Of a stretch of 64,000 nucleotides of DNA, positions 1-64,000 are shown one piece after another. Position 1 is the first letter of the stretch. The number at the start of each line of letters is the position of its first letter. The stretch lies in assembly GCA_016286995.1 (NCBI GenBank), contig JAEEVA010000012.1, positions 6,372 through 70,371 of the forward strand, written 5' to 3'. The stretch is from Prevotella sp. GTDB lineage: Bacteria; Bacteroidota; Bacteroidia; Bacteroidales; Bacteroidaceae. The notes below the pieces were generated by a model. That model worked only from the letters and a program-made list of their open reading frames with translations. It did not search any database and was not told the DNA's origin. The translations under genes and the position numbers were made by a program.

Positions 1-1219
1 CGAGGCAGGTACCACCCGCGACCGCCAGTACGGCAAGTGTGAGTGGAACGGACGCGAGTTTTCCGTGGTCGACACGGGCGGATGGGTTGTCAACTCTGAC
101 GACATCTTCGAAGAGGAGATTCGCAAGCAGGTCATCGTGGCCACCGAGGAAGCCGATCTCGTGCTCTTCCTGGTGGATATTCAGAACGGCATGACCGACC
201 TCGACCAGGATGTGGCACAGATTCTGCGCCGCTCGAAGCTGCCCGTTGTACTGGTGGCCAACAAGGCCGACGATGGCAAGCATCTGTACGACCAGTACGA
301 GTTCTACAAGCTGGGACTCGGCGACCCCTTCTGCGTCAGCGCTGCTACGGGTTCCGGTACGGGCGACTTGCTCGACTTCGTCGTGTCGAAGTTGAAGACC
401 GAGGAGGTCGATGACGTGGAGGACGGCACCCCCCGTTTTGCTGTCGTCGGACGTCCTAACGCCGGCAAGTCGAGCATCATCAACGCCTTTATCGGCGAAG
501 ACCGCAACATCGTGACCGACATTGCCGGAACGACGCGCGACAGCATCTATACCAAGTACGACAAGTTCGGCTTCGACTTCTATCTGGTCGATACCGCTGG
601 CATCCGCCGCAAGAACAAGGTCACCGAAGACCTGGAGTTCTACAGCGTTATGCGCTCCATCCGTGCCATCGAGAACTCTGACGTGTGCATCCTCATGATT
701 GATGCCACCCGTGGCATCGAGGCACAGGACATGAACATCTTCCAGCTCATTCAGAAGAATAACAAGTCGCTGGTCGTCGTTGTCAACAAGTGGGACCTCG
801 TCGAGGACAAGTCGCAGGTGGCTGTCAAGACCTTCGAGAATGCCATCCGCGAGCGCATGGCCCCCTTCGTTGACTTCCCCATCATCTTCGCCTCTGCCGT
901 CACCAAGCAGCGCATCTTCAAGGTACTCGAGACCGCTAAGCAGGTCTACCTGAACCGTAAGATTAAGATTGGTACGTCGAAGCTCAACGAAGTCATGCTG
1001 CCCATCGTCGAGGCTACGCCGCCCCCCAGCATCAAGGGCAAGTACATCAAGATCAAGTACGTCTCGCAGGTGCCCGACACGCAGATTCCCACCTTTGTGT
1101 TCTATGCCAACCTGCCGCAGTACGTCAGGGAGAACTACCGCCGTTTCCTCGAAAACAAGCTTCGCGACAACTGGACGCTGACGGGTACGCCGATTAACGT
1201 GTTTATCCGTCAGAAGTAA
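1..1219 (+). CDS. der: Ribosome biogenesis GTPase Der (5' end outside window)
   Basis: Two GTPase domains (DTGG, NKAD; [22 protein letters not shown]) plus a C-terminal KH-like domain. The frame is open to the window edge. Confidence 0.97.
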
Positions 1220-1272
1220 ACCACGGAGTTTTTTTGAACACAGATTTCACGGATTAAACGGATTGACAGATT
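1220..1272. repeat. Degenerate 9-bp tandem repeat (CACGGATTA-like)
   Basis: cacagattt-cacggatta-aacggattg-acagattg immediately after the der stop. Confidence 0.6.
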
Positions 1273-1273
1273 G

Positions 1274-1696
1274 ATGCGCAGCCCTCGTTTCGCTTTTGGT
1301 TTTGTAGTCAGCTTTTTACTCCTTTGCGCCTGTTCCGGCGTCACAGAGGAGTGGCGGGCAGCCAGTGCTGCCAAGGACTACTACGACTGTCTGGTGGAAG
1401 GCAACACCACGGGATTCCTGGAAGGCAAGGCCGGTATCGACGATTTGCCCGATGCCTATGCCGAGCAGTTGCTGAAGGCCGTCGAGCAGTATCAGGCAGA
1501 CATGCAGCAGAAGCATGGCGGACTGCGCGAGGTGCGCATTGTCGACAACCACTACCTGAACGACCATCAGGACATGTACCGTGACACCACTCTTCACTAC
1601 ATCTACGCCTACCTTCTTCTCTGCTACGGTGACTCCACACAGGAGGAAATCACCGTACCTATGGTCAAACAGGACGATGACTGGCGCATGAAGTAG
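1274..1696 (+). CDS. Small lipoprotein (DUF4878/NTF2-like)
   Basis: Signal peptide with LCAC lipobox and a C-terminal 'VPMVKQDDDWRMK' strand typical of this family. Confidence 0.6.
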   Translation: MRSPRFAFGFVVSFLLLCACSGVTEEWRAASAAKDYYDCLVEGNTTGFLEGKAGIDDLPDAYAEQLLKAVEQYQADMQQKHGGLREVRIVDNHYLNDHQDMYRDTTLHYIYAYLLLCYGDSTQEEITVPMVKQDDDWRMK

Positions 1697-1722
1697 TATC
1701 TTTTCCCCTGTGATGATGCAAC

Positions 1723-1764
1723 AAAAAAAACGGATTGATTACCGTTACGGTGATCAATCCGTTT
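1723..1764. terminator. Intrinsic terminator, probably bidirectional
   Basis: Inverted repeat aaacggattgattaccg-tta-cggtgatcaatccgttt with an A8 tract that reads as a U-tract on the minus strand. Confidence 0.8.
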
Positions 1765-1765
1765 C

Positions 1766-1864
1766 TTACAATACAGCGTGGTAGTTATACATTCTTGCTA
1801 CGTTCAAGCAATACTCTGTGTAAGCCTCGCTCTTGAGCCATTTGTTTACTAATTTTTTCATCAT
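1766..1864 (-). CDS. Unannotated 32-aa small protein MMKKLVNKWLKSEAYTEYCLNVARMYNYHAVL
   Basis: Translated by hand. It has an A-rich upstream region, a terminator directly after the stop and a promoter upstream. Confidence 0.6.
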   Translation of the reverse strand: MMKKLVNKWLKSEAYTEYCLNVARMYNYHAVL

Positions 1865-2107
1865 CTTTTTACCCTTTCTTTTACTTTACTCGGAACGGTG
1901 TGTTAATCCGTCCTACTTTAAACAATGTTATCCAATCAATCTTTTTTGTTATCCTGTTGACTGCCTCATTCGACAGCCTTTGTTATCCTGTTGACTGCCT
2001 CACTTGGCAGCCCGTTTGTTCCTTTTAACGGTGCAAGGACAGTGCAAACCGAATGCAGAAGAACTTATTCTTATGCTGAGGTGCAGCCTGTTCTCGCAAA
2101 TGCGTTG

Positions 2108-2115
2108 CAAAGGTA
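2108..2115 (-). promoter_or_regulatory. Bacteroidota sigma-A -7 element (TACCTTTG) for the small-ORF transcript
   Basis: Matches the TAnnTTTG consensus on the minus strand. Confidence 0.6.
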
Positions 2116-2251
2116 CGACGTTTTTTCGGACTATGCAAGGAAAATAGCAAATTGTTTGCGTTAACAGCCCGATTTATTGATGCAAGTCAAAAAGTTAATA
2201 TATATCAAGTAAGTCTAAGGGGATTCAAATCTATCGCTCAAAAACTGTATG

Positions 2252-3655
2252 TCAATGCAGGGCCTTAAGATACTCCTCACGGGCCTGCTTGACCAGCTGA
2301 CGGTAGTCGGCATCGGCATGCATACGCGCCAGAAGGGCTGCGGCCAGCAGACGGCCGGCATCGATGTCTGACGCCCAGTGGTAGCCCACAATCTGACGGT
2401 CGTAACCGTAGTCGTAGCCTATGCGCAGCAATTCGTCCTGACACTCAGGAGCCACTTCGACCAATGCCATTGACAGGGCCCAGCCCAGATTGGAATGGTG
2501 AGAGGCATAGCTGCTGCTGCCGCGTGCCGATGTCTCCCAGGCAGGAACGGCTGTCGCCTCATGCAGCTGCACATAGGGGCGTTTACGGAAATAGACACGC
2601 TTCAAGTCCTTGGCAGACACATTGCTCTGCTTGTCGACCAGTTCCATCAGTGCCACAATGGCGGGTGTCGTCGACCTGTTGAGCTTGACGCCCATGGCGG
2701 TGCCGTAGATTTTCATCAGATAGTCGATGGTCAGGTCGTCGTTCAGCACGGCCAGCTTGCCACGATAGCCAAAGCGCTGCTGCTTGGCTTTCCAGTAGCG
2801 GAACAGGTCGCCCATGTAGCGATAGCTGGCTGTGTCGACAGGGGCGTTGAGAATCTTACAGCCTTGGGGCAGTCCGGCATGGGCCACGGGGTCGTAGTCG
2901 TCAGGCAGTCCCTTCAGCCGCTTGTATTCCGCACGGGCTGCCTCGATGTCCTGCTGGTACTCAGGATGCAGGTGGGCCCGGGCAAAGGCCGCCGAGGCAC
3001 ACAGATAGCCTGCCGTGACGTCGCTCTGGTAGTGGGCACCGGTGATGATGCGGTTTTCACCAAACTGGAAACCACGGCGCATGATGGTGTCCTGCAGCTC
3101 GGGCCACATCTCGGCAAAGGCCAGTGCCGTACCCCATCCGAGCGAGGTGTGTCCGGAGGGATAGCTGCCATTGGTGCGCAGGTAGTCGGTGTCGTACTCG
3201 GCCCAGGTGTCCTCGCCCATCTGGACAAAGGGTCGTGTCCGCATGTACAAGGCCTTGGCAGCCGCCGTACTCTTGTTGCCGGTGTTGTAGGCCCGTAGCA
3301 GAAGTCGTGCCAGAGCGGGGGTCTTCTCGGCACAGATGGTGTCCAGCCCCAGACACTGCGACATGACCGACTCCATGATGGAAGGCAGCCAGGGTGACTC
3401 CATGTTGGCCTGTCGGCCACGTGGGGTGTTACGCTGTGTCTTGCCCCACTGCCACTGTATCATGTCATCGACAAAGTCCATGCTGGCAGTGTCGGGCGGA
3501 GCGGGCAGGTAGAAGCCTGCATTGGGCATCTCATAGGGTTTGACATACACGGTGTCGCTGCTGACGGCCACACGACGAGGTTTCTGGCGGGCCGGCATGT
3601 TGACGGCCACCATACAGGCGGCCAGTAACACGAGGATTTTAGGATTCATCTTCAT
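2252..3655 (-). CDS. Tandem two-domain PAP2 / class A acid phosphatase
   Basis: Two sets of PAP2 motifs: KxxxxRxRP/SYPSGH/RxxxGAHYQSD and KxxxxRKRP/SYASHH/RxxxGYHWASD. The start was moved to MKMNPK because the upstream extension translates repeat DNA. Confidence 0.85.
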   Translation of the reverse strand: MKMNPKILVLLAACMVAVNMPARQKPRRVAVSSDTVYVKPYEMPNAGFYLPAPPDTASMDFVDDMIQWQWGKTQRNTPRGRQANMESPWLPSIMESVMSQCLGLDTICAEKTPALARLLLRAYNTGNKSTAAAKALYMRTRPFVQMGEDTWAEYDTDYLRTNGSYPSGHTSLGWGTALAFAEMWPELQDTIMRRGFQFGENRIITGAHYQSDVTAGYLCASAAFARAHLHPEYQQDIEAARAEYKRLKGLPDDYDPVAHAGLPQGCKILNAPVDTASYRYMGDLFRYWKAKQQRFGYRGKLAVLNDDLTIDYLMKIYGTAMGVKLNRSTTPAIVALMELVDKQSNVSAKDLKRVYFRKRPYVQLHEATAVPAWETSARGSSSYASHHSNLGWALSMALVEVAPECQDELLRIGYDYGYDRQIVGYHWASDIDAGRLLAAALLARMHADADYRQLVKQAREEYLKALH

Positions 3656-3660
3656 AACAT

Positions 3661-3806
3661 TGATAATTGATAATTGACAATTGATAATTGAACATTGATG
3701 CTTTTCCTTTTTTATTTTAGACATAATATCATATTAACATATTAATATATTGTTATTTTGTTAATCTGTCTTTTTCTATTCTTCAATTTTTAAATTTTTA
3801 AATTGT
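3661..3806. repeat. Composite intergenic repeat: AATTGAN heptamers, a 40-bp dispersed element and AATTTTTA octamers
   Basis: 3736-3775 is the exact reverse complement of 27773-27812. Confidence 0.8.
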
Positions 3807-4823
3807 TTAATTTTTAAATTTTTTATTGTAATGCCACAACTCTAGGGAATTGATGATGTTCTGCCACAGCACGTAGCAGCCGGCACCGACGGAGGCCATC
3901 GGATTCAGATAGGTATAGGCCACCCAGATGCTGAGGGCCGTATTCTTCTGGAACGAGGCCTGACCGCTGTTGATGGGGTCGCCCAGATGGTGGCCCACGC
4001 TACGGCCAATGGCAAACAGCACGAAGCATAGTACAAGGCTCAGCAGGGCTATCATCAACAGCAGCGGAAGTCCTGCATCGCTGTGGACAATGTTGCGCAC
4101 GGTGACTCCTGACGTCACGCTGAGCTGGGCTGCCCACAGGTAGAACGACAGGTCGGGGATGGACACTATCCAGGCACACACGCGCTTGGCAAAATGCTGC
4201 ATATACCACCCTAATGCCAAGGGCAGCAGCAGGACGATGGCCAGCTTCTCGAGAATGATGAGAAAGGCACTCCAGAAGTCAAGGCCTGCACCACGCTCCA
4301 ACAGCGGAAATACCGCAGGGATGGTTAGGGCCGAGACAAACGACGAGAGTACCACGAAGGCCGTCATGGTATGGATGTTGCCGCCAATCTTGGCTGTCAC
4401 CACGGGGGCTGCCGTTGCTGCAGGACCGATGATACAGGTCAATACAGCTTCCCACAAGAGAGGTGAGGCTATAATTGATAATTGATAATTGACAATTGAG
4501 AATTGAGAATTAGGAGTCGGGCATCGCTTCAACCATAGGACGACAGCCACACAGGCCGCCGTCAGCACCAGCTGCGTGGCAATGGTGCCGAATTGCCAGC
4601 GGTGTGGGCGCATCTGGTGGAAGTCGATGCGACAGAAGGTGGAGAAGAGCGTCGAGAACACCATCATGGGGAAGACGGCATCGACGACCTCCCCCAGAGC
4701 GTCACCGACGGCGTCAAGCTGTGGCACCCAGTAGAACAGCAGATAGACCACTATGCCTACAGCGATGGCTACAGGCAGCGTCCAGTCCTTTAAAAAACGT
4801 ACGACATTCATATTTTTGTGCAA
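3807..4823 (-). CDS. Bile acid:sodium symporter-family (SBF-like) membrane transporter
   Basis: About ten hydrophobic segments with 'PAATAAPVVTAKIGG' and 'GQASFQKNT' motifs. Confidence 0.75.
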   Translation of the reverse strand: MHKNMNVVRFLKDWTLPVAIAVGIVVYLLFYWVPQLDAVGDALGEVVDAVFPMMVFSTLFSTFCRIDFHQMRPHRWQFGTIATQLVLTAACVAVVLWLKRCPTPNSQFSIVNYQLSIIASPLLWEAVLTCIIGPAATAAPVVTAKIGGNIHTMTAFVVLSSFVSALTIPAVFPLLERGAGLDFWSAFLIILEKLAIVLLLPLALGWYMQHFAKRVCAWIVSIPDLSFYLWAAQLSVTSGVTVRNIVHSDAGLPLLLMIALLSLVLCFVLFAIGRSVGHHLGDPINSGQASFQKNTALSIWVAYTYLNPMASVGAGCYVLWQNIINSLELWHYNKKFKN

Positions 4824-4878
4824 AGATAGTGATTTTTAAGAAAAAAACACTAATTTTGCAGCTAAAACTATACATATT

Positions 4879-5073
4879 ATGCTAGTTAAGACGTTTTGCG
4901 CTGCCGTCAACGGCTTAGAAGTCCACACCGTCACCTGCGAAGTGAGCATGTCGCGTGGCGTACAGTTTCATTTGACGGGACTCCCCGATACCGCCGTCAA
5001 AGAGAGTTACGACCGTATCAAAGTAGCCCTCAACAATAATGGGCTGAAGATGCCAACCATGGAAATAACCTGA
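4879..5073 (+). pseudogene. comM: Orphan 5' fragment (64 codons) of comM/yifB left at the island's left junction
   Basis: Colinear with residues 1-64 of the ORF at 15328 (40/64 identical by hand count), followed at once by TGA. A TAATTTTG promoter lies at 4851-4858. Confidence 0.85.
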
Positions 5074-5321
5074 AACGACTTCTAACACCAGCATACATGA
5101 GTAAACTAAGAATACCTAAATTCCCAGGAACATCCGATAACAAAGGAGTTCCAGGGAATTTTCCTTCCGAAGAATCTGACAAAACCGAGCTCGTATTTCC
5201 CATCAAAGTCCTCAAATTCCAAAGGGTTAAGGCTTACGATATGTTTTAGCCTGAACTTTGAAAATATCCATTCACTGCTACCATCAACTTTCATGCCATT
5301 GAGGTTTTATACAATCTACCT

Positions 5322-8300
5322 CTAACGGCATAAACTTAGAATGAAGGCATAGTGGTAGGGGTGATTGCCATCGATGGTGTATTGAGGCAAGGTTCGTTGT
5401 CCCCAGGTATCGACACCGCCCACGCCGTGGATGTTCAGGTCGATATTAAGATTGACAAAACGGCCACGCTGGATGTCTTGCGGATGACGGGGAGTAGCGT
5501 CAAGATCCTCTTCTCCGTAGTCCCAGGCACGGATGCAGAGAGGCTGGAAACCGTCGATACGCACTTTCCCAGAGTCGGAGCCTATCTCAAACCAACGGAT
5601 GTCACAGCGGTTGCCGTTATCCTGTGGGCGGATATATTCTGTTTCATATTCGCTGAGCGACATCTTGTATTCACCGAGGAAAGCAGAACGCTTGCGGTCG
5701 GGATAGTTCTCCCACGGGCCGCGACCGTAGTAGCGAATCTGTGTGTAGTCGGCAGGCAAGCGCATGCGCATACCGAACTTAGGCATCAAAGGCAAATCGG
5801 TTGCCGTGGGCTGGTAGTCCATAGCGACAATGATACGACCGTCGGCCTTCAAGTCATAAGTCAATGTCAGGTCGGCACCTATGGGTAACGACATCTCTGC
5901 AATGACCTGACGACCCTCCACACGGATAGACTTGATGGTACGTCGGTCAGCGGCATCCTTCCAAACGGCGGTACGCTCGGCGAAATGGGCCGCATGCTGG
6001 TTGTCGTTCTCCGGTTTCCAGAAATATGGCTCCAGCGGGGCGTGGAGCATCTCCCTGCCGTTGACAATCCATGAGACAAGGGCACCGGTCTTTGAGATGG
6101 TGATGGACCCGTTCTCCGTAGGAGCAACAAACCCTTCGTCGGTTTCCTCCGCTACGGTATCCCTGCCGGCAAAAGCCAGGAAGAACTCTTCGGGCTTCAG
6201 CACAAACTGCTCGCGGGCCACCACAAAACCTTTCTTTGCCCAGGGGGTGTTGTGACGCAGACGGGCATAGACATTCAGCACCGTCTCACCGTCGTATTTT
6301 ATAGTGTCGCAGGTAATTTCGTACTCGTCGATAGCAGTAAAGCTGTCGCGATTGACGATGCGGATGGTGCCGTCGTGTTTGTCACGCTTGAAAGTGAGTG
6401 GCTGATAGACGTATTGCACCTCATAGTAGTGGGGATGTGGTTTGCGGTCGGGGCCGACGAGACCGTTGATGTTGAAGTTCCCGTCATTGGGCTGGTCGCC
6501 AAAGTCACCGCCGTAATTCCATTGAACATTGAACATTGACCATTGAACATTATTTGCTACCGCCTTGTTTTGCGCAGCTGAATGGATTGGATAAAGTCCC
6601 TGGTCCACCCAGTCCCAGATGGCAGCACCGGCGATACTACTGTCGGCGTAGATCACATCCCAGTACTCCTGAAAGTTTCCCATCGAGTTACCCATGGCGT
6701 GGGCATATTCGCGGGCAATGAGGGGCTTTTCGGTTTCCTTCTCGGCCTCGGTCTTAAGTACATCGGGGGTAGGATAGCCGAAGTCGTGAAGAGCAGAATA
6801 GCGCGGATGACAGTCGTAGAAAGGCAGACGGGTGCTGTCGAGGGCGACGACCGTGTCGTACATCGCCTGGATATTCGGGCCGACGCCACCCTCATTGCCG
6901 AGACTCCAAAGTATGACGCACGGGTGATTATAGTCGCGTTTCACTAACGACTCGGCACGGTCCACATGAGCGTCTTTCCATGCAGGGTCTTCGCCCATCT
7001 CACGATTGGCATAACCGTAGCCGTGCGACTCCTGATTAGCCTCATCCATGACGTAGATGCCCCAGCGGTCACAAAGCTCATAGAGGTACTCGCGGTCAGG
7101 ATAGTGACTGGTGCGCAGGAAGTTGATATTGGCCTGCTTCATCAACCGGAGGTCCTGCTCGTAGGTGGCATCGTCCACGTAGCGCCCTGTGCGGGGATGG
7201 TGATCGTGACGATTGACGCCACGGAGTTTCACGTTCTTGCCGTTAATCTTAAACACCTCGCCGACACACTCCACGCGCTTCACGCCAAAATGGTAGTCGA
7301 AGTGCTCGATGGTGTTACCCTTTTTGTCCTCCAGTTCCACGCTGAACGGATAGAGATTCGGCTTTTCAGCCGACCACAGGCGCGGATTCTCCAGTGTGTA
7401 ATGGAATACATAGTTAGTGGTGTCGCCGGCGTTGATCTGTAGTTCCGCCCTATCGGCAGATAGTTCGTCTATCATCATGACAGGACAAGCCGTCGCCTTT
7501 TTCTTTCCTGTGTTGCATATAGAGACAACTGCTGTCACTTCCGCTTGCGAGTAGTCAGCATTCGGCACAGCCGTCACGCGGTAATCTGCGATGTGTACCA
7601 AGGGACGCACCCACAGCTGCACTTCGCGGAAGATGCCCGACAGGCGCCACATGTCCTGATCCTCGAGGTACGAGCCGTCGCACCAGCGATAGACCTCAAC
7701 GGCAAGCTTATTCTTGCCTGCACGCATGTATTTGGTCACGTCGAATTCTGCTGGCGACATCGAGTTCTGGCTATAGCCTACCTGCTGTCCATTCACCCAG
7801 ACATACATCGCCGAGTGGACACCACCGAAGTGGAGGATGAGATTCTTCGAGAGCATCTCCTTCGTCACATCAACGAACGTCACATACGAACCCACAGGGT
7901 TGCGGTTTTCGTAGGCCGTCCAGTCCTTCGGCGGCTCGGTAGTCACGCTGGGCCGGTTGCGCACGAAGGGGTAATTGATATTAATATAAATCGGCGTGCC
8001 ATAGCCTTGCGTCTGCCAATTGCCAGGCACGGAAATCTTGTCCCAACCGCTGACGTCGTAGTCCTCCTTATAGAAGTCCGCAGGTCTTTCCTCGGGATTC
8101 CGACTCCAATGGAACAGCCATTGTCCGTCGAGACTCACAATTTCCTTGCACTCCTTCCATTTCGACGGCAGCTGTAGCGTCGCATGGTAGGGCAGTTTGT
8201 TGATGCCCAGCACTGCGGGATTCTCCCAGTCTCTCGTTTGTGCCGAAGCACCAAGAGTAAAGAGCCAAAGGCCAAAAGCTAAAAGCCAGTTTCTTTTCAT
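5322..8300 (-). CDS. GH2 beta-galactosidase (LacZ-type)
   Basis: 'LEDQDMWRLSGIFR', 'GVNRHD', 'RTSHYP', 'WSLGNE', 'EYAHAMGNS', 'WDWVDQG' and a C-terminal Bgal_small domain. Confidence 0.92.
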   Translation of the reverse strand: MKRNWLLAFGLWLFTLGASAQTRDWENPAVLGINKLPYHATLQLPSKWKECKEIVSLDGQWLFHWSRNPEERPADFYKEDYDVSGWDKISVPGNWQTQGYGTPIYININYPFVRNRPSVTTEPPKDWTAYENRNPVGSYVTFVDVTKEMLSKNLILHFGGVHSAMYVWVNGQQVGYSQNSMSPAEFDVTKYMRAGKNKLAVEVYRWCDGSYLEDQDMWRLSGIFREVQLWVRPLVHIADYRVTAVPNADYSQAEVTAVVSICNTGKKKATACPVMMIDELSADRAELQINAGDTTNYVFHYTLENPRLWSAEKPNLYPFSVELEDKKGNTIEHFDYHFGVKRVECVGEVFKINGKNVKLRGVNRHDHHPRTGRYVDDATYEQDLRLMKQANINFLRTSHYPDREYLYELCDRWGIYVMDEANQESHGYGYANREMGEDPAWKDAHVDRAESLVKRDYNHPCVILWSLGNEGGVGPNIQAMYDTVVALDSTRLPFYDCHPRYSALHDFGYPTPDVLKTEAEKETEKPLIAREYAHAMGNSMGNFQEYWDVIYADSSIAGAAIWDWVDQGLYPIHSAAQNKAVANNVQWSMFNVQWNYGGDFGDQPNDGNFNINGLVGPDRKPHPHYYEVQYVYQPLTFKRDKHDGTIRIVNRDSFTAIDEYEITCDTIKYDGETVLNVYARLRHNTPWAKKGFVVAREQFVLKPEEFFLAFAGRDTVAEETDEGFVAPTENGSITISKTGALVSWIVNGREMLHAPLEPYFWKPENDNQHAAHFAERTAVWKDAADRRTIKSIRVEGRQVIAEMSLPIGADLTLTYDLKADGRIIVAMDYQPTATDLPLMPKFGMRMRLPADYTQIRYYGRGPWENYPDRKRSAFLGEYKMSLSEYETEYIRPQDNGNRCDIRWFEIGSDSGKVRIDGFQPLCIRAWDYGEEDLDATPRHPQDIQRGRFVNLNIDLNIHGVGGVDTWGQRTLPQYTIDGNHPYHYAFILSLCR

Positions 8301-8303
8301 ATT

Positions 8304-10034
8304 TTACTTGATTTCTATATCTCCAAAGGCCATGCGCTCACCTTCTGCCAGACAATCGGCATCCAGACGTAAGATCTTTGCTTTTGTTGGAGCAAACTTG
8401 ATGGTTTGCCAGATGGGGTTGTTCACAATGTTCGAGAACTCTCCAGAGGCCAGCTTTGTCCAGTTAGCCCAATCGGTCGATCCCCACAGCGTATAGTGGG
8501 TTACCAATCCTTCGCGAGTGTTTTGTGGCGGCAGATAGCGGAAAGCAGTAATGGTCTGCTCTGTATCCCAGTCTATCATCATTTGTTTGGGACTACTGAA
8601 GAAATAATGAAGTCTCGAAGATTTCTTCTCGCCACTATTAGGGATATCGGCTGTAAGTTCAGGAGCGATGTAAACGCCTATCCTCTTTATGATTGGTTCC
8701 TGTTTATAGCTATTGATAGTAAAACGCAGTTTTGTGGCTTTCACCATAGGGAAACAGATGATGCGGCGGTGACCGATAGTGGTAAGTCCGTCGCCATTAT
8801 CTACTAATTCATCTTTTAGTGATTGCCATTTGCCATCAACCATAGCCTCGAGCGAGAACTTGCGCACACGCTGTCCTTTGGCGATATCTTCCTCAGCAAG
8901 AAAGCGATTGAAGGCTGTAGGATGTTTGAAGTCGATAGTAAAGACATCACCTTTGTGGGCGGTTTTAGCCTTGTCGACGAGGTTATCCTTAAACACCTCG
9001 TCAATCATCTGCTTGAAGGCGATGCCGCGCAGGCTGTCCGTAGGATGAATGCGTCCGTTAGGTGCGATAGGGAAGTTGAGAAGCAACGTCGAGTTGCGAC
9101 CTACCGATTTATAATAGGTGTCCATCAGCCTCGACAGACTCTTTACGTGCTCATTTTCGGCATCATGATAGAACCATCCTGGACGGATACTGGTATTGGT
9201 TTCGCCAGGACACCACACGTCGCCCGTCTCCACACCATAGTGTAACATGTGCCAAGGCGTGTCGCCTTTGCTCGGCATTAGACTCCAGTTCGTCTCTCCT
9301 ACATTGCCAGCCTCAGTACCTACCCAGCGCAGGTCGCCACGGTCGCTACCATCATTCCAGATCAGGCATTTGGGTTGCAACTGGCGAATCATTCTGTACG
9401 TCTCAGGCCACTCATAATAGGTAGTGCGGTCTATCTTGCGTGTCTCATTAGCACCGCCATACCAGCCGTCGCCACCGTTGGCCCCGTCGAACCACACCTC
9501 GAAGATGTCGCCATACTGGGTGAGCAGCTCACGAAGCTGATTGCGGAAGTAGGTGACGTATTCGGGCTTGCCATAGTCTTTATGGTTACGGTCCCACGGC
9601 GAGAGATATACGGCAAACTTCAGTCCCTCCTCGCGGCAGGCGTCGGCGAGTTCCCTCACCACGTCGCCCTTACCGTTCTTCCACGGTGAGTTCTTTACGC
9701 TGTACTCCGTATAGGCCGACGGCCACATACAGAACCCGCAGTGGTGCTTGGCGGTAAAGATAATCCCTTTCATCCCAGCCTGCTTACATACACGCGTCCA
9801 CTGCCGACAGTCGAGATCAGCGGGATTAAAGAGTTTTGGGTCTTCATTGCCGCCCCCCCATTCCTGGTCCGTATAGGTGTTCAGCGAATAATGTATAAAG
9901 GCATACATCTCCATGTCCTGCCACCGCAATTGATTCTCCGTTGGCACAGGTCCGCAAGGATTCTCTTGCGCCCACGCCGTCATTATCAGCAACGACGCTA
10001 ACAATGATGCAACTATATTTCTCATATGGTTCAT
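8304..10034 (-). CDS. GH29 alpha-L-fucosidase with C-terminal F5/8-type modules
   Basis: 'TAKHHCGFCMWPS', 'YLSPWD', 'VWFDGA', 'IRPGWFYH', 'SVGRN'. Confidence 0.9.
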   Translation of the reverse strand: MNHMRNIVASLLASLLIMTAWAQENPCGPVPTENQLRWQDMEMYAFIHYSLNTYTDQEWGGGNEDPKLFNPADLDCRQWTRVCKQAGMKGIIFTAKHHCGFCMWPSAYTEYSVKNSPWKNGKGDVVRELADACREEGLKFAVYLSPWDRNHKDYGKPEYVTYFRNQLRELLTQYGDIFEVWFDGANGGDGWYGGANETRKIDRTTYYEWPETYRMIRQLQPKCLIWNDGSDRGDLRWVGTEAGNVGETNWSLMPSKGDTPWHMLHYGVETGDVWCPGETNTSIRPGWFYHDAENEHVKSLSRLMDTYYKSVGRNSTLLLNFPIAPNGRIHPTDSLRGIAFKQMIDEVFKDNLVDKAKTAHKGDVFTIDFKHPTAFNRFLAEEDIAKGQRVRKFSLEAMVDGKWQSLKDELVDNGDGLTTIGHRRIICFPMVKATKLRFTINSYKQEPIIKRIGVYIAPELTADIPNSGEKKSSRLHYFFSSPKQMMIDWDTEQTITAFRYLPPQNTREGLVTHYTLWGSTDWANWTKLASGEFSNIVNNPIWQTIKFAPTKAKILRLDADCLAEGERMAFGDIEIK

Positions 10035-10191
10035 TATTTCTTATGATTTGGCTACAAATATAGTAATTCTCTTTCAAATTAGCAACAAAGGGAGCCAATA
10101 ATCATCAAAAAAACGATGATAACACAAAAAATAATTGCATAATTGACGGAAAAAAAGTAATTTTGTGGCACAATAGTAACAATAACGAGAT

Positions 10192-12696
10192 ATGAAGAAA
10201 TTATTATCATTAGGTCTGATGCTGTTCGCCTTTGTGATGGGTACAATGGCACAAGACAGGTTTTGTATTGCTTCGAAAGGTAGAGCAGCAACCATTGTTG
10301 TAGACGAGAACGACTGGAAGGGCGTGATCCGTGCGGCAAACGACCTGAGCGATGATGTTCGCAAGGTGACGGGTACAAGCGCCAAGGTAATTGTTCAAGG
10401 AGGCATCATTAGTTTTTCGTCAGCAACGCCGAATATCTATGTGGGCACTATCGGTAAGGGTAAGATGATTAATCAACTCATCAAACAGAAGAAGATAGAC
10501 GTGAAGAAAGTACGCGGCCAATGGGAATCGTATCTGATAGACGTGGTAGATGGCAATCTGGTTATCGCAGGCAGCGACAAGCGCGGCACCATCTACGGCA
10601 TCTACGAAATAAGTCAGCGCATTGGTGTATCGCCTTGGTACTATATGGCCGATGCCCCTGTGAAGCATCAGGATGAGGTGTGGTATGATGGCGGCAGAAT
10701 AGTGCAGCCCTCGCCTAAGGTGAAATATCGTGGAATTTTTATCAACGACGAGTGGCCATCGTTTGGTGGATGGTGTACCAACAAGTTTGGCGGCGTCAAC
10801 TCGAAAGCATACGCAAACATCTTCGAACTGTTGCTGCGACTGAAGGCCAACTACTTCTGGCCAGCAATGTGGGGCACGAATTTCAATGAAGACGATCCTG
10901 AAAGTCCGCGACTGGCCGACGAAATGGGTATAGTGATGGGCACATCGCACCACGAGCCCATGATGCGCAGCCATCGTGAATATCTACAGCGCAAGGAGCA
11001 GGTAGGCCCTTGGGACTATGCATCGAATAAGGAGCGCGTGGACCAGTTCTTTCGCGAGGGTATGGAGCGCAACAAGGCCTACGACAATCTGGTAACCATA
11101 GGCATGCGTGGCGATGGCGACGTAGCAATGGGCAAAGGCGATGACCAGGAGAACATAAAAACGCTGGGAAAGGTTATCGAGGGTCAGCGTAAGATTATCA
11201 AGGACATCTACGGACGACCTGATGCTGTACCGCAGTTGTGGGCTATTTTCACTGAGGTACAGCGCTACTACGACGCAGGATTTACTGTGCCCGACGATGT
11301 GACGCTGCTGTTCTGCGACAACAACTGGGGCTACATCCGCCGCAAAGGTACAGCTGCAGAGCGCAAGCGCAAAGGCGGACTGGGGCTGTACTATCACATC
11401 GACATGAATGGTGGCCCGTGGAACGACCGTTGGGTTAACACCACCACCGTACCCAAACTGCGCGAGCAACTGAACCTGGCCTATCAATCAGGTATCGACC
11501 GCATTTGGATTATCAATGTGGGCGACCTGAAGCCCAAGGAGATGCCGATAGACTTCATCATGCACTACGCATGGAATCCAGACGCCATACAGCCAGGCGA
11601 TGAGCAGGCTTGGCTAGAAAACTTTACCAGCAGCATCTTCGGCGAGGAATACGCTAAGGAGACGGCCGACATCATAGCCAAATACTCTAAGTACAACCTG
11701 TGGCGCAAGCCTGAGGTACAGGTGCCAGGACTGTTTAACTACGAAGAGATGCTGCACCTAAACAATCTGTGGCAATCACTGGTATTACGTTGCGAGGTGC
11801 TGAAGGAGCAGGTACCAACCGAGGCGCAGGACGCCTTCTATCAGTTGGTGTACTATCCTGCTGTGGCCAGCGCAGGTGTGGCTATGATGTACAACGCTGC
11901 CACTATGGGCGACAGCATCACCATCGACCATCTGATGGCGAAGGACGCCAGACTTACGGAGTATTATAATAAGGTGATGACTGGTGGAAAATGGGACGGC
12001 ATGATGCGGGACAACCACATAGGCTACACCATGTGGAGCATACCTGATAAGAATCGCCACCCAATGACATTGGGCTACAAGGTAGCAAACGATCTTAGTG
12101 CTTCGCGCAATACAAAAGAGTATTCCATTTCAGCCTGCGACTACACACGCAAGGATGATGGGTGGACAACGCTGCCCGACCTGGGTCGCGGCAAGGGCTG
12201 TATGGGTGCTAAGGACGTTATGAAGGAGTGGTCCCCAGACGGCAACGGTCCAAAGTTGGAATATGAGATTGAATTAGCCCACTCTCAACTTTCTGTTGCC
12301 ATCGGCATACTGCCTACGCAAGATGTGCTGCCAGCCCGCGGTCTACGTCTTGGCGTACAGATAGACAACCAGCCTATGCAGGTTATCGATGCCCGTCAGG
12401 GACTGCACGACGAGTTCAAGGAATACACACCTCAGAACCTTGCTCAATCGAAGGTTTTGAAGCCCCTACCTCAGCACAACAATCTGCTACTAAACGGATG
12501 GAAAGATGGCTGCAAACAACTTCGCCGCGATGAGGTATTTGACAACATGCGTTGGCTGGAAGTTCCCCTTAACGTATCGTCAGGCCGCCACACCCTAAAG
12601 CTGATAATGATCGACCCCGAAGTAGTAGTAGAGCAAATCGTAGTCAATCCAGACAACACCCGCTACAGCTACTTCGGCGCCCCTGAAAGAAAGTAA
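10192..12696 (+). CDS. GH115 alpha-glucuronidase
   Basis: 'GSDKRGTIYG', 'KYRGIFINDE', 'MGTSHHEPM', 'GMRGDGD', 'NVGDLKP'. Confidence 0.9.
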   Translation: MKKLLSLGLMLFAFVMGTMAQDRFCIASKGRAATIVVDENDWKGVIRAANDLSDDVRKVTGTSAKVIVQGGIISFSSATPNIYVGTIGKGKMINQLIKQKKIDVKKVRGQWESYLIDVVDGNLVIAGSDKRGTIYGIYEISQRIGVSPWYYMADAPVKHQDEVWYDGGRIVQPSPKVKYRGIFINDEWPSFGGWCTNKFGGVNSKAYANIFELLLRLKANYFWPAMWGTNFNEDDPESPRLADEMGIVMGTSHHEPMMRSHREYLQRKEQVGPWDYASNKERVDQFFREGMERNKAYDNLVTIGMRGDGDVAMGKGDDQENIKTLGKVIEGQRKIIKDIYGRPDAVPQLWAIFTEVQRYYDAGFTVPDDVTLLFCDNNWGYIRRKGTAAERKRKGGLGLYYHIDMNGGPWNDRWVNTTTVPKLREQLNLAYQSGIDRIWIINVGDLKPKEMPIDFIMHYAWNPDAIQPGDEQAWLENFTSSIFGEEYAKETADIIAKYSKYNLWRKPEVQVPGLFNYEEMLHLNNLWQSLVLRCEVLKEQVPTEAQDAFYQLVYYPAVASAGVAMMYNAATMGDSITIDHLMAKDARLTEYYNKVMTGGKWDGMMRDNHIGYTMWSIPDKNRHPMTLGYKVANDLSASRNTKEYSISACDYTRKDDGWTTLPDLGRGKGCMGAKDVMKEWSPDGNGPKLEYEIELAHSQLSVAIGILPTQDVLPARGLRLGVQIDNQPMQVIDARQGLHDEFKEYTPQNLAQSKVLKPLPQHNNLLLNGWKDGCKQLRRDEVFDNMRWLEVPLNVSSGRHTLKLIMIDPEVVVEQIVVNPDNTRYSYFGAPERK

Positions 12697-14592
12697 TTAT
12701 TTCAGTTCCTTACCGTTTACCCACAGGCGGTGACCGTTGAGCTTGATGCGCGAAGCATCGCCTGTGAATGATGTGATGTTGGTATCGGCGGTGAGGTTCC
12801 ATGTGCATCCGTCGCCCAGCGTCACATCTACCTTACCAGTCTCAGTCGATACAGTGTTGCCTGCGGCATTGGTAATGTTGCCGCTGATGCAGCCTGTAAA
12901 AGTGGAGCCTTCAGTGAGCGTGAGTATCAACTCCGAGCCACTTCCTACCAGGATAGTACCATTCAGTTGCTGGCTCGCGGCATTGAATGTAGCCTTATTT
13001 GAGGCTCCTTTCCATCCATCAGCACATACGGAAAGAAGTATGTTTGAAGGGTCTTCGTTCACCAGCGTAACGCCTTTTAGGGTGATGATGGCATTGGTAT
13101 TAGTGACGTGGATAAGATGTCCTTGACAATTCTTTAATGTACCGCCGTTCATGGTGAAATGAGAGTTGCCGCTGTCGGCATCGCCTGAGAACGACTGGTA
13201 TATCATAATGCCGTCGAGGAACTGCGCATTACTGTTGCGACGGGTATTACTAACAGTCATCTGGCAGTTGTTAAGCGTAATACTGTTCTTGCCTTCGATG
13301 ACAGCACCTTCCGACATCGTAGATGTGAGCACAGCATCGCTTACAGTAACATCGGCTGTAGAATAGATAACGGGAGAACCCTGTCCATTGCTGGTATAGC
13401 TGCCACCCTCGACGGTTACTACGCCGCCACCACGATCTGTACGTATCGGAGCCGACGAACGACCGCTGGTGTTCACAGTCAGGTTCTTGGCCTTAGTTAT
13501 ACCACCACCTGTAGTCATGATACCGCCAGAACCATTGCCTGAAGTAGTAATCTTGGTGTCCTCGATGATAACTGTGGTACCATCACCATCGCTACCGTTT
13601 CTACCGCCATTTCCACCGTATGGGAACACACCGTTGGCGCCTGTAGCGCTACTAGAAATAGTGCCATCCTTGACGGATGTGGTACTGCCGCCCTTAACCA
13701 GCAGTGCAGCATTCACACCATAGAAACTGCAATTGTCGCCACCATCAGAGTCGCCTGTCTTACCAATGGTAGGTTGTGAAACGGTCACAGACCCTTTTGT
13801 CGAAATCAACAATGCACTTTCATCCGTTTTACTGCTCTCATAGACTTTACCAGTTTCAATAGCTGCAGTCTTCAGGGTTGTTGCTCCTGAGTACTTAATA
13901 TCCTTTTGCTGTGATCCTTGGCCACCAAAACCACCTGGAGGCATACCCATCTCACCGTTCATACCATTTCCTCCTATCAGAAATTCACGAATTTTGCGCT
14001 GTGAGTAGAACTGTGGTTTCAGCTTCAGATAGCCCTCGTACTGTTCGTCGGAGAGTAACTTACGCATCTGCTTGTCATATTTAGTTTGCTGCTTGTTGTA
14101 ATCGTAGCTGGCCTGCTGCTGACCACCCTCACCAGGAGGCATACCTCCACCTGGGCCACCCTGCATACCACCACCGTGACTACCCATGCCGCCGCCAAAG
14201 CCACCAGCACCGCCAGGGCCACCCATTCCACCGCCAGGCATACCACTGCCAAAGCCGCCACCGCTGGGTCGACCACCACCACGATTACCGTCAGGTCTGC
14301 CCTGTCCCATAGGAGGTCGCTGACCACCCTGCCCTTCTTGGCTTTCACCTTCGATGAGTTTCTTGTATTTCTTGTTTAGCTTCGTCACTTTCTTAGTCTG
14401 TTTCTCGTCCAGTTTCAGATCACTGACCATCTTTGCAGTCATCTGTTCCTGCGTCAATCTCTTCATCCGCTGGGGCCTCATCGTCATTTTCGAAGTTCCG
14501 TCTGTACGTTGCGCTTCGTCAGTACTCTGTGCCGTTGCTCCAGCAGTAAGCATCAGGGCGAAGGCCATCATCATCAATCTGATTTGTTTCAT
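12697..14592 (-). CDS. Secreted protein: helical Gly/Met-rich N-terminal part (DUF4890-like) fused to a beta-helix-like domain
   Basis: Signal peptide, 'QMTAKMVSDLKLDEKQ' helix, GGM/GGP low-complexity tract and a T/S/G-rich repetitive beta-strand C-terminus. Confidence 0.55.
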   Translation of the reverse strand: MKQIRLMMMAFALMLTAGATAQSTDEAQRTDGTSKMTMRPQRMKRLTQEQMTAKMVSDLKLDEKQTKKVTKLNKKYKKLIEGESQEGQGGQRPPMGQGRPDGNRGGGRPSGGGFGSGMPGGGMGGPGGAGGFGGGMGSHGGGMQGGPGGGMPPGEGGQQQASYDYNKQQTKYDKQMRKLLSDEQYEGYLKLKPQFYSQRKIREFLIGGNGMNGEMGMPPGGFGGQGSQQKDIKYSGATTLKTAAIETGKVYESSKTDESALLISTKGSVTVSQPTIGKTGDSDGGDNCSFYGVNAALLVKGGSTTSVKDGTISSSATGANGVFPYGGNGGRNGSDGDGTTVIIEDTKITTSGNGSGGIMTTGGGITKAKNLTVNTSGRSSAPIRTDRGGGVVTVEGGSYTSNGQGSPVIYSTADVTVSDAVLTSTMSEGAVIEGKNSITLNNCQMTVSNTRRNSNAQFLDGIMIYQSFSGDADSGNSHFTMNGGTLKNCQGHLIHVTNTNAIITLKGVTLVNEDPSNILLSVCADGWKGASNKATFNAASQQLNGTILVGSGSELILTLTEGSTFTGCISGNITNAAGNTVSTETGKVDVTLGDGCTWNLTADTNITSFTGDASRIKLNGHRLWVNGKELK

Positions 14593-14833
14593 ATCGTTTA
14601 CCTATTTATATATGTTACAATTAATTTTTCACGCTGCAAAATTATCTATTCTCCGCGGTTTCCTGAAAATTTTTCAATCAAGTGGCCGATTCCTTCAGCA
14701 AATCCCGGCAGCAGGCATTGAGACTGCCATAACACAACTATTTGCTGAAGAATAAGTGTAGTTGGTTGATAATATTTGCAACGAAACTATTCTTTTTATA
14801 CATTTGCACCACAAAGCATAAAACTACTGCATT

Positions 14834-15070
14834 ATGAAGAAAGAAACATTATCGTTGTCAATGATGGCAAGTTCATTATCACAAATGGCTAAAAATTATC
14901 CTTATCTGACGATTGAGATGAGAGATGGTAAAAAAGCATCTTTTAGCACGGCATCGCTGACGTTTTTCATTCAGGATGGCAAACTGATGGCTGGTACGAT
15001 GGAACTCACAGTTGCAGTTTTGAGCAAGCTACATTTCTCAACCCATGACGAAACGACAAGAACCTCGTAA
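14834..15070 (+). pseudogene. Truncated or degenerate small exported protein gene
   Basis: Eroded signal peptide, 'YPYLTIEMRDG...LSKLHFS', and an abrupt end in the AT-rich island end. Confidence 0.4.
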
Positions 15071-15299
15071 AAAGAATTAAATACGGTGTAACCCCTATAA
15101 AATTCAGACAGAAATAAAATGAGATATGAAAACATTATGTCTTTAAAGATATTTAGCAAGGCTTGAAATATAAATTAAGGTTGGGCAACATTCTACTCAT
15201 ATTCGCTGGCTTACCAAATCATTTCAGGTTGATTTCTTAAAAAATTATATATTCCTGCGCTTATAATATCATTCTTTTGTTGGTTCAGAGAAAAATGAT

Positions 15300-15307
15300 T
15301 ATCTTTG
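15300..15307 (+). promoter_or_regulatory. -7 promoter element (TATCTTTG) supplied by the island for the reconstituted comM
   Basis: TAnnTTTG consensus 20 nt upstream of the ATG at 15328. Confidence 0.6.
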
Positions 15308-15327
15308 TCGGATAAAACTAATTTATT

Positions 15328-16893
15328 ATGCTTGCAAAGACATATACAGTAGCAGTTAACGGTCTGGAAACCACGAAAATAACTGTTGAGGTGAACATAA
15401 CTAGAGGTGTGCAGTTCCACATGACTGGACTGCCTGATTCTGCCGTAAAAGAAAGCTATGATCGTATAAAGGCAGCCACGCAAAATCAAGGTTTCAAAAT
15501 AGGAATGGGAGATATCACCGTCAATCTGGCACCTGCAGACATCAAGAAGGAAGGTTCAGGCTACGACCTGCCTGTGGCCATCGGCATTCTGGCGGCCAAT
15601 GGAAAGATTACGAGCGACCAGCTGGACAAATACATGATGGTGGGTGAGCTGAGCCTCGACGGACGTCTGCAACCCATTCGCGGAGCATTGCCCATTGCCA
15701 TTCGTGCCCGAAAGGAGAAGTTTAAGGGACTCATCGTGCCTCAGCAGAACATCCGCGAGGCTGCCGTCGTCAATCAGCTGGAAGTCTATGGCATGGACTC
15801 GCTGATGGACGTCGTACGATTCCTGAATGGTTCCGAGACGTATGAGCCGACCATCATCGATACCCGCAAGGAATTCTACGAGCAACAGAACCACTACGAC
15901 CTCGACTTCAGCGACGTCAAGGGTCAGGAAAGTGTTAAACGCGCCCTTGAGGTGGCGGCAGCCGGTGGCCACAACCTCATCATGATTGGCCCGCCAGGCA
16001 GCGGCAAGTCCATGTTAGCCAAGCGGTTGCCCAGCATCCTGCCACCCTTGTCATTGGCCGAGAGTTTGGAAACCACCCAGATACATAGTGTGGCTGGCAA
16101 GCTACATCGCGACACCAGTCTCATCAGCCAGCGACCCTTCCGTGCGCCCCATCACACCATCTCCCAAGTAGCCCTTGTCGGCGGCGGCAATAATCCGCAG
16201 CCTGGGGAAATCAGCCTCGCTCATAATGGCGTGCTCTTCCTCGACGAGATGCCCGAGCTGAGCCGCAGCGTCCTTGAGGTGCTGCGCCAACCCTTGGAAG
16301 ACCGCAAAATCTCCATCAGCCGTGCCAAGTATAGTGTGGAATACCCTTGTGCCTTTATGTTGGTAGCGTCGATGAATCCCTGTCCCTGCGGCTATTATGG
16401 CGACCCCACACATAACTGTGCCTGCACTCCGGGCCAGATACAGCGCTACATGAACAAGATCAGCGGTCCTCTACTCGACCGCATCGATATCCATTGCGAG
16501 ATACAGGCAGTACCGTTTGCGCAGCTCTCGCAGATGCAGCCGGGCGAACCGTCTGCTGCCATCCGCGAGCGCGTCATTCGTGCCCGGAACATCCAGACAG
16601 AACGCTTCAGCTCCCTCCCGAAACAGGGAGGGCAGGGGAGGGTCCACTGCAATGCCATGATGACCGAGCGCATGCTCCATGAGTTTGCCGAACCCGATGC
16701 CGCCTCACTTGATATGCTGCGTATGGCCATGGAGCGCCTCAAGCTCTCCGCCCGTGCCTACAGCCGCATCCTCAAAGTCGCCCGCACTATTGCCGACCTG
16801 GAGGGTTCTGAGAAAGTTCAGAGCCAGCATATTGCAGAGGCCATCGGGTATAGAAATCTTGATAGAGGCGATTGGGCTGAGAGAGGGATATAA
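15328..16893 (+). CDS. comM: YifB/ComM Mg-chelatase-like AAA+ ATPase (chimeric, with a replaced 5' end)
   Basis: 'NLAPADIKKEGSGYDLP', Walker A GPPGSGKS, 'PGEISLAHNGVLFLDE', 'MNPCPCG', 'SGPLLDRID'. Confidence 0.95.
   Translation: MLAKTYTVAVNGLETTKITVEVNITRGVQFHMTGLPDSAVKESYDRIKAATQNQGFKIGMGDITVNLAPADIKKEGSGYDLPVAIGILAANGKITSDQLDKYMMVGELSLDGRLQPIRGALPIAIRARKEKFKGLIVPQQNIREAAVVNQLEVYGMDSLMDVVRFLNGSETYEPTIIDTRKEFYEQQNHYDLDFSDVKGQESVKRALEVAAAGGHNLIMIGPPGSGKSMLAKRLPSILPPLSLAESLETTQIHSVAGKLHRDTSLISQRPFRAPHHTISQVALVGGGNNPQPGEISLAHNGVLFLDEMPELSRSVLEVLRQPLEDRKISISRAKYSVEYPCAFMLVASMNPCPCGYYGDPTHNCACTPGQIQRYMNKISGPLLDRIDIHCEIQAVPFAQLSQMQPGEPSAAIRERVIRARNIQTERFSSLPKQGGQGRVHCNAMMTERMLHEFAEPDAASLDMLRMAMERLKLSARAYSRILKVARTIADLEGSEKVQSQHIAEAIGYRNLDRGDWAERGI
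16613..16643 (+). repeat. CCCTCCC/GGGAGGG REP-like hairpin inside comM
   Basis: ccctccc-gaaaca-gggaggg-caggggagggt, read in frame as SLPKQGGQGRV. Confidence 0.6.
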
Positions 16894-17078
16894 CTCCACT
16901 TTACTGACCTTACAAAGCTGAATTATGCTGCCTTTGCAAAGATTAACAAAAAATCTTTGTAAAGGTGACGTGTTTTTTGTACCTTTGCCTTCGTGACTGA
17001 AAATCCGTCATAGACATGACATAAGAAGTGTATTGAATAGGCTCACACTTTTTTGTTGTCTTCAATAATTATTAAGCA

Positions 17079-17891
17079 ATGATTACAAACCTAAAAATGA
17101 TTGAATTGTTGAAAGAAGTCAATTGTATTGATATTAAAAATAATCAGTATTTAATTGCATGTTATAATGCCATGAAATATATTGGTGAGAACTACAAATC
17201 AGTTATTACTAAGACAATAGAAAAAAGAAATGATGAAATTGCTATAGAGATTTATGAACGCAATTATATAATCTATTTAACTTATGTAATAGGTCTTATA
17301 CAAGGTAAATGTTCTAATGTGTTAGAAAAAGAAGACTTCATAAATGGAGAGATTTATAAGGAAATTGAAATATTGCCAGATGAAAGTGCGAAAAAAGCTT
17401 ATCATCAGTTTCTGGAAATTAAGAACAAAAAGGAGATAAAGAAAAAGGATAATTGTTCAGATGAAACGGCTGTGATTTCGATGAATGAACATATTGGCCA
17501 ATTGATTCCTGATTTTCTTATACATATATCACACAAAAAAGATAATGACTATCGTGGGCAGAAGTTTATAATTGAAGCTAAAACAACATCAAAATTACAA
17601 GAAATACCATTTTGTTGGGATTTGCTCAAACTAAATATATATGTTAATAGTTTGAATTTTGATAATGCTGCATATATTATACTAAACTCGTCAGTTGAAA
17701 AAATCAATACATTACTTGCTTACTATATATTGAATATAGACTATTATGAAGAAGCCCTTGATAAAATATGGTTTTTTGTGCAGAATTGGGATTCGAAAAA
17801 TGAATCATTATTAAGCCCTAAAATTTTCAAATTAGATAAAGAGAATATTCTGATATTTAGGGATCGTGTGTCACATCAAGCTCACAAATAA
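17079..17891 (+). CDS. Hypothetical PD-(D/E)xK nuclease-like protein
   Basis: 'IPDFLIH...FIIEAK...WDLLKL'; very AT-rich. A TACCTTTG promoter lies at 16980-16987. Confidence 0.5.
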   Translation: MITNLKMIELLKEVNCIDIKNNQYLIACYNAMKYIGENYKSVITKTIEKRNDEIAIEIYERNYIIYLTYVIGLIQGKCSNVLEKEDFINGEIYKEIEILPDESAKKAYHQFLEIKNKKEIKKKDNCSDETAVISMNEHIGQLIPDFLIHISHKKDNDYRGQKFIIEAKTTSKLQEIPFCWDLLKLNIYVNSLNFDNAAYIILNSSVEKINTLLAYYILNIDYYEEALDKIWFFVQNWDSKNESLLSPKIFKLDKENILIFRDRVSHQAHK

Positions 17892-17931
17892 TTTGTGATG
17901 TACGAAATCTTGAAATAAATAAGGAACGTTT

Positions 17932-18639
17932 ATGAAAATATTTGAACCTAATATTAATACGTCGAAGAAAAGAGGTGCGATAGATATATACGATCACGAT
18001 ATTAGCGCGCTTACTGATTTCCATGATGAGTACGATTTGCTTCATGATTTATTCGAATCCATTATTTGTGTAGAAGGAAAATATCTTTTGTACACAGATA
18101 AAGCAACAGGAAAAGAACAGAAGCATTTGGAAAGAGTATTTGCTTATGAATTATATAGGCAGTGGGCAAATCGGATTCAAATAAAGTGGGGTGACAAATT
18201 GGTGATAAATGGAGAAATAGGAAAGGAACCCCAAACGTTTGATCATTATAAATCTAAGGTACATAAGTTCCCAGATTTGGTTTTGCATAGTAGTCAAGGG
18301 GATTGTGATTTCCAAGGTATTGTTTGTGAAATAAAAACCTCACATGTTACACCGTCAAGTTTTAAAGAAGATATAGACAAATTGAATTGCTTTGTCTGTT
18401 GTGAAAATGAAAAATATCGATTTATGTTTGGTGTTTTTATTCTTATAGGAGATGATATGAGTAAAATACTAGACATAATGGATGGGATGGAGGGTGACGT
18501 TTTCAAAGCTACTCCAAATGAGTATATAGATAGAATCATTTGTGTTACTTATAATCAAAATCATCTTAAAGCGGTTCGTTTTGATTGGTTAATCAAAAAA
18601 GAAGATAGAGAAGAATTACGTAAACAGTTAAATACATAA
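17932..18639 (+). CDS. Hypothetical PD-(D/E)xK nuclease-like protein
   Basis: 'ERVFAYELY...FPDLVLH...IVCEIK...DIDKL'. Confidence 0.55.
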   Translation: MKIFEPNINTSKKRGAIDIYDHDISALTDFHDEYDLLHDLFESIICVEGKYLLYTDKATGKEQKHLERVFAYELYRQWANRIQIKWGDKLVINGEIGKEPQTFDHYKSKVHKFPDLVLHSSQGDCDFQGIVCEIKTSHVTPSSFKEDIDKLNCFVCCENEKYRFMFGVFILIGDDMSKILDIMDGMEGDVFKATPNEYIDRIICVTYNQNHLKAVRFDWLIKKEDREELRKQLNT

Positions 18640-18643
18640 GGTT

Positions 18644-19153
18644 ATGTTTTGTACTAAGTGTGGATATCAGATAAAGGATGGATATAAGTTCTGTCCGAAG
18701 TGTGGGACTCCTGCGTATGTTGCACGGGAGGAGTCAAAGGTTGAAGTGAAAGCAGAAGTTGATGAGGTTACTAAGGAGGAAAATGGATCAGTAGATTCAG
18801 AACCTGTAGTAAAGACATATACAACAAAGAAGACAGCAAAGGCGAATACTGCATCCGAATCCAAGAAGAAAAAAGCAGGTTCTACACCTAATAAAAATTA
18901 TCCTCCAAATCCTTTGATAGCTGAAGAACTTGATATTGAAGGTGTCATGAAGAAGGCTGAGCAGGGCGATCGAGAAGCCATGCTTAGACAAGCCTTCAGA
19001 TATGAAATGGGCATTGGTGTTGAGAAAGATATAAAGAAAGCTGAAGATCTGTATAATAAGGCGGGAGGAAAGGGATGTATAATTACTTCCTCAGCGTCAA
19101 TGTACGTTTTTGGTGTTGAGTTAAAAGAAAATTTGAATAAGGCTTCAAAATAA
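18644..19153 (+). CDS. Zinc-ribbon + SEL1-like repeat protein
   Basis: CTKC...CPKC and 'AEQGDREAM...YEMGIGVEKDIKKAEDLYNKA'. Confidence 0.75.
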   Translation: MFCTKCGYQIKDGYKFCPKCGTPAYVAREESKVEVKAEVDEVTKEENGSVDSEPVVKTYTTKKTAKANTASESKKKKAGSTPNKNYPPNPLIAEELDIEGVMKKAEQGDREAMLRQAFRYEMGIGVEKDIKKAEDLYNKAGGKGCIITSSASMYVFGVELKENLNKASK

Positions 19154-19158
19154 GGGTT

Positions 19159-22100
19159 ATGGAAGTATTATCATATGTAAAGGATCTGTTGTTGGATTAT
19201 GCCAGCAAAAAAGCAGAATTGAAAAGTCATGGTGAATCAAAAAATAAGTATGAAGTTTTAGATAAGGAATTTGTATCGAATATGATGGTATTGCGAGACA
19301 GATTTCCTGAATATCTGTTTGTCAACTATGACAAGAACATTACTGAAGAAGAGGCCAAAGAGGTGTTCAAAAAGATAAAAGCAAATGTTTCAAATCGATA
19401 TTTCATTCCTTATTTTCCAAAGCCTCAGTTTATGCCTGTTAGTATTGATGGAACAAAGATGGAGATTCCTGGCATAATAGCAAACAGTATGGAAGACAAA
19501 GGGACTCTCTCTATCTATTATACAAGTAAGGATGAAAAACGCAACTGTATAAACCAGTTTCTTATCCATTTATTGGTGTCGATGCCAATTAAGAAAATTA
19601 CTTTGACTTTTGTTGATTTAAAGGGAGATTATGATTCAGAGTTGTTGTTACGACATCTACCTCCCTCAATTTATCATTGCAAACCAATTACCACCGAGCA
19701 GGAACTGGAAATCATGCTTGATGGATTACAAAAGAGAAAAAGGGAAGTAATAACCAGATATGGTGACATTATTAAGTATAGCTACCAAAATAAATCTATC
19801 CCAGAACCTTATGAAGTAATTGTTGTTTATGATGACATGGAGATCTATGAAACTAAGGTAGTTAAAAAAATAAGTGAAATCATTAAGGATTCTTCAAGAA
19901 TTGGTGTTTATTTTGTTTTCTCCCGTTTTAACTGTTCGAATAGTTTCTCTACTTCTACAGAGATAGATCCTCATAACAATTTGTTTTTTGATGAGAATAG
20001 AAAGGTCTTGTCTATTAATTCAATTGATGCCAATAAATACAAATATATAGATTTCGGATACACAGGTTTGTTTTTTGAGAGAAATGAAATTCCCGGCATA
20101 TGTATCAAAGATGGTTTTGGCGAATATCAGGTATATGAAGTTAGCGATAATTCAGCACCCAGTCTTTTGACTACTTGCCAAACGGAAGGATTGGCTTATA
20201 GATATATTGATCAATATTGTAAGTTATATAATTATCCAACTTGCGTGAAATATGCACCACCAATAGAGTTCTTCCATGCAAATGCGGGTTTCTTTGCTAC
20301 TAAGTGTGCATTAGAAGTGCATATACAAAACGATGGAAAGTATCCGTCTTTTGAAGAAGATTTATCTTTCTATTTTTCACAGCTTGGATTTGATATGAAA
20401 TTACAATCAAGGTTTTTAAGTCTTTTAAATGGTACTTTAACATCAAATAATTCAAAAGAAAAATTGTTTTATGGCGGATTTGAAAAAGGGTTTAGTAATA
20501 GTGAGCCCCAATTTCCTATAACATTATTCCTAAAATATTGGCCTACATTCCCTTCATACGATGAATCGAAAATGTTTGAAAAGAAACTATTATCGCAAAT
20601 AGATAAGAAAGCAATAGAAAAATGGGGGAAATATTATAAATATAATCATATTCACTTCAAAGAAGATGATTATAAATGGGACTATAGATTCAGTGATAGA
20701 CACTTGATAGTACAAAAGAATAAGCATATCGTTATTCCAATAGAACATTTTGAAGTATCCAAGAATGATGGAATCATAAATTACACCCCTATCACAAGCA
20801 ATGAGACGCTACTAAAGGCGTGCTTTGATTACATTAGAACTGAAGCAGAGGCTAAAGAAGAAATGCAAGTACAAACTCTGGACTTTGGTTCTGCAGCAGA
20901 AAGTAATTATGAGACGGACCTGTCAATGATTTCAATTCCTGTAGGTAAGGCAGAATCTAAGGATGCTGATTTCCGCATGGACTTGGTGAGTCATGTTCAT
21001 TCGTTCATCATTGGTCAGTCTGGTTCTGGTAAGTCTGTGTTCCTACATAATATAATAGGTGGTGCGATGCTGAAGTATGCGCCAGAGGATTTGCAACTCT
21101 ATCTTCTTGACTTTAAGCTGGGTGGTGTTGAGTTTAATCGGTACAAAGGGGCAAAACATGTAAAGGCTCTGTTGGTAGATAACTCTGACCCACAAGTGAC
21201 ATTGGAGATTCTGCGAGAATTACTAAGGAGTATGACTGAACGTGGGAAGACTCTACAAAGGGCTGGGTGCACCAAAACTGACGAATACAACAAGCTTCAT
21301 CAGCAGGACAGAATGCCTCATGTGCTGGTAGTGGCTGACGAATGTCACGAGATGTTCAAGGCTGATGATTCTATTCCCCGACAGGTGAGAAATGAGATTT
21401 CTGATATTGTTATTAAGATAGCCAAAGAAGGCCGTAATCAGGGCGTTCATCTGGTATTCGCTACGCAGACATTGTCTGGTACGGAAATCTCGAGTGAGAT
21501 CATTAACAACGTGGGTGACTTCTATCTGTTGAAGTGTGCTCAGACGGATTCAGAGCGACTGGTACCCAACAGTTCTGCTATCACTTCAGAATTGTCAACG
21601 GGTCAGATTTACTATCACCATGTGGATGAACAGGTGAAGTTCCAGGCTTACTATACGGATAAGGAAGCTGCGGAGAAACTGATGGCCGCCATTGTGGAGA
21701 AAGCCAAAGACCATAAGAGTAATGGCGAGTTCTACTTTAATGGTGCTCAGATGTTCTATCTGGATGATAGTGTGAAAGAGCAGATAGAGACAGTTAAGGG
21801 TAAGTCGCCAGTAGCATTTATGGGTAAGGCCATTGACATCAGCCAGAAGGATTTGTTTATCAAGTTGAATGAAGACTTCAGTGAGAATGTGCTGTTGTTG
21901 GGACTGAACGATCAGGAGCAGGTGACTCGTACTACGATGAATCTGTTTGTATCGTTGATGATGTCTGCCAAACTGAAACATAAGGATATTGCCTTTAAGG
22001 TGATAGACTGCCTGAACAATGAAGAGGGTGAAGTGCATGAATTGATCTTCGATTTAGAGAACGAAGGCTATTGTGAAATTATTGAGCGCAGGCAGCGCAG

Positions 22101-22668
22101 TAGGTTCTTCAAGGAATTGGCTCAGAGTGTTCTGGATGGAACAGCTGAAGAAACTATCTTGCTGATATTGGGCCAAGACAGATTCAGAGAGTTGAAGAAT
22201 AATTTGCCGTTAGAGGATGGGGATACGGATTTAACATTATTAAATGATGATAAGATAGCAAATATTTCGGCTTTCTTGGATGGTGATAGTGAAGATTCTT
22301 ATTCAACGAATAAAATGGAATCAAATATTAGGTCCTATCGTGAGGCTCTGAATATAATACTTGATAAGGGACCTGATTATGGCGTGCATACTTTGCTGCA
22401 AATTGAAAAGCCAACGAATCTGCTCTTTGGTGATCTTACACCAAAAGAATTGTACCAGAAGTTCAAGCATCTTGTTATGTTAAGGAGTGACGAAAAGAGT
22501 AACTATAGCCTTGGTTTGAACGATGACATTCGTTTGGAGAAACTGAGCAGTGATTGGGAACGACTCCGTGCATATTACTATGCAGAGGAGAGTGACAGTT
22601 ATACGCTGTTCACGCCCTATATGCCCTCGAAATCGAAAGAAATTATTAACTTATTAAAAAAAATATAG
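19159..22668 (+). CDS. FtsK/SpoIIIE-domain ATPase, EssC/EccC-like, with no transmembrane segment
   Basis: Walker A GQSGSGKS, 'YLLDFKLGGVEF', Walker B 'VLVVADECH', 'EGRNQGVHLVFATQ'. Degenerate ATPase-like repeats lie on both sides. Confidence 0.88.
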   Translation: MEVLSYVKDLLLDYASKKAELKSHGESKNKYEVLDKEFVSNMMVLRDRFPEYLFVNYDKNITEEEAKEVFKKIKANVSNRYFIPYFPKPQFMPVSIDGTKMEIPGIIANSMEDKGTLSIYYTSKDEKRNCINQFLIHLLVSMPIKKITLTFVDLKGDYDSELLLRHLPPSIYHCKPITTEQELEIMLDGLQKRKREVITRYGDIIKYSYQNKSIPEPYEVIVVYDDMEIYETKVVKKISEIIKDSSRIGVYFVFSRFNCSNSFSTSTEIDPHNNLFFDENRKVLSINSIDANKYKYIDFGYTGLFFERNEIPGICIKDGFGEYQVYEVSDNSAPSLLTTCQTEGLAYRYIDQYCKLYNYPTCVKYAPPIEFFHANAGFFATKCALEVHIQNDGKYPSFEEDLSFYFSQLGFDMKLQSRFLSLLNGTLTSNNSKEKLFYGGFEKGFSNSEPQFPITLFLKYWPTFPSYDESKMFEKKLLSQIDKKAIEKWGKYYKYNHIHFKEDDYKWDYRFSDRHLIVQKNKHIVIPIEHFEVSKNDGIINYTPITSNETLLKACFDYIRTEAEAKEEMQVQTLDFGSAAESNYETDLSMISIPVGKAESKDADFRMDLVSHVHSFIIGQSGSGKSVFLHNIIGGAMLKYAPEDLQLYLLDFKLGGVEFNRYKGAKHVKALLVDNSDPQVTLEILRELLRSMTERGKTLQRAGCTKTDEYNKLHQQDRMPHVLVVADECHEMFKADDSIPRQVRNEISDIVIKIAKEGRNQGVHLVFATQTLSGTEISSEIINNVGDFYLLKCAQTDSERLVPNSSAITSELSTGQIYYHHVDEQVKFQAYYTDKEAAEKLMAAIVEKAKDHKSNGEFYFNGAQMFYLDDSVKEQIETVKGKSPVAFMGKAIDISQKDLFIKLNEDFSENVLLLGLNDQEQVTRTTMNLFVSLMMSAKLKHKDIAFKVIDCLNNEEGEVHELIFDLENEGYCEIIERRQRSRFFKELAQSVLDGTAEETILLILGQDRFRELKNNLPLEDGDTDLTLLNDDKIANISAFLDGDSEDSYSTNKMESNIRSYREALNIILDKGPDYGVHTLLQIEKPTNLLFGDLTPKELYQKFKHLVMLRSDEKSNYSLGLNDDIRLEKLSSDWERLRAYYYAEESDSYTLFTPYMPSKSKEIINLLKKI

Positions 22669-22670
22669 AT

Positions 22671-22952
22671 ATGGCACAAGAAGTAGGTGTAAGAAGTGTA
22701 CAGGACTTAAAACAGTTTGGTAGTGATTTAAAGAGATTGAGTGAGCAACTCTCAGCAGCATTTCATGCAGCAGAGAAGAAGATGAACCGCGTGTGTGAAG
22801 GTTGGAATGACGTATCGAATCAAAAATTCATGAATGCATTCCAAAAGGACGCTAAGCAAATAGACGAGATTGCAAACCGTATAGTGGAGTATGCCAAGTT
22901 TATTGGTAAGAGTGCAGAAATCTTGGAGATGTATCGCAGTAATAGAATCTGA
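22671..22952 (+). CDS. WXG100-like small helical protein
   Basis: 93 aa helix-turn-helix with a central W (EGWND), directly after the FtsK gene. Confidence 0.75.
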   Translation: MAQEVGVRSVQDLKQFGSDLKRLSEQLSAAFHAAEKKMNRVCEGWNDVSNQKFMNAFQKDAKQIDEIANRIVEYAKFIGKSAEILEMYRSNRI

Positions 22953-22958
22953 TAGATT

Positions 22959-23435
22959 ATGGCAGAAGATGCAAAGGTCTCACAAGTCAGTGAGTTGACA
23001 GCATACGCTGGGAAGATGCAGGGCTTCATGGAATCTGTGTCTGGGAACTGTACGGCTCTGAACAACTTGATGGTTCAGAAGTTGGATGGTCTACGTAAGA
23101 AGTTGAAAAAGGCAGAAGAGATGGAGGCTGAGGCTGTGGCAGAGTATAATGAATTGATAAAAGCTATGGCCTATACAGCTAATGATGATGTCGAAGGCAG
23201 AAGGGCATTGCTGGCAAAGAAATCGTATCTGGAGAATAGAAAAAATAAGGCCAAGAAGATGCGAGAGTATGTTTCATTGCAAGTGAAAGTGGCCCAAGGT
23301 GCTACCAATGCTATCATTGATGCTACAAAGTCTTTTCAGAATAAAGTGAAAGGTAATGTTGATAAGGGGCGACAACTTCTCAAGAAGTCTGTAGCTCAGT
23401 TGGATCAGTATAACGAAACGAAAAAGATAATATGA
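22959..23435 (+). CDS. Coiled-coil protein, possible WXG100/LXG-like partner
   Basis: 158 aa, all-helical, K/A/E-rich, no signal peptide. Confidence 0.55.
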   Translation: MAEDAKVSQVSELTAYAGKMQGFMESVSGNCTALNNLMVQKLDGLRKKLKKAEEMEAEAVAEYNELIKAMAYTANDDVEGRRALLAKKSYLENRKNKAKKMREYVSLQVKVAQGATNAIIDATKSFQNKVKGNVDKGRQLLKKSVAQLDQYNETKKII

Positions 23436-23674
23436 ATCCCATAGGAATATTGAATAATGACATGTCGACTTTTATGATGGCAACACAAAAGGTCTTCGAG
23501 GCTTGGAATGATAGGGTGGCCGAAGGTTTTAAGAATCATTGCGTGGATCAGATTCAACGAGACTGGAACGCCTATTTGCAGGAGATGAATATTCGAATGA
23601 ATATATTCATGAAGGCTGAGAAGACGATAGATGATGAGATTGCAAAGTATGAACGAGAATATAACAGGAGTTAG
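23432..23674 (+). CDS. Second WXG100-like small helical protein
   Basis: 80 aa with 'EAWND'; ATGA overlap with the upstream gene. Confidence 0.55.
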   Translation: MNPIGILNNDMSTFMMATQKVFEAWNDRVAEGFKNHCVDQIQRDWNAYLQEMNIRMNIFMKAEKTIDDEIAKYEREYNRS

Positions 23675-23680
23675 TGCTAT

Positions 23681-24952
23681 ATGAAAGAGTGTCCAAAGTG
23701 TAAAACTCAACTTGAAGATGACGAGTTGTTTTGTCACGAGTGTGGTACAAAACAAGAGGTTGAAGAGGTCGTTCAGACTGAAGAACTTGTAGCTACAGAA
23801 GAAAAGTATTGTGTCCATTGCGGAAAAGCCATGGAGGCAGATAGTGCATTCTGTCCTTTCTGTGGAAAACCGCAAGACGTAGAGGAAGTAAAGAATGAAG
23901 AGCCTCAGAAGGAGGTTGAAAAAGAAGAGCCTAATCAAGAACCTGTGGAACCAGAACATGTTCAAACAGACGATCAAGGTACCGTTCCGCCGCCTCAGCC
24001 TGAGTCATCGGAGCAATCGGAACAGCCCAAACAGTCAGAGACTGAAGAGCGTCCAACAGACGAATGGGAAGAGGAAAAAAAGCCAAAGACTTGGCTTTGG
24101 ATACTGTTGGTATTGTTGATTGCAGGTGCTGCCGGGTGGTATTTCTTTATTAAGGATTCTGGAAATACCATGTATGAGTCACAGGTGGATACAGATAGTA
24201 TAGAAGAAATAGTGGATTCCATATATGATGAGGAAGCTTATGATGCATTTTCTGTTGAAGGTATACAGGCTAGGCTTAACGATATCTTATCAAAGGCATT
24301 GATGATGCGTGAAGATGACGCCGTCAGAACATATTTCTCAGAAGAGTTCAGAGGCCTTTATGCAAGAGTGGCCGAAAAAGACAGTCATCTTGATGGCCCA
24401 GGATTCTGGAATGGAAACATCTGGGACGGAGGACAGGATGGTGATCCTGGTAAATATACTATTATCAGGGTTGGCTCTCCAAATGATAATAAGGCTGATG
24501 CAGGTGTTAAGTTTTCATATGATATGGTAGACTATCATTCTGATAATCTGATAACGATTGAATTAGTTTTTGAAAATGGCGATTGGTATATCGATGATGT
24601 AGATGCAAATAAACAAGGAATGATAACTTATCTCAAAGATGAAGACTCTTCATCTGATACAGATGAAGTCAACAATTCTCAGGATTCAGAAAAGAGTCAG
24701 CTAAGAGGGAATGAACTATCGATTCGTAAGTTGACAGAAAAAGATATCGAAGGGTTGTCATCTGGAGAGTTGGAAATTCTGAGGAATGTCGTTTATGCCC
24801 GTTATGGTTATTTGTTCCAAAGAGAGGATCTTCGAAGATTCTTCTTGCAATACAGTTGGTATCAACCAACAAATAAGGATGCCAATGAAATCTATGACAA
24901 CTTTACAGAAATTGAGCGATATAATATTGATTTTATAAAGAGACATGAATGA
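23681..24952 (+). CDS. Double zinc-ribbon / transmembrane / YARHG-domain protein
   Basis: Four CxxC motifs, an acidic linker, TM 'WLWILLVLLIAGAAGWYFF', and 'LRNVVYARYGYLF...WYQP'. Confidence 0.8.
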   Translation: MKECPKCKTQLEDDELFCHECGTKQEVEEVVQTEELVATEEKYCVHCGKAMEADSAFCPFCGKPQDVEEVKNEEPQKEVEKEEPNQEPVEPEHVQTDDQGTVPPPQPESSEQSEQPKQSETEERPTDEWEEEKKPKTWLWILLVLLIAGAAGWYFFIKDSGNTMYESQVDTDSIEEIVDSIYDEEAYDAFSVEGIQARLNDILSKALMMREDDAVRTYFSEEFRGLYARVAEKDSHLDGPGFWNGNIWDGGQDGDPGKYTIIRVGSPNDNKADAGVKFSYDMVDYHSDNLITIELVFENGDWYIDDVDANKQGMITYLKDEDSSSDTDEVNNSQDSEKSQLRGNELSIRKLTEKDIEGLSSGELEILRNVVYARYGYLFQREDLRRFFLQYSWYQPTNKDANEIYDNFTEIERYNIDFIKRHE

Positions 24953-25490
24953 AGAAATCGCCACTTGGACAGATGAGTTCGGGGGTGTTTATACAGCCGA
25001 TAAAAAACGGTTGCTGATGGTGCCGGATGTGAAACGGTATCGGATAGTGGAGGGATGTGAGGCGGTGGATGAGTACGCCTTCGACGGCTGTGATAAATTG
25101 GAGGTGCTTTATGTGCCTTATACCTTTAGTGAAGAAGAGGTCGACAGGGTGCTGTATATCATGCCGGAAACGGTGGGGAATGTCTGTACTTGGGACAGGC
25201 CTTACGTGGATGAGGTGTACGACGTTAACGAGTACTGGCACGAAGAGAATGACACCATAATGGATGCATACGGAGTGGTGTATGCTAATGGTGGACGAAG
25301 GCTGCTCATGATGACAAGGCCTGAACTGATAGGTAAAGAGTATATGGTGCCAGATGGGGTGTTGACCATCTGCGATGGAGCATTTGAGGTCTGTAAGGAT
25401 TATTTGGTATTGTCTGCACCAAGGAGCATCAAGGTGATTGGTGACTATCTATTTGGTGAGGACGGAGGGAAAATTGTAATACGCGATTGA
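24945..25490 (+). CDS. BspA/LRR_5-like repeat protein
   Basis: Two 'DEFGGVYTADKKRLL' / 'DAYGVVYANGGRRLL' units and 'VPDGVLTICDGAF'. Confidence 0.6.
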   Translation: MNEEIATWTDEFGGVYTADKKRLLMVPDVKRYRIVEGCEAVDEYAFDGCDKLEVLYVPYTFSEEEVDRVLYIMPETVGNVCTWDRPYVDEVYDVNEYWHEENDTIMDAYGVVYANGGRRLLMMTRPELIGKEYMVPDGVLTICDGAFEVCKDYLVLSAPRSIKVIGDYLFGEDGGKIVIRD

Positions 25491-25491
25491 T

Positions 25492-25788
25492 ATGGAAGGG
25501 AATACTTTTAGGTTTAGGATTTCGTTAGGATATGCAGGGAATATCGATTTGTGGATTGAGATTCCCATGGAGCTACATGAGCGAATTAGCGATAGCGCTG
25601 GAAAGAGCAAGATGGAACGATTTGAATTCGGATTCAAATTCGCAGATATCATCAAAGAGAAGTTTCCTGAATTGGATGCATTGATTCATCAGGAGATTGA
25701 ACACTGGAAGGAAGAACATCGTGATGTGGATATTCCAGATAACGTACTACACTTGTATGGTCTTACGTCGTCTTGGTTTGAAGAATAA
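25492..25788 (+). CDS. Hypothetical protein
   Basis: 98-aa ORF tightly packed in the operon. Confidence 0.55.
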   Translation: MEGNTFRFRISLGYAGNIDLWIEIPMELHERISDSAGKSKMERFEFGFKFADIIKEKFPELDALIHQEIEHWKEEHRDVDIPDNVLHLYGLTSSWFEE

Positions 25789-25801
25789 TACGCAAACAAT
25801 T

Positions 25802-26290
25802 ATGAACGAGATTAAAATAGTAGTAGGGGACATCACTAAATTGAAGGTGGATGCTATAGTGAATGCTGCCAATAAGACGCTGTTGGGCGGTGGTGGCGTA
25901 GATGGTGCTATTCATCATGCGGCTGGTCCGGGATTGTTGAAGGAGTGCATGACACTTGGAGGTTGTGAGACTGGCCAGAGCAAGATGACGGATGCCTATA
26001 AGCTGCCTTGCAAAAAGGTGATTCATACGGTTGGGCCGATATGGTATGGGGGTAACAACAATGAAAGGGAACTGCTGGCTTCGTGCTATGATACTGCCAT
26101 GAAACTGGCTGAGGAGAACGACTTAAAGAGCATAGCCTTCTCATGTATCAGTACTGGTGTTTATGGCTTCCCGAAGGCTGAGGCTGCCGTCATTGCCAAA
26201 CGAGTATTAGCAGAGCATATTCAGTCTGGCTATCAAGGAGAAGTATTCGTATGCTGCTTCACGGAGCAAGACGCGAAATACTATCAATGA
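25802..26290 (+). CDS. Macrodomain O-acetyl-ADP-ribose deacetylase / ADP-ribosylhydrolase (YmdB-like)
   Basis: 'GDIT', 'NAANKTLLGGGGVDGAIH', 'HTVGP', 'ISTGVYGFP'. Start set at MNEIK. Confidence 0.92.
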   Translation: MNEIKIVVGDITKLKVDAIVNAANKTLLGGGGVDGAIHHAAGPGLLKECMTLGGCETGQSKMTDAYKLPCKKVIHTVGPIWYGGNNNERELLASCYDTAMKLAEENDLKSIAFSCISTGVYGFPKAEAAVIAKRVLAEHIQSGYQGEVFVCCFTEQDAKYYQ

Positions 26291-26334
26291 TTTCCCCCCC
26301 CCCCAGTCATTTTCACAGGTACAGTAAATAAATA

Positions 26335-26378
26335 AGGTGCGCAATACCTAAAAACGAGGTTTTAAGCATTGCGCACTT
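26335..26378. terminator. Hairpin between the convergent macrodomain and ald genes
   Basis: gtgcgcaat...attgcgcac inverted repeat. Confidence 0.55.
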
Positions 26379-26480
26379 GCGAAGTCCTGCAAAAGCAGGT
26401 TAATCAGAAGTAGGTATTCATTTGATGTATTTCACCTTCAAAGCATCGCGAGGCTTTGCGTCGGGCTGCTCGTCGATCTT

Positions 26481-27593
26481 TTACAGTAATTGGGCCAACG
26501 GTGCCAGGGGTAGATTGAAGACTTCGGCAACGGCCTTGTAGACCACCTTGCCATCGACGATGTTCAGGCCCTTGGCCAATGCAGCATCGTCGCGACAGGC
26601 TTGCTGCCATCCCTTGTCGGCAAGGGCAAGAGCATAGCGCAGGGTAGCATTGGTGAGTGCCTGCGTTGACGTGTTGGGCACGGCGCCAGGGATATTGGCC
26701 ACACAGTAGTGAACGATACCATCAACGGTATAGACTGGCTCGCTATGGGTGGTGGGATGTGACGTCTCGAAACAGCCACCCTGGTCGATGGCTACGTCGA
26801 CGAGCACGGTACCGGGCTCCATCAGATGCAGCATGTCCTTCGTAATAAGATGGGGCGTCTTATCGCCTGGAACGAGCACACTGCCGATAACGATGTCAAC
26901 GTGGGGCAGTTGCTGTCGGATGTTGTGTTCGGAAGAATACAGAGTATGAACGTTGGGCGGTGTCTCTATGTCGAGCTGACGCAGACGGGGCAACGAGATG
27001 TCGGTAATGGTGACATCGGCGCCAAGACCGGCAGCCATCATGGCAGCAGCCTCGCCGACTACACCGCCGCCAAGGACTAGCACTTTGGCCGGACTGACAC
27101 CTGGCACACCGCTGATGAGCTTGCCCTTGCCACCCTTAGTCTTTTGAAGGTAATAGGCTCCGTTGAGAGTTGCCATGCGCCCTGCCACCTCACTCATGGG
27201 CTGCAACAGGGGTAGGGAACCGTTTGGCAGTTGAACCGTTTCGTAAGCCAGGCAGACGGCGCCACTTTTGAGCATGGCTTCTGTCAGTTCCTGCTCGCAG
27301 GCAAAATGGAAATAGGTAAATAGCAATTGTCCTTTGCGAACCAACGAATATTCTGGTTCAATGGGCTCCTTTACCTTGACAATCATATCGCTTTCGGCAT
27401 ACACTGACTCAATGTCGGGTAGGATGCGTGCTCCGGCCTGCACATAGGCGTCGTCGCTGAATCCGCTACTCTCACCAGCCGTATGCTGCACATAGACGTC
27501 GTGGCCACGACGTGTCATTTCAGCTACTCCCGCAGGGGTCATGCCCACGCGGTTCTCATTGTTCTTAATCTCTTTGGGAATACCGACTTTCAT
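26481..27593 (-). CDS. ald: Alanine dehydrogenase
   Basis: '[13 protein letters not shown]', 'PMSEVAGR', 'GGGVVG', '[13 protein letters not shown]', 'VANIPGAVP'. Confidence 0.96.
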
Positions 27594-27644
27594 AAGCTTA
27601 CATTATTAGTTAAACGATTATTCGACTGCGAATATACGAAAAAA

Positions 27645-27856
27645 AAGTGAAAAGTAAATAGTGAATAGTGAAAAATTTGCTTCTGCTACTAAAAATTGTC
27701 AATTCTCAATTCTCAATTCTCAATTATTTTGTATCTTTGCACCCAAAAGAAGAGTTGATAATTGAAAAATTGAAAAAGACAGATTAACAAAATAACAATA
27801 TATTAATATGTTATTATGTCTAAATTGAAAAATTTAAAAATTAAAAAATTAAAACA
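27645..27856. repeat. Composite intergenic repeats around divergent promoters
   Basis: GAATAGT/GAAAAGT heptamers + ATTTGCTTCTGC, (CAATTCT)n, the 40-bp element at 27773-27812 and AAAAATTT octamers. TATCTTTG at 27732-27739. Confidence 0.75.
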
Positions 27857-27868
27857 ATAAAAAGTGCA

Positions 27869-29551
27869 ATGAAAAAAAGTTGGATACTGATGACGGCAAC
27901 GGCTATGATGCTGCTGACGTCGTGTGGAGGTACGTTAGGTGAACTGTCAAGTGACTATTTCAAGGTAGACCCCAATCCGTTGGAGACTGACGGAGGGGCT
28001 GTGACTGCAACCATCAACGGAACGTTCCCGCAGAAATACATGAAGAAGAAGGCCGTGGTGAAGGTGACACCCGAACTGCGTTTCAGAAAGGACGGCATTC
28101 CCCAGACCGTAACGGGACAGCCGGCCTATTTCCAGGGTGAGAAGGTGCTGGGCAATAACCAGACCATCAATTACGTTCTGGGCGGCCACTACACCATGAA
28201 GAGCACCTTCCCCTACCAGGATGCCATGCACAAGAGCGAGCTCTACCTGACCTTCGACGCCCACATTGGCAAGAAGCAGGTGAAGGTGCCTGAGGTAAAG
28301 ATTGCCAATGGCGTGATAGCTACCAGTGAACTGTACCGTCAGACGCTGAAACAGTCACAGGGTTCGATGGCTCAGGACGGATTCCAGCGTGTGGTGGCCT
28401 CGAAACAGGAGGCTAACATCAAGTTCCTGATTCAGCAGGCTGAGTTACGCAAGAGCGAGCTGCAGAACGGTTCCGTACAGGAGTTTGTCGCTCTGCTTAA
28501 ACGCATCAGCCGCGACCGTCAGGGACTGAACCTGCAGAATGTGGAAGTATCAGCCTACGCCTCGCCGGACGGCGGCTATACGCTGAACGAGAAGTTAGCC
28601 AGCAAGCGTCAGGAAAATGCTGAAGGCTACGTCAAACAGCAGATGAAGCAGGCTCAGCTGAACGAGCCCGTCGAAGCTAACTACACCGCTCAGGACTGGG
28701 AGGGTTTCCAACAGCTGGTGCAGGCTTCAAACATTCAGGACAAGGATGTCATTCTCCGCGTACTCTCCATGTATAAGGATCCCGAGGAGCGTGAACAGCA
28801 GATCAAGAACATGAGTGAAGGCTTCCGTGAACTGGCCGACGGCATTCTGCCCGAACTGCGCCGTGCACGTCTGACCATCAATTATGAAACGGTGGGACGC
28901 GACGACCAGCAGATCCAGCAGCAGCTGAAAGAGGATGCCACGAAACTGAGCGTCGAGGAAATGCTGTATGCTGCCACGCTGACTGACGACAGCAAGGAGA
29001 AGGAACAGATTTTCCTGACTACCACCAAACTGTATAAGAATGATGTACGCGCATACAACAACCTCGCCGTGCTGGCTTGGCAGAAAGGCGACTACGAGAC
29101 TGCCAATCTGTGGCTGGAAAAAGCCAGCAGAGTGCAGAACAATTGTGCCGAACTGAATGCTAATCTCGGCATGATGGCTCTCAGAGAGGGTGACCTGCGT
29201 ACTGCAGAGGAATACATCGGCAAGGCTACCAATGCCTATAATCTGGCTGAGGCACTGGGTAATCTGCATCTGGCTCAGGGCAACTATGCACTGGCAGCAC
29301 AAGACTTGTCGAACACCATCTCGAACAGTGCCGGACTGGCTCAGCTGCTGAACAAAGACTATGCCAAGGCTGCCCAAACGTTGAAAGCCGTCAAGAACGG
29401 CGACGGCATGACGGACTATCTGCAGGCCATCATCTGTGCCCGTCAGGGTAACGACGGCATGGCAGGCTTCTTCCTGCGTCAGGCCGTGGAGAAGGATCCT
29501 TCACTGGCTGAATATGCTAATCAGGACCTAGAGCTGAAAAATGCCAAGTAA
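27869..29551 (+). CDS. TPR-containing lipoprotein with an OmpA-like central region
   Basis: LTSC lipobox, 'SAYASPDG...LN..LA..R', 'DWEGF', C-terminal TPR helices. Confidence 0.75.
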   Translation: MKKSWILMTATAMMLLTSCGGTLGELSSDYFKVDPNPLETDGGAVTATINGTFPQKYMKKKAVVKVTPELRFRKDGIPQTVTGQPAYFQGEKVLGNNQTINYVLGGHYTMKSTFPYQDAMHKSELYLTFDAHIGKKQVKVPEVKIANGVIATSELYRQTLKQSQGSMAQDGFQRVVASKQEANIKFLIQQAELRKSELQNGSVQEFVALLKRISRDRQGLNLQNVEVSAYASPDGGYTLNEKLASKRQENAEGYVKQQMKQAQLNEPVEANYTAQDWEGFQQLVQASNIQDKDVILRVLSMYKDPEEREQQIKNMSEGFRELADGILPELRRARLTINYETVGRDDQQIQQQLKEDATKLSVEEMLYAATLTDDSKEKEQIFLTTTKLYKNDVRAYNNLAVLAWQKGDYETANLWLEKASRVQNNCAELNANLGMMALREGDLRTAEEYIGKATNAYNLAEALGNLHLAQGNYALAAQDLSNTISNSAGLAQLLNKDYAKAAQTLKAVKNGDGMTDYLQAIICARQGNDGMAGFFLRQAVEKDPSLAEYANQDLELKNAK

Positions 29552-30548
29552 AGTATACCTTCTGCTGGCTTCGCTATTCGTCCTGACAGCCTGTGGCGTC
29601 GATGGTGACCACTTCCGCATGGAGGGGCGCCTGCGCAACATGAACCAGGGAGAATTCTGGGTGTATAGTATAGATGGCGGTATTGACGGCATCGATACCA
29701 TTAAGGTGCGTGACGGTCGCTTCATTTACGAAACGCCGTTGCGCATGCCCGCCACCTTCGTTATCGTGTTCCCCAACTACTCGGAACAGGCCGTTTTCGC
29801 TCGACCAGGCAAAACCATTACCATCAAGGGTGATGCCTCTCACATGAAGGAGATGACCATCACGGGAACGAGTGACAATGACGACATGACGAAGCTCCGC
29901 ATGGAGCTGAACCGACTGATGCCCCCTGAGGTGCCTGGTGCTATAGAAACATTTATCAGGGAGAACCCAGAGTCGCAAGCCAGTCCATACCTGCTGCAAC
30001 GCTACTTTCTGCAAAACAACAGCCCCGACTACAAGAAAGCCTACGAGCTGGTGGAGATGATGCTGAAGGAACAGCCCGACCATGGTATGCTGGTGAAGTG
30101 GCAACAGGAACTGAAGGGCTTGCGCAATAATGCGAGGCAAGGGAAGCTGCCTGCTTTCTCGGCTACCGATGTTAAGGGACGCAGCGTGTCGGTTGCCGAC
30201 CTGAACGGAAAGGTAAATGTGCTCACTGTATGGGCATCGTGGAACTTCAATAGTACGGACACCCAGCGCCGTCTGCTGAAACTCAAGAAAACCTACGGCA
30301 GCAAACTCGGTGTGGTCAGTGTGTGCATGGATGCCAATGTCAGGGAGTGCAAGCGGACACTGGAGCGTGACTCGGTGGCATGGAAGACAGTCTGCGACGG
30401 ACGTATGTGGCAGTCGCCCATTGTGGGGAAACTGGGCATAGGCGACGTCCCCATGAACTGGCTGCTCAACGAGAAGGGCATCATTGTGGAACGTAACTTA
30501 AGTCCGCAGGAGATGGAAGAAAAGATTAATAAACAATTTATAAATTAA
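29541..30548 (+). CDS. DUF4369 + thioredoxin-like (TlpA/AhpC-TSA) lipoprotein lacking CxxC
   Basis: LTAC lipobox; 'WASWNFNS' where WASWCxxC is expected. Confidence 0.7.
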   Translation: MPSKVYLLLASLFVLTACGVDGDHFRMEGRLRNMNQGEFWVYSIDGGIDGIDTIKVRDGRFIYETPLRMPATFVIVFPNYSEQAVFARPGKTITIKGDASHMKEMTITGTSDNDDMTKLRMELNRLMPPEVPGAIETFIRENPESQASPYLLQRYFLQNNSPDYKKAYELVEMMLKEQPDHGMLVKWQQELKGLRNNARQGKLPAFSATDVKGRSVSVADLNGKVNVLTVWASWNFNSTDTQRRLLKLKKTYGSKLGVVSVCMDANVRECKRTLERDSVAWKTVCDGRMWQSPIVGKLGIGDVPMNWLLNEKGIIVERNLSPQEMEEKINKQFIN

Positions 30549-30577
30549 AAATTTTAACAATTTAAAAATTAAAAAAA

Positions 30578-32716
30578 TTGAAGAAGGTGCTGAAATGGAT
30601 AGTGAGAATTGTCTTAGGACTGGTGGTGGTTGTCATACTGCTGCTGGCAGGTGGTTTTGTACTCATCAATACACCTTCGTTCCAAAACAAGCTACTGAAA
30701 AGAGCCACAACGATGCTGGCCGACAAACTTCAGACTAAGGTGGAGATTGACAGCGTCAGTATCAATCTGCTGACATTGGATGCCGAGCTTTATGGACTCG
30801 AACTGGAGGATCGTCAGCAACGCAAGATGCTGTCGCTGGAACTCTTGCAAACCGATGTAGATTTGTGGCCTCTGATAAGAAACGACGAAATACGCATCTC
30901 GCAGGCTACTATCAAAGGTGTCAGGGCCGAACTTCATCACACACCTAACGACACTATCGACTCGATAGCTAACTACCAGTTTGTCATCGACGCTTTCAAG
31001 AAGGATAAGAAAAAGGGAAAGGCAAAGAAGGATTCTGTCGCAAAGAAAAAGAAGTTCTCAGTGGCTCTCAAAAAACTGAGAGTCGAGAACATCGACGTGA
31101 CATACAACGGTTACGGAGCCAAGTTAGGCAGGCTGCTATTCAGTCAACCTGACGAGAATACCATGAAGGTCGCCATTGAACAGTTGTCTGCCCAATGGGA
31201 ACGCACCAACAAGAAAAAGGGTTATCAGGTGTCGGATATGGCGGCCATCGGCAGACTGTACTATCAGGACCTTAACGGCAGGCGTACCGTGGATATCAGC
31301 GACCTGCGCTATAAGAACGACAACCATCGTCCCCGTAAGAACGTTGGAAAACCCAAACGAGGATTCTTCGACCACGAACATCTGAATGTGACAGCGCAGC
31401 TGAAGGCTGTCATCGACCATGTGGGGAAGGACACACTGCATGCCACGCTGAAGGAGATGACCGCTACCGACCCCATCACCGGCATTGACATCCGTGATAT
31501 ACATGGTGGAGTCGGCTACAACAAAGATGGACTGCAGCTGGAGAATTTTGTCATCAGACAAACCAATACCACGCTCAGTTTCGATCGAGGACATATACAG
31601 CTGCCCAGCAAGAAAACTGGCAGAAAACTGGCCTACAGCACATCAACTATCAAGGGCCGTACGCTGCTGCAGGACATTGCACGGCCTTTTGCCCCTGTGC
31701 TTAGTAAATTCACGCTACCCCTGAACCTGAGTGTCTCCATGAGTGGTGACGACAACAGCATGATGTTCAGGAATGCGAAGGTGTGGACAGACGACAAGAT
31801 GCTGACTATTTCCGCCAAGGGACACATCAACAATCTGAAGGATGCCCATCTGCTACGCGTACACTTTGACGTCGACCAGATGGTGGCCAAAGGCGGTATC
31901 AAGGAAAAAATCATCAATCAGTTCCCTGTCAAGAAGTTCATGATGGAGCAGTTGCGCGCACTGGGTACCATCCAGTATCATGGTTTCTTCGATGTACTCT
32001 GGAAACGGGAGGAGTTCCAAGGGCTGCTGTCCACCAAGGCTGGCAATCTCAATTTCAAGCTTGCTCTCGACGAAACCAACAAATATGTACTGGGAACGGC
32101 ATCTACGCAGGAGCTGAAACTGGGAGAAGTGATGAATATGTCAGCCATAGGACCCATATCAGCCAAGGCTGACTTCAAGTTCGACATTTCCAAGCCCCGT
32201 ACTGCCATGATGCGACGTAAGAAGGGCGGCAAGCTACCTATCGGTGAAATACAGGCTTTTGTAAAAGAGGCATCCTATCGGTTCGCCAAGGTCACAAACC
32301 TCACGGTTAATATCGTCAGCGACGGTGCCATTGCAGAGGGCAGTTTGCATGACCCCGGCAAGTATGTTGATCTCAGCTGTACCTTCACGTTTACCAATAC
32401 CAATGAGATGCAGAAAATGAAGGTCAAGCCGTCCATGAAGGTACACAAACTCATAGACACCAAAAAGCTGAAGGATCAGTTCATGGGTTTCTTCAAATCC
32501 GACACCCCTGAGGAGGAAAAGCTGTTGAAGAAGGCAGAAAAGGAAGCTCGCAAGCAACAAAAGGCTGAAGAAAAGGCAGCACGCAAACAGCAGAAAGCCG
32601 AAGAGAAAGCCCGCAAGAAGGAAGAGAAGGCTGCCCGTAAGCAACAGGAAGCAGCGGAAAAGGCAGCACGCAAACAAAAGGCAGCCGAAGAGAAGGCTGC
32701 CCGTAAGTCTGAATAG
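30578..32716 (+). CDS. AsmA/TamB-like N-terminally anchored protein with a C-terminal K/A/E/Q repeat tail
   Basis: N-terminal TM, beta-rich body and (KAAEEKAARKQQ)-like repeats at about 32530-32710. Confidence 0.55.
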   Translation: MKKVLKWIVRIVLGLVVVVILLLAGGFVLINTPSFQNKLLKRATTMLADKLQTKVEIDSVSINLLTLDAELYGLELEDRQQRKMLSLELLQTDVDLWPLIRNDEIRISQATIKGVRAELHHTPNDTIDSIANYQFVIDAFKKDKKKGKAKKDSVAKKKKFSVALKKLRVENIDVTYNGYGAKLGRLLFSQPDENTMKVAIEQLSAQWERTNKKKGYQVSDMAAIGRLYYQDLNGRRTVDISDLRYKNDNHRPRKNVGKPKRGFFDHEHLNVTAQLKAVIDHVGKDTLHATLKEMTATDPITGIDIRDIHGGVGYNKDGLQLENFVIRQTNTTLSFDRGHIQLPSKKTGRKLAYSTSTIKGRTLLQDIARPFAPVLSKFTLPLNLSVSMSGDDNSMMFRNAKVWTDDKMLTISAKGHINNLKDAHLLRVHFDVDQMVAKGGIKEKIINQFPVKKFMMEQLRALGTIQYHGFFDVLWKREEFQGLLSTKAGNLNFKLALDETNKYVLGTASTQELKLGEVMNMSAIGPISAKADFKFDISKPRTAMMRRKKGGKLPIGEIQAFVKEASYRFAKVTNLTVNIVSDGAIAEGSLHDPGKYVDLSCTFTFTNTNEMQKMKVKPSMKVHKLIDTKKLKDQFMGFFKSDTPEEEKLLKKAEKEARKQQKAEEKAARKQQKAEEKARKKEEKAARKQQEAAEKAARKQKAAEEKAARKSE

Positions 32717-32728
32717 GAATTACCGGTT

Positions 32729-33193
32729 TTACTTACGTCCAAAGTCGGCAGGAACCTCACCCCACTTCTGCGTTTCCCACTTGATGATGGGATTACGCCA
32801 TTGGTGAGTATTCAGCCAATGTTCTGCCCGCTCGATAATCTGATAGAGAGGCTCTGTTTCGGGCGTCCGTTCCAGCTTGGTCTTACATTTCCGTTTGTTG
32901 ACCCACAAGATGGCATTATACGAATCAGAGTAGATGATTTTCTGGTGCAGTCCATGTTGCCAGCACAGTGCCAAGGCGTGGACAATGGCCAGAAATTCAC
33001 CTATATTGTTAGTACCCTTCATGGGTCCGAAGTGGAACACACGATAACCCGTAGTGAGGTCGATAGCCTGATATTCCATGGGACCAGGATTGCCACTACA
33101 GGCAGCATCCACAGCCCACGCGTCTGCCCGTACCTCCATGGGCAAGGGCAGTACGGTGTCGTGTCTGTAATCAGGAGGGGATACTAAGTTCAT
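32729..33193 (-). CDS. rnhA: Ribonuclease HI (Bacteroidota type)
   Basis: 'VDAACSGNPG', 'TNNIGEFLAIVHAL', 'IYSDS', 'WGEVPADFGRK'. Confidence 0.9.
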   Translation of the reverse strand: MNLVSPPDYRHDTVLPLPMEVRADAWAVDAACSGNPGPMEYQAIDLTTGYRVFHFGPMKGTNNIGEFLAIVHALALCWQHGLHQKIIYSDSYNAILWVNKRKCKTKLERTPETEPLYQIIERAEHWLNTHQWRNPIIKWETQKWGEVPADFGRK

Positions 33194-33206
33194 AGTTCAC
33201 TGATTC

Positions 33207-35015
33207 TTACATGCGCTCGGGTACCTCGATGCCCAGCAGGGCCATGCTGTTCTTGATGACCTTGGCTACATTGCGGGCAAGGACAAGACGGAAGGCACGC
33301 TTCTGCTCGTCGGGCTCGTTGAGAATGCTATAGTCATGATAGAACTGGTTAAACACCTTGGTGAGTTCGTAGCAGTAGTTGGCGATGCCTGAGGGCGAGT
33401 AGTCCTTGCTTGCCTGCTCGACAGCAGCACCATATTCGCTGAGCTTCTGGATGAGTTCTATTTCCTTCTCTGAAAGTGAAGAGTCAGCACTGGAACTCTG
33501 TGCGGAAGCAAATTCTTCACTCTTCACTCTTAACTCTTCACTCTTCCGCAGAATACTACGGATGCGGGCGTAGGTGTACTGGATGAAGGGGCCGGTATTG
33601 CCATTGAAGTCGATGCTCTCCTCAGGGTTGAAGAGCATGTTCTTGCGGGCATCAACCTTGAGGATGAAATACTTCAGGGCACCCATACCCACCATGCGGG
33701 CTATCTCGCGGCGCTCCTCTTCGGTCATATCATCAAACTTACCCAATTCCATAGAGGTCTTGTAGGCATCGTCGACCATAAGCTGCATGAGGTCGTCAGC
33801 ATCGACAACAGTACCCTCGCGGCTCTTCATCTTACCATTAGGCAGTTCCACCATGCCATAGGAGAAATGTACGAGTTCCTTGCCCCACTTGAAGCCCAGA
33901 CGATCCAAGAGAATGGAAAGCACCTGGAAGTGGTAATTCTGCTCGTTGCCTACGACATAAATCATCTTGTCAATGGGATAGTCCTGGAAGCGCATCTCAG
34001 CAGTACCGATGTCCTGGGTCATATAGACGGAGGTGCCATCGGAACGCAGCAGCAGTTTCTGGTCGAGACCTTCGTTGGTGAGGTCGGCCCATACGCTGTT
34101 GTCGTCGTGACGCTCGAAGAGACCTTTGGCAAGTCCTTCCTCAACCTTGGCCTTACCCTTGAGGTAGGTCTGCGACTCGTAGTATATCTTATCGAAGGAA
34201 ACACCCATTTTCTGGTAAGTCTCGTCGAAACCAGCATAGACCCAGGAATTCATTTTCTCCCACAAAGCACGCACCTCAGGGTCGTTCTGCTCCCATTTCA
34301 CCAGCATTTCGTGGGCCTCCTTAATGAGGGGAGCCTCTTGCTTGGCCTTTTCCTCGTCCATACCCTGGGCCACGAGTTCCTTAATTTCATCGCGATAATG
34401 CTTATCGAAAGCGACGTAGTAGTCGCCAATGAGGTGGTCGCCCTTCTTGCCAGAGGACTCGGGAGTCTCACCATTGCCCCACTTCTGCCAGGCAAGCATA
34501 GATTTGCAGATGTGGATGCCTCGATCGTTGACGATGTTGGTCTTAACAACCTTGTTACCATTGGCAGCCATTATCTGTGCCAGCGACCAGCCCAGCAGAT
34601 TGTTGCGGACGTGGCCGAGGTGGAGGGGTTTGTTGGTGTTGGGGGAGCTATACTCAATCATCACAAGGGGTGATCCTTCTTGAGCAAGACGCTCGCCATA
34701 GTGGGCGTCAGCATCGACGGCAGCAAGAAGCTGGAGCCAGGCGGCATCGGCGATGCTGAGGTTCAGGAATCCCTTCACCACGTTGAATTTGCTGATGGCA
34801 TCGCAATTGGCCACGAGATAGTCACCAATCTCCTGTGCTGTCTGTTCAGGAGACTTACGGGCAGCTTTCACGAAGGGGAAAACCACGAGGGTCAGATTAC
34901 CCTCAAACTCACTGCGCGTTTTCTGCAGCTGCAACATTTTTTCGTTGGCTTCCAAGCCATAGAGTGCCTTCACGGCGTCGCCTGCAGCCTTACTGATTAA
35001 TGCTTCTATATTCAT
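33207..35015 (-). CDS. argS: Arginine--tRNA ligase
   Basis: 'EYSSPNTNKPLHLGH', 'KMKSREG', 'GPFIQYTYARI', C-terminal 'LLGIEVPERM'. Confidence 0.97.
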   Translation of the reverse strand: MNIEALISKAAGDAVKALYGLEANEKMLQLQKTRSEFEGNLTLVVFPFVKAARKSPEQTAQEIGDYLVANCDAISKFNVVKGFLNLSIADAAWLQLLAAVDADAHYGERLAQEGSPLVMIEYSSPNTNKPLHLGHVRNNLLGWSLAQIMAANGNKVVKTNIVNDRGIHICKSMLAWQKWGNGETPESSGKKGDHLIGDYYVAFDKHYRDEIKELVAQGMDEEKAKQEAPLIKEAHEMLVKWEQNDPEVRALWEKMNSWVYAGFDETYQKMGVSFDKIYYESQTYLKGKAKVEEGLAKGLFERHDDNSVWADLTNEGLDQKLLLRSDGTSVYMTQDIGTAEMRFQDYPIDKMIYVVGNEQNYHFQVLSILLDRLGFKWGKELVHFSYGMVELPNGKMKSREGTVVDADDLMQLMVDDAYKTSMELGKFDDMTEEERREIARMVGMGALKYFILKVDARKNMLFNPEESIDFNGNTGPFIQYTYARIRSILRKSEELRVKSEEFASAQSSSADSSLSEKEIELIQKLSEYGAAVEQASKDYSPSGIANYCYELTKVFNQFYHDYSILNEPDEQKRAFRLVLARNVAKVIKNSMALLGIEVPERM

Positions 35016-35050
35016 TTCTTTATCTATTTTATTCTATTTTAGTCGGATTA

Positions 35051-36388
35051 TTATCTGTTGTTCTCATCATATTTGTCAAGCTTCTCAAGACAGTAGCGAC
35101 GGAAGTCGGACCAGTGGTAGTAGGGTGCACAATCGGTCTGAATAGGCAATGTTGCCTCCTGCTCGTTGAGGAGCACCTTGAACAGCACATCATTGTCTTT
35201 CGGATTATTACGATAGAAGATGAACTGCAGGTTGGAACCCATGGGGAAAACGCTGGAGCACCACCATCCACGCTCTTCCAGTTCGTTGAGGTTGTCAGTC
35301 TCAAAGTCATAGCCGTTGATGCCGATAAGGCAAACCAACGGCAGCAACACAGTCTCGTGGCCAAAGCGCAGTTGTGCACCCGGGCGGTCCAGGTTGATGC
35401 AGCTGTCGGCATCGGCAATGATCTGTCGCAACAAGTAGCGCTGCGTGTAAGGCTGTCGGCCTCCGTTGAGCTTGCACGCTCCGTGCTGGATGTACCACAG
35501 GGCATTGTCAATCTGCCACATTCGGTAGAGCTCATCGGTCTGGAAGAGGCTCCGCAGATAGGTATTACTCCTGAGGTGGGTGTTGAGCAGGAAGAGTCCC
35601 ATCTTCATGAGGTAATAGTTGAATTCCGTCTCGTTGACGATTTCCTTGACGATATCAGGATTCTTGAATATCAGCTCCATCAGACGGCTATTACCAGTAA
35701 GTGGCGCAACATATGTGTCATAGGCCTTCTTTGCCTCGGGGGTCATATAGTTCTTGCGCAGTACCGGATCCTGATAATTCATGTAGTGCTGATAGCGCTT
35801 GCTCGACTCCATCTTGATCTGCAGCTGCGGATTGGTCTGCGCCATCTCAAACATGGCATAGCCCATAGACACCATGCAACGTGGCACCACTGTGCTGAGT
35901 GCACTAATGTGAGCATCGCCCTGGAACACCTCGGGGAAGCGTTGCAACATGCGCCTGGCAATCTGCCGATGCTGGTCTCCACCCAGATAGCTCAGTTCAC
36001 CCCAGCGGTCCTCGGTATCGGCCATCACGAGTCGCATCTCTTCAAGCACTTTCTTGCCTGTGGGTGTCAGCTCGTCGACACTCTCTGCCTGGGCCATCAT
36101 TTTGTAGGGTATGTCATAGCCTTGTCGGTTGCTGATATAGCGTGAACCATGACGGCCATAGTGAGAAATGTAGAAGGGACGCTTACCAGCCGGTGCTGGT
36201 GTCAGATTGTCAGGAATGGAATCAGGATAGATGTTATAGTTGCAGGAGGCGTATGCCGGATACTGCCTGATGATATCTACCACAGGCTGGGCTGATAAAG
36301 GTAAACAGGTAAGAAGGTAAAAGAGTAAAAGACTCATTACCCGTCCCATTCCCATGAAGATTATGTCATATTTCTGTTTCATGCTCAT
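35051..36388 (-). CDS. Histidine acid phosphatase / phytase-like protein
   Basis: 'HYGRHGSRY' (RHGxR) and 'FGHET'. Confidence 0.85.
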   Translation of the reverse strand: MSMKQKYDIIFMGMGRVMSLLLFYLLTCLPLSAQPVVDIIRQYPAYASCNYNIYPDSIPDNLTPAPAGKRPFYISHYGRHGSRYISNRQGYDIPYKMMAQAESVDELTPTGKKVLEEMRLVMADTEDRWGELSYLGGDQHRQIARRMLQRFPEVFQGDAHISALSTVVPRCMVSMGYAMFEMAQTNPQLQIKMESSKRYQHYMNYQDPVLRKNYMTPEAKKAYDTYVAPLTGNSRLMELIFKNPDIVKEIVNETEFNYYLMKMGLFLLNTHLRSNTYLRSLFQTDELYRMWQIDNALWYIQHGACKLNGGRQPYTQRYLLRQIIADADSCINLDRPGAQLRFGHETVLLPLVCLIGINGYDFETDNLNELEERGWWCSSVFPMGSNLQFIFYRNNPKDNDVLFKVLLNEQEATLPIQTDCAPYYHWSDFRRYCLEKLDKYDENNR

Positions 36389-36394
36389 CCTTTC

Positions 36395-37666
36395 TTACTG
36401 TTTTTCTTCAGTTTCCTTACTACGGCGGGTCTTCTCGTAACGGTAGAGTTTACGAAGATAATAGCGCTTCACATCTTTCCAATGGTAATAGGGCGCGCAG
36501 TCGCTCTTGAAGGGCAGACGGGCCTCGTGTCCATTGAAGAGTACCTTGATGAGCGGGTCGTCATCGTTTTTGTCACGACGATAGTGTATCATCACAATCC
36601 TTCCACCAGGAGGTGCGATGTGATTGTCAATCCATCCGAGGGCTTCGAGACTGTCGAGATTCGAGGTACGGACACCACAGCGATCCAGTTCCATCAGGCT
36701 GGCCAACGACAGCAGCACGCCTTCGTTGGTATAGCGGATGTTGAATACGGGGTAGTCGACCTTCATGATGCTGTCGCCCATGTGGAGCATGTTCCAAAGG
36801 GGCTCACGCTGCATGTAGGCCTGATAGCCGCCATTCAGGCTGCAGTTGCCATAGCTGATGTAGTTCCAGGCATTCTGACGACGCCAATGACGATGTCTCT
36901 CCTCGGGTGTGAAAATGTCGTCGAGAGTGGTATTACCTGCCAAACTGGTATAGCGGATATTCTCAGAGAGGACATACAACTGCCGGCTCAGTTCTGTGGC
37001 ATCGATATTGGCCACCACATAGTTCTGGTCGTTGAAGAGCGACTTCATCAGACGCGTGTCGCTGGTGTTAAGCATAGCAAAACGGTTATAGCGCGCCATC
37101 GTCAGCGAGTCAGTACGCTGGGCCAGGAGTTCCTTATCCTGTGGATTCATCCATGTCATGTTCCTTCGCGAGGACCTTGCGCTCATCCGCTTGGAACGGC
37201 TGTGCCTGGCTATTTCCACAGCAGCCTCGTTAGCCATCTGGATATTATGGTTCTGAATGATGCATCGAATGTCAACGAAAGTGTTTTCGGTCATCATCTC
37301 CGGAAAACGTTTTACCATCTGCTGTATCTGGCTTCTCACCATCCTGCCTCCCTCGTCCATCATCTCGCCAGAACGCCCCTGGGCATCCTGTCGCAGCAGG
37401 TCGAGACGGGTCATCACATCGCGTCCCAACTTCGTCAGCTTTCCCTGGTGATAGGCCTGAAGAAAAATGGCATAAGGTCCTTCATAATCAGCGGGGTTAA
37501 GCAGATAATAAGGTGTCGGGCAACCATAATGATTGACGTAGAAGGGTTTCTTGCCACCAGGAACGGGAGTATCCGTCTGTGCCAAGGCATTGATGGGAAT
37601 CATCATGCTCAACACAGCCAACAGACACGACAAAAGCAGTCTTTTGGCAGTACTCATATCTCTCAT
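36395..37666 (-). CDS. Catalytically degenerate histidine phosphatase paralog
   Basis: Colinear with its neighbour, but RHGSR is replaced by CPTPY and GHE by TNE. A TACCTTTG promoter lies at 37684-37691. Confidence 0.7.
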   Translation of the reverse strand: MRDMSTAKRLLLSCLLAVLSMMIPINALAQTDTPVPGGKKPFYVNHYGCPTPYYLLNPADYEGPYAIFLQAYHQGKLTKLGRDVMTRLDLLRQDAQGRSGEMMDEGGRMVRSQIQQMVKRFPEMMTENTFVDIRCIIQNHNIQMANEAAVEIARHSRSKRMSARSSRRNMTWMNPQDKELLAQRTDSLTMARYNRFAMLNTSDTRLMKSLFNDQNYVVANIDATELSRQLYVLSENIRYTSLAGNTTLDDIFTPEERHRHWRRQNAWNYISYGNCSLNGGYQAYMQREPLWNMLHMGDSIMKVDYPVFNIRYTNEGVLLSLASLMELDRCGVRTSNLDSLEALGWIDNHIAPPGGRIVMIHYRRDKNDDDPLIKVLFNGHEARLPFKSDCAPYYHWKDVKRYYLRKLYRYEKTRRSKETEEKQ

Positions 37667-37769
37667 TTTTTTGTTTCCGGCTGCAAAGGTACGAATAAGT
37701 GAGCGAAAAAACAAATTTATTTGGACTTTTCCAAGCGTAAGTACGTACAAAAGAACGAGAAATGAGGAA

Positions 37770-38387
37770 TCAGAGATGAGAAATTTCTTTCACCCCATAG
37801 GTCTGATATACCATATAGTAGTTGTCGGCAAAGAATGAGAAGCTGTCGCCAAGGGCTTCGTTCAGGGTGCCTTGCCACCATTCGTCATAGGCATAGCTGT
37901 TCCATCGCAGCCCCTCTGAAGTCAATTGCCGACAGCCGAAATTAAAGATGCTGACCTGCTTGCCTTTCTCCGATTGGAAAGTCCGATTACCATAGGCGGG
38001 AGTGAAGAAGCCATAGTCTGTAAACATGATGCCCTCGACGCCCATCTTCCGATAGTAGCGCATGAGCAGGCCGATATTGCCCAGGGTGTGGTCTTCGCGC
38101 AAACCTGTGCAGCCCAGATATGCAATCCTGTTCCAGCCTTTATCCAAGCAATAGCGTGTGGCCTTGGTCAGGTCGTTGTCCTCCTGCTCGTCAATCTGGA
38201 AGAGGCGATTGTGGTATTCTGCTGGAACGCTGTCACCGTCGCCCACCACAGCTTCAGCCTGTGGTACATGGCTGATGGCTCCGTCGCATGCCACAATATG
38301 GCGAGCATGCTCCAATACTTCCAAAGGAATGCGGTGAGTAGGGAATTCACCATTGGCTACTATGACTACGTCGAACTGTTCTGTCAT
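37770..38387 (-). CDS. thiN: Thiamine pyrophosphokinase
   Basis: 'ACDGA', 'VGDGDS', 'EQEDNDLTKA', 'GLREDHTLGN', 'GLRW'. Confidence 0.9.
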   Translation of the reverse strand: MTEQFDVVIVANGEFPTHRIPLEVLEHARHIVACDGAISHVPQAEAVVGDGDSVPAEYHNRLFQIDEQEDNDLTKATRYCLDKGWNRIAYLGCTGLREDHTLGNIGLLMRYYRKMGVEGIMFTDYGFFTPAYGNRTFQSEKGKQVSIFNFGCRQLTSEGLRWNSYAYDEWWQGTLNEALGDSFSFFADNYYMVYQTYGVKEISHL

Positions 38388-38408
38388 GACTTTTCTTTAT
38401 GATGATAG

Positions 38409-39005
38409 TTACTGATTGCTCTTGACCACCCTGGCCTCTCGCCTCCATTTGAAATAGCCTGCTATGGCAATGACGTTGTAAAGTCCGTAGAGGAAGATGT
38501 AGTAGGGCATGTCTGTCTGTGCGTAGACGATACAGCTGATGGTATTGGCTACTATCCAGAAGAACCACTGTTCCAAGAACTTGCGCGACAACGCCCACAA
38601 TCCTACAATTGAGACGGCGTTGGTCAGCGATTCCAGCGTGGGCGTGGGAGAATCGGTAAACCTGACGAGGACATAGCATGTAACGCCCCAAAGCACAAGG
38701 ATAACAGCGACGACAGGGAGGTAGAACCGTCGTGGCATGTAGACAATGGGCAACGGCTGGTGTGTTTCCCTTGTCTTCCTGAATTTCCATACGGCAAGTC
38801 CGTAGAAAGCTGCCGCTGTATAGTAGCAGGTCAGGGCTACAAAGGCATAGAGACCGTGACTCCAATAGAGATACACCTGCATGGCAGGCATGACGATGCC
38901 TACTACCCAAAGCCAGATACTGGCTTTGTACTCGAGCCAGATGTATATCAGCCCGAGTATCGTGGTTACTATCTCTAACCAGTTGGAAGCCAGATAATCT
39001 GTCAT
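38409..39005 (-). CDS. pnuC: PnuC-family transporter, probably thiamine-specific (PnuT)
   Basis: PnuC-type hydrophobic pattern ('RKFLEQWFFW', 'GYFKW') within the TPP operon. Confidence 0.85.
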   Translation of the reverse strand: MTDYLASNWLEIVTTILGLIYIWLEYKASIWLWVVGIVMPAMQVYLYWSHGLYAFVALTCYYTAAAFYGLAVWKFRKTRETHQPLPIVYMPRRFYLPVVAVILVLWGVTCYVLVRFTDSPTPTLESLTNAVSIVGLWALSRKFLEQWFFWIVANTISCIVYAQTDMPYYIFLYGLYNVIAIAGYFKWRREARVVKSNQ

Positions 39006-39029
39006 ATTCTCTCTCTGCCCTCCTGTTCC

Positions 39030-41345
39030 TTAGAAGTTCAACGACAGGTGCGCCATCATGTTGAAAGGTGCAGAAGGAGCGAAACCTGCTGCTCCGCTGT
39101 CACGTATGCCCCACTCATTGACGGCTTTCACTGTGCCACCTTCGCTGATGAGCTGAGGTGCTGCCCAGCCATTATTGTCGAACTTGGCACTGAAGATGTT
39201 ATAGAAGGTGGCTCCGACTGTGGCCGACTGCAGCCCAATCTTCTTACATGTGAAAGTGTACGACAAGTCTATATTCGTAGTGAAATGGTTTTTCAGCTGC
39301 AGAGTTTCCAGAGTCTTATTACCCTGCTCGTCCATACATTCCATATCCTTGAATCCGGTATTGGTCAGATATTGGTCGCCCACATACTGGCTTTGGACAC
39401 TGGCTTTCAGGCCCTGCCAGGTGAATGTAAAGATGTTGTTGGCAATGAGGTCGGGCGAGAAAGCCAGCGGCTGGTCGCCCAGGTTGACATTCGTGCCGTC
39501 AGTCAGGGTCACCACCATATCTTTCACGCGATTCCGACTCCACGTGGCGTTGATATCCCAGCGGAACCACTCTACAGGCATCCATGCTGCTTCCAGCTCT
39601 ATACCCAAGCGATAACTCTTATCCAAGTTCTTTGTCAACGCCTCACCAATGGCATTCAGCTCACCTGTCAGCACTAATTGGTCCTTGTAGTCCATCCAGT
39701 AGAAATTGGCTCCTGCCGAGAAGTGAGGGCTTTGGTATTTGTAGCCTACCTCTAAATCGTTCAGTCGCTCAGCCTTGGCAACGACATCCTGACGGTCGGG
39801 GTTGGCAATTTGCTGCATAAAGTTATTGCGTACTGGTTCTTTATGACCTATACCATACGAGGCATACACCTTGTGGCGGGTATTGATGTCATAGTTGAAA
39901 CCGAATTTGGGGTTAAAGAAGTTATAGTGGTTATCAATAACGTAACGCTTGTCTGCATTCACACCATACGCCACTGTGGGGTCTTGCAGCTTGTAGCCTA
40001 CATGGCGGTATTGCAGGTCGAGGTAGGCACGCAGGTTCCTGACAAACTCGTATTCAGCCTTTCCATAGATATTGAAATCTGTCTTGCGCGAATGATTGCG
40101 ATAGTATTCGAAGTCAGGAGACAGCGAGGCCGGCTCCGGCACAGTAGTTTCCACGCCTGGCTTAGCCCACACAATGTGTCCGAACTGGTCACCTGAGTAT
40201 CTGTTCCATGCGCCTCCGAAAACGGCCTGCAGGTTCTTGCGATTGTTATAGTTCAGCGAGGCTACAATACCATAGAAATCGTTGTCCATTTTCTGCTGAT
40301 CAGCCAAATCCTCCTGAACATTATTGTCAATGCTCAGACCGAAGGTCTTCCACGATGTTCCATACAACATCTGGGTGGATGCACTCTGGTATTGTTGGTA
40401 GTAGCCCTGGCCCTTAGTGTAGTGCAGTCCTACGTTCGAATTCAACTCGTTGCTGATACGCTGGTTCCATATCAACTGGTAGTTTTGCTGATGGTAGTTG
40501 TCTGTCTGGTCATTGTAATAGCCTGATGGATTGCCGTTGTCATCATAGCCCATCACACCACACGAGTTATAGCGACGACCATAAAGGCTCTGCTCGTATT
40601 TGGACGTATAGTTCCAGGCGTGGTAGGTTTCTTCGATGCCGTTCCAAGTAATGAGTTTCACTACTGTGTTGTCGCTGAAGTAACCACCCTGAATCAGATA
40701 GCTGTTCAGCTTAGTAGAGGCGCGCTCCAGATAGCCTTTCGAGCCGATGTTGCTGAGTCGGCCCTGTATGCCCCAATGCTCGCCCAGTATTCCAGTGCCA
40801 AAACGCAGCGTCTCCTTATGGCTGTAGTATGAACCGCCACTGAGGTCAAGCCCGACAAACGGCTTCATGCCGATATTCTCAGTCTGCATGTTCAGCGTTG
40901 CACCGAATGCTCCGGCACCATTTGTTGACGTACCCACACCACGCTGTATCTGCATGGACTGCACACTTGAGGCAAAGTCGCCCATATTCACCCAAAACAC
41001 AGTGGCACTCTCTGCATCGTTCAAGGGAATGCCGTTGGCAGTGATGTTGATGCGGCTGGGGTCAGTACCTCTTACGCGCAACGAGGTGTATCCAATACCA
41101 TTGCCTGCATCTGAAGTTATTGTGATGCTCGGCGTCAGCGACAGCAGGTACGGAACGTCCTGTCCGTAATTCACTGCTTTCAGCTGTTCCTTACTCATGT
41201 CCGTAAATGCAACGGGGGTTTTCTTCGAAGCACGCGTAGATACTACCTGAACATTCTGCAGTTCCACTGTTTTCAACGTGTCCAACTCGTCGGCCTGGGC
41301 TGTCAAGGTGCCCAATAAAGCCATCATCATCAATCCTTTTTTCAT
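39030..41345 (-). CDS. TonB-dependent receptor, probably for thiamine
   Basis: Plug motif 'IQRGVGTSTNGAGAFGA', C-terminal Phe, and position downstream of a TPP riboswitch. Confidence 0.88.
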   Translation of the reverse strand: MKKGLMMMALLGTLTAQADELDTLKTVELQNVQVVSTRASKKTPVAFTDMSKEQLKAVNYGQDVPYLLSLTPSITITSDAGNGIGYTSLRVRGTDPSRINITANGIPLNDAESATVFWVNMGDFASSVQSMQIQRGVGTSTNGAGAFGATLNMQTENIGMKPFVGLDLSGGSYYSHKETLRFGTGILGEHWGIQGRLSNIGSKGYLERASTKLNSYLIQGGYFSDNTVVKLITWNGIEETYHAWNYTSKYEQSLYGRRYNSCGVMGYDDNGNPSGYYNDQTDNYHQQNYQLIWNQRISNELNSNVGLHYTKGQGYYQQYQSASTQMLYGTSWKTFGLSIDNNVQEDLADQQKMDNDFYGIVASLNYNNRKNLQAVFGGAWNRYSGDQFGHIVWAKPGVETTVPEPASLSPDFEYYRNHSRKTDFNIYGKAEYEFVRNLRAYLDLQYRHVGYKLQDPTVAYGVNADKRYVIDNHYNFFNPKFGFNYDINTRHKVYASYGIGHKEPVRNNFMQQIANPDRQDVVAKAERLNDLEVGYKYQSPHFSAGANFYWMDYKDQLVLTGELNAIGEALTKNLDKSYRLGIELEAAWMPVEWFRWDINATWSRNRVKDMVVTLTDGTNVNLGDQPLAFSPDLIANNIFTFTWQGLKASVQSQYVGDQYLTNTGFKDMECMDEQGNKTLETLQLKNHFTTNIDLSYTFTCKKIGLQSATVGATFYNIFSAKFDNNGWAAPQLISEGGTVKAVNEWGIRDSGAAGFAPSAPFNMMAHLSLNF

Positions 41346-41400
41346 TGTTTCTTTTTACCTTATTTATTAAAATATAAAAATAAGGGGCTTCTGCTACTCT

Positions 41401-41478
41401 ATCATTCCTACGCCGGCATTACCCGTATCAGGTTCGAGGGTATCATCTCAGCTGCCAAACAGGACAGCACCCCTTGAT
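41401..41478 (-). ncRNA. TPP riboswitch
   Basis: The minus strand reads GGGGTGC...GCTGAGA-TGATACCC-TCGAACCTGAT-ACGGGTAATGCCGGCGTAGGAA. A downstream GCCCCTT (about 41382-41388) can pair with the 5' AAGGGG. Confidence 0.93.
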
Positions 41479-41503
41479 AACATCAAATTTTAAATGACAG
41501 CAG

Positions 41504-41587
41504 TGCCGCGAGCGGGACTCGAACCCGCACAGCCTTTATGGCCAAGGGATTTTAAGTCCCTCGTGTCTACCATTCCACCATCGCGGC
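41504..41587 (-). tRNA. tRNA-Leu (anticodon TAA)
   Basis: GCCGCGA acceptor stem, GGTAGAC D-loop, CTTAAAA anticodon loop, long variable arm and GGTTCGAGTCC. TACCTTTG promoter at 41615-41622. Confidence 0.96.
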
Positions 41588-41753
41588 AGCAGACTGCTTC
41601 ATGCAAATCGGGTGCAAAGGTAGTGTAAACCGAGCAAAATGCAAAATAAATTAAGAATTATTTTCATTTATCAAAAATAATCACTACTTTTGTGGCATCA
41701 TTTCAAGAAAATAAGCAATTAGAAAACTAAATAACCCTCAAAACAGCAACACA

Positions 41754-43355
41754 ATGAAAAAACTATTTCTGATGGCTACGGCAATACTCACCATGGCCAT
41801 GACAAGCAACAATGCAAGTGCAGCCAATGCCATCAAGGCTACCATTCATGCCGACCAGCCTGGCGCAAAAATCAACCGTGAAATCTACGGACAGTTCTCT
41901 GAACACCTTGGCTCGTGCATCTACGGAGGCCTCTGGGTGGGCGAACAATCGCCGATTCCCAACATCAACGGTTACCGTAAGGATGTCTTCGAGGCACTGA
42001 AGGCGCTGAAGATTCCCGTCATGCGCTGGCCTGGCGGCTGCTTTGCTGACGACTACCACTGGATGGACGGCATCGGTCCGAAGAGTCAGCGGCCGTCGCT
42101 GCGCAACAACAACTGGGGCGGCACCATCGAGGACAACTCGTTTGGCACCCATGAGTTCCTGAACCTCTGCGAGATGCTTGACTGCGAGCCGTATATCAGT
42201 GGCAATGTCGGTTCCGGCACGGTGAAGGAGATGGCCCAGTGGGTGGAGTACATGACCAGCGACGGCGACACGCCGATGGCTCGTCTGCGTCGTCAGAACG
42301 GCCGCGACAAGGCCTGGAACGTCAAATACTTCGGCATTGGCAACGAGGCCTGGGGCTGTGGTGGCAACATGACGCCAGAATACTACTCGAACGAGTACCG
42401 TAAATTCAATACCTACCTGCGTGACCAGGGCGACAACCACCTCTACCGCATTGCCAGTGGTGCCAGCGACTATGACTACAACTGGACCAAGGTGCTCATG
42501 GAGAATATCGGCAACCGCATGCAGGGTGTTTCCCTACATTATTATACATGTACGGGCTGGGACGGTCCCAAGGGCTCTGCCACCAAGTTTGACAACGATC
42601 AATACTACTGGGCATTGGGCAAGTGTCTCGAGATTGAGGACGTCATCAAGCGCCACAAAGCCATCATGGATGAGGCCGACCCCCAGAACACTATCGGACT
42701 GCTCGTCGACGAGTGGGGAACGTGGTGGGACGAGGAGCCAGGCACCATCGCCGGCCACCTCTACCAGCAGAATGCCCTGCGCGACGCCTTCGTGGCTTCT
42801 CTCTCGCTGAACGTGTTCCATCGTCATACCGACCGTGTCAAGATGGCGAATATCGCACAGGTCGTCAACGTCCTGCAGTCGATGATTCTCACCGACCAGG
42901 AGGGTACTGGTCACATGGTACTCACGCCCACCTACCACGTCTTCGAGATGTATACGCCGTTCCAGGAAGCCACCTACCTGCCCGTCGACCTCGACAGCGA
43001 GATTTTGCAGGTCAGCAAGGCCTATTTCAAGGAGAAAGAAGGAGCCCGTGATGCCGGCTATCGTCCCTGTCCTTTGCTGTCGGCATCCGCTGCCAAGACC
43101 AACGACGACAGCATCGTGCTGGCCATCACCAATGTCTCATTAGACAAAGACCAAGCTGTCGACTTCCAACTGGACGGCTATCAGGCCAAGCAGGTGTCAG
43201 GACGCATCCTCACCTCGAAGAATGTTGCTGACTTCAACGACTTCCAGCATCCCAACCTTGTGCAGCCTGCCGACTTCCGCGATGCCAAGGTGAAGAAGGG
43301 TGTGCTCTCTGTCAACATCCCTGCCAAGTCAATCGTCGTACTCACCATCAAGTAG
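41754..43355 (+). CDS. GH51 alpha-L-arabinofuranosidase
   Basis: 'GQFSEHLG', 'RWPGGCFAD', 'GIGNEAWG', 'VDEWGTW', '[12 protein letters not shown]'. Confidence 0.93.
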
Positions 43356-43376
43356 TAAGCGGAACAGGAAGCTGAT

Positions 43377-44306
43377 ATGAAAACGATTCTGTTATCCTTG
43401 CTGATGATGTGTGCTGTGAGCGTCTCAGCACAGGACCATGTGGAGAACCGTGGTTTCAAGGCGCTGTTGAATGGAAAGATTGCCGTCGAGGTTGCCTTCC
43501 AGACTGCCTGTCACAACGGCGAATGGCGTACGGCCGGCTATATCTACTATCCTAAGGCCAAGACACCAGCTCCCATACTGATTGTTGAGAATTGGGGCAA
43601 GGAGAAGCCTGTCGTTTCTGACGAGGACAACGTGTTTGACAACCGTTTCGTAGAGTATCAGCCCGACGGTGAGACGACGGGCATACTCTATCTGACGTAT
43701 GCAGAAGTGGAGGGTGACTTCCAGATGCAGAAAGGCTCGTGGAAGAATCCCACCACGGGGAAAGTGATGAAGCTGTCCCAGTTCGAAGAGATGCGTGAAC
43801 TGCCCAGTTGGTGGCCAGGGTCACCCGCGGTACTCACGGCACCTGGACGCGATGCCTGGACATTCCTGTACAAGTTGGAAGACAAATACGACGAGACGGG
43901 CGACAGCGAGTGGATGAACTCCATCAGCGTGACCTTCATGGCAAACGACAAGGAGCAGTTCAGCTTCGAGGAGCCACTGAATGGAGCCGTCGACAGCTCC
44001 ATGGAGGAGTCGTTGACGTGGATTACGGAGGATGACATCAACTTCGACGGCATCTCCGACGTGATGATCTACCTGGGTCTGACCATCAGGGCGCAGTCGC
44101 TCTACAAGGCCTTTGTGTGGAACCCTGTCACCCGCCAGTTCTATGAAGTCAAAGCCTTCGAAGAAATACAGGAACCCGAATTCGACAAGAAGGCCAAGAC
44201 CATCACCAGCTATGCCCGCGACGTGAACGCTCTGTACATTGATACCTTCAAATGGAAAAACGGCAAACTAACTCAGGTATCCAGCAAGAAAGAAACGCTT
44301 GAATAG
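43377..44306 (+). CDS. Exported hypothetical protein (C-terminal DxNFDG...WNP...F region)
   Basis: Signal peptide and 'DINFDGISD'. Confidence 0.6.
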   Translation: MKTILLSLLMMCAVSVSAQDHVENRGFKALLNGKIAVEVAFQTACHNGEWRTAGYIYYPKAKTPAPILIVENWGKEKPVVSDEDNVFDNRFVEYQPDGETTGILYLTYAEVEGDFQMQKGSWKNPTTGKVMKLSQFEEMRELPSWWPGSPAVLTAPGRDAWTFLYKLEDKYDETGDSEWMNSISVTFMANDKEQFSFEEPLNGAVDSSMEESLTWITEDDINFDGISDVMIYLGLTIRAQSLYKAFVWNPVTRQFYEVKAFEEIQEPEFDKKAKTITSYARDVNALYIDTFKWKNGKLTQVSSKKETLE

Positions 44307-44336
44307 TGTCTGCACAAGAGAAAGACGCCATCATAA

Positions 44337-44364
44337 ACCCCGCTGCTCATCACGAGCAGCGGGG
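44337..44364 (+). terminator. Intrinsic terminator
   Basis: ccccgctgctc-atcac-gagcagcgggg followed by tcattttt. Confidence 0.75.
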
Positions 44365-44462
44365 TCATTTTTGGAAGCATTGTGCTTTGATGAGATGACA
44401 ATCGTTCACGCATCGCAGCTAAAAAATAAAATAAATATATATGATTGCACCCAATCATCAAT

Positions 44463-44718
44463 GTAGACATAGTAACCTTTCTTTTTAGACATAATAACAT
44501 AATAACTTTTTTAGACATAGTAACATATTAACATGTTGTTGTTTTATTCTTTATCAACGTTATGAATATCTTGTTATTATGTTAATCTGTCTTTTTCCGT
44601 TAATTTGTCCCTTTCTTTGTTAATATGTTAATCTGTCTTTTCCCGTTAATTTGTCTCTTTCTACGTTATAAATATCTTGTTAATATGTTAATCTGTCTTT
44701 TTCCGTTATTCTGTCTTT
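44463..44718. repeat. Multicopy array of the TTAGACATA / TGTTAATCTGTCTTTTT repeat family
   Basis: Three TAGACATA(A/G)TAAC units and three ATGTTAATCTGTCTTTT units, the same motifs seen at 3716-3775 and 27773-27824. Confidence 0.75.
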
Positions 44719-44719
44719 A

Positions 44720-44900
44720 AAAACAAAGCCCTTCGACCCATCGCAGGCCGAGAGGCCCCTTCTAACTATAAAATTCATTATGAAATTGGGCCCTGCGCAC
44801 CTCGCGGTGCCGTGCTTTTGTTGGCCCGGGATTAATTTTTACTTAAACCAATAATTATTATTAAATGGGCCTTGCACCTCACGGTGCATTGTCATCGGCC
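44720..44900 (-). ncRNA. Candidate structured sRNA with three GGCC-closed GNRA-like hairpins
   Basis: gcacc-GUGA-ggugc, gcacc-GCGA-ggugc and ccu-GCGA-ugg; the last hairpin is followed by UUUGUUUUU. Confidence 0.45.
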
Positions 44901-45009
44901 TAAACGTTAATATCTCATTTCATAATCTTTCTTCATCTTACATCTGTTTTAGGCTTTTCAATATCGTTTAAGATACTGCCTTATAACAGATAAGCTTTTT
45001 GATTCAAAT

Positions 45010-45073
45010 CCAAATTCAGTGAATTTGCTGACCAAATTCAGTGAAATTGGTGACCAAATTCAGTGAATTTGCT
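45010..45073. repeat. Three 22-bp tandem units, each with an internal palindrome
   Basis: ccaaattcagtgaatttgctga x3 (CAAATTCA-G-TGAATTTG). Confidence 0.85.
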
Positions 45074-45502
45074 TTGTAAAATGAGTCCATTCACATTGTA
45101 ATATGAATCGTTTTACTTGCTTAGAGTTTATTAACCACCGCCCAGAGAGGCTGTCCCCTCTGAGCGGTGAGAGTTATTTACCAGTCTTCGTCCTCGTCTT
45201 CGTCGAAGTCGAAGCCATGACCTAATGCATCACCAGTGGCATTACCACTTTGAGGAGTGATCCTACCGCCACTACTTCCATTTATCTTATTTAAATAAGA
45301 CAGTTTGCCACGTGCTTCGACCTTGTTTGCTACGTACTTCAGCCCTGCTTGCTACTGGGCGGACAAGGTGTATGGGTGGTCGGCATAAATGTTATGTAAA
45401 GTTAAGTTTTGTCATAAAAAGTGCTTTATATTTGGCCATGTAATATAAAAGCGTTAATTTCGCGACAGAAACAAACTATGTAGTTTTTCCCAACACAGAA
45501 TA

Positions 45503-46393
45503 ATGATAATGGAAACAAGAGTATTACGCGAGATTACGCCGCTAGGTGACAATGACTTCATGTATGTGGCTGACCGCCATAAAAAGGAGTTTGACTATCC
45601 CATTCATGTTCATGACGTACTGGAACTGAACTTCGTGGCTAATGCTGCGGGGGCACGGCGCGTGGTAGGCGATTCAAGCGAAGTGATAGACAATCTAGAC
45701 TTAGTGCTTATAACCAGTCCCAATTTGGAACATGTGTGGGAGCAACATGAATGCAAGAATGATGACATCCACGAGGTGACGGTGCAGTTCAGACTATATT
45801 TCGAAATGCCTACATCGCCATTCAGGTATAATTCGCACAAGTCCATCTTTCGCATGCTGGTCAGGGCGAAACGTGGATTGGCTTTTCCTCCTGAGGCCAT
45901 TATGCTGGTCTATCACCGTCTTGTCAAGCTTTCCTCTATCGAGGAGAGATTCTTGGCCGTACAGGAGTTTTTCTTTATACTCTATGAATTGTCTAAGTTT
46001 GACGATGCCCGTGAACTGGCTACCACAGCGTTTGCCAAGGTCGAGGTGGAGAGTGAATCGAAACGAATCTTGAAGGTGAAGAATTATATTGACGAGCACT
46101 ACAAAGAGGAGATGAGTCTGGAGCAGTTGGCCGGCCTTGTGGGAATGACATCTACGGCCTTTAGCCGTTACTTCAGGCAGTCCACGGGAAAAAACCTCTC
46201 AGAGTATATTATCGATATTCGTCTGGGGCATGCCTCCCGCATACTGATAGACACCGCCGACAGCATCAGCGAGATTTGTTGGAGAACGGGCTTCAATACG
46301 CTCTCTAATTTCAACCGTCTTTTCCGTAAGCGCAAGGGGTGCAGTCCCACGGAATTCCGTAGGAAGTACCAGAAGACAAAGGTTATCGTTTAA
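45503..46393 (+). CDS. AraC-family transcriptional regulator
   Basis: Cupin 'YPIHVHDVLELN' and C-terminal HTH 'GFNTLSNFNRLFRKRKGCSPTEFR'. Confidence 0.93.
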   Translation: MIMETRVLREITPLGDNDFMYVADRHKKEFDYPIHVHDVLELNFVANAAGARRVVGDSSEVIDNLDLVLITSPNLEHVWEQHECKNDDIHEVTVQFRLYFEMPTSPFRYNSHKSIFRMLVRAKRGLAFPPEAIMLVYHRLVKLSSIEERFLAVQEFFFILYELSKFDDARELATTAFAKVEVESESKRILKVKNYIDEHYKEEMSLEQLAGLVGMTSTAFSRYFRQSTGKNLSEYIIDIRLGHASRILIDTADSISEICWRTGFNTLSNFNRLFRKRKGCSPTEFRRKYQKTKVIV

Positions 46394-46400
46394 GTGAAAA

Positions 46401-47816
46401 GTGCCAGCGATGAGGAAGTTTGGATTAATAGGAATCTCAACTATAGTAATGGTTCTCTGGGCTGTTGCTATTTGGTGCTTCTTTCAGTTTTGGTATCCTT
46501 ACCACTTCTTTTTTCAGGAGCAAAACCAAATCTTCCTTTGTTCGTGGGATTATATCTCCACCTATTTTGATAAGTCTGGCGGATTAGCCCGTCTCGCTGG
46601 CGATTTTCTCACGCAGTTCTATTATTATCTCTACCTCGGAGCTATTATCCTTGTATCCTGTCTGCTCCTTATGGGTACCTTATGGTACAAGGCGCTCAGG
46701 AACTTCAAGGTCAGAAAGTCCGTTGTCCTGATAACGGCATTAGTGATGATGACTTTCGTGGCTGTCTGCCATTTCAGCATAAGCTACCGTCTCTCATCTA
46801 CCATTTCCATCATAGGCTGGACGTTTCTATTATGGCTGGTATCACTGATGTCTGGATGGAAAAGGCGACTGGTGCTGCTGGCTCTCGCCGTGCTACCTGC
46901 CTATCTGCTTTTCGGTCTGCCAGAGGTCAAGAAAATACAGGGACCAGACATGGTGCTGGAGAAAGACTTCGCCGTGGATTGTGAATATTATTTTGGCAAC
47001 CATGATAAGGTTATCAAGATGGTGGAAAGTGAAAACAAATGGACGGACCAGATGCTCTTCTTCTATAACCTTGCCCAAGCCCAGCGTGGCAAGCTACCCG
47101 ACCATCTGCTGGATTTCACCCAGAACTTTTTAGGAACCTTCGAACAGATAGGTCCAGATACACCTTTGCTCACCATCCGCAACATGAACGAGCTCTACTG
47201 GGCCTTAGGCGACATGACCTTTACGGAACGGGCAGCGATGATGACCAATGTTTTCTCGCACAACAACCGAAATGTGCGTATGATGCGACGATTGGCAGAG
47301 TGTAACATCGTCAGTGGCGATACGCTGGCTGCAGAAAAGTACCTGCGCATCCTTGACAAGACACTCGTCTATCGTTCATGGGCAGACCGTCTGAGGCAGC
47401 ATGGTAAGGAGATTTACAAGGAGAAAATGAAGATGGTAAACCGCCGCGACACAATTACCATCAGCGACAATGCCCATTTCCTGATGATGCAGCTGCTCGA
47501 TGCCAACCCAGACAACACTGTTGCCCTCGACTATATTCTCTGTAGTACCCTGTTATTGAAAGACATTGACAACTTCAAGCGCGACTACGACCGCTATTGT
47601 ATTGAGACTGGCAAACCGCGTCTGAAGCCTCTCTATCAAGAAGCATTGTGCATCTGGTTGGCTGGCTCAGAAGCCTCCCAGGAAGAGTGGCAGCAGTATA
47701 TCAAGATGAACGATGTCATGCAGCGGTTCATTGAATATAACAATCAGCGAGGTAGCACCAAGTTCAAGGGCTCTTATTGGTATTATTTCGATAAGACAAA
47801 AGCACCAGAGATATGA
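46401..47816 (+). CDS. DUF6057-like membrane protein (copy 1)
   Basis: 'FQEQNQIF...GGLARLAGDFLTQFYY', N-terminal TMs and a TPR-like C-terminus. Confidence 0.7.
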   Translation: MPAMRKFGLIGISTIVMVLWAVAIWCFFQFWYPYHFFFQEQNQIFLCSWDYISTYFDKSGGLARLAGDFLTQFYYYLYLGAIILVSCLLLMGTLWYKALRNFKVRKSVVLITALVMMTFVAVCHFSISYRLSSTISIIGWTFLLWLVSLMSGWKRRLVLLALAVLPAYLLFGLPEVKKIQGPDMVLEKDFAVDCEYYFGNHDKVIKMVESENKWTDQMLFFYNLAQAQRGKLPDHLLDFTQNFLGTFEQIGPDTPLLTIRNMNELYWALGDMTFTERAAMMTNVFSHNNRNVRMMRRLAECNIVSGDTLAAEKYLRILDKTLVYRSWADRLRQHGKEIYKEKMKMVNRRDTITISDNAHFLMMQLLDANPDNTVALDYILCSTLLLKDIDNFKRDYDRYCIETGKPRLKPLYQEALCIWLAGSEASQEEWQQYIKMNDVMQRFIEYNNQRGSTKFKGSYWYYFDKTKAPEI

Positions 47817-49219
47817 GAAAACTTCTTGTCTATATAGGATTCATAGGACTAATTGTTTCCTGCACGCCGACGCCAGAGAACGTGCAGAAGAGCGACGCGC
47901 TGCCTCCTATCTATCCTGACTATTGCGATGTGACCATACCCGAGAACATCGCTCCGCTAAACTTCTTGCTTCGTGCTGATTGTGAAGCCATTGAGGTAAA
48001 GACAGGAGAACTGACGCTGAACGCCAGCGGCAATGAGGCTGTGTTCGACATTGACGACTGGAAGACGTTGATGCAGCAATCGACTGACAAGGAGGTAGAG
48101 GTTACCGTGACTGCCCTCATAAACGGCACATGGACACAGTATCGATCCTTCAAGTGGCAGGTGGTCAAGGACAAGATAGATCCCTATCTCACCTATCGTC
48201 TGATAGAGCCTGACTACGAAATTTGGAACCATGTGCAGATTCAGCAACGCTGTGTGGAAAACTTCGATGTGAATGCGCTCGGACATTATGAACAGTTGGA
48301 GAACCGCTGTATGAACTGTCATACCTATGCCAATCAAGATCCTCAGCTATCGATGATGTATGTCAGAGGACCTAGCGGTGGTGCCATCCTGAATCAGCAC
48401 GGCCAGTTGAGCAAGTTGAATATCCCTGGAAGCGTCTATTTCGGTTTTAGTCCTTCTGGACGCTACATCACTTATTCCACCCAGAAGATTATCCCCGCTT
48501 TTCATAGTCTGGCCAGCAAACGATTGGAGGTTTACGATGCTGCATCGAATGTCTATGTGGCTGATATGCAGGAGCATCGTGTTATCTCGTCACCTTTGCT
48601 TTCTGATAGTTTAAAGTTCGAGACCTTCCCCTCGTTCTCGTCCGACGGCAAGTACATCTATTATTGCAGTGCCGACACTGTGAGTCTACCACAAGATATC
48701 AAGAATCTGCAATACAGTCTTGTTCGTATTCCTTTCGACGAGAATACGGGCACTATTGGCACCAAAATTGACACACTTTTTAGCGAGCGGAGTGTTTGTC
48801 ATCCTCGCATCTCGCCCGACGGAAAATTCATTCTCTATACCGTAGCCGACTACGGCACCTTCCCCATCTGGCATCCAGAGGCCGATCTGCAAATGATGAA
48901 TCTACAGACGGGCGCTGTTGATACCCTTGGCATCGTGAACAGCCCCAAAAGCGACACATACCACTCCTGGTCGTCAAACAGCCGCTGGTTTGTCTTCGCC
49001 TCTAAGCGCGACGACGGACTATACGGCAAACCTTATTTCTGCTACGTAGACAAAGACGGCAAGGCCCACAAGCCATTCTGCCTGCCACAAAAACATCCGA
49101 CATTCTACGATAATAGTCTGAAATCGTTTAATGCTCCAGAAATCGGTAAAGGGAAGTTACCATTCGACGTGAATGACGTGGTAAAGGCCATGAAACAGGA
49201 ACCTGTCACATTCGAATAA
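47813..49219 (+). CDS. TolB-like/PD40 beta-propeller lipoprotein with CxxCH (copy 1)
   Basis: 'IYPDY..VTIP.NIAPLNF', 'CMNCH', 'SPDGK', 'WSSNSRWFVFASKRDDG'. Confidence 0.75.
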   Translation: MRKLLVYIGFIGLIVSCTPTPENVQKSDALPPIYPDYCDVTIPENIAPLNFLLRADCEAIEVKTGELTLNASGNEAVFDIDDWKTLMQQSTDKEVEVTVTALINGTWTQYRSFKWQVVKDKIDPYLTYRLIEPDYEIWNHVQIQQRCVENFDVNALGHYEQLENRCMNCHTYANQDPQLSMMYVRGPSGGAILNQHGQLSKLNIPGSVYFGFSPSGRYITYSTQKIIPAFHSLASKRLEVYDAASNVYVADMQEHRVISSPLLSDSLKFETFPSFSSDGKYIYYCSADTVSLPQDIKNLQYSLVRIPFDENTGTIGTKIDTLFSERSVCHPRISPDGKFILYTVADYGTFPIWHPEADLQMMNLQTGAVDTLGIVNSPKSDTYHSWSSNSRWFVFASKRDDGLYGKPYFCYVDKDGKAHKPFCLPQKHPTFYDNSLKSFNAPEIGKGKLPFDVNDVVKAMKQEPVTFE

Positions 49220-49246
49220 AAATGGCGGCCAATTGTGCCGCCATCT
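49220..49246. terminator. Bidirectional terminator between convergent genes
   Basis: atggcggc-caattgt-gccgccat. Confidence 0.7.
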
Positions 49247-50719
49247 TTATTTCACTTTTGTCTCTATGCGCTTATCCGACGCTATTTCGCGCCCTGCCTC
49301 GTAGGCATCAAAATCCACCTTCGTCATCGTGAAGTCTGGTGTATTGAATGAATAGAGGCTCTCGCCATAGTATTCCTGAGGATGGCGCTGAGGCAACAGG
49401 AAGGGTTTCGAGAAACGGCCCTGATCGTCGACACTCGCCAGATAGAGACGACTGTAAAGTCCGTCGTCACGTCGGCTGGTGAAGACAATCCAGTGGGAAT
49501 TGATGTTCCAATTGTGATAGCTGTCGGCCTTCAGACTATTGATTTCCTTTATCTCACGGGCTTCTCCTGTCTGTAAGTTCAGCAGCCACTGGTCGCTCTC
49601 GTTATGCCAGATGGAGAAATATCCGTAGTCTATCAGCGTAAAGAGAATAAACTTGCCGTCATAGCTGGGACGAGGCCAGGTGAGGCTCTTACCCATAGCC
49701 ACAGCGTTGAATAGCGTGTCCACCTGATTGCCAAACTTACCTGTCTCAGGATCGAATGCTATCCTGCAGAGATTATACTTCTCGTCTTTATAATGCATGG
49801 GGTAGTCCTGCTGGCGACAGGTCATATAATACAGTGTCTTGCCATCAGGAGAAAAGACCGGGGAGTTCTCGCTCCAATCCTTCGTAGAGAGCAGCGAGTC
49901 CTGAATAATCTCATGGGTAGCGGGGTTATAGACGAAGACATCGCTTGAGAGATCAAACACTTCGATACGTTCATTGGGGACGACATGGAATCCCTGACGC
50001 GTCTGATTGGTGGAGAAAGCGCAGTATTTACCACTCGGATGCCAGTAGGGATAGACCATCGAACCGCCGAGCATATCATTTTTCGCCTTCAGCCATTCGC
50101 GCTTCCCGTCTATCTGAAACATGGTGGCACCATGGTCACCACGAACGTGGAAGACAAACTTCGAGGGATCGGTCTGATGGGCTGTATGGCAGTTGACGCA
50201 CATGCCTGGCACCTGGGTATTCTCGATGATGGCATATTCATCAAACGTCGAGAGGTCACGCTGGTAGAGCCCCATCTTGCTGAACACCTCGTAGCCTGGG
50301 GCGATACGCCGATAGGTCAGCCCCCACTCGTCGAGCGCATAGGTGCTGACGTAGACCTTGAAGTCCTTGTATTGCTTCCACTGGCCGTCCTGCTCTGTGC
50401 AAACGGTGAAAGTAAGTTCGCCGCCTTTGTTCTGGGCAACAAGCTCATGCCAGTCAGCTATATTGAAGTCGGCATAGCCACCCTGCGCATGCAGTGCTCC
50501 GCCATTACTGCCCTTCACCACCACATCCATACAGTCGATGATCTCGTCAGCAAAGTTGAAGTTCAGCGGTGCAATCTCCGCCGGAATCGTCACGCCGACA
50601 TAATCAGGATATATCTCCGGCAACGCATCAACCATCGTAGGATTCACAGGTCTCTTCTCACACCCAGCAAACCCTAACATCGCTACTAACCCTGCTATTC
50701 CTAATAATATCTTTCTCAT
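49247..50719 (-). CDS. TolB-like/PD40 beta-propeller lipoprotein with CxxCH (copy 2)
   Basis: FAGC lipobox, 'CVNCH' and PD40 repeats. Start set at MRKILL (ATGA overlap). Confidence 0.75.
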   Translation of the reverse strand: MRKILLGIAGLVAMLGFAGCEKRPVNPTMVDALPEIYPDYVGVTIPAEIAPLNFNFADEIIDCMDVVVKGSNGGALHAQGGYADFNIADWHELVAQNKGGELTFTVCTEQDGQWKQYKDFKVYVSTYALDEWGLTYRRIAPGYEVFSKMGLYQRDLSTFDEYAIIENTQVPGMCVNCHTAHQTDPSKFVFHVRGDHGATMFQIDGKREWLKAKNDMLGGSMVYPYWHPSGKYCAFSTNQTRQGFHVVPNERIEVFDLSSDVFVYNPATHEIIQDSLLSTKDWSENSPVFSPDGKTLYYMTCRQQDYPMHYKDEKYNLCRIAFDPETGKFGNQVDTLFNAVAMGKSLTWPRPSYDGKFILFTLIDYGYFSIWHNESDQWLLNLQTGEAREIKEINSLKADSYHNWNINSHWIVFTSRRDDGLYSRLYLASVDDQGRFSKPFLLPQRHPQEYYGESLYSFNTPDFTMTKVDFDAYEAGREIASDKRIETKVK

Positions 50720-52287
50720 TTCCCTTCCATTAAATAGTACCAAACCGTATTCTTATACATTTCCAGTAAAGCATGATTACGATATGCCTGCGAGAACTGA
50801 TTGAAATGTTGTAACACCGACGGACTGACAGCTCCTTGCGGGGGTTGCTGCTGACGGCTGGCATAGGCAAAAGCCACGGCCTCCTGACAGGAACGCGGAT
50901 TATACTGAGTCCGTTCTGCCACAAATGACTGGTAATTCATAAACTTATTGATGTCACGCTGCAACAGGGGATAGAGCAGTAGATACTGCACAGCCACATG
51001 ATTCGTGCATGACTGCATGACAAGCTGACCGCAGATTTTATCTATCTCCTTATCACTGAACAGCAAATCGTCAGTCAGACGCACCGTACGCATATGGCCG
51101 TAAAGAGGATGTTGGTTAATCGCCTCCTCGTTGCCCAACAGATTCATGGTACGACGAGCCCACTTGCTGTAGAAGAGTGTTTTCTCCAACATCTTCAAGT
51201 ATTTGCGTGCCACGTCGTATTGCCCATTAATGAGATTGGTCTCAGCCAAACGACGTATGCAGCGAGCACTCTTTTCACAATTGGGAATGGCTTCCATAGC
51301 CTCGAAAGCAAACCGCTGGGCGGTATTAACAAGCCCCAATTGAAAGTAGGCTTCGCCAGTAACCAGTAGCGAGTTGAAGTTTCGCTCAAACTTAGGCAGG
51401 AGTCCCACAGTACCGTTTTGATAGTAGTCGAAGGCACGTTCACCCAGTTCGCCTTTCATGGCCAGTGCCAGATTATTGGCACAAACGCTCATCGGCAGGT
51501 CGGGAGATTTCTGGTCAGCCTTGGCTATGATGTCATCCCAGCGGCCTTGACGCACCAAGTAATCGTACTCGATGAGTTCATAGGTACGTGCCTTGTAACC
51601 CTTAAGTGTAGGAATATTTCCCTGAAAGCGGTAGTAACCCAAACCGCCCCACAACACACGAACGGGATAAGGCGACACGAAGCTACTCAACCAGACGACG
51701 ACCGGACAGACAATGACAGGCAGAATTGTGTACTTTTGTGTATACAGGCTAAGACCAGCTACCCAGCATGCCAAAATGACAAACAACGGTCCTGCTATCC
51801 AATAGGTGATGACAATAAGTAGTATGTTCCACCAGATATTGAGCCTCAGGCTGAGAAGCATGACAGCCAGCACGATGTCAAGGGATACGACAAAGCCTAA
51901 CAACAGATTCTCATCGCCCATCATATACCATACGAATAGCGCAGGCAGGAAAGATAATGGATAATAGAAAATGGATAATGGATTATGGACCTTGCTTCTC
52001 ATCAGTCGCCAAGTGATGAGTTGCATCAGTACAAGCAGCACGGCAATGATAGCCGCCCCGACTACCACGACATTATAGAACTGCACTAGAAATTCAGCCA
52101 CATAGCGTGCCAGTCCACTCGGTTCAGCCATGCGCGACATGAAATAGTCATCGTCGAGCAGAAACAGTTGGAATTGCTCCTGATAGCTGAGTGCAAATGG
52201 ATAACGCAACCACCAGAACAACCACACCACAATGCCGAAAAGCAGTGTCAGCCCTATCTTCCAGACTTTACTCAGGGATTTCTTCAT
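50716..52287 (-). CDS. DUF6057-like membrane protein (copy 2)
   Basis: 'LSYQEQFQLF', 'YDYLVRQGRWDDII', 'AQRFAFEA'. Confidence 0.7.
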   Translation of the reverse strand: MKKSLSKVWKIGLTLLFGIVVWLFWWLRYPFALSYQEQFQLFLLDDDYFMSRMAEPSGLARYVAEFLVQFYNVVVVGAAIIAVLLVLMQLITWRLMRSKVHNPLSIFYYPLSFLPALFVWYMMGDENLLLGFVVSLDIVLAVMLLSLRLNIWWNILLIVITYWIAGPLFVILACWVAGLSLYTQKYTILPVIVCPVVVWLSSFVSPYPVRVLWGGLGYYRFQGNIPTLKGYKARTYELIEYDYLVRQGRWDDIIAKADQKSPDLPMSVCANNLALAMKGELGERAFDYYQNGTVGLLPKFERNFNSLLVTGEAYFQLGLVNTAQRFAFEAMEAIPNCEKSARCIRRLAETNLINGQYDVARKYLKMLEKTLFYSKWARRTMNLLGNEEAINQHPLYGHMRTVRLTDDLLFSDKEIDKICGQLVMQSCTNHVAVQYLLLYPLLQRDINKFMNYQSFVAERTQYNPRSCQEAVAFAYASRQQQPPQGAVSPSVLQHFNQFSQAYRNHALLEMYKNTVWYYLMEGK

Positions 52288-52924
52288 TTGTGTCTGCATT
52301 CATCGTGACAATTCGACCGTCAGGAAGCTGGCGCTTATATGTCAGCGGATAGAGGCTCTTCAGGAAATCGCCCAATACACTGCCTTCCATGTTTTTTGCC
52401 AGCTGGCGGGTATAGTTCTTATACACCAGATGGAAGCTGTCGGCACGCTGCTTGATAGCCTTGGCCTGTAGGCTGTCGCCTCGCTTCTCCAGATTCTCGA
52501 TGTTCCTTCGCATCATGACCAATTGTTCGTTATGGGTTTCCGTCTGGATCTTCCACTGCTCAAGTGAGTCGTTCTGAGGCGTTCCTATTGCGTGGCTGAT
52601 GCTATCAATGGTCACTTTGACAACACCTGGTTCACCGACGACAAGTAGCGGCTGAAGACCTAGGCGATAATGGTAGTCGAGCACGATTTTGTACATCTGC
52701 ATCGAATCTTTCGTAAAATGGAACTTCCCATTAGTGATCTCCATCGAATCAACATACTCTGCCGTTTTCTTGCCATTGAAGGGTACAATGAAAATTCGCT
52801 TCCCCTCATACTGTTCTCCATTCACAATGCCCTCGATATGGCATTTTCCGTCATTGTCCTGCTGACAGCTATAGAACATTGTCGCAGCTGTCAAAGCGGC
52901 AAAACATAATAGAATCTTCTTCAT
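52268..52924 (-). CDS. DUF4369-domain lipoprotein
   Basis: FYSC lipobox, 'VDSMEITNGKFHF', 'GTPQNDSL'. Confidence 0.7.
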   Translation of the reverse strand: MKKILLCFAALTAATMFYSCQQDNDGKCHIEGIVNGEQYEGKRIFIVPFNGKKTAEYVDSMEITNGKFHFTKDSMQMYKIVLDYHYRLGLQPLLVVGEPGVVKVTIDSISHAIGTPQNDSLEQWKIQTETHNEQLVMMRRNIENLEKRGDSLQAKAIKQRADSFHLVYKNYTRQLAKNMEGSVLGDFLKSLYPLTYKRQLPDGRIVTMNADTNEEIPE

Positions 52925-52926
52925 CT

Positions 52927-54387
52927 TTATCTAATCTTTACTTGTTCTCGTTTATTGTCATACACCTGCCTGTAGGCTTCATGTGCATCCAGCTCAACCC
53001 TCGTTCTGGTGAAATCAGGACAGTTATAGGCATCCATCATCTCCCGATAGAACTTCCGGGGATTGCGCTGCGGCAGGAGGAAGGGCTTGCTGAAACGACC
53101 CTTATCGTCAACATGCGCCAAATAAAGCTTGGTGTACATACCATCCTCGCGCTTGCTGCTAAACACCGTCCATCGGCTGTTGTCACTCCAGTTGTGGAAA
53201 CTCTCAATTTGTGGACTATTCAGTTCATCCAGTTTACGGCTTTCGCCCGTCTTCAAATCCATCAGCCATAGGTCGGCATCGTTCTGGCTCACGGGGAAAT
53301 TACCACGACTGCTCACACAATACATCAGCCACTTGCCATCATAGCTGGGACGCGCCAACACATAGCTCTGATCCGTAGCCGGACCATTCAGCAGTGTATC
53401 CACCACCTCGCCAAAGGTGCCTTTCTCCGCATCGAAAGCAATCCGACACAGGGAGCACTTCACCTTTTCATACTCCGCTGGTACCCGACAAGGCTTCGAT
53501 GAACTATAGTAGAGCCAACGGCCATCGTGCGAGAATGCGGGAAATATCTCTAAGTCGTCAGTCTGCAGCAGAGGCGAGAGAATCAGTTCATTGGTACGAA
53601 TATCCAGCACCTCTACATTGCTGAAGCGATGATACACCTCGATGCGCTGAGCTGTTCCTGTGAAGAAACTCTGATGGACACTATTGACAGCCAAAGCCAA
53701 ATAGTTGCCGTCAGGATGCCAATAGCTATAGGAGCCAGCAGCCTTGGTAGAATCAGTCTTGGTGTCCAACCACATCTGATGTCCGTCCTTCTGTATCATG
53801 GTGCCACCGCCTTCGCCACGTATCTGCATAGAGAGACGGTTGGGATTGGTACGGTTGGCTGTGTGGCAATTGAAGCAACGGCCAGGCACAGCAGTCTCTG
53901 TGAGTATGGCATATTCATCGAAGGTATTCAGTTCGCGCTGGTAGATACCGATATCGCCACCTACCTCGTAGCCGGGTTTGATACGTCGGTAAGTCAGACC
54001 CCACTCGTCGAGCTGATCTGGGCTAACGAAGACATCAAAGTCCTGATACTGAGTCCATTTGCCATCTTTCTCAATGCATACAGTAAAAGTAATCTTTCCG
54101 CCTTGATTCTGCGTTGTCAGCTCACGCCAGTCGTCAATGTCGAAGTCTGCCCAGTCGCCATTGGCATGAATCTTACCACCCTTGCTGCCCTTTACGACCA
54201 CATCCATACAGTCAATATCCTCGTCGGCAAAGTTAAAATTCAGCGGCGCTATGTCCGCAGGGATTGTCACCCCGATATAGTCGGGATAGATGTCTGGCAG
54301 CCGCTCCACCATCGTCGGATTTTCAGGTGTCCTACTGCACCCTAATAACGCTACTATTGCAATAATCACTAACAAGAATCTCCTCAT
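52927..54387 (-). CDS. TolB-like/PD40 beta-propeller lipoprotein with CxxCH (copy 3)
   Basis: LLGC lipobox, 'CFNCH' and PD40 repeats. Confidence 0.75.
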   Translation of the reverse strand: MRRFLLVIIAIVALLGCSRTPENPTMVERLPDIYPDYIGVTIPADIAPLNFNFADEDIDCMDVVVKGSKGGKIHANGDWADFDIDDWRELTTQNQGGKITFTVCIEKDGKWTQYQDFDVFVSPDQLDEWGLTYRRIKPGYEVGGDIGIYQRELNTFDEYAILTETAVPGRCFNCHTANRTNPNRLSMQIRGEGGGTMIQKDGHQMWLDTKTDSTKAAGSYSYWHPDGNYLALAVNSVHQSFFTGTAQRIEVYHRFSNVEVLDIRTNELILSPLLQTDDLEIFPAFSHDGRWLYYSSSKPCRVPAEYEKVKCSLCRIAFDAEKGTFGEVVDTLLNGPATDQSYVLARPSYDGKWLMYCVSSRGNFPVSQNDADLWLMDLKTGESRKLDELNSPQIESFHNWSDNSRWTVFSSKREDGMYTKLYLAHVDDKGRFSKPFLLPQRNPRKFYREMMDAYNCPDFTRTRVELDAHEAYRQVYDNKREQVKIR

Positions 54388-55865
54388 TGGCTCCTCCTTT
54401 CTCCCATCATCCGTTTCACGTAACTGGCATACGGCGAACCAGGCGCATTGCCCTGCATCTGGATACAGTGCATCACGTCCTGATAGCCCAATGGCATTTG
54501 GCGGTAGCCGCCATACTGCTGGGCGAGTCCTAAATACTGCCGGAAACCTTGTAGATTTCCTTTCAAGAGCATCTGCCCAAAGAAGTAGTCCAGTGCCATC
54601 TTATTCTGGTTATTGTTCATAAGCAGTAGCCCCAGCATCTTGTCCATCTCCTCATAGCTATAGAGGAAGTTCTCCTTGTACCTCAGTTGGCGTAGTCTAC
54701 CATATAGAGGGTGCGTATTGATTTTCGTTTCATCTTTTATCAACGCCTCAGCATCCTTAGCCCAACTGCGATAAAACAGGCTCTTTTTCAACAAGTCGAG
54801 CTGCTTGGCCGCCGTCTGGTAATGTCCGTTTACAATCATACATTCGGCAATGCGCTTCGTACAGCGCCCGCTCTTCTTTCCATTCAGTATCGACTCCTGT
54901 GTGTCGAACATATAGCGCTGTGCCGAATTTACCATTCCCAGACGCCAGAAGGCCTCTGCCGATGGCAGCATCGAGGTCAGGTCTCTTGTCCTGGGCATGA
55001 TCAACGCATCCTCTCCGCTCTGGTAGAAATCAAACATCCGGTCTGCCAACAGTCGTTTCTGTGACAAGGCCAGATTCACGCAGTTCGACCAGAAGGGTGT
55101 CCTGACCTGATACTCCCCTGCCCGCTTCACAATGTCATCCCATCGTTCGTTCCTCACGAGATAGTCCTGACGAATCAGTTCGTACATATCCTTGTCGTAA
55201 CCACTCCACTGGGGATAGTGCAGGGGAATACGGTAATAGTTCAATCCAGTCATTGCCTGCTGCAAAGGCCATTGGGGCAACAGCCAGGCATACACCATCA
55301 GCTGTACAGCCACTAACCAGCCCGCAGTCCAAAGATGTCTCCATCCTATTTGAATGGCCTGTATGATGACATACAGCCATACCGCCGGACCTATCAGCCA
55401 ATAAGCCACAGGCAGAATCAGAAAATCTATCCATGAGAGGGACTTCGCCAGACGAATATTGGCTAAAATCAAGGCCAATACGACAGCCACTGGCAGCGAC
55501 AACAAGACATTGATATCCCCCATCAACCACCACATTACTGCAACGGGCAACACACTCAGCCACCACCATGTCTTTGGCAACAGTCTGGCTGTCAGCCATT
55601 GCAGCACCATAAATAGTAGTGCTAACGACAGCGTCCCAAGCCACTCCACATAATAGAACTGTACGATAAACTCCCCTAACCAATCTGCCAAACCTCCAGG
55701 CAGGCTGATCTTTTCCAAGAAGTAATCCCCAGTCCAAAGGAACAGCTGATACTGTTCCTGATACGACAGGGCATGAGGATAGTATACATACCAGAACAGG
55801 AACATGCCGATGCCAACCAGCACCGACAGCCCCCAATTCCAGTATCTCTGTATTCCTATCTTCAT
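54384..55865 (-). CDS. DUF6057-like membrane protein (copy 3)
   Basis: 'LSYQEQYQLF...GGLADWLGEFIVQFYY'. Start set at MKIGIQ, with its own TAATTTTG at 55874-55881. Confidence 0.7.
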   Translation of the reverse strand: MKIGIQRYWNWGLSVLVGIGMFLFWYVYYPHALSYQEQYQLFLWTGDYFLEKISLPGGLADWLGEFIVQFYYVEWLGTLSLALLFMVLQWLTARLLPKTWWWLSVLPVAVMWWLMGDINVLLSLPVAVVLALILANIRLAKSLSWIDFLILPVAYWLIGPAVWLYVIIQAIQIGWRHLWTAGWLVAVQLMVYAWLLPQWPLQQAMTGLNYYRIPLHYPQWSGYDKDMYELIRQDYLVRNERWDDIVKRAGEYQVRTPFWSNCVNLALSQKRLLADRMFDFYQSGEDALIMPRTRDLTSMLPSAEAFWRLGMVNSAQRYMFDTQESILNGKKSGRCTKRIAECMIVNGHYQTAAKQLDLLKKSLFYRSWAKDAEALIKDETKINTHPLYGRLRQLRYKENFLYSYEEMDKMLGLLLMNNNQNKMALDYFFGQMLLKGNLQGFRQYLGLAQQYGGYRQMPLGYQDVMHCIQMQGNAPGSPYASYVKRMMGERRSQ

Positions 55866-55921
55866 AATCGTTGCAAAATTACAACAATTCTCTGAGACTG
55901 CCAAACAATCTTTCGAAAAAG

Positions 55922-55949
55922 CGCCCTGCGGCAGAAGAGCTGCAGGGCG
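55922..55949 (-). terminator. Terminator of the susCD-lipoprotein transcript
   Basis: cgccctgcggc...gctgcagggcg with a U-tract on the minus strand. Confidence 0.65.
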
Positions 55950-56019
55950 GTGATTTAGAGAGAGATTGAAATGCTCAATGTTCAATAATCATTATTCATT
56001 CTTCAATGTTCAATCGGGA

Positions 56020-57555
56020 TTACTTAGCCTTGAAGTGCCAGAAGGTAGCCTCACCCCAGTTGCCAAGTGAACCGTAGTCACCCTTGTCGGGATATACGAG
56101 CGTCATCTTTTCGTTGGTAACGTAGACAACCTCGTACTCTCCGGGAATCGGGTCCACACCGTTATCCTTCCAGTTAATCTGATACGGCCACAGGATGGAC
56201 GTGGTATACAGGTCGTACTTCTTCCAAGCGTTATCCTTGACAGGCTTGAATTCATAGGTTCCTGAATTAATGACACTGCCATCGGCCTTGTAACTGGTTA
56301 GGATACCATCGGTACCGAATGTCATATAAGCATCAAGGTCGCCATCACCATTATTCACACCATTGTGAGAGTGCTGCAGCTGACCGTTGAACTCTTCAGT
56401 GCTGGTGACACCCCACCACTGGCCATTACCAGACTTACCGACATCTGCACCGTCACCGCCGCAGTAACCCATGTTACCCCAGACGGCACCTGTGATTGAG
56501 GGATCCCATGTCCAATCCTTACCCTTCTCGTAGCCAGCAACCATGCCAAGGAGATCGCTGTCACTGTAGAAGTGCCAGAAGGTAGCCTCACCCCAGTTGC
56601 CAAGTTCTCCATACTTACCACCATCAGGATAAACGAGGGTCATCTTATCAGAAGTCAGGTAACAAATCTCATAGGTTCCAGGAATAGCCTCGTAGCCATT
56701 ATCCTTCCAGTTAATCTGGTATGGCCACAGGATGGCATCGGTTACAAGGTCGCCAACCTTCCATGCATCAGGATTCGAGTTGTCATAGCCTTCAACCTTG
56801 AAAGAGTTTTTACGAATGACATTACCTGCCTTGTCATAGCTGGTGACTGTACCGTCCTCGTTGAATACCATGTAGGCATCGAGATCACCGTCACCATGGT
56901 TGGTGCCATCCTCTGTATGCTGCAGCTGATTATTGAACTCTTCTGACGTGGTGATACCCCACCACTGTCCGTTACCGCTGACACCGACATCTCTACCTGC
57001 ACCGCCGCAGTAACCCATGTTACCCCAGACAGCGCCTGTAATAGAGGTATCCCACTTCCAGACCTTTTCACCGTAGTCGTTCGAACAGAGCAGCTTCATC
57101 TCGTAAGCCATGTCGCTGGGCACGGCAACAGTAAAGTCCTTGTAACTCTGAACACTCTTACCATCTTGGTTAGTGTAGCGGAAGATAACAGTCTGATTGG
57201 GACTGGAACCACGACGTGGCATCAGTATGAACATACCACCACCAGTATAAGTGAAAGTACCCGTCACTGCATTCTGAAGCATCTTCTCAGAACCATCTTC
57301 ATTAAGCGTAAAGATATTCAGACCTGTAACACCAGGAATATTGAACTGAATATAGTTACCGTCAGCAGCCTCGGTATAGCCAGTCACGTTACCATTCTCG
57401 TCAACAACAGCAGCAAACTGCTTGAAGGTGGCATTCGCCAAGAGCTGGTCTTCCGAGATTTCTGTCACGCTCAGGCTCTCGTCATCCTTGATGGGATTAC
57501 AGGAAGACAGGACGCCCAGTGCTACAGCTGCGAATATAATAAATGATTTTTTCAT
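56020..57555 (-). CDS. Surface lipoprotein with two tandem Trp-rich domains (putative glycan-binding protein)
   Basis: LSSC lipobox and a duplicated unit 'W.WD.SITGAVWGNMGYCGG...GNWGEATFWHF'; located directly after susD. Confidence 0.7.
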   Translation of the reverse strand: MKKSFIIFAAVALGVLSSCNPIKDDESLSVTEISEDQLLANATFKQFAAVVDENGNVTGYTEAADGNYIQFNIPGVTGLNIFTLNEDGSEKMLQNAVTGTFTYTGGGMFILMPRRGSSPNQTVIFRYTNQDGKSVQSYKDFTVAVPSDMAYEMKLLCSNDYGEKVWKWDTSITGAVWGNMGYCGGAGRDVGVSGNGQWWGITTSEEFNNQLQHTEDGTNHGDGDLDAYMVFNEDGTVTSYDKAGNVIRKNSFKVEGYDNSNPDAWKVGDLVTDAILWPYQINWKDNGYEAIPGTYEICYLTSDKMTLVYPDGGKYGELGNWGEATFWHFYSDSDLLGMVAGYEKGKDWTWDPSITGAVWGNMGYCGGDGADVGKSGNGQWWGVTSTEEFNGQLQHSHNGVNNGDGDLDAYMTFGTDGILTSYKADGSVINSGTYEFKPVKDNAWKKYDLYTTSILWPYQINWKDNGVDPIPGEYEVVYVTNEKMTLVYPDKGDYGSLGNWGEATFWHFKAK

Positions 57556-57583
57556 ATTGTCTATAATCGTTAATAGTTACACA

Positions 57584-59446
57584 TTAATAAATCGGAGTAC
57601 CACTCATGTTGGCATCAGCGACACCTGATCCCCAACCTGCGTTCTGCTTCAGGACTTCAGGATTGTTGGCAATACTGATCTGTGCAGGAGGAATCATCAG
57701 GAAGCCGTCAGTCTCAGCATAGCGCTGTTTCCATGAAGACGTAGCGTGTTTCATTCTGGTCCACTTCATGGTGTAGTTCACCTCAGAACCATTCTGCTTT
57801 TCAAGCATGGTGGCAGCCAAACAGCCCTCGCCACCGTCCTTACCCGACCAGCGGCGCAGGTCGTTGAAACGGATACCCTCACCGGCAAGTTCCCAACGGC
57901 GTTCGTTCTGGATGTTCGCCAGCGTAGCATCAGTCTCTGTCACACCGGCACGACGCTGTACCATATTCAGATAAGTACGGTCACCCGTCAGCTCGGCATG
58001 CATCAGCATGACATCGGCCAGACGCAGCAGAACCATGTCGGCATAGTGCTCACCCTGGAACGAGTTACCGTTGTTCTGGGCAATCTCACCACCGCCAATT
58101 TGTTCACGCAGGGCACCCCACCAAGTATAGCAGGTGTTGAAGTCACTCCATGTGGAAGCAGGACTTGTGATAGGCATCCACTTCTTGTTGTAGAGACCGG
58201 CATCCTCAGAGCACGAGGTCGTAAAGACAAAACTGGGAATTTCGGGAGTATCGCCGAAGTGGTCTGTGCAACATACGATGGTAGCTCGTTTACGCGGGTC
58301 ACTGTCGGGCCATTCGAGCCACAGGTTGGCATTGATGGTACCCTGACCCCAGCCTTGACCGAAGGGCAGCTCATCAGCATCACCGTTCACGTGACCGGCA
58401 CCGTCGTCATCACAACGCAGACCGCAGTAGAGTGAAGCCTGGTTGGTGAATCCCATGGCAATGTTACCATTCCATGAACCAGCGTTCATATACTGAACCT
58501 GGAACATTTCCTCCGTGTTACCATTGCCTGCCCAATACTTACCTGCTGCAGCAAGGTCAGCGACGAAAGAATAAGCAGGAGCAGAAAATTCGTTGGTATA
58601 CTGCCACAGCAGTCGGAAATCCTCTACCAGTTTGTAACCGCTGTTCTTGATAGCATCTTCAACGGCAGCAACTACCTGAGCCTTGCTCAGTGATGTGCCG
58701 GCACCCTCCTGCTCGAAGCCGAAAGCGACTTCCGCGGGACTAGCCTTGGTCATATCGCCAACCTTCTTGTAGAAGCCCTGATAGAACAGATAGGCACGCG
58801 CCAGCATACCGGCAGCGGCACCACGTGTAGCATGGCCGTCGCCAAACTTGGTAGCTCCGTTGCTCATCAGGCTGTATGCACTGTAGAAGTCTGCCAGGAT
58901 GTGCGGGAAAATTACTTCATCGGCACTCTGCTGGGGACAGGGATCGGGAGCTGCAGCTGCCCAGTAGGCAGGGATGTCACCCCAGAACTGTACGCCCCAC
59001 AGATAGAACAGACCACGCATGAAGTAGGCCTCACCCAGCAACTGGTTGCGCACCTTCTCCTGACCAGTCCAGTTCATGGCGTCGACCGCATAGATGATGG
59101 CATTGGCACGGGCTATACCTACGTAGGTATTATGCCAAGCATTGTCAAAGAGATTTTCCTTGTTCGCTGTCAGATGACCGATAGCGTGTGACTCTACGTC
59201 ACCCGTACCACCGGCACCATTGGCGTCGTCAGACATAATATAGTTCACGAACCAAGGCGTCTCCAAGGGAGTAGTGCTCATTTGGTTCATCACACCGTAG
59301 AGGGCTGCCAGCTCGCTGTTCAGGTCGTCTGCCGTAGCAGGGAAGTTGCTGGTGTTGGCCTGGGTGTAGTTAGAGCTATCGAGCGCATCTTCACAAGAAG
59401 CGAAGGTGAAGAGGGCTGCGATGGCCAGTAAATATATCTTTTTCAT
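57584..59446 (-). CDS. susD: SusD/RagB family lipoprotein
   Basis: FASC lipobox, 'GEAYFMRG', 'LRLADVMLMHAE', 'ERRWELAGEGIRFNDLRRW', 'QNAGW'. Confidence 0.93.
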   Translation of the reverse strand: MKKIYLLAIAALFTFASCEDALDSSNYTQANTSNFPATADDLNSELAALYGVMNQMSTTPLETPWFVNYIMSDDANGAGGTGDVESHAIGHLTANKENLFDNAWHNTYVGIARANAIIYAVDAMNWTGQEKVRNQLLGEAYFMRGLFYLWGVQFWGDIPAYWAAAAPDPCPQQSADEVIFPHILADFYSAYSLMSNGATKFGDGHATRGAAAGMLARAYLFYQGFYKKVGDMTKASPAEVAFGFEQEGAGTSLSKAQVVAAVEDAIKNSGYKLVEDFRLLWQYTNEFSAPAYSFVADLAAAGKYWAGNGNTEEMFQVQYMNAGSWNGNIAMGFTNQASLYCGLRCDDDGAGHVNGDADELPFGQGWGQGTINANLWLEWPDSDPRKRATIVCCTDHFGDTPEIPSFVFTTSCSEDAGLYNKKWMPITSPASTWSDFNTCYTWWGALREQIGGGEIAQNNGNSFQGEHYADMVLLRLADVMLMHAELTGDRTYLNMVQRRAGVTETDATLANIQNERRWELAGEGIRFNDLRRWSGKDGGEGCLAATMLEKQNGSEVNYTMKWTRMKHATSSWKQRYAETDGFLMIPPAQISIANNPEVLKQNAGWGSGVADANMSGTPIY

Positions 59447-59472
59447 AATCTTATATACCTTATTATATTATA

Positions 59473-62400
59473 TTAGAACTTAATGCTTGCACCAACAATC
59501 CATGTACGGGCCGAGGGATACAGACCGACATCTATGCCACGAATGAAGTTCATGCTGTTTGCAGTCTTACCACCGTCAGAAGCACATTCGGGATCAACAC
59601 CAGTGTAGCCTGTGAAGGTGTACAGGTTCTGAGCCTGGACATAGAGACGCAGCTGCTGGAACGGAGAACCCTTCCACAGCTTGTTGAAGTCGTAACCAAG
59701 AGTGATATTCTGAATCTTGAAGTAGTCAGCATCCTGCATATAGCGGGTAGAAACCCACTGGTCGTTAGTGTGACCGACAGTCAGACGGGGCTGCTCATTG
59801 CTCGTGCCTTCACCATGCCAACGGTCGAAGACGTCGGTGGTGTACTCATTGAACGGGTTAGCCAACAGAGCGGTACGGTAGCACTGCATGATCTGCTGAC
59901 CGAATGCGCCGAAACCGGTGACACCGAAGTCCAGGCCCTTCCAGTCGAAGCCAAGAGTGATACCGAGGGTCACCTTCGGATGGGGAGAGCCAATCTCATG
60001 ACGGTCTAAGTCGTAGTTGATAGTGCCGTCACCATCGTAGTCGTCCCAGATGGGATCACCGGGCTGTGCTGTGGCAAGCACGGCCTGTCCATTGGCACGG
60101 GCAGCATTTATCTGATCCTGATTCTGCCAGATACCGCTATAGGACATACCGCTGAAGTAACCTACAGGGTGACCTTCCTCTACGAGAGAGACGTATGACG
60201 AGTTCTGGAACAGCGTGCTGGCGTAAGCACCGTCAGTACCAATCTTTCCACCGGCAGCAGCCAGACGGGTCACCTCATTCTTATTAGTAGCGAAGTTGAC
60301 GTTAGCATGATAGTTGAAGTCGCTACCAATCTTGTCGCGCCAAGAGAGTGCTATTTCAACACCAGTGTTCTTAATGTCACCACCGTTGATCATGGCAGGT
60401 TCCTCGTAGCCCAGAACCTCGTTCATAGGAGCCTGTACCAGCCAGTCCTTCGTCTTCTTGACATACCAGTCGAAAGCCAGTCCGAGACGGCCGTTCAGGA
60501 AGCGGGCATCAAGACCGATATTGGTCTGTTCTGATGTTTCCCATGTCACATCCTCGTTGGGAACGTTTCTGGCGTAGGCACCGGTATTGTAGTCACCATT
60601 GACGGTAGCGGTCAGGTCGTTGCTGAACTTATAGCCATAGTCTTTATAGTCCGTCGGAGAGAAACCGATGTTCGACAGGTAGTAGAAGTTACCGATATTA
60701 CAGTTACCATTCTGACCCCAGCTAGCACGAATCTTCAGGAAGTCCATCCAACTGCGAGTGCCTTCCATGAATTTCTCGTTGGTGATAACCCAACCAGCAG
60801 ATACTGAGGGGAAGTATCCCCAGCGCTTGCCACGGGCAAAGTTGTTCGAACCGTCGGCACGGATGATAGCTGTCAGCATGTATTTCTCGTCATAGTTCCA
60901 GTTGGCACGGGCAAAGAACGATGCGATGCTACCCTGTGTGGGGTTGTCATAGCCACCATAACCAGTCATGGCAGAGGCGGGGAAGTTCGACGGTATCGTG
61001 TAGTCCCAGCCATTGTAGACCAGCGAACCGGGTGAGGCTGTTGAGAAGTTCATTGACATGCCGGTGCTCCAGTCAGAACGCTCGTACGACTGACCCACCA
61101 ACAGGTCGATGGTGTTCTTGCCAAGCTGAGGCAGAACATACGACAGGGTATTCTCAATCGTGAAGCTTGAACTCTGGCCTTGACTCATGTTCAGGCCATA
61201 GTTGATGCTTGCACTCGTACTGCTCGAGTTATAGGGCAGGCTGATACTGCGGCTATTGCTGGAGCTGTAGCCCGTATTAAACTGTCCACGGTAGCGGAGG
61301 TTCTTGATAGGCTCGACAATCCAGTAGAACGTAGCGCCAACACCAAAGTCGCGGTTCTTGTTGATAGAGTTGAAACCGCCAGCCAGGAAGTGGTTGAGCG
61401 GGTTGCTGTAAATCATGCCGCTATAGCCATTGTCAGGAGAATAAGAGGCAATGGTACCGTCAGGATTATAGGGCTTCACCAGCGGAGAGGCCACGTAGGC
61501 AGCCTGCATGATGTTCCAATAGCCGTTGCCCTCAGCCAAGTCATGGCTCTTATGATACCAGTAGCTCACGTTTTCACCGATGGTAATCAGGTCATGCTCC
61601 TCACCCAGCAGGTCTTTACCCTTGAGCAAGACGTGTTCCGAGTTGATGCGGCCGCCATAACGCTTGTAGGTAGAAGCGTTGTCGCCACCCATGATACCCT
61701 CGTTGGAGCTGTAGTTCAGCGACAGGGAGAACTTTGAACGGTCGGTACCACCATTGAGCGTTACAGCGTGGCTGAACTGCAGGGCATTCTTGTTCTCGTA
61801 CTCCTTGAACCAGTCAGTACCCTCCCAACCGTTGTTAACCTCGTCGAGAATAGACTGCGGAACCAACGCATTCCATTGCGGCAGCTGACCGTATGTATTC
61901 ATATATGTCTCATTGATAACCTGCATATACTGCTTGGCATTCAGCGTGCCGGGCACCTTATAGGCATTCGACCAACCCACGTAACCGTCGTACTGGATAG
62001 ACAGCTTGCCAGCCTTACCCTGCTTGGTGGTCACCAGGATGACACCGTTGGCAGCACGGGCACCATAGATGGCTGCAGAAGCAGCATCCTTCAGCACGTC
62101 GATGCTCTCAATATCGTTCGGATTCAGACCGTTCAAACCATTATCGGCCGTACCGGCATTGATACCGTCGATAATCAGCAGAGGTGAGCTCTCACCGATG
62201 GTACCCACACCACGGATGTTCACCTTGAAACCCTTACCTGGCTGTGTAGAACTTTGGGTGATGTTCACACCAGGAGAAGAAGCCTGCATAGCCGTCAGCG
62301 CATTGGTGGTGTTCAGCTTAGCAATGTCCTCACCCTTCACCTGAACGGTAGCACCCGTCACCAGCTTTTTCTTCTGCACACCATAACCCACAACAACCAC

Positions 62401-62757
62401 CTCTTCAAGTGAGGTATTGTCCTCCTTCAGCGTGATGTTGAACGTTGACTGGTTGCCAACGGCAATTTCCTGAGTCACATAGCCGATGTACGACACGACA
62501 ATCGTAGCACCTGGCGACACCTTGAGAGAGAAGTTTCCGTCGAAATCAGTAATGACACCGTTTCCGGACTTACCTTTTTCAACTACGCTGGCACCGATAA
62601 CTGGCCCCTGCGCATCGACTACAGTACCTGTAATCTGCTTCGTAGCCTGCCGAACCTCCTGAGGAGCCCCTGCAGCATTGGCATCCGACGAATATCCCAG
62701 TCCCAACAGACCCAGGACACCCATCATCAGCGCTGTCTTTCCAAAAGTTTTAATCAT
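59473..62757 (-). CDS. susC: SusC/RagA TonB-dependent transporter
   Basis: 'LEEVVVVGYG', 'DIESIDVLKDAASAAIYGARAANGVILVTTK', 'WGYFPSVSAGW', C-terminal Phe. Confidence 0.96.
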   Translation of the reverse strand: MIKTFGKTALMMGVLGLLGLGYSSDANAAGAPQEVRQATKQITGTVVDAQGPVIGASVVEKGKSGNGVITDFDGNFSLKVSPGATIVVSYIGYVTQEIAVGNQSTFNITLKEDNTSLEEVVVVGYGVQKKKLVTGATVQVKGEDIAKLNTTNALTAMQASSPGVNITQSSTQPGKGFKVNIRGVGTIGESSPLLIIDGINAGTADNGLNGLNPNDIESIDVLKDAASAAIYGARAANGVILVTTKQGKAGKLSIQYDGYVGWSNAYKVPGTLNAKQYMQVINETYMNTYGQLPQWNALVPQSILDEVNNGWEGTDWFKEYENKNALQFSHAVTLNGGTDRSKFSLSLNYSSNEGIMGGDNASTYKRYGGRINSEHVLLKGKDLLGEEHDLITIGENVSYWYHKSHDLAEGNGYWNIMQAAYVASPLVKPYNPDGTIASYSPDNGYSGMIYSNPLNHFLAGGFNSINKNRDFGVGATFYWIVEPIKNLRYRGQFNTGYSSSNSRSISLPYNSSSTSASINYGLNMSQGQSSSFTIENTLSYVLPQLGKNTIDLLVGQSYERSDWSTGMSMNFSTASPGSLVYNGWDYTIPSNFPASAMTGYGGYDNPTQGSIASFFARANWNYDEKYMLTAIIRADGSNNFARGKRWGYFPSVSAGWVITNEKFMEGTRSWMDFLKIRASWGQNGNCNIGNFYYLSNIGFSPTDYKDYGYKFSNDLTATVNGDYNTGAYARNVPNEDVTWETSEQTNIGLDARFLNGRLGLAFDWYVKKTKDWLVQAPMNEVLGYEEPAMINGGDIKNTGVEIALSWRDKIGSDFNYHANVNFATNKNEVTRLAAAGGKIGTDGAYASTLFQNSSYVSLVEEGHPVGYFSGMSYSGIWQNQDQINAARANGQAVLATAQPGDPIWDDYDGDGTINYDLDRHEIGSPHPKVTLGITLGFDWKGLDFGVTGFGAFGQQIMQCYRTALLANPFNEYTTDVFDRWHGEGTSNEQPRLTVGHTNDQWVSTRYMQDADYFKIQNITLGYDFNKLWKGSPFQQLRLYVQAQNLYTFTGYTGVDPECASDGGKTANSMNFIRGIDVGLYPSARTWIVGASIKF

Positions 62758-62835
62758 AATAATGTTTTAATAATATTGGGTAAATTGTTTTGGTTTGTCA
62801 ATGTCTTCGTTTTCACTTGTTTTGATTTTCGGCTG

Positions 62836-62843
62836 CAAAATTA
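62836..62843 (-). promoter_or_regulatory. -7 element (TAATTTTG) of susC
   Basis: TAnnTTTG consensus about 80 nt upstream of the start codon. Confidence 0.6.
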
Positions 62844-62991
62844 AGTCCTTTTAACGAAAACGAATAACTCTATTTTATCAAAAACCGACACTTTCTTTTC
62901 AGGCAAGCAGCTTTTCCTGTGTTCCCCAATATGTCATTATAAATATGATAGGAAATGAATGCCATGATAACCATCATTTGCTCATGAAAGA

Positions 62992-63070
62992 AAACTCTAA
63001 CTTTGCAGTATCATTGAGATTGGTGAGTACTCGTTGAAAAAATATCAATGACACTGCAAAGTTAGAGTTT
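62992..63070. repeat. 26-bp inverted repeat whose arms each contain TAACTTTG
   Basis: aaactctaactttgcagtatcattga ... tcaatgacactgcaaagttagagttt (one mismatch). Confidence 0.85.
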
Positions 63071-63445
63071 CTAATATCCCCTTTGGGTTTATTGTTTCAC
63101 TCTATTAGTTTTTGTTGTATTCTTTTATTTTATTCAGGAAAGTGGTAGTCTTTGCTAAGAAAGTTCAAGGCCGTTCCATCAAAACTCACTACCTTTGCGG
63201 CCGTAAACAAATAGCGAGAAGGCTGTGAAGTTGAATATATTTGTTTAGGTATTACTTAGATTGATTGGAAAAAGATTGATTTCAGAAAACAAATCACTAC
63301 TATGGTACAATATTACTGAAATCAGACATCTGAAGTGGGACGGCGAAGTGATTTCGATGTCCCACTTTATCTATAAAAACACGCTTGCAGGGTTCCTTAT
63401 ATACGGCAGCAAAAGTACGAATTAATATTGAGAAAACCAAAAAAA

Positions 63446-63480
63446 TGCCCAAAAAGTTTCAAATGCAAACTTTTTGGGCA
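63446..63480 (-). terminator. Terminator downstream of the Rpn-family gene
   Basis: tgcccaaaaagttt...aaactttttgggca. Confidence 0.65.
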
Positions 63481-63503
63481 AATATGGATTGTTTAGAATG
63501 AAC

Positions 63504-64000
63504 TTACAGCTGAGCTATGTCCTCAACGGTTAATCCTGTGTATTTTGATATCAACTCGGCAGACATGCCGTCTGACTTCATGCGACGTGCTGACTCAAGG
63601 GCCTTGCCACGTTCACCTTCAGCACGCCCTTCAGCACGCCCTTCAGCACGGCCCTCAGCACGCCCTTCTAATTTACCTTCTCCACGCGCTGTGGCCATGG
63701 TGTTCTCAAGAATATGACGATCCATCCAATAGCTTTCGTAAGCCCGCTGCTCCTCACGGCTCATCTTCATGATGGCCAGTCTCTCTCGCGCTTCCTTCAG
63801 ACCAGGGGCATCGGCATCGTCAGGAATCTCACTGGTAGAGAGAAAATATAGCCACTGCTCCAACGGAACACGAGACCATTGGTTGAAATCATTGACCTTC
63901 AGAATGTAATATTCGGGATAGAGCTGGTAGACATCGCTCACCTCAAATTTCTGCTGCTGATAAGGGCTAAGCCTGAGCAAGTCGCCGCTGTGAATGCCAC
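63504..64000 (-). CDS. Rpn / PD-(D/E)xK nuclease family transposase-like protein (5' end outside window)
   Basis: 'PEYYIL', 'LEQWLYFL', (EGRA)n repeats and 'ELISKYTGLTVEDIAQL'. Confidence 0.88.
   Translation of the reverse strand, partial: GIHSGDLLRLSPYQQQKFEVSDVYQLYPEYYILKVNDFNQWSRVPLEQWLYFLSTSEIPDDADAPGLKEARERLAIMKMSREEQRAYESYWMDRHILENTMATARGEGKLEGRAEGRAEGRAEGRAEGERGKALESARRMKSDGMSAELISKYTGLTVEDIAQL

Follow-up and report, generated by a model that had tools for sequence, protein, structure and literature searches.

A type VII-like module with solo WXG100 proteins and no membrane anchor in a Bacteroidales genome

What can an EssC-like ATPase devoid of a membrane anchor do for WXG100 proteins in a cell with two membranes? 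For such ATPases, it has been stated that "a different mechanism appears likely" (Bell 2024, PMC11090510). The question is raised by a locus of Prevotella sp., contained in a stretch of 64,000 nucleotides of contig JAEEVA010000012.1 (the window), in which an ATPase is followed by three small helical proteins, termed A, B, and C. The features are:

17079..17891, +, second PD-(D/E)xK-type ORF, 270 aa, accessory
17932..18639, +, PD-(D/E)xK-type nuclease-like ORF, 235 aa, accessory
18644..19153, +, zinc-ribbon and Sel1-repeat protein, 169 aa, fused to the ATPase N-terminus in close relatives
19159..22668, +, FtsK/EssC-like ATPase, three domains, 1169 aa, without predicted membrane helix
19411..19929, +, domain 1, degenerate FtsK fold, ~residues 85-257, no Walker A
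19930..20793, +, variable insert between domains 1 and 2, ~residues 258-545
20914..21708, +, middle FtsK domain, intact Walker A, Walker B, and GR motif (GQSGSGKS at 21013-21036)
21730..22623, +, domain 3, degenerate, no Walker A
22671..22952, +, protein A, 93 aa, WXG100/EsxA-like hairpin, W-x-D turn
22959..23435, +, protein B, 158 aa, long two-helix hairpin
23432..23674, +, protein C, 80 aa, second WXG-like protein, W-x-D turn
23681..24952, +, double zinc ribbon - single membrane helix - YARHG protein, 423 aa
24945..26290, +, three island passenger genes: degenerate BspA-type LRR protein (24945-25490), 98-aa protein (25492-25788), and macro domain protein (ends 26290)

All frames of the module are intact. 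The ATPase and A are separated by 2 nt, A and B by 6 nt, and B and C overlap by 4 nt, as described in an earlier account drawn from the letters alone (the sequence-only reading); the EGWND and EAWND turns that it reported in two small proteins were both found. Its ATPase-A-B-C extent stands, but not its start at the ATPase: the zinc-ribbon/Sel1 ORF (18644-19153) is part of the module because close relatives have it joined to the N-terminus of the ATPase.

A three-domain ATPase with WXG100-like partners

The ATPase possesses a Walker A motif (GQSGSGKS, residues 619-626), a VADE motif (725-728), and a GRNQGVH motif (758-764), and its Pfam FtsK_SpoIIIE match is confined to residues 582-773 (E 2e-26). 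The AlphaFold model (mean pLDDT 80.3) displays three alpha/beta domains (~85-257, 590-850, and 858-1155), of which the middle one alone carries Walker motifs. The flanking domains lack Walker A, and a PDB sequence search with domain 3 returned no match at E<=1. Motifs and model thus agree with the proposal of one intact domain between two degenerate ones. Exactly one Walker A is found in 86/86 distinct homologs of at least 800 aa, and the Walker motifs are invariant in 61/61 aligned homologs. The insert of ~290 aa between domains 1 and 2, absent from the sequence-only reading, is partly folded (366-490) in the model. No N-terminal membrane helix is seen in this model, and the peak 19-residue hydropathy in a crude Kyte-Doolittle scan, not a dedicated predictor, is 1.57, whereas the 423-aa protein encoded downstream reaches 2.31 in its membrane helix; this agrees with the claimed lack of a transmembrane helix. 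A clear membrane-helix pair occurs in one of 101 full-length representatives.

By sequence and by fold, the best matches of the ATPase are EccC/EssC, the fold match spanning two domains; with A being a WXG100 protein (see below), the proposed kinship with type VII secretion (T7SS) is upheld. The NCBIfam cut-offs for EssC/EccC are missed, however (TIGR03924, 101 vs 509 bits; TIGR03928, 73 vs 778; TIGR03925, 58 vs 347). EssC/EccC, to which the sequence-only reading ascribed three FtsK domains, are described as having four ATPase-fold domains, D0-D3 (Shah 2026, PMC13355648). The domains of the window's ATPase do not map onto these one to one: domain 1 scores best on D2-type modules and the middle domain on D1-type modules.

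Protein A belongs to the WXG100 proteins by profile: PF06013 is matched by 49/59 A homologs at E<=1e-3, the window's own A falling under the Pfam cut-off (22 vs 27.3 bits), and the A profile matches EsxA structures (SAG1039, E 6e-8). W-x-D is found in 59/59 A homologs and WxG in none. The C profile matches A with a probability of 89.9%. The B helices span residues 2-72 and 78-157, its N-half resembles A, and it has no C-terminal toxin domain. The 29/29 aligned B homologs are 154-181 aa long and all hairpin, and B proteins without a toxin persist in dozens of divergent loci; a weak search, covering 318-2000 aa only, found no longer B homolog, and one family member (L122) encodes a 272-aa B-like protein with an extra tail.

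Loci were gathered with the ATPase alone as query, yielding 68 clusters, of which 6 were dropped for having <400 nt downstream. Since A lies near the ATPase in 62/62 clusters with at least 400 nt downstream, their linkage is not due to chance, which supports the claimed association of WXG100-like proteins with this ATPase. B and C co-occur (both in 35, neither in 16, and 1 doubtful; n=52). The Bacteroidales operon exists in two natural forms, A only and A+B+C, the window having the latter; A-only loci form one clade (SH-aLRT 100, quick tree).

Export by streptococcal T7SSb is reported to need WxG and a C-terminal acidic residue (Shah 2026, PMC13355648). This bipartite motif (WxG plus C-terminal hydrophobic-xxx-D/E) is absent from the A family (n=59), its C-terminal part occurring in 1/59. 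A C-terminal LxxY-type motif is present in 38/59 A and 29/29 B homologs, and this private motif could stand in for the canonical one. YukC/EssB, EsaA, EccB, and YukD gave 0 matches each in the window's own genome (83.7% complete), all controls being positive, in line with the claimed lack of T7SS membrane partners; the search comprised these four families. With no anchor, none of these accessory components found, and no canonical export motif, the module falls outside canonical T7SSa and T7SSb. The module shares with T7SSb (EssC, EsxA, LXG-Lap) and T7SSa (EccC, Esx, PE/PPE), as these are described, FtsK folds in tandem, of which one has the essential Walker site, a WXG100 protein adjoining the ATPase, and an EsxA-like hairpin beside a longer rod that is accompanied by a small helical protein (Klein 2024, PMC10801868; Shah 2026, PMC13355648). 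In contrast, the window's ATPase has three folds instead of four, neither transmembrane helices nor FHA domains, and the window lacks EssA/B, EsaA/B, EccB/D, and the WxG or C-terminal acidic export motif.

Known relatives, distribution, and a variable front half

Three FtsK folds with the middle one active, a membrane-less ATPase, and two WXG100-like proteins plus a coiled coil place this Bacteroidales module among the solo-WXG relatives of type VII secretion that lack a membrane anchor. Solo-WXG proteins with a three-domain YueA-like ATPase, of whose HerA/FtsK domains the middle one alone is active, have been described as a "mobile T7SS" in bacteroidetes and other diderm lineages (Zhang 2012, PMC3482391). 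The membrane-less form, found inside type IV restriction operons, is described in Bell 2024 (PMC11090510), which cites Anantharaman 2012 as an earlier source. It shares with the window the active central domain, the absence of transmembrane helices on the ATPase, and an operon in which one long coiled-coil protein accompanies two WXG100-like ones. In that form, however, the coiled-coil protein carries a D-ExK nuclease and a DNA-mimic-like gene comes next, the ATPase bears an N-terminal coiled coil, and the operons are of the vWA/kinase/McrBC kind, whereas the window has a bare B, the ATPase first, and Sel1/zinc-ribbon modules in front. The features of the CoCoNuT/TerY-P type, a nuclease-fused coiled coil and then an immunity or DNA-mimic gene, are thus absent from the window. 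In Helicobacter pylori, the HP0062/HP0066 cluster associates a WXG100-like hairpin with a nearby FtsK-family gene (Uchiyama 2016, PMC4978471; PMC3397514). HP0062 (PDB ID: 3fx7), matched weakly by the A profile (E 0.018), shares with A the hairpin (dimeric, in A by analogy), W-x-D (as WRD), an FtsK-family neighbour, and a diderm host. The novelty implied by the sequence-only reading is consequently lost, since the architecture, its occurrence in Bacteroidetes, and the lack of transmembrane helices are found in Zhang 2012, Bell 2024, and Uchiyama 2016. The footnote concerned in Zhang 2012 (PMC3482391, Table 1 footnote 6) gives no Bacteroidales gene order, B/C, zinc-ribbon/Sel1 adaptor, or front-half variability. 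This clade contributes the toxin-free B, the zinc-ribbon/Sel1 gene fused to the ATPase in relatives, the hypervariable front half on a conserved motor, and the tandem variants. The literature searched yielded no functional experiment on any member of the module.

A Caballeronia plasmid locus (L123) has the Bell 2024-type layout and sits among vWA, CARF, PP2C, and kinase genes. The window-family profiles match its WXG protein (E 5e-11) and, weakly, its rod (E 5e-4), the third small protein being unmatched. The domain-1 profile matches L123 (E 1e-13) and a Helicobacter plasmid locus (L124, E 4e-7), and they share one branch (SH-aLRT 89, unstarred, quick tree). These relatives carry pairs of nuclease and immunity-like genes; L124 has an HNH nuclease on its rod and an SMI1/KNR4 gene, and the window has neither. 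The wider ATPase family is tied to TerY-P triads.

Among the closest relatives, domain 1 is only 35-45% identical, while the middle domain is 88-93% and domain 3 80-83% identical. Within the window's subclade, domain 1 has a median identity of 37% (21 pairs) against 93% for domain 2; outside it, domain 1 reaches a median of 70% (309 pairs), and strong front-half variability is special to this subclade. The insert differs in length and content in each close relative, spanning 195-478 aa in the subclade versus 59-106 aa in 75/86 homologs, and contains an L7/L12-like domain in one locus (L022) and a rubredoxin-like finger in another (L019). A, B, and C are 75-95% identical where the front half varies. 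Tandem ATPase variants occur in L019/L020 (one locus), L098, and L040, and the GC content rises from 32% in the front half to 42% in the back half, the genome standing at 50%. Front-half hypervariability, conserved A/B/C, tandem variants, and the GC split are signs of an arms race.

The ATPase is found in 6/250 genomes of the genus and 10/300 of the family, the module being carried by 2-3% of the searched genomes in this gut-bacterial genus and family. Of the 9 closest loci, 0 adjoin comM or alanine dehydrogenase, the setting of the window's copy. The module sits on a low-GC, patchy island. The zinc ribbon-TM-YARHG protein stays downstream of C in the closest relatives and is a candidate membrane partner or sensor. 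The nuclease-like ORF lies upstream in 8/40 B-containing and 0/16 A-only clusters. It is an island passenger because its family is mostly found away from the ATPase: among the 10/250 genus genomes that have it, nine lack an ATPase match and the tenth has both on different contigs. Of the upstream PD-(D/E)xK ORFs, 3/13 match PD-lambda-3 A (best E 5e-8).

Competing readings of the module

We tentatively prefer, at somewhat less than an even chance, to read the module as an intracellular conflict (anti-invader) machine that would remodel helical bundles when triggered, and not as an export channel. This rests on the absence of T7SS membrane parts, of a shared membrane family across loci, and of a canonical export motif, together with the arms-race signs, the patchy presence, and a defence-type context formed by the upstream PD-(D/E)xK ORFs, the Caballeronia neighbours, and the type IV restriction operons (Bell 2024, PMC11090510). 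A cytoplasmic conflict machine had been put forward in the sequence-only reading; it is retained here on genomic context, without the novelty and the three-domain EssC that accompanied it. Against it, no conserved effector is found across related loci, the nuclease-like ORF being a passenger, and strong front-half variability is limited to the window's subclade. None of A, B, and C has a PADLOC model, and the ATPase matches to SspH, mad8, and HerA span only the generic FtsK domain.

Minimal export is possible, albeit rather unlikely: the soluble ATPase would dock on a separate membrane protein or an A/B/C channel and drive bundles through the inner membrane, the route put forward for the "mobile T7SS" (Zhang 2012, PMC3482391). 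Secretion is favoured by both Zhang 2012 and Bell 2024 (PMC11090510), and the EccC/EssC folds and the EsxA likeness of A point the same way. The nuclease-tipped rods with immunity-like genes in relatives fit export to rivals at least as well as conflict. In 24/47 clusters, versus 17% of own-genome genes, the immediate upstream neighbour codes for a protein with an internal membrane helix; these clusters are related and hence not independent. Genes with such helices adjoin the module in 18/34 loci versus 20% of background windows and fit a membrane partner for export too; in a Dysgonamonadaceae homolog (P0160, partial record), two membrane helices are even fused in front of the ATPase. However, 16/34 loci have no membrane neighbour by the test applied and the others have several unrelated families, so that no conserved channel emerges; no outer-membrane part is seen, the canonical motif is absent (unless replaced by the LxxY-type one), and B has no cargo domain here.

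Alternatively, the ATPase might remodel bundles within a membrane-bound, Ter-type stress or signalling scaffold serving neither secretion nor suicide, a complex that we assume to comprise SPFH, TerB-like, zinc-ribbon, and PH-domain proteins. The A-only clade associates with SPFH-GYF proteins, bacterial PH domains, and zinc-ribbon membrane proteins, which we take to be TerB-like, Pfam giving a zinc ribbon only; the TerY-P link of the wider family is also consistent with it. These partners are, however, mostly absent from the A+B+C type, including the window, and patchy presence with hypervariable front halves fits conflict better than housekeeping, which leaves this scaffold improbable.

That the module is a decaying remnant of a toxin-delivery cassette, its toxin and current function lost, is very unlikely: B lacks the toxin domain that relatives carry and the ATPase is split or truncated in L080, L087, and L029, but the window's frames are intact, the Walker motifs invariant, and toxin-less B widely kept. 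A DNA translocase of the FtsK/TcpA kind, for conjugation or island mobility, is hardly credible: the middle domain does match TcpA (E 8e-13) and FtsK (E 2e-8), but EccC/EssC rank higher, the ATPase forms a clade (SH-aLRT 99) apart from the genome's chromosomal FtsK in a quick tree without TcpA, no relaxase or T4SS family recurs among neighbours, and a single motor domain, a membrane anchor, and a relaxase/T4SS or division context are all absent. Neither of the outcomes that the sequence-only reading had named as its refutation was seen: small proteins without a WXG100-like hairpin fold and without this ATPase beside them elsewhere, or an ATPase clustering with conjugative FtsK/TcpA.

A possible mechanism and its implications

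As an intracellular conflict machine, the module might work as follows. By analogy with EsxA/HP0062 dimers and LXG-Lap bundles, an A homodimer and a B-C pair would form two rod-shaped helical bundles, bound by the conserved back half of the ATPase (domains 2-3). The trigger would vary and be bound by the likewise variable front half, which comprises the zinc-ribbon/Sel1 adaptor, dead domain 1, and the insert; it could be a protein of the invader or a single-pass membrane protein encoded nearby, for example the zinc ribbon-TM-YARHG protein. Upon triggering, the middle domain would assemble into a ring that threads the bundles or prises them apart. In the weakest step, the released effect would harm the infected cell: in relatives with a nuclease on a B-like rod and an immunity-like gene, an inhibitor may be stripped; in the window, with its enzyme-free B, the harm may come from cargo bound non-covalently or from the helical proteins themselves damaging membranes.

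A bolder and doubtful version sees the type VII motor repurposed as an immune switch in the cytoplasm whose sensors can be exchanged: cassettes for the front half (the Sel1/zinc-ribbon adaptor, the dead FtsK domain, and inserts like the L7/L12-like domain) would recombine onto the conserved motor, which, once triggered, would make ESAT-6-like bundles the killing agent, toxin-free and secretion-free. With its small toxin-free operon, its two natural forms, and its natural front-half swaps, the Bacteroidales version offers a clean set for setting export against intracellular defence. If the immune-switch reading is true, it would constitute an anti-phage system of WXG100 proteins alone and reveal a role for these proteins without a channel.

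The locus and its low-GC island

The module is composed of an FtsK-type ATPase gene followed by three small genes, termed A, B and C. The sequence-only reading had placed these four ORFs correctly; all are on the + strand, A and B start 2 and 6 nt after the preceding gene, and C overlaps B by 4 nt. It had overlooked a zinc-ribbon/Sel1 ORF directly upstream. They sit within a same-strand gene run (17079-26290) with a GC content of 38%, versus 50% for the genome:

17079-17891, + strand, upstream nuclease-like ORF
17932-18639, + strand, second upstream nuclease-like ORF
18644-19153, + strand, 169-residue zinc-ribbon/Sel1 ORF
19159-22668, + strand, ATPase, 1169 residues
22671-22952, + strand, A, 93 residues
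22959-23435, + strand, B, 158 residues
23432-23674, + strand, C, 80 residues
25803-26290, + strand, macro-domain (ADP-ribose) protein

Around position 20900, a GC content of 32% gives way to one of 42%. The low-GC island (17000-26330) ends at a stem-loop ahead of an alanine dehydrogenase-like gene, and is preceded by a gene that we take, from its sequence type, to encode a YifB/ComM-like ATPase. No empty comM insertion site emerged from four relatives, which have another gene order, and no flanking repeats stood out at the island. Among named relatives, two rumen Prevotella MAGs come closest. The macro-domain protein, with ATG 25803 as a likelier start than TTG 25697, lies at the island end, and such a protein also follows the module in the related locus L021. 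A promoter and terminator scan of the locus using the sigma-70 consensus was uninformative, and one bovine-gut RNA run yielded six short low-depth contigs, five of them less than 90% alike, which gives no evidence of expression.

The two upstream ORFs display an invariant E...PD...ExK pattern. Among named Atlas clusters, PD-(D/E)xK nucleases come nearest to them (0.75-0.77, at lead level only), and 3 of the 13 aligned family members match PD-lambda-3 A. A role of this nuclease as the module effector is weakened, as it is mostly missing from ATPase loci and present elsewhere without the ATPase: among the matches listed, it lies upstream in 8 of the 40 clusters with B and none of the 16 A-only clusters, and nine of the ten genomes of the genus (out of 250) that harbor the family lack an ATPase match. 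Seven ATPase-free nuclease loci contain the same passenger genes (LRR, SprT, kinase or Sel1) or else other variable genes. The recurrence of the nuclease and these passengers in ATPase-free variable islands (L162-L168) suggests that rumen Prevotella harbor a more general type of island.

Genes for membrane proteins are enriched beside the module: they make up 24 of the 47 genes just upstream, versus 17% of genes in the organism's own genome, and occur near it in 18 of 34 loci, versus 20% of background windows of four genes. The loci are non-independent in both counts, and the proteins come from unrelated families. Two related loci, L002 (6147-7062) and L036, carry beside the module a recurring three-gene cassette (a small protein, a 158-residue HGS-motif protein and another small protein), which may, by resemblance, be an ADP-ribosyltransferase toxin-antitoxin unit.

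ATPase anatomy and front-half variability

The best PDB matches of the ATPase are EccC5, EccC and YukB, with TcpA and FtsK ranking lower, and its scores fall far under the EccC and EssC cut-offs. Pfam detects a single FtsK domain (residues 582-773). In the structural model (61-sequence alignment; mean pLDDT 80.3, pTM 0.54), a helical N-terminal region precedes the first alpha/beta domain, which is followed by an insert with disordered parts and by two more domains; in a Foldseek search with this model, the first eight ranks are all EccC/EssC chains, with more than 590 aligned columns. That only one domain is intact, as proposed from the sequence alone, agrees with the homologs: exactly one Walker A is found in all 86 distinct homologs of at least 800 residues. 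The proposed absence of a transmembrane helix is supported by a highest hydropathy window of 1.57 in a crude Kyte-Doolittle scan. Among the matches listed, 4 of 68 locus clusters reach 1.7; among the 101 full-length representatives from the best 150 profile-search matches, nine reach 1.8 and only one, P0160, has a clear membrane-helix pair.

The domains do not correspond to EssC D0-D3 in any simple way, because the active middle domain scores highest on EssC D1-type modules, the first matches D2-type modules weakly (E 0.0025 to 5fv0), and for the third the domain-wise comparison gave no match. An assignment of the three domains as D0-D1-D2 is accordingly unsupported, the first-domain profile leading to D2-type modules and not to D0. 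Far longer proteins also exist: P0146, P0163, P0169, P0173 and others reach 2300-3100 residues with 6-8 tandem FtsK modules, and P0146 clears both the EssC and EccC cut-offs. P0197 carries an EACC1-type caspase in front.

The two halves of the ATPase differ in conservation. In the closest relatives, identity to the window's ATPase is 88-93% in the middle domain and 80-83% in the third, versus 35-45% in the first domain and 18-34% in the insert; the small proteins of five related loci (L001, L002, L019, L021 and L022) retain 87-95% (A), 80-85% (B) and 75-92% (C). This front/back contrast is peculiar to the window's subclade, other pairs with similar middle domains being 70% identical (median) in domain 1. 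Domains 1 and 2 are separated by 59-106 residues in 75 of 86 homologs, and by 195-478 in the subclade. The insert of L022 harbors an L7/L12 C-terminal-like domain and that of L019 a rubredoxin-like finger, both above the Pfam cut-off; the window's own insert returned no Pfam match and no usable ESM Atlas match. Fusions of the zinc-ribbon/Sel1 ORF with the ATPase occur in L019-L022 (L023 being as long as L022) and in P0064, P0071, P0074 and P0185, and Sel1 arrays are fused to the ATPase in P0100, P0122, P0129 and P0137. L019 and L020 overlap and form one locus with two ATPase copies and one shared A-B-C set; identity between the copies is 26-56% across the first 600 residues, but 92% in the back half, over 1.9 kb. 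Front halves may therefore be exchanged as cassettes. Two ATPase copies also occur in L098 and in L040, the latter pair being 90% alike throughout. L029 has a second, rearranged ATPase form (526-3498), in which an FtsK domain is joined to 11 Sel1 repeats; an intact ATPase follows immediately downstream.

Small proteins and distribution

With the ATPase as sole query, at least 104 loci were collected, to which the metagenome scan contributed the best 80 of 310 confirmed matches. They fall into 73 clusters at 90% local identity, or 68 once five distant ones are removed. Using A, B and C profiles built from, and hence tuned to, these same loci, A is present in all 62 clusters having at least 400 nt downstream among the matches listed, within 100 nt of the ATPase stop in 59 of them. 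Of the 52 listed clusters whose sequence continues for 1.5 kb or more beyond the ATPase, 35 possess A, B and C, 16 A only, and one A and B with a weak C-like ORF; L118 has a C-like gene upstream. In a quick tree omitting five rows that did not match the Walker A pattern used, the A-only loci group as a single clade (SH-aLRT 100); they are accompanied by SPFH-GYF proteins, membrane proteins with a zinc ribbon and bacterial PH proteins. Two of them, L076 (3219-7968) and L086 (4102-5412), encode MORN-repeat and Sel1 proteins whose N-terminal domain is common with a conserved 150-residue gene of the A-only subtype. A divergent member, L122 (9426-11195), branches, again in a quick tree, outside the main Bacteroidales clade and has two A copies, a C-like protein and a 272-residue B-like protein with a beta-rich-looking tail.

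The module is found in 6 of 250 genomes of the genus and 10 of 300 of the family. Order-wide and phylum-wide samples gave none in 400 each, at strict thresholds and with two candidates scored per genome in one of them; homologs in Dysgonamonadaceae and Paludibacteraceae records show that the module extends beyond the family. Phage records and viral contigs gave distant FtsK matches only.

A was rightly read as a WXG100 protein: of its 59 homologs, 49 hit PF06013 (E≤1e-3), and its profile retrieves EsxA (E 6e-8 to 1e-6) and HP0062 (0.018). C resembles A by profile (89.9% probability, 70 columns), W-x-D being invariant in both, and reaches EsxA and HP0062 at E about 0.08 only, amid coiled-coil noise. 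B is modelled as one long hairpin (pLDDT 89), and its first 43 columns match A (81%). A fold search with this model returned generic long hairpins only (best Z 11.9, under the tool's meaningful level for helical bundles), T7SS substrates being absent from its listing. An LxxY-type C-terminal motif occurs in all 29 aligned B and in 38 of 59 A. Co-occurrence and analogy suggest that A, B and C may pair. In L029, L030, L031, L093 and L117, C has 60-80 extra C-terminal residues, a possible cargo site.

Comparison with known systems and proposed role

Zhang 2012 lists bacteroidetes among lineages with solo WXG domains and a three-domain YueA-like ATPase, the middle domain alone being active, under the term "mobile T7SS". 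Bell 2024 describes such an ATPase devoid of transmembrane helices, with two WXG100 proteins and a coiled-coil nuclease, in type IV restriction operons, and judges a "different mechanism" likely for the membrane-less form. HP0062 and HP0066 are assigned to the same group in Uchiyama 2016, and HP0062 is described as a dimeric hairpin with WRD. A Caballeronia (L123) and a Helicobacter (L124) plasmid locus share the layout of the published systems, the rod carrying the nuclease; the first domains of their ATPases match that of the window's ATPase. The accessible sections of Garrett 2024 (PMC11217815) do not mention diderm systems of this kind, and those of Kaur 2021 (PMC8195603) hold nothing on WXG.

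Export through an unidentified or self-built channel is a serious, if rather unlikely, rival. It is the preference of both earlier papers (Bell 2024 and Zhang 2012), and toxin-immunity pairs in distant relatives speak for it. The export motif needed by streptococcal EsxA is missing in A homologs (WxG in 0 of 59; the C-terminal acidic pattern, as given in Poulsen 2014, PMC3935865, in 1 of 59). As the sequence-only reading had noted for the neighbourhood, T7SS partners are lacking, as far as four families go: searches of the organism's own genome (84% complete) retrieved no YukC, EsaA, EccB or YukD, with positive controls. EsxE and EsxF reportedly form pores.

An intracellular triggered conflict machine is our tentative preference, at somewhat below an even chance. 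Starting from the observed anatomy, linkage and variability, this scheme would add pairings, a trigger, ring formation and an effect: the conserved back half would bind the conserved bundles (A2 and B-C), the variable front half would sense the trigger, and the single active ring would remodel the bundles, releasing a harmful effect. The last is the least secure part of the scheme, no effector being conserved. A more specific version, a toxin-free defence with swappable sensors, is rather unlikely. The module itself is real and well conserved, and is a variant of an already described module.
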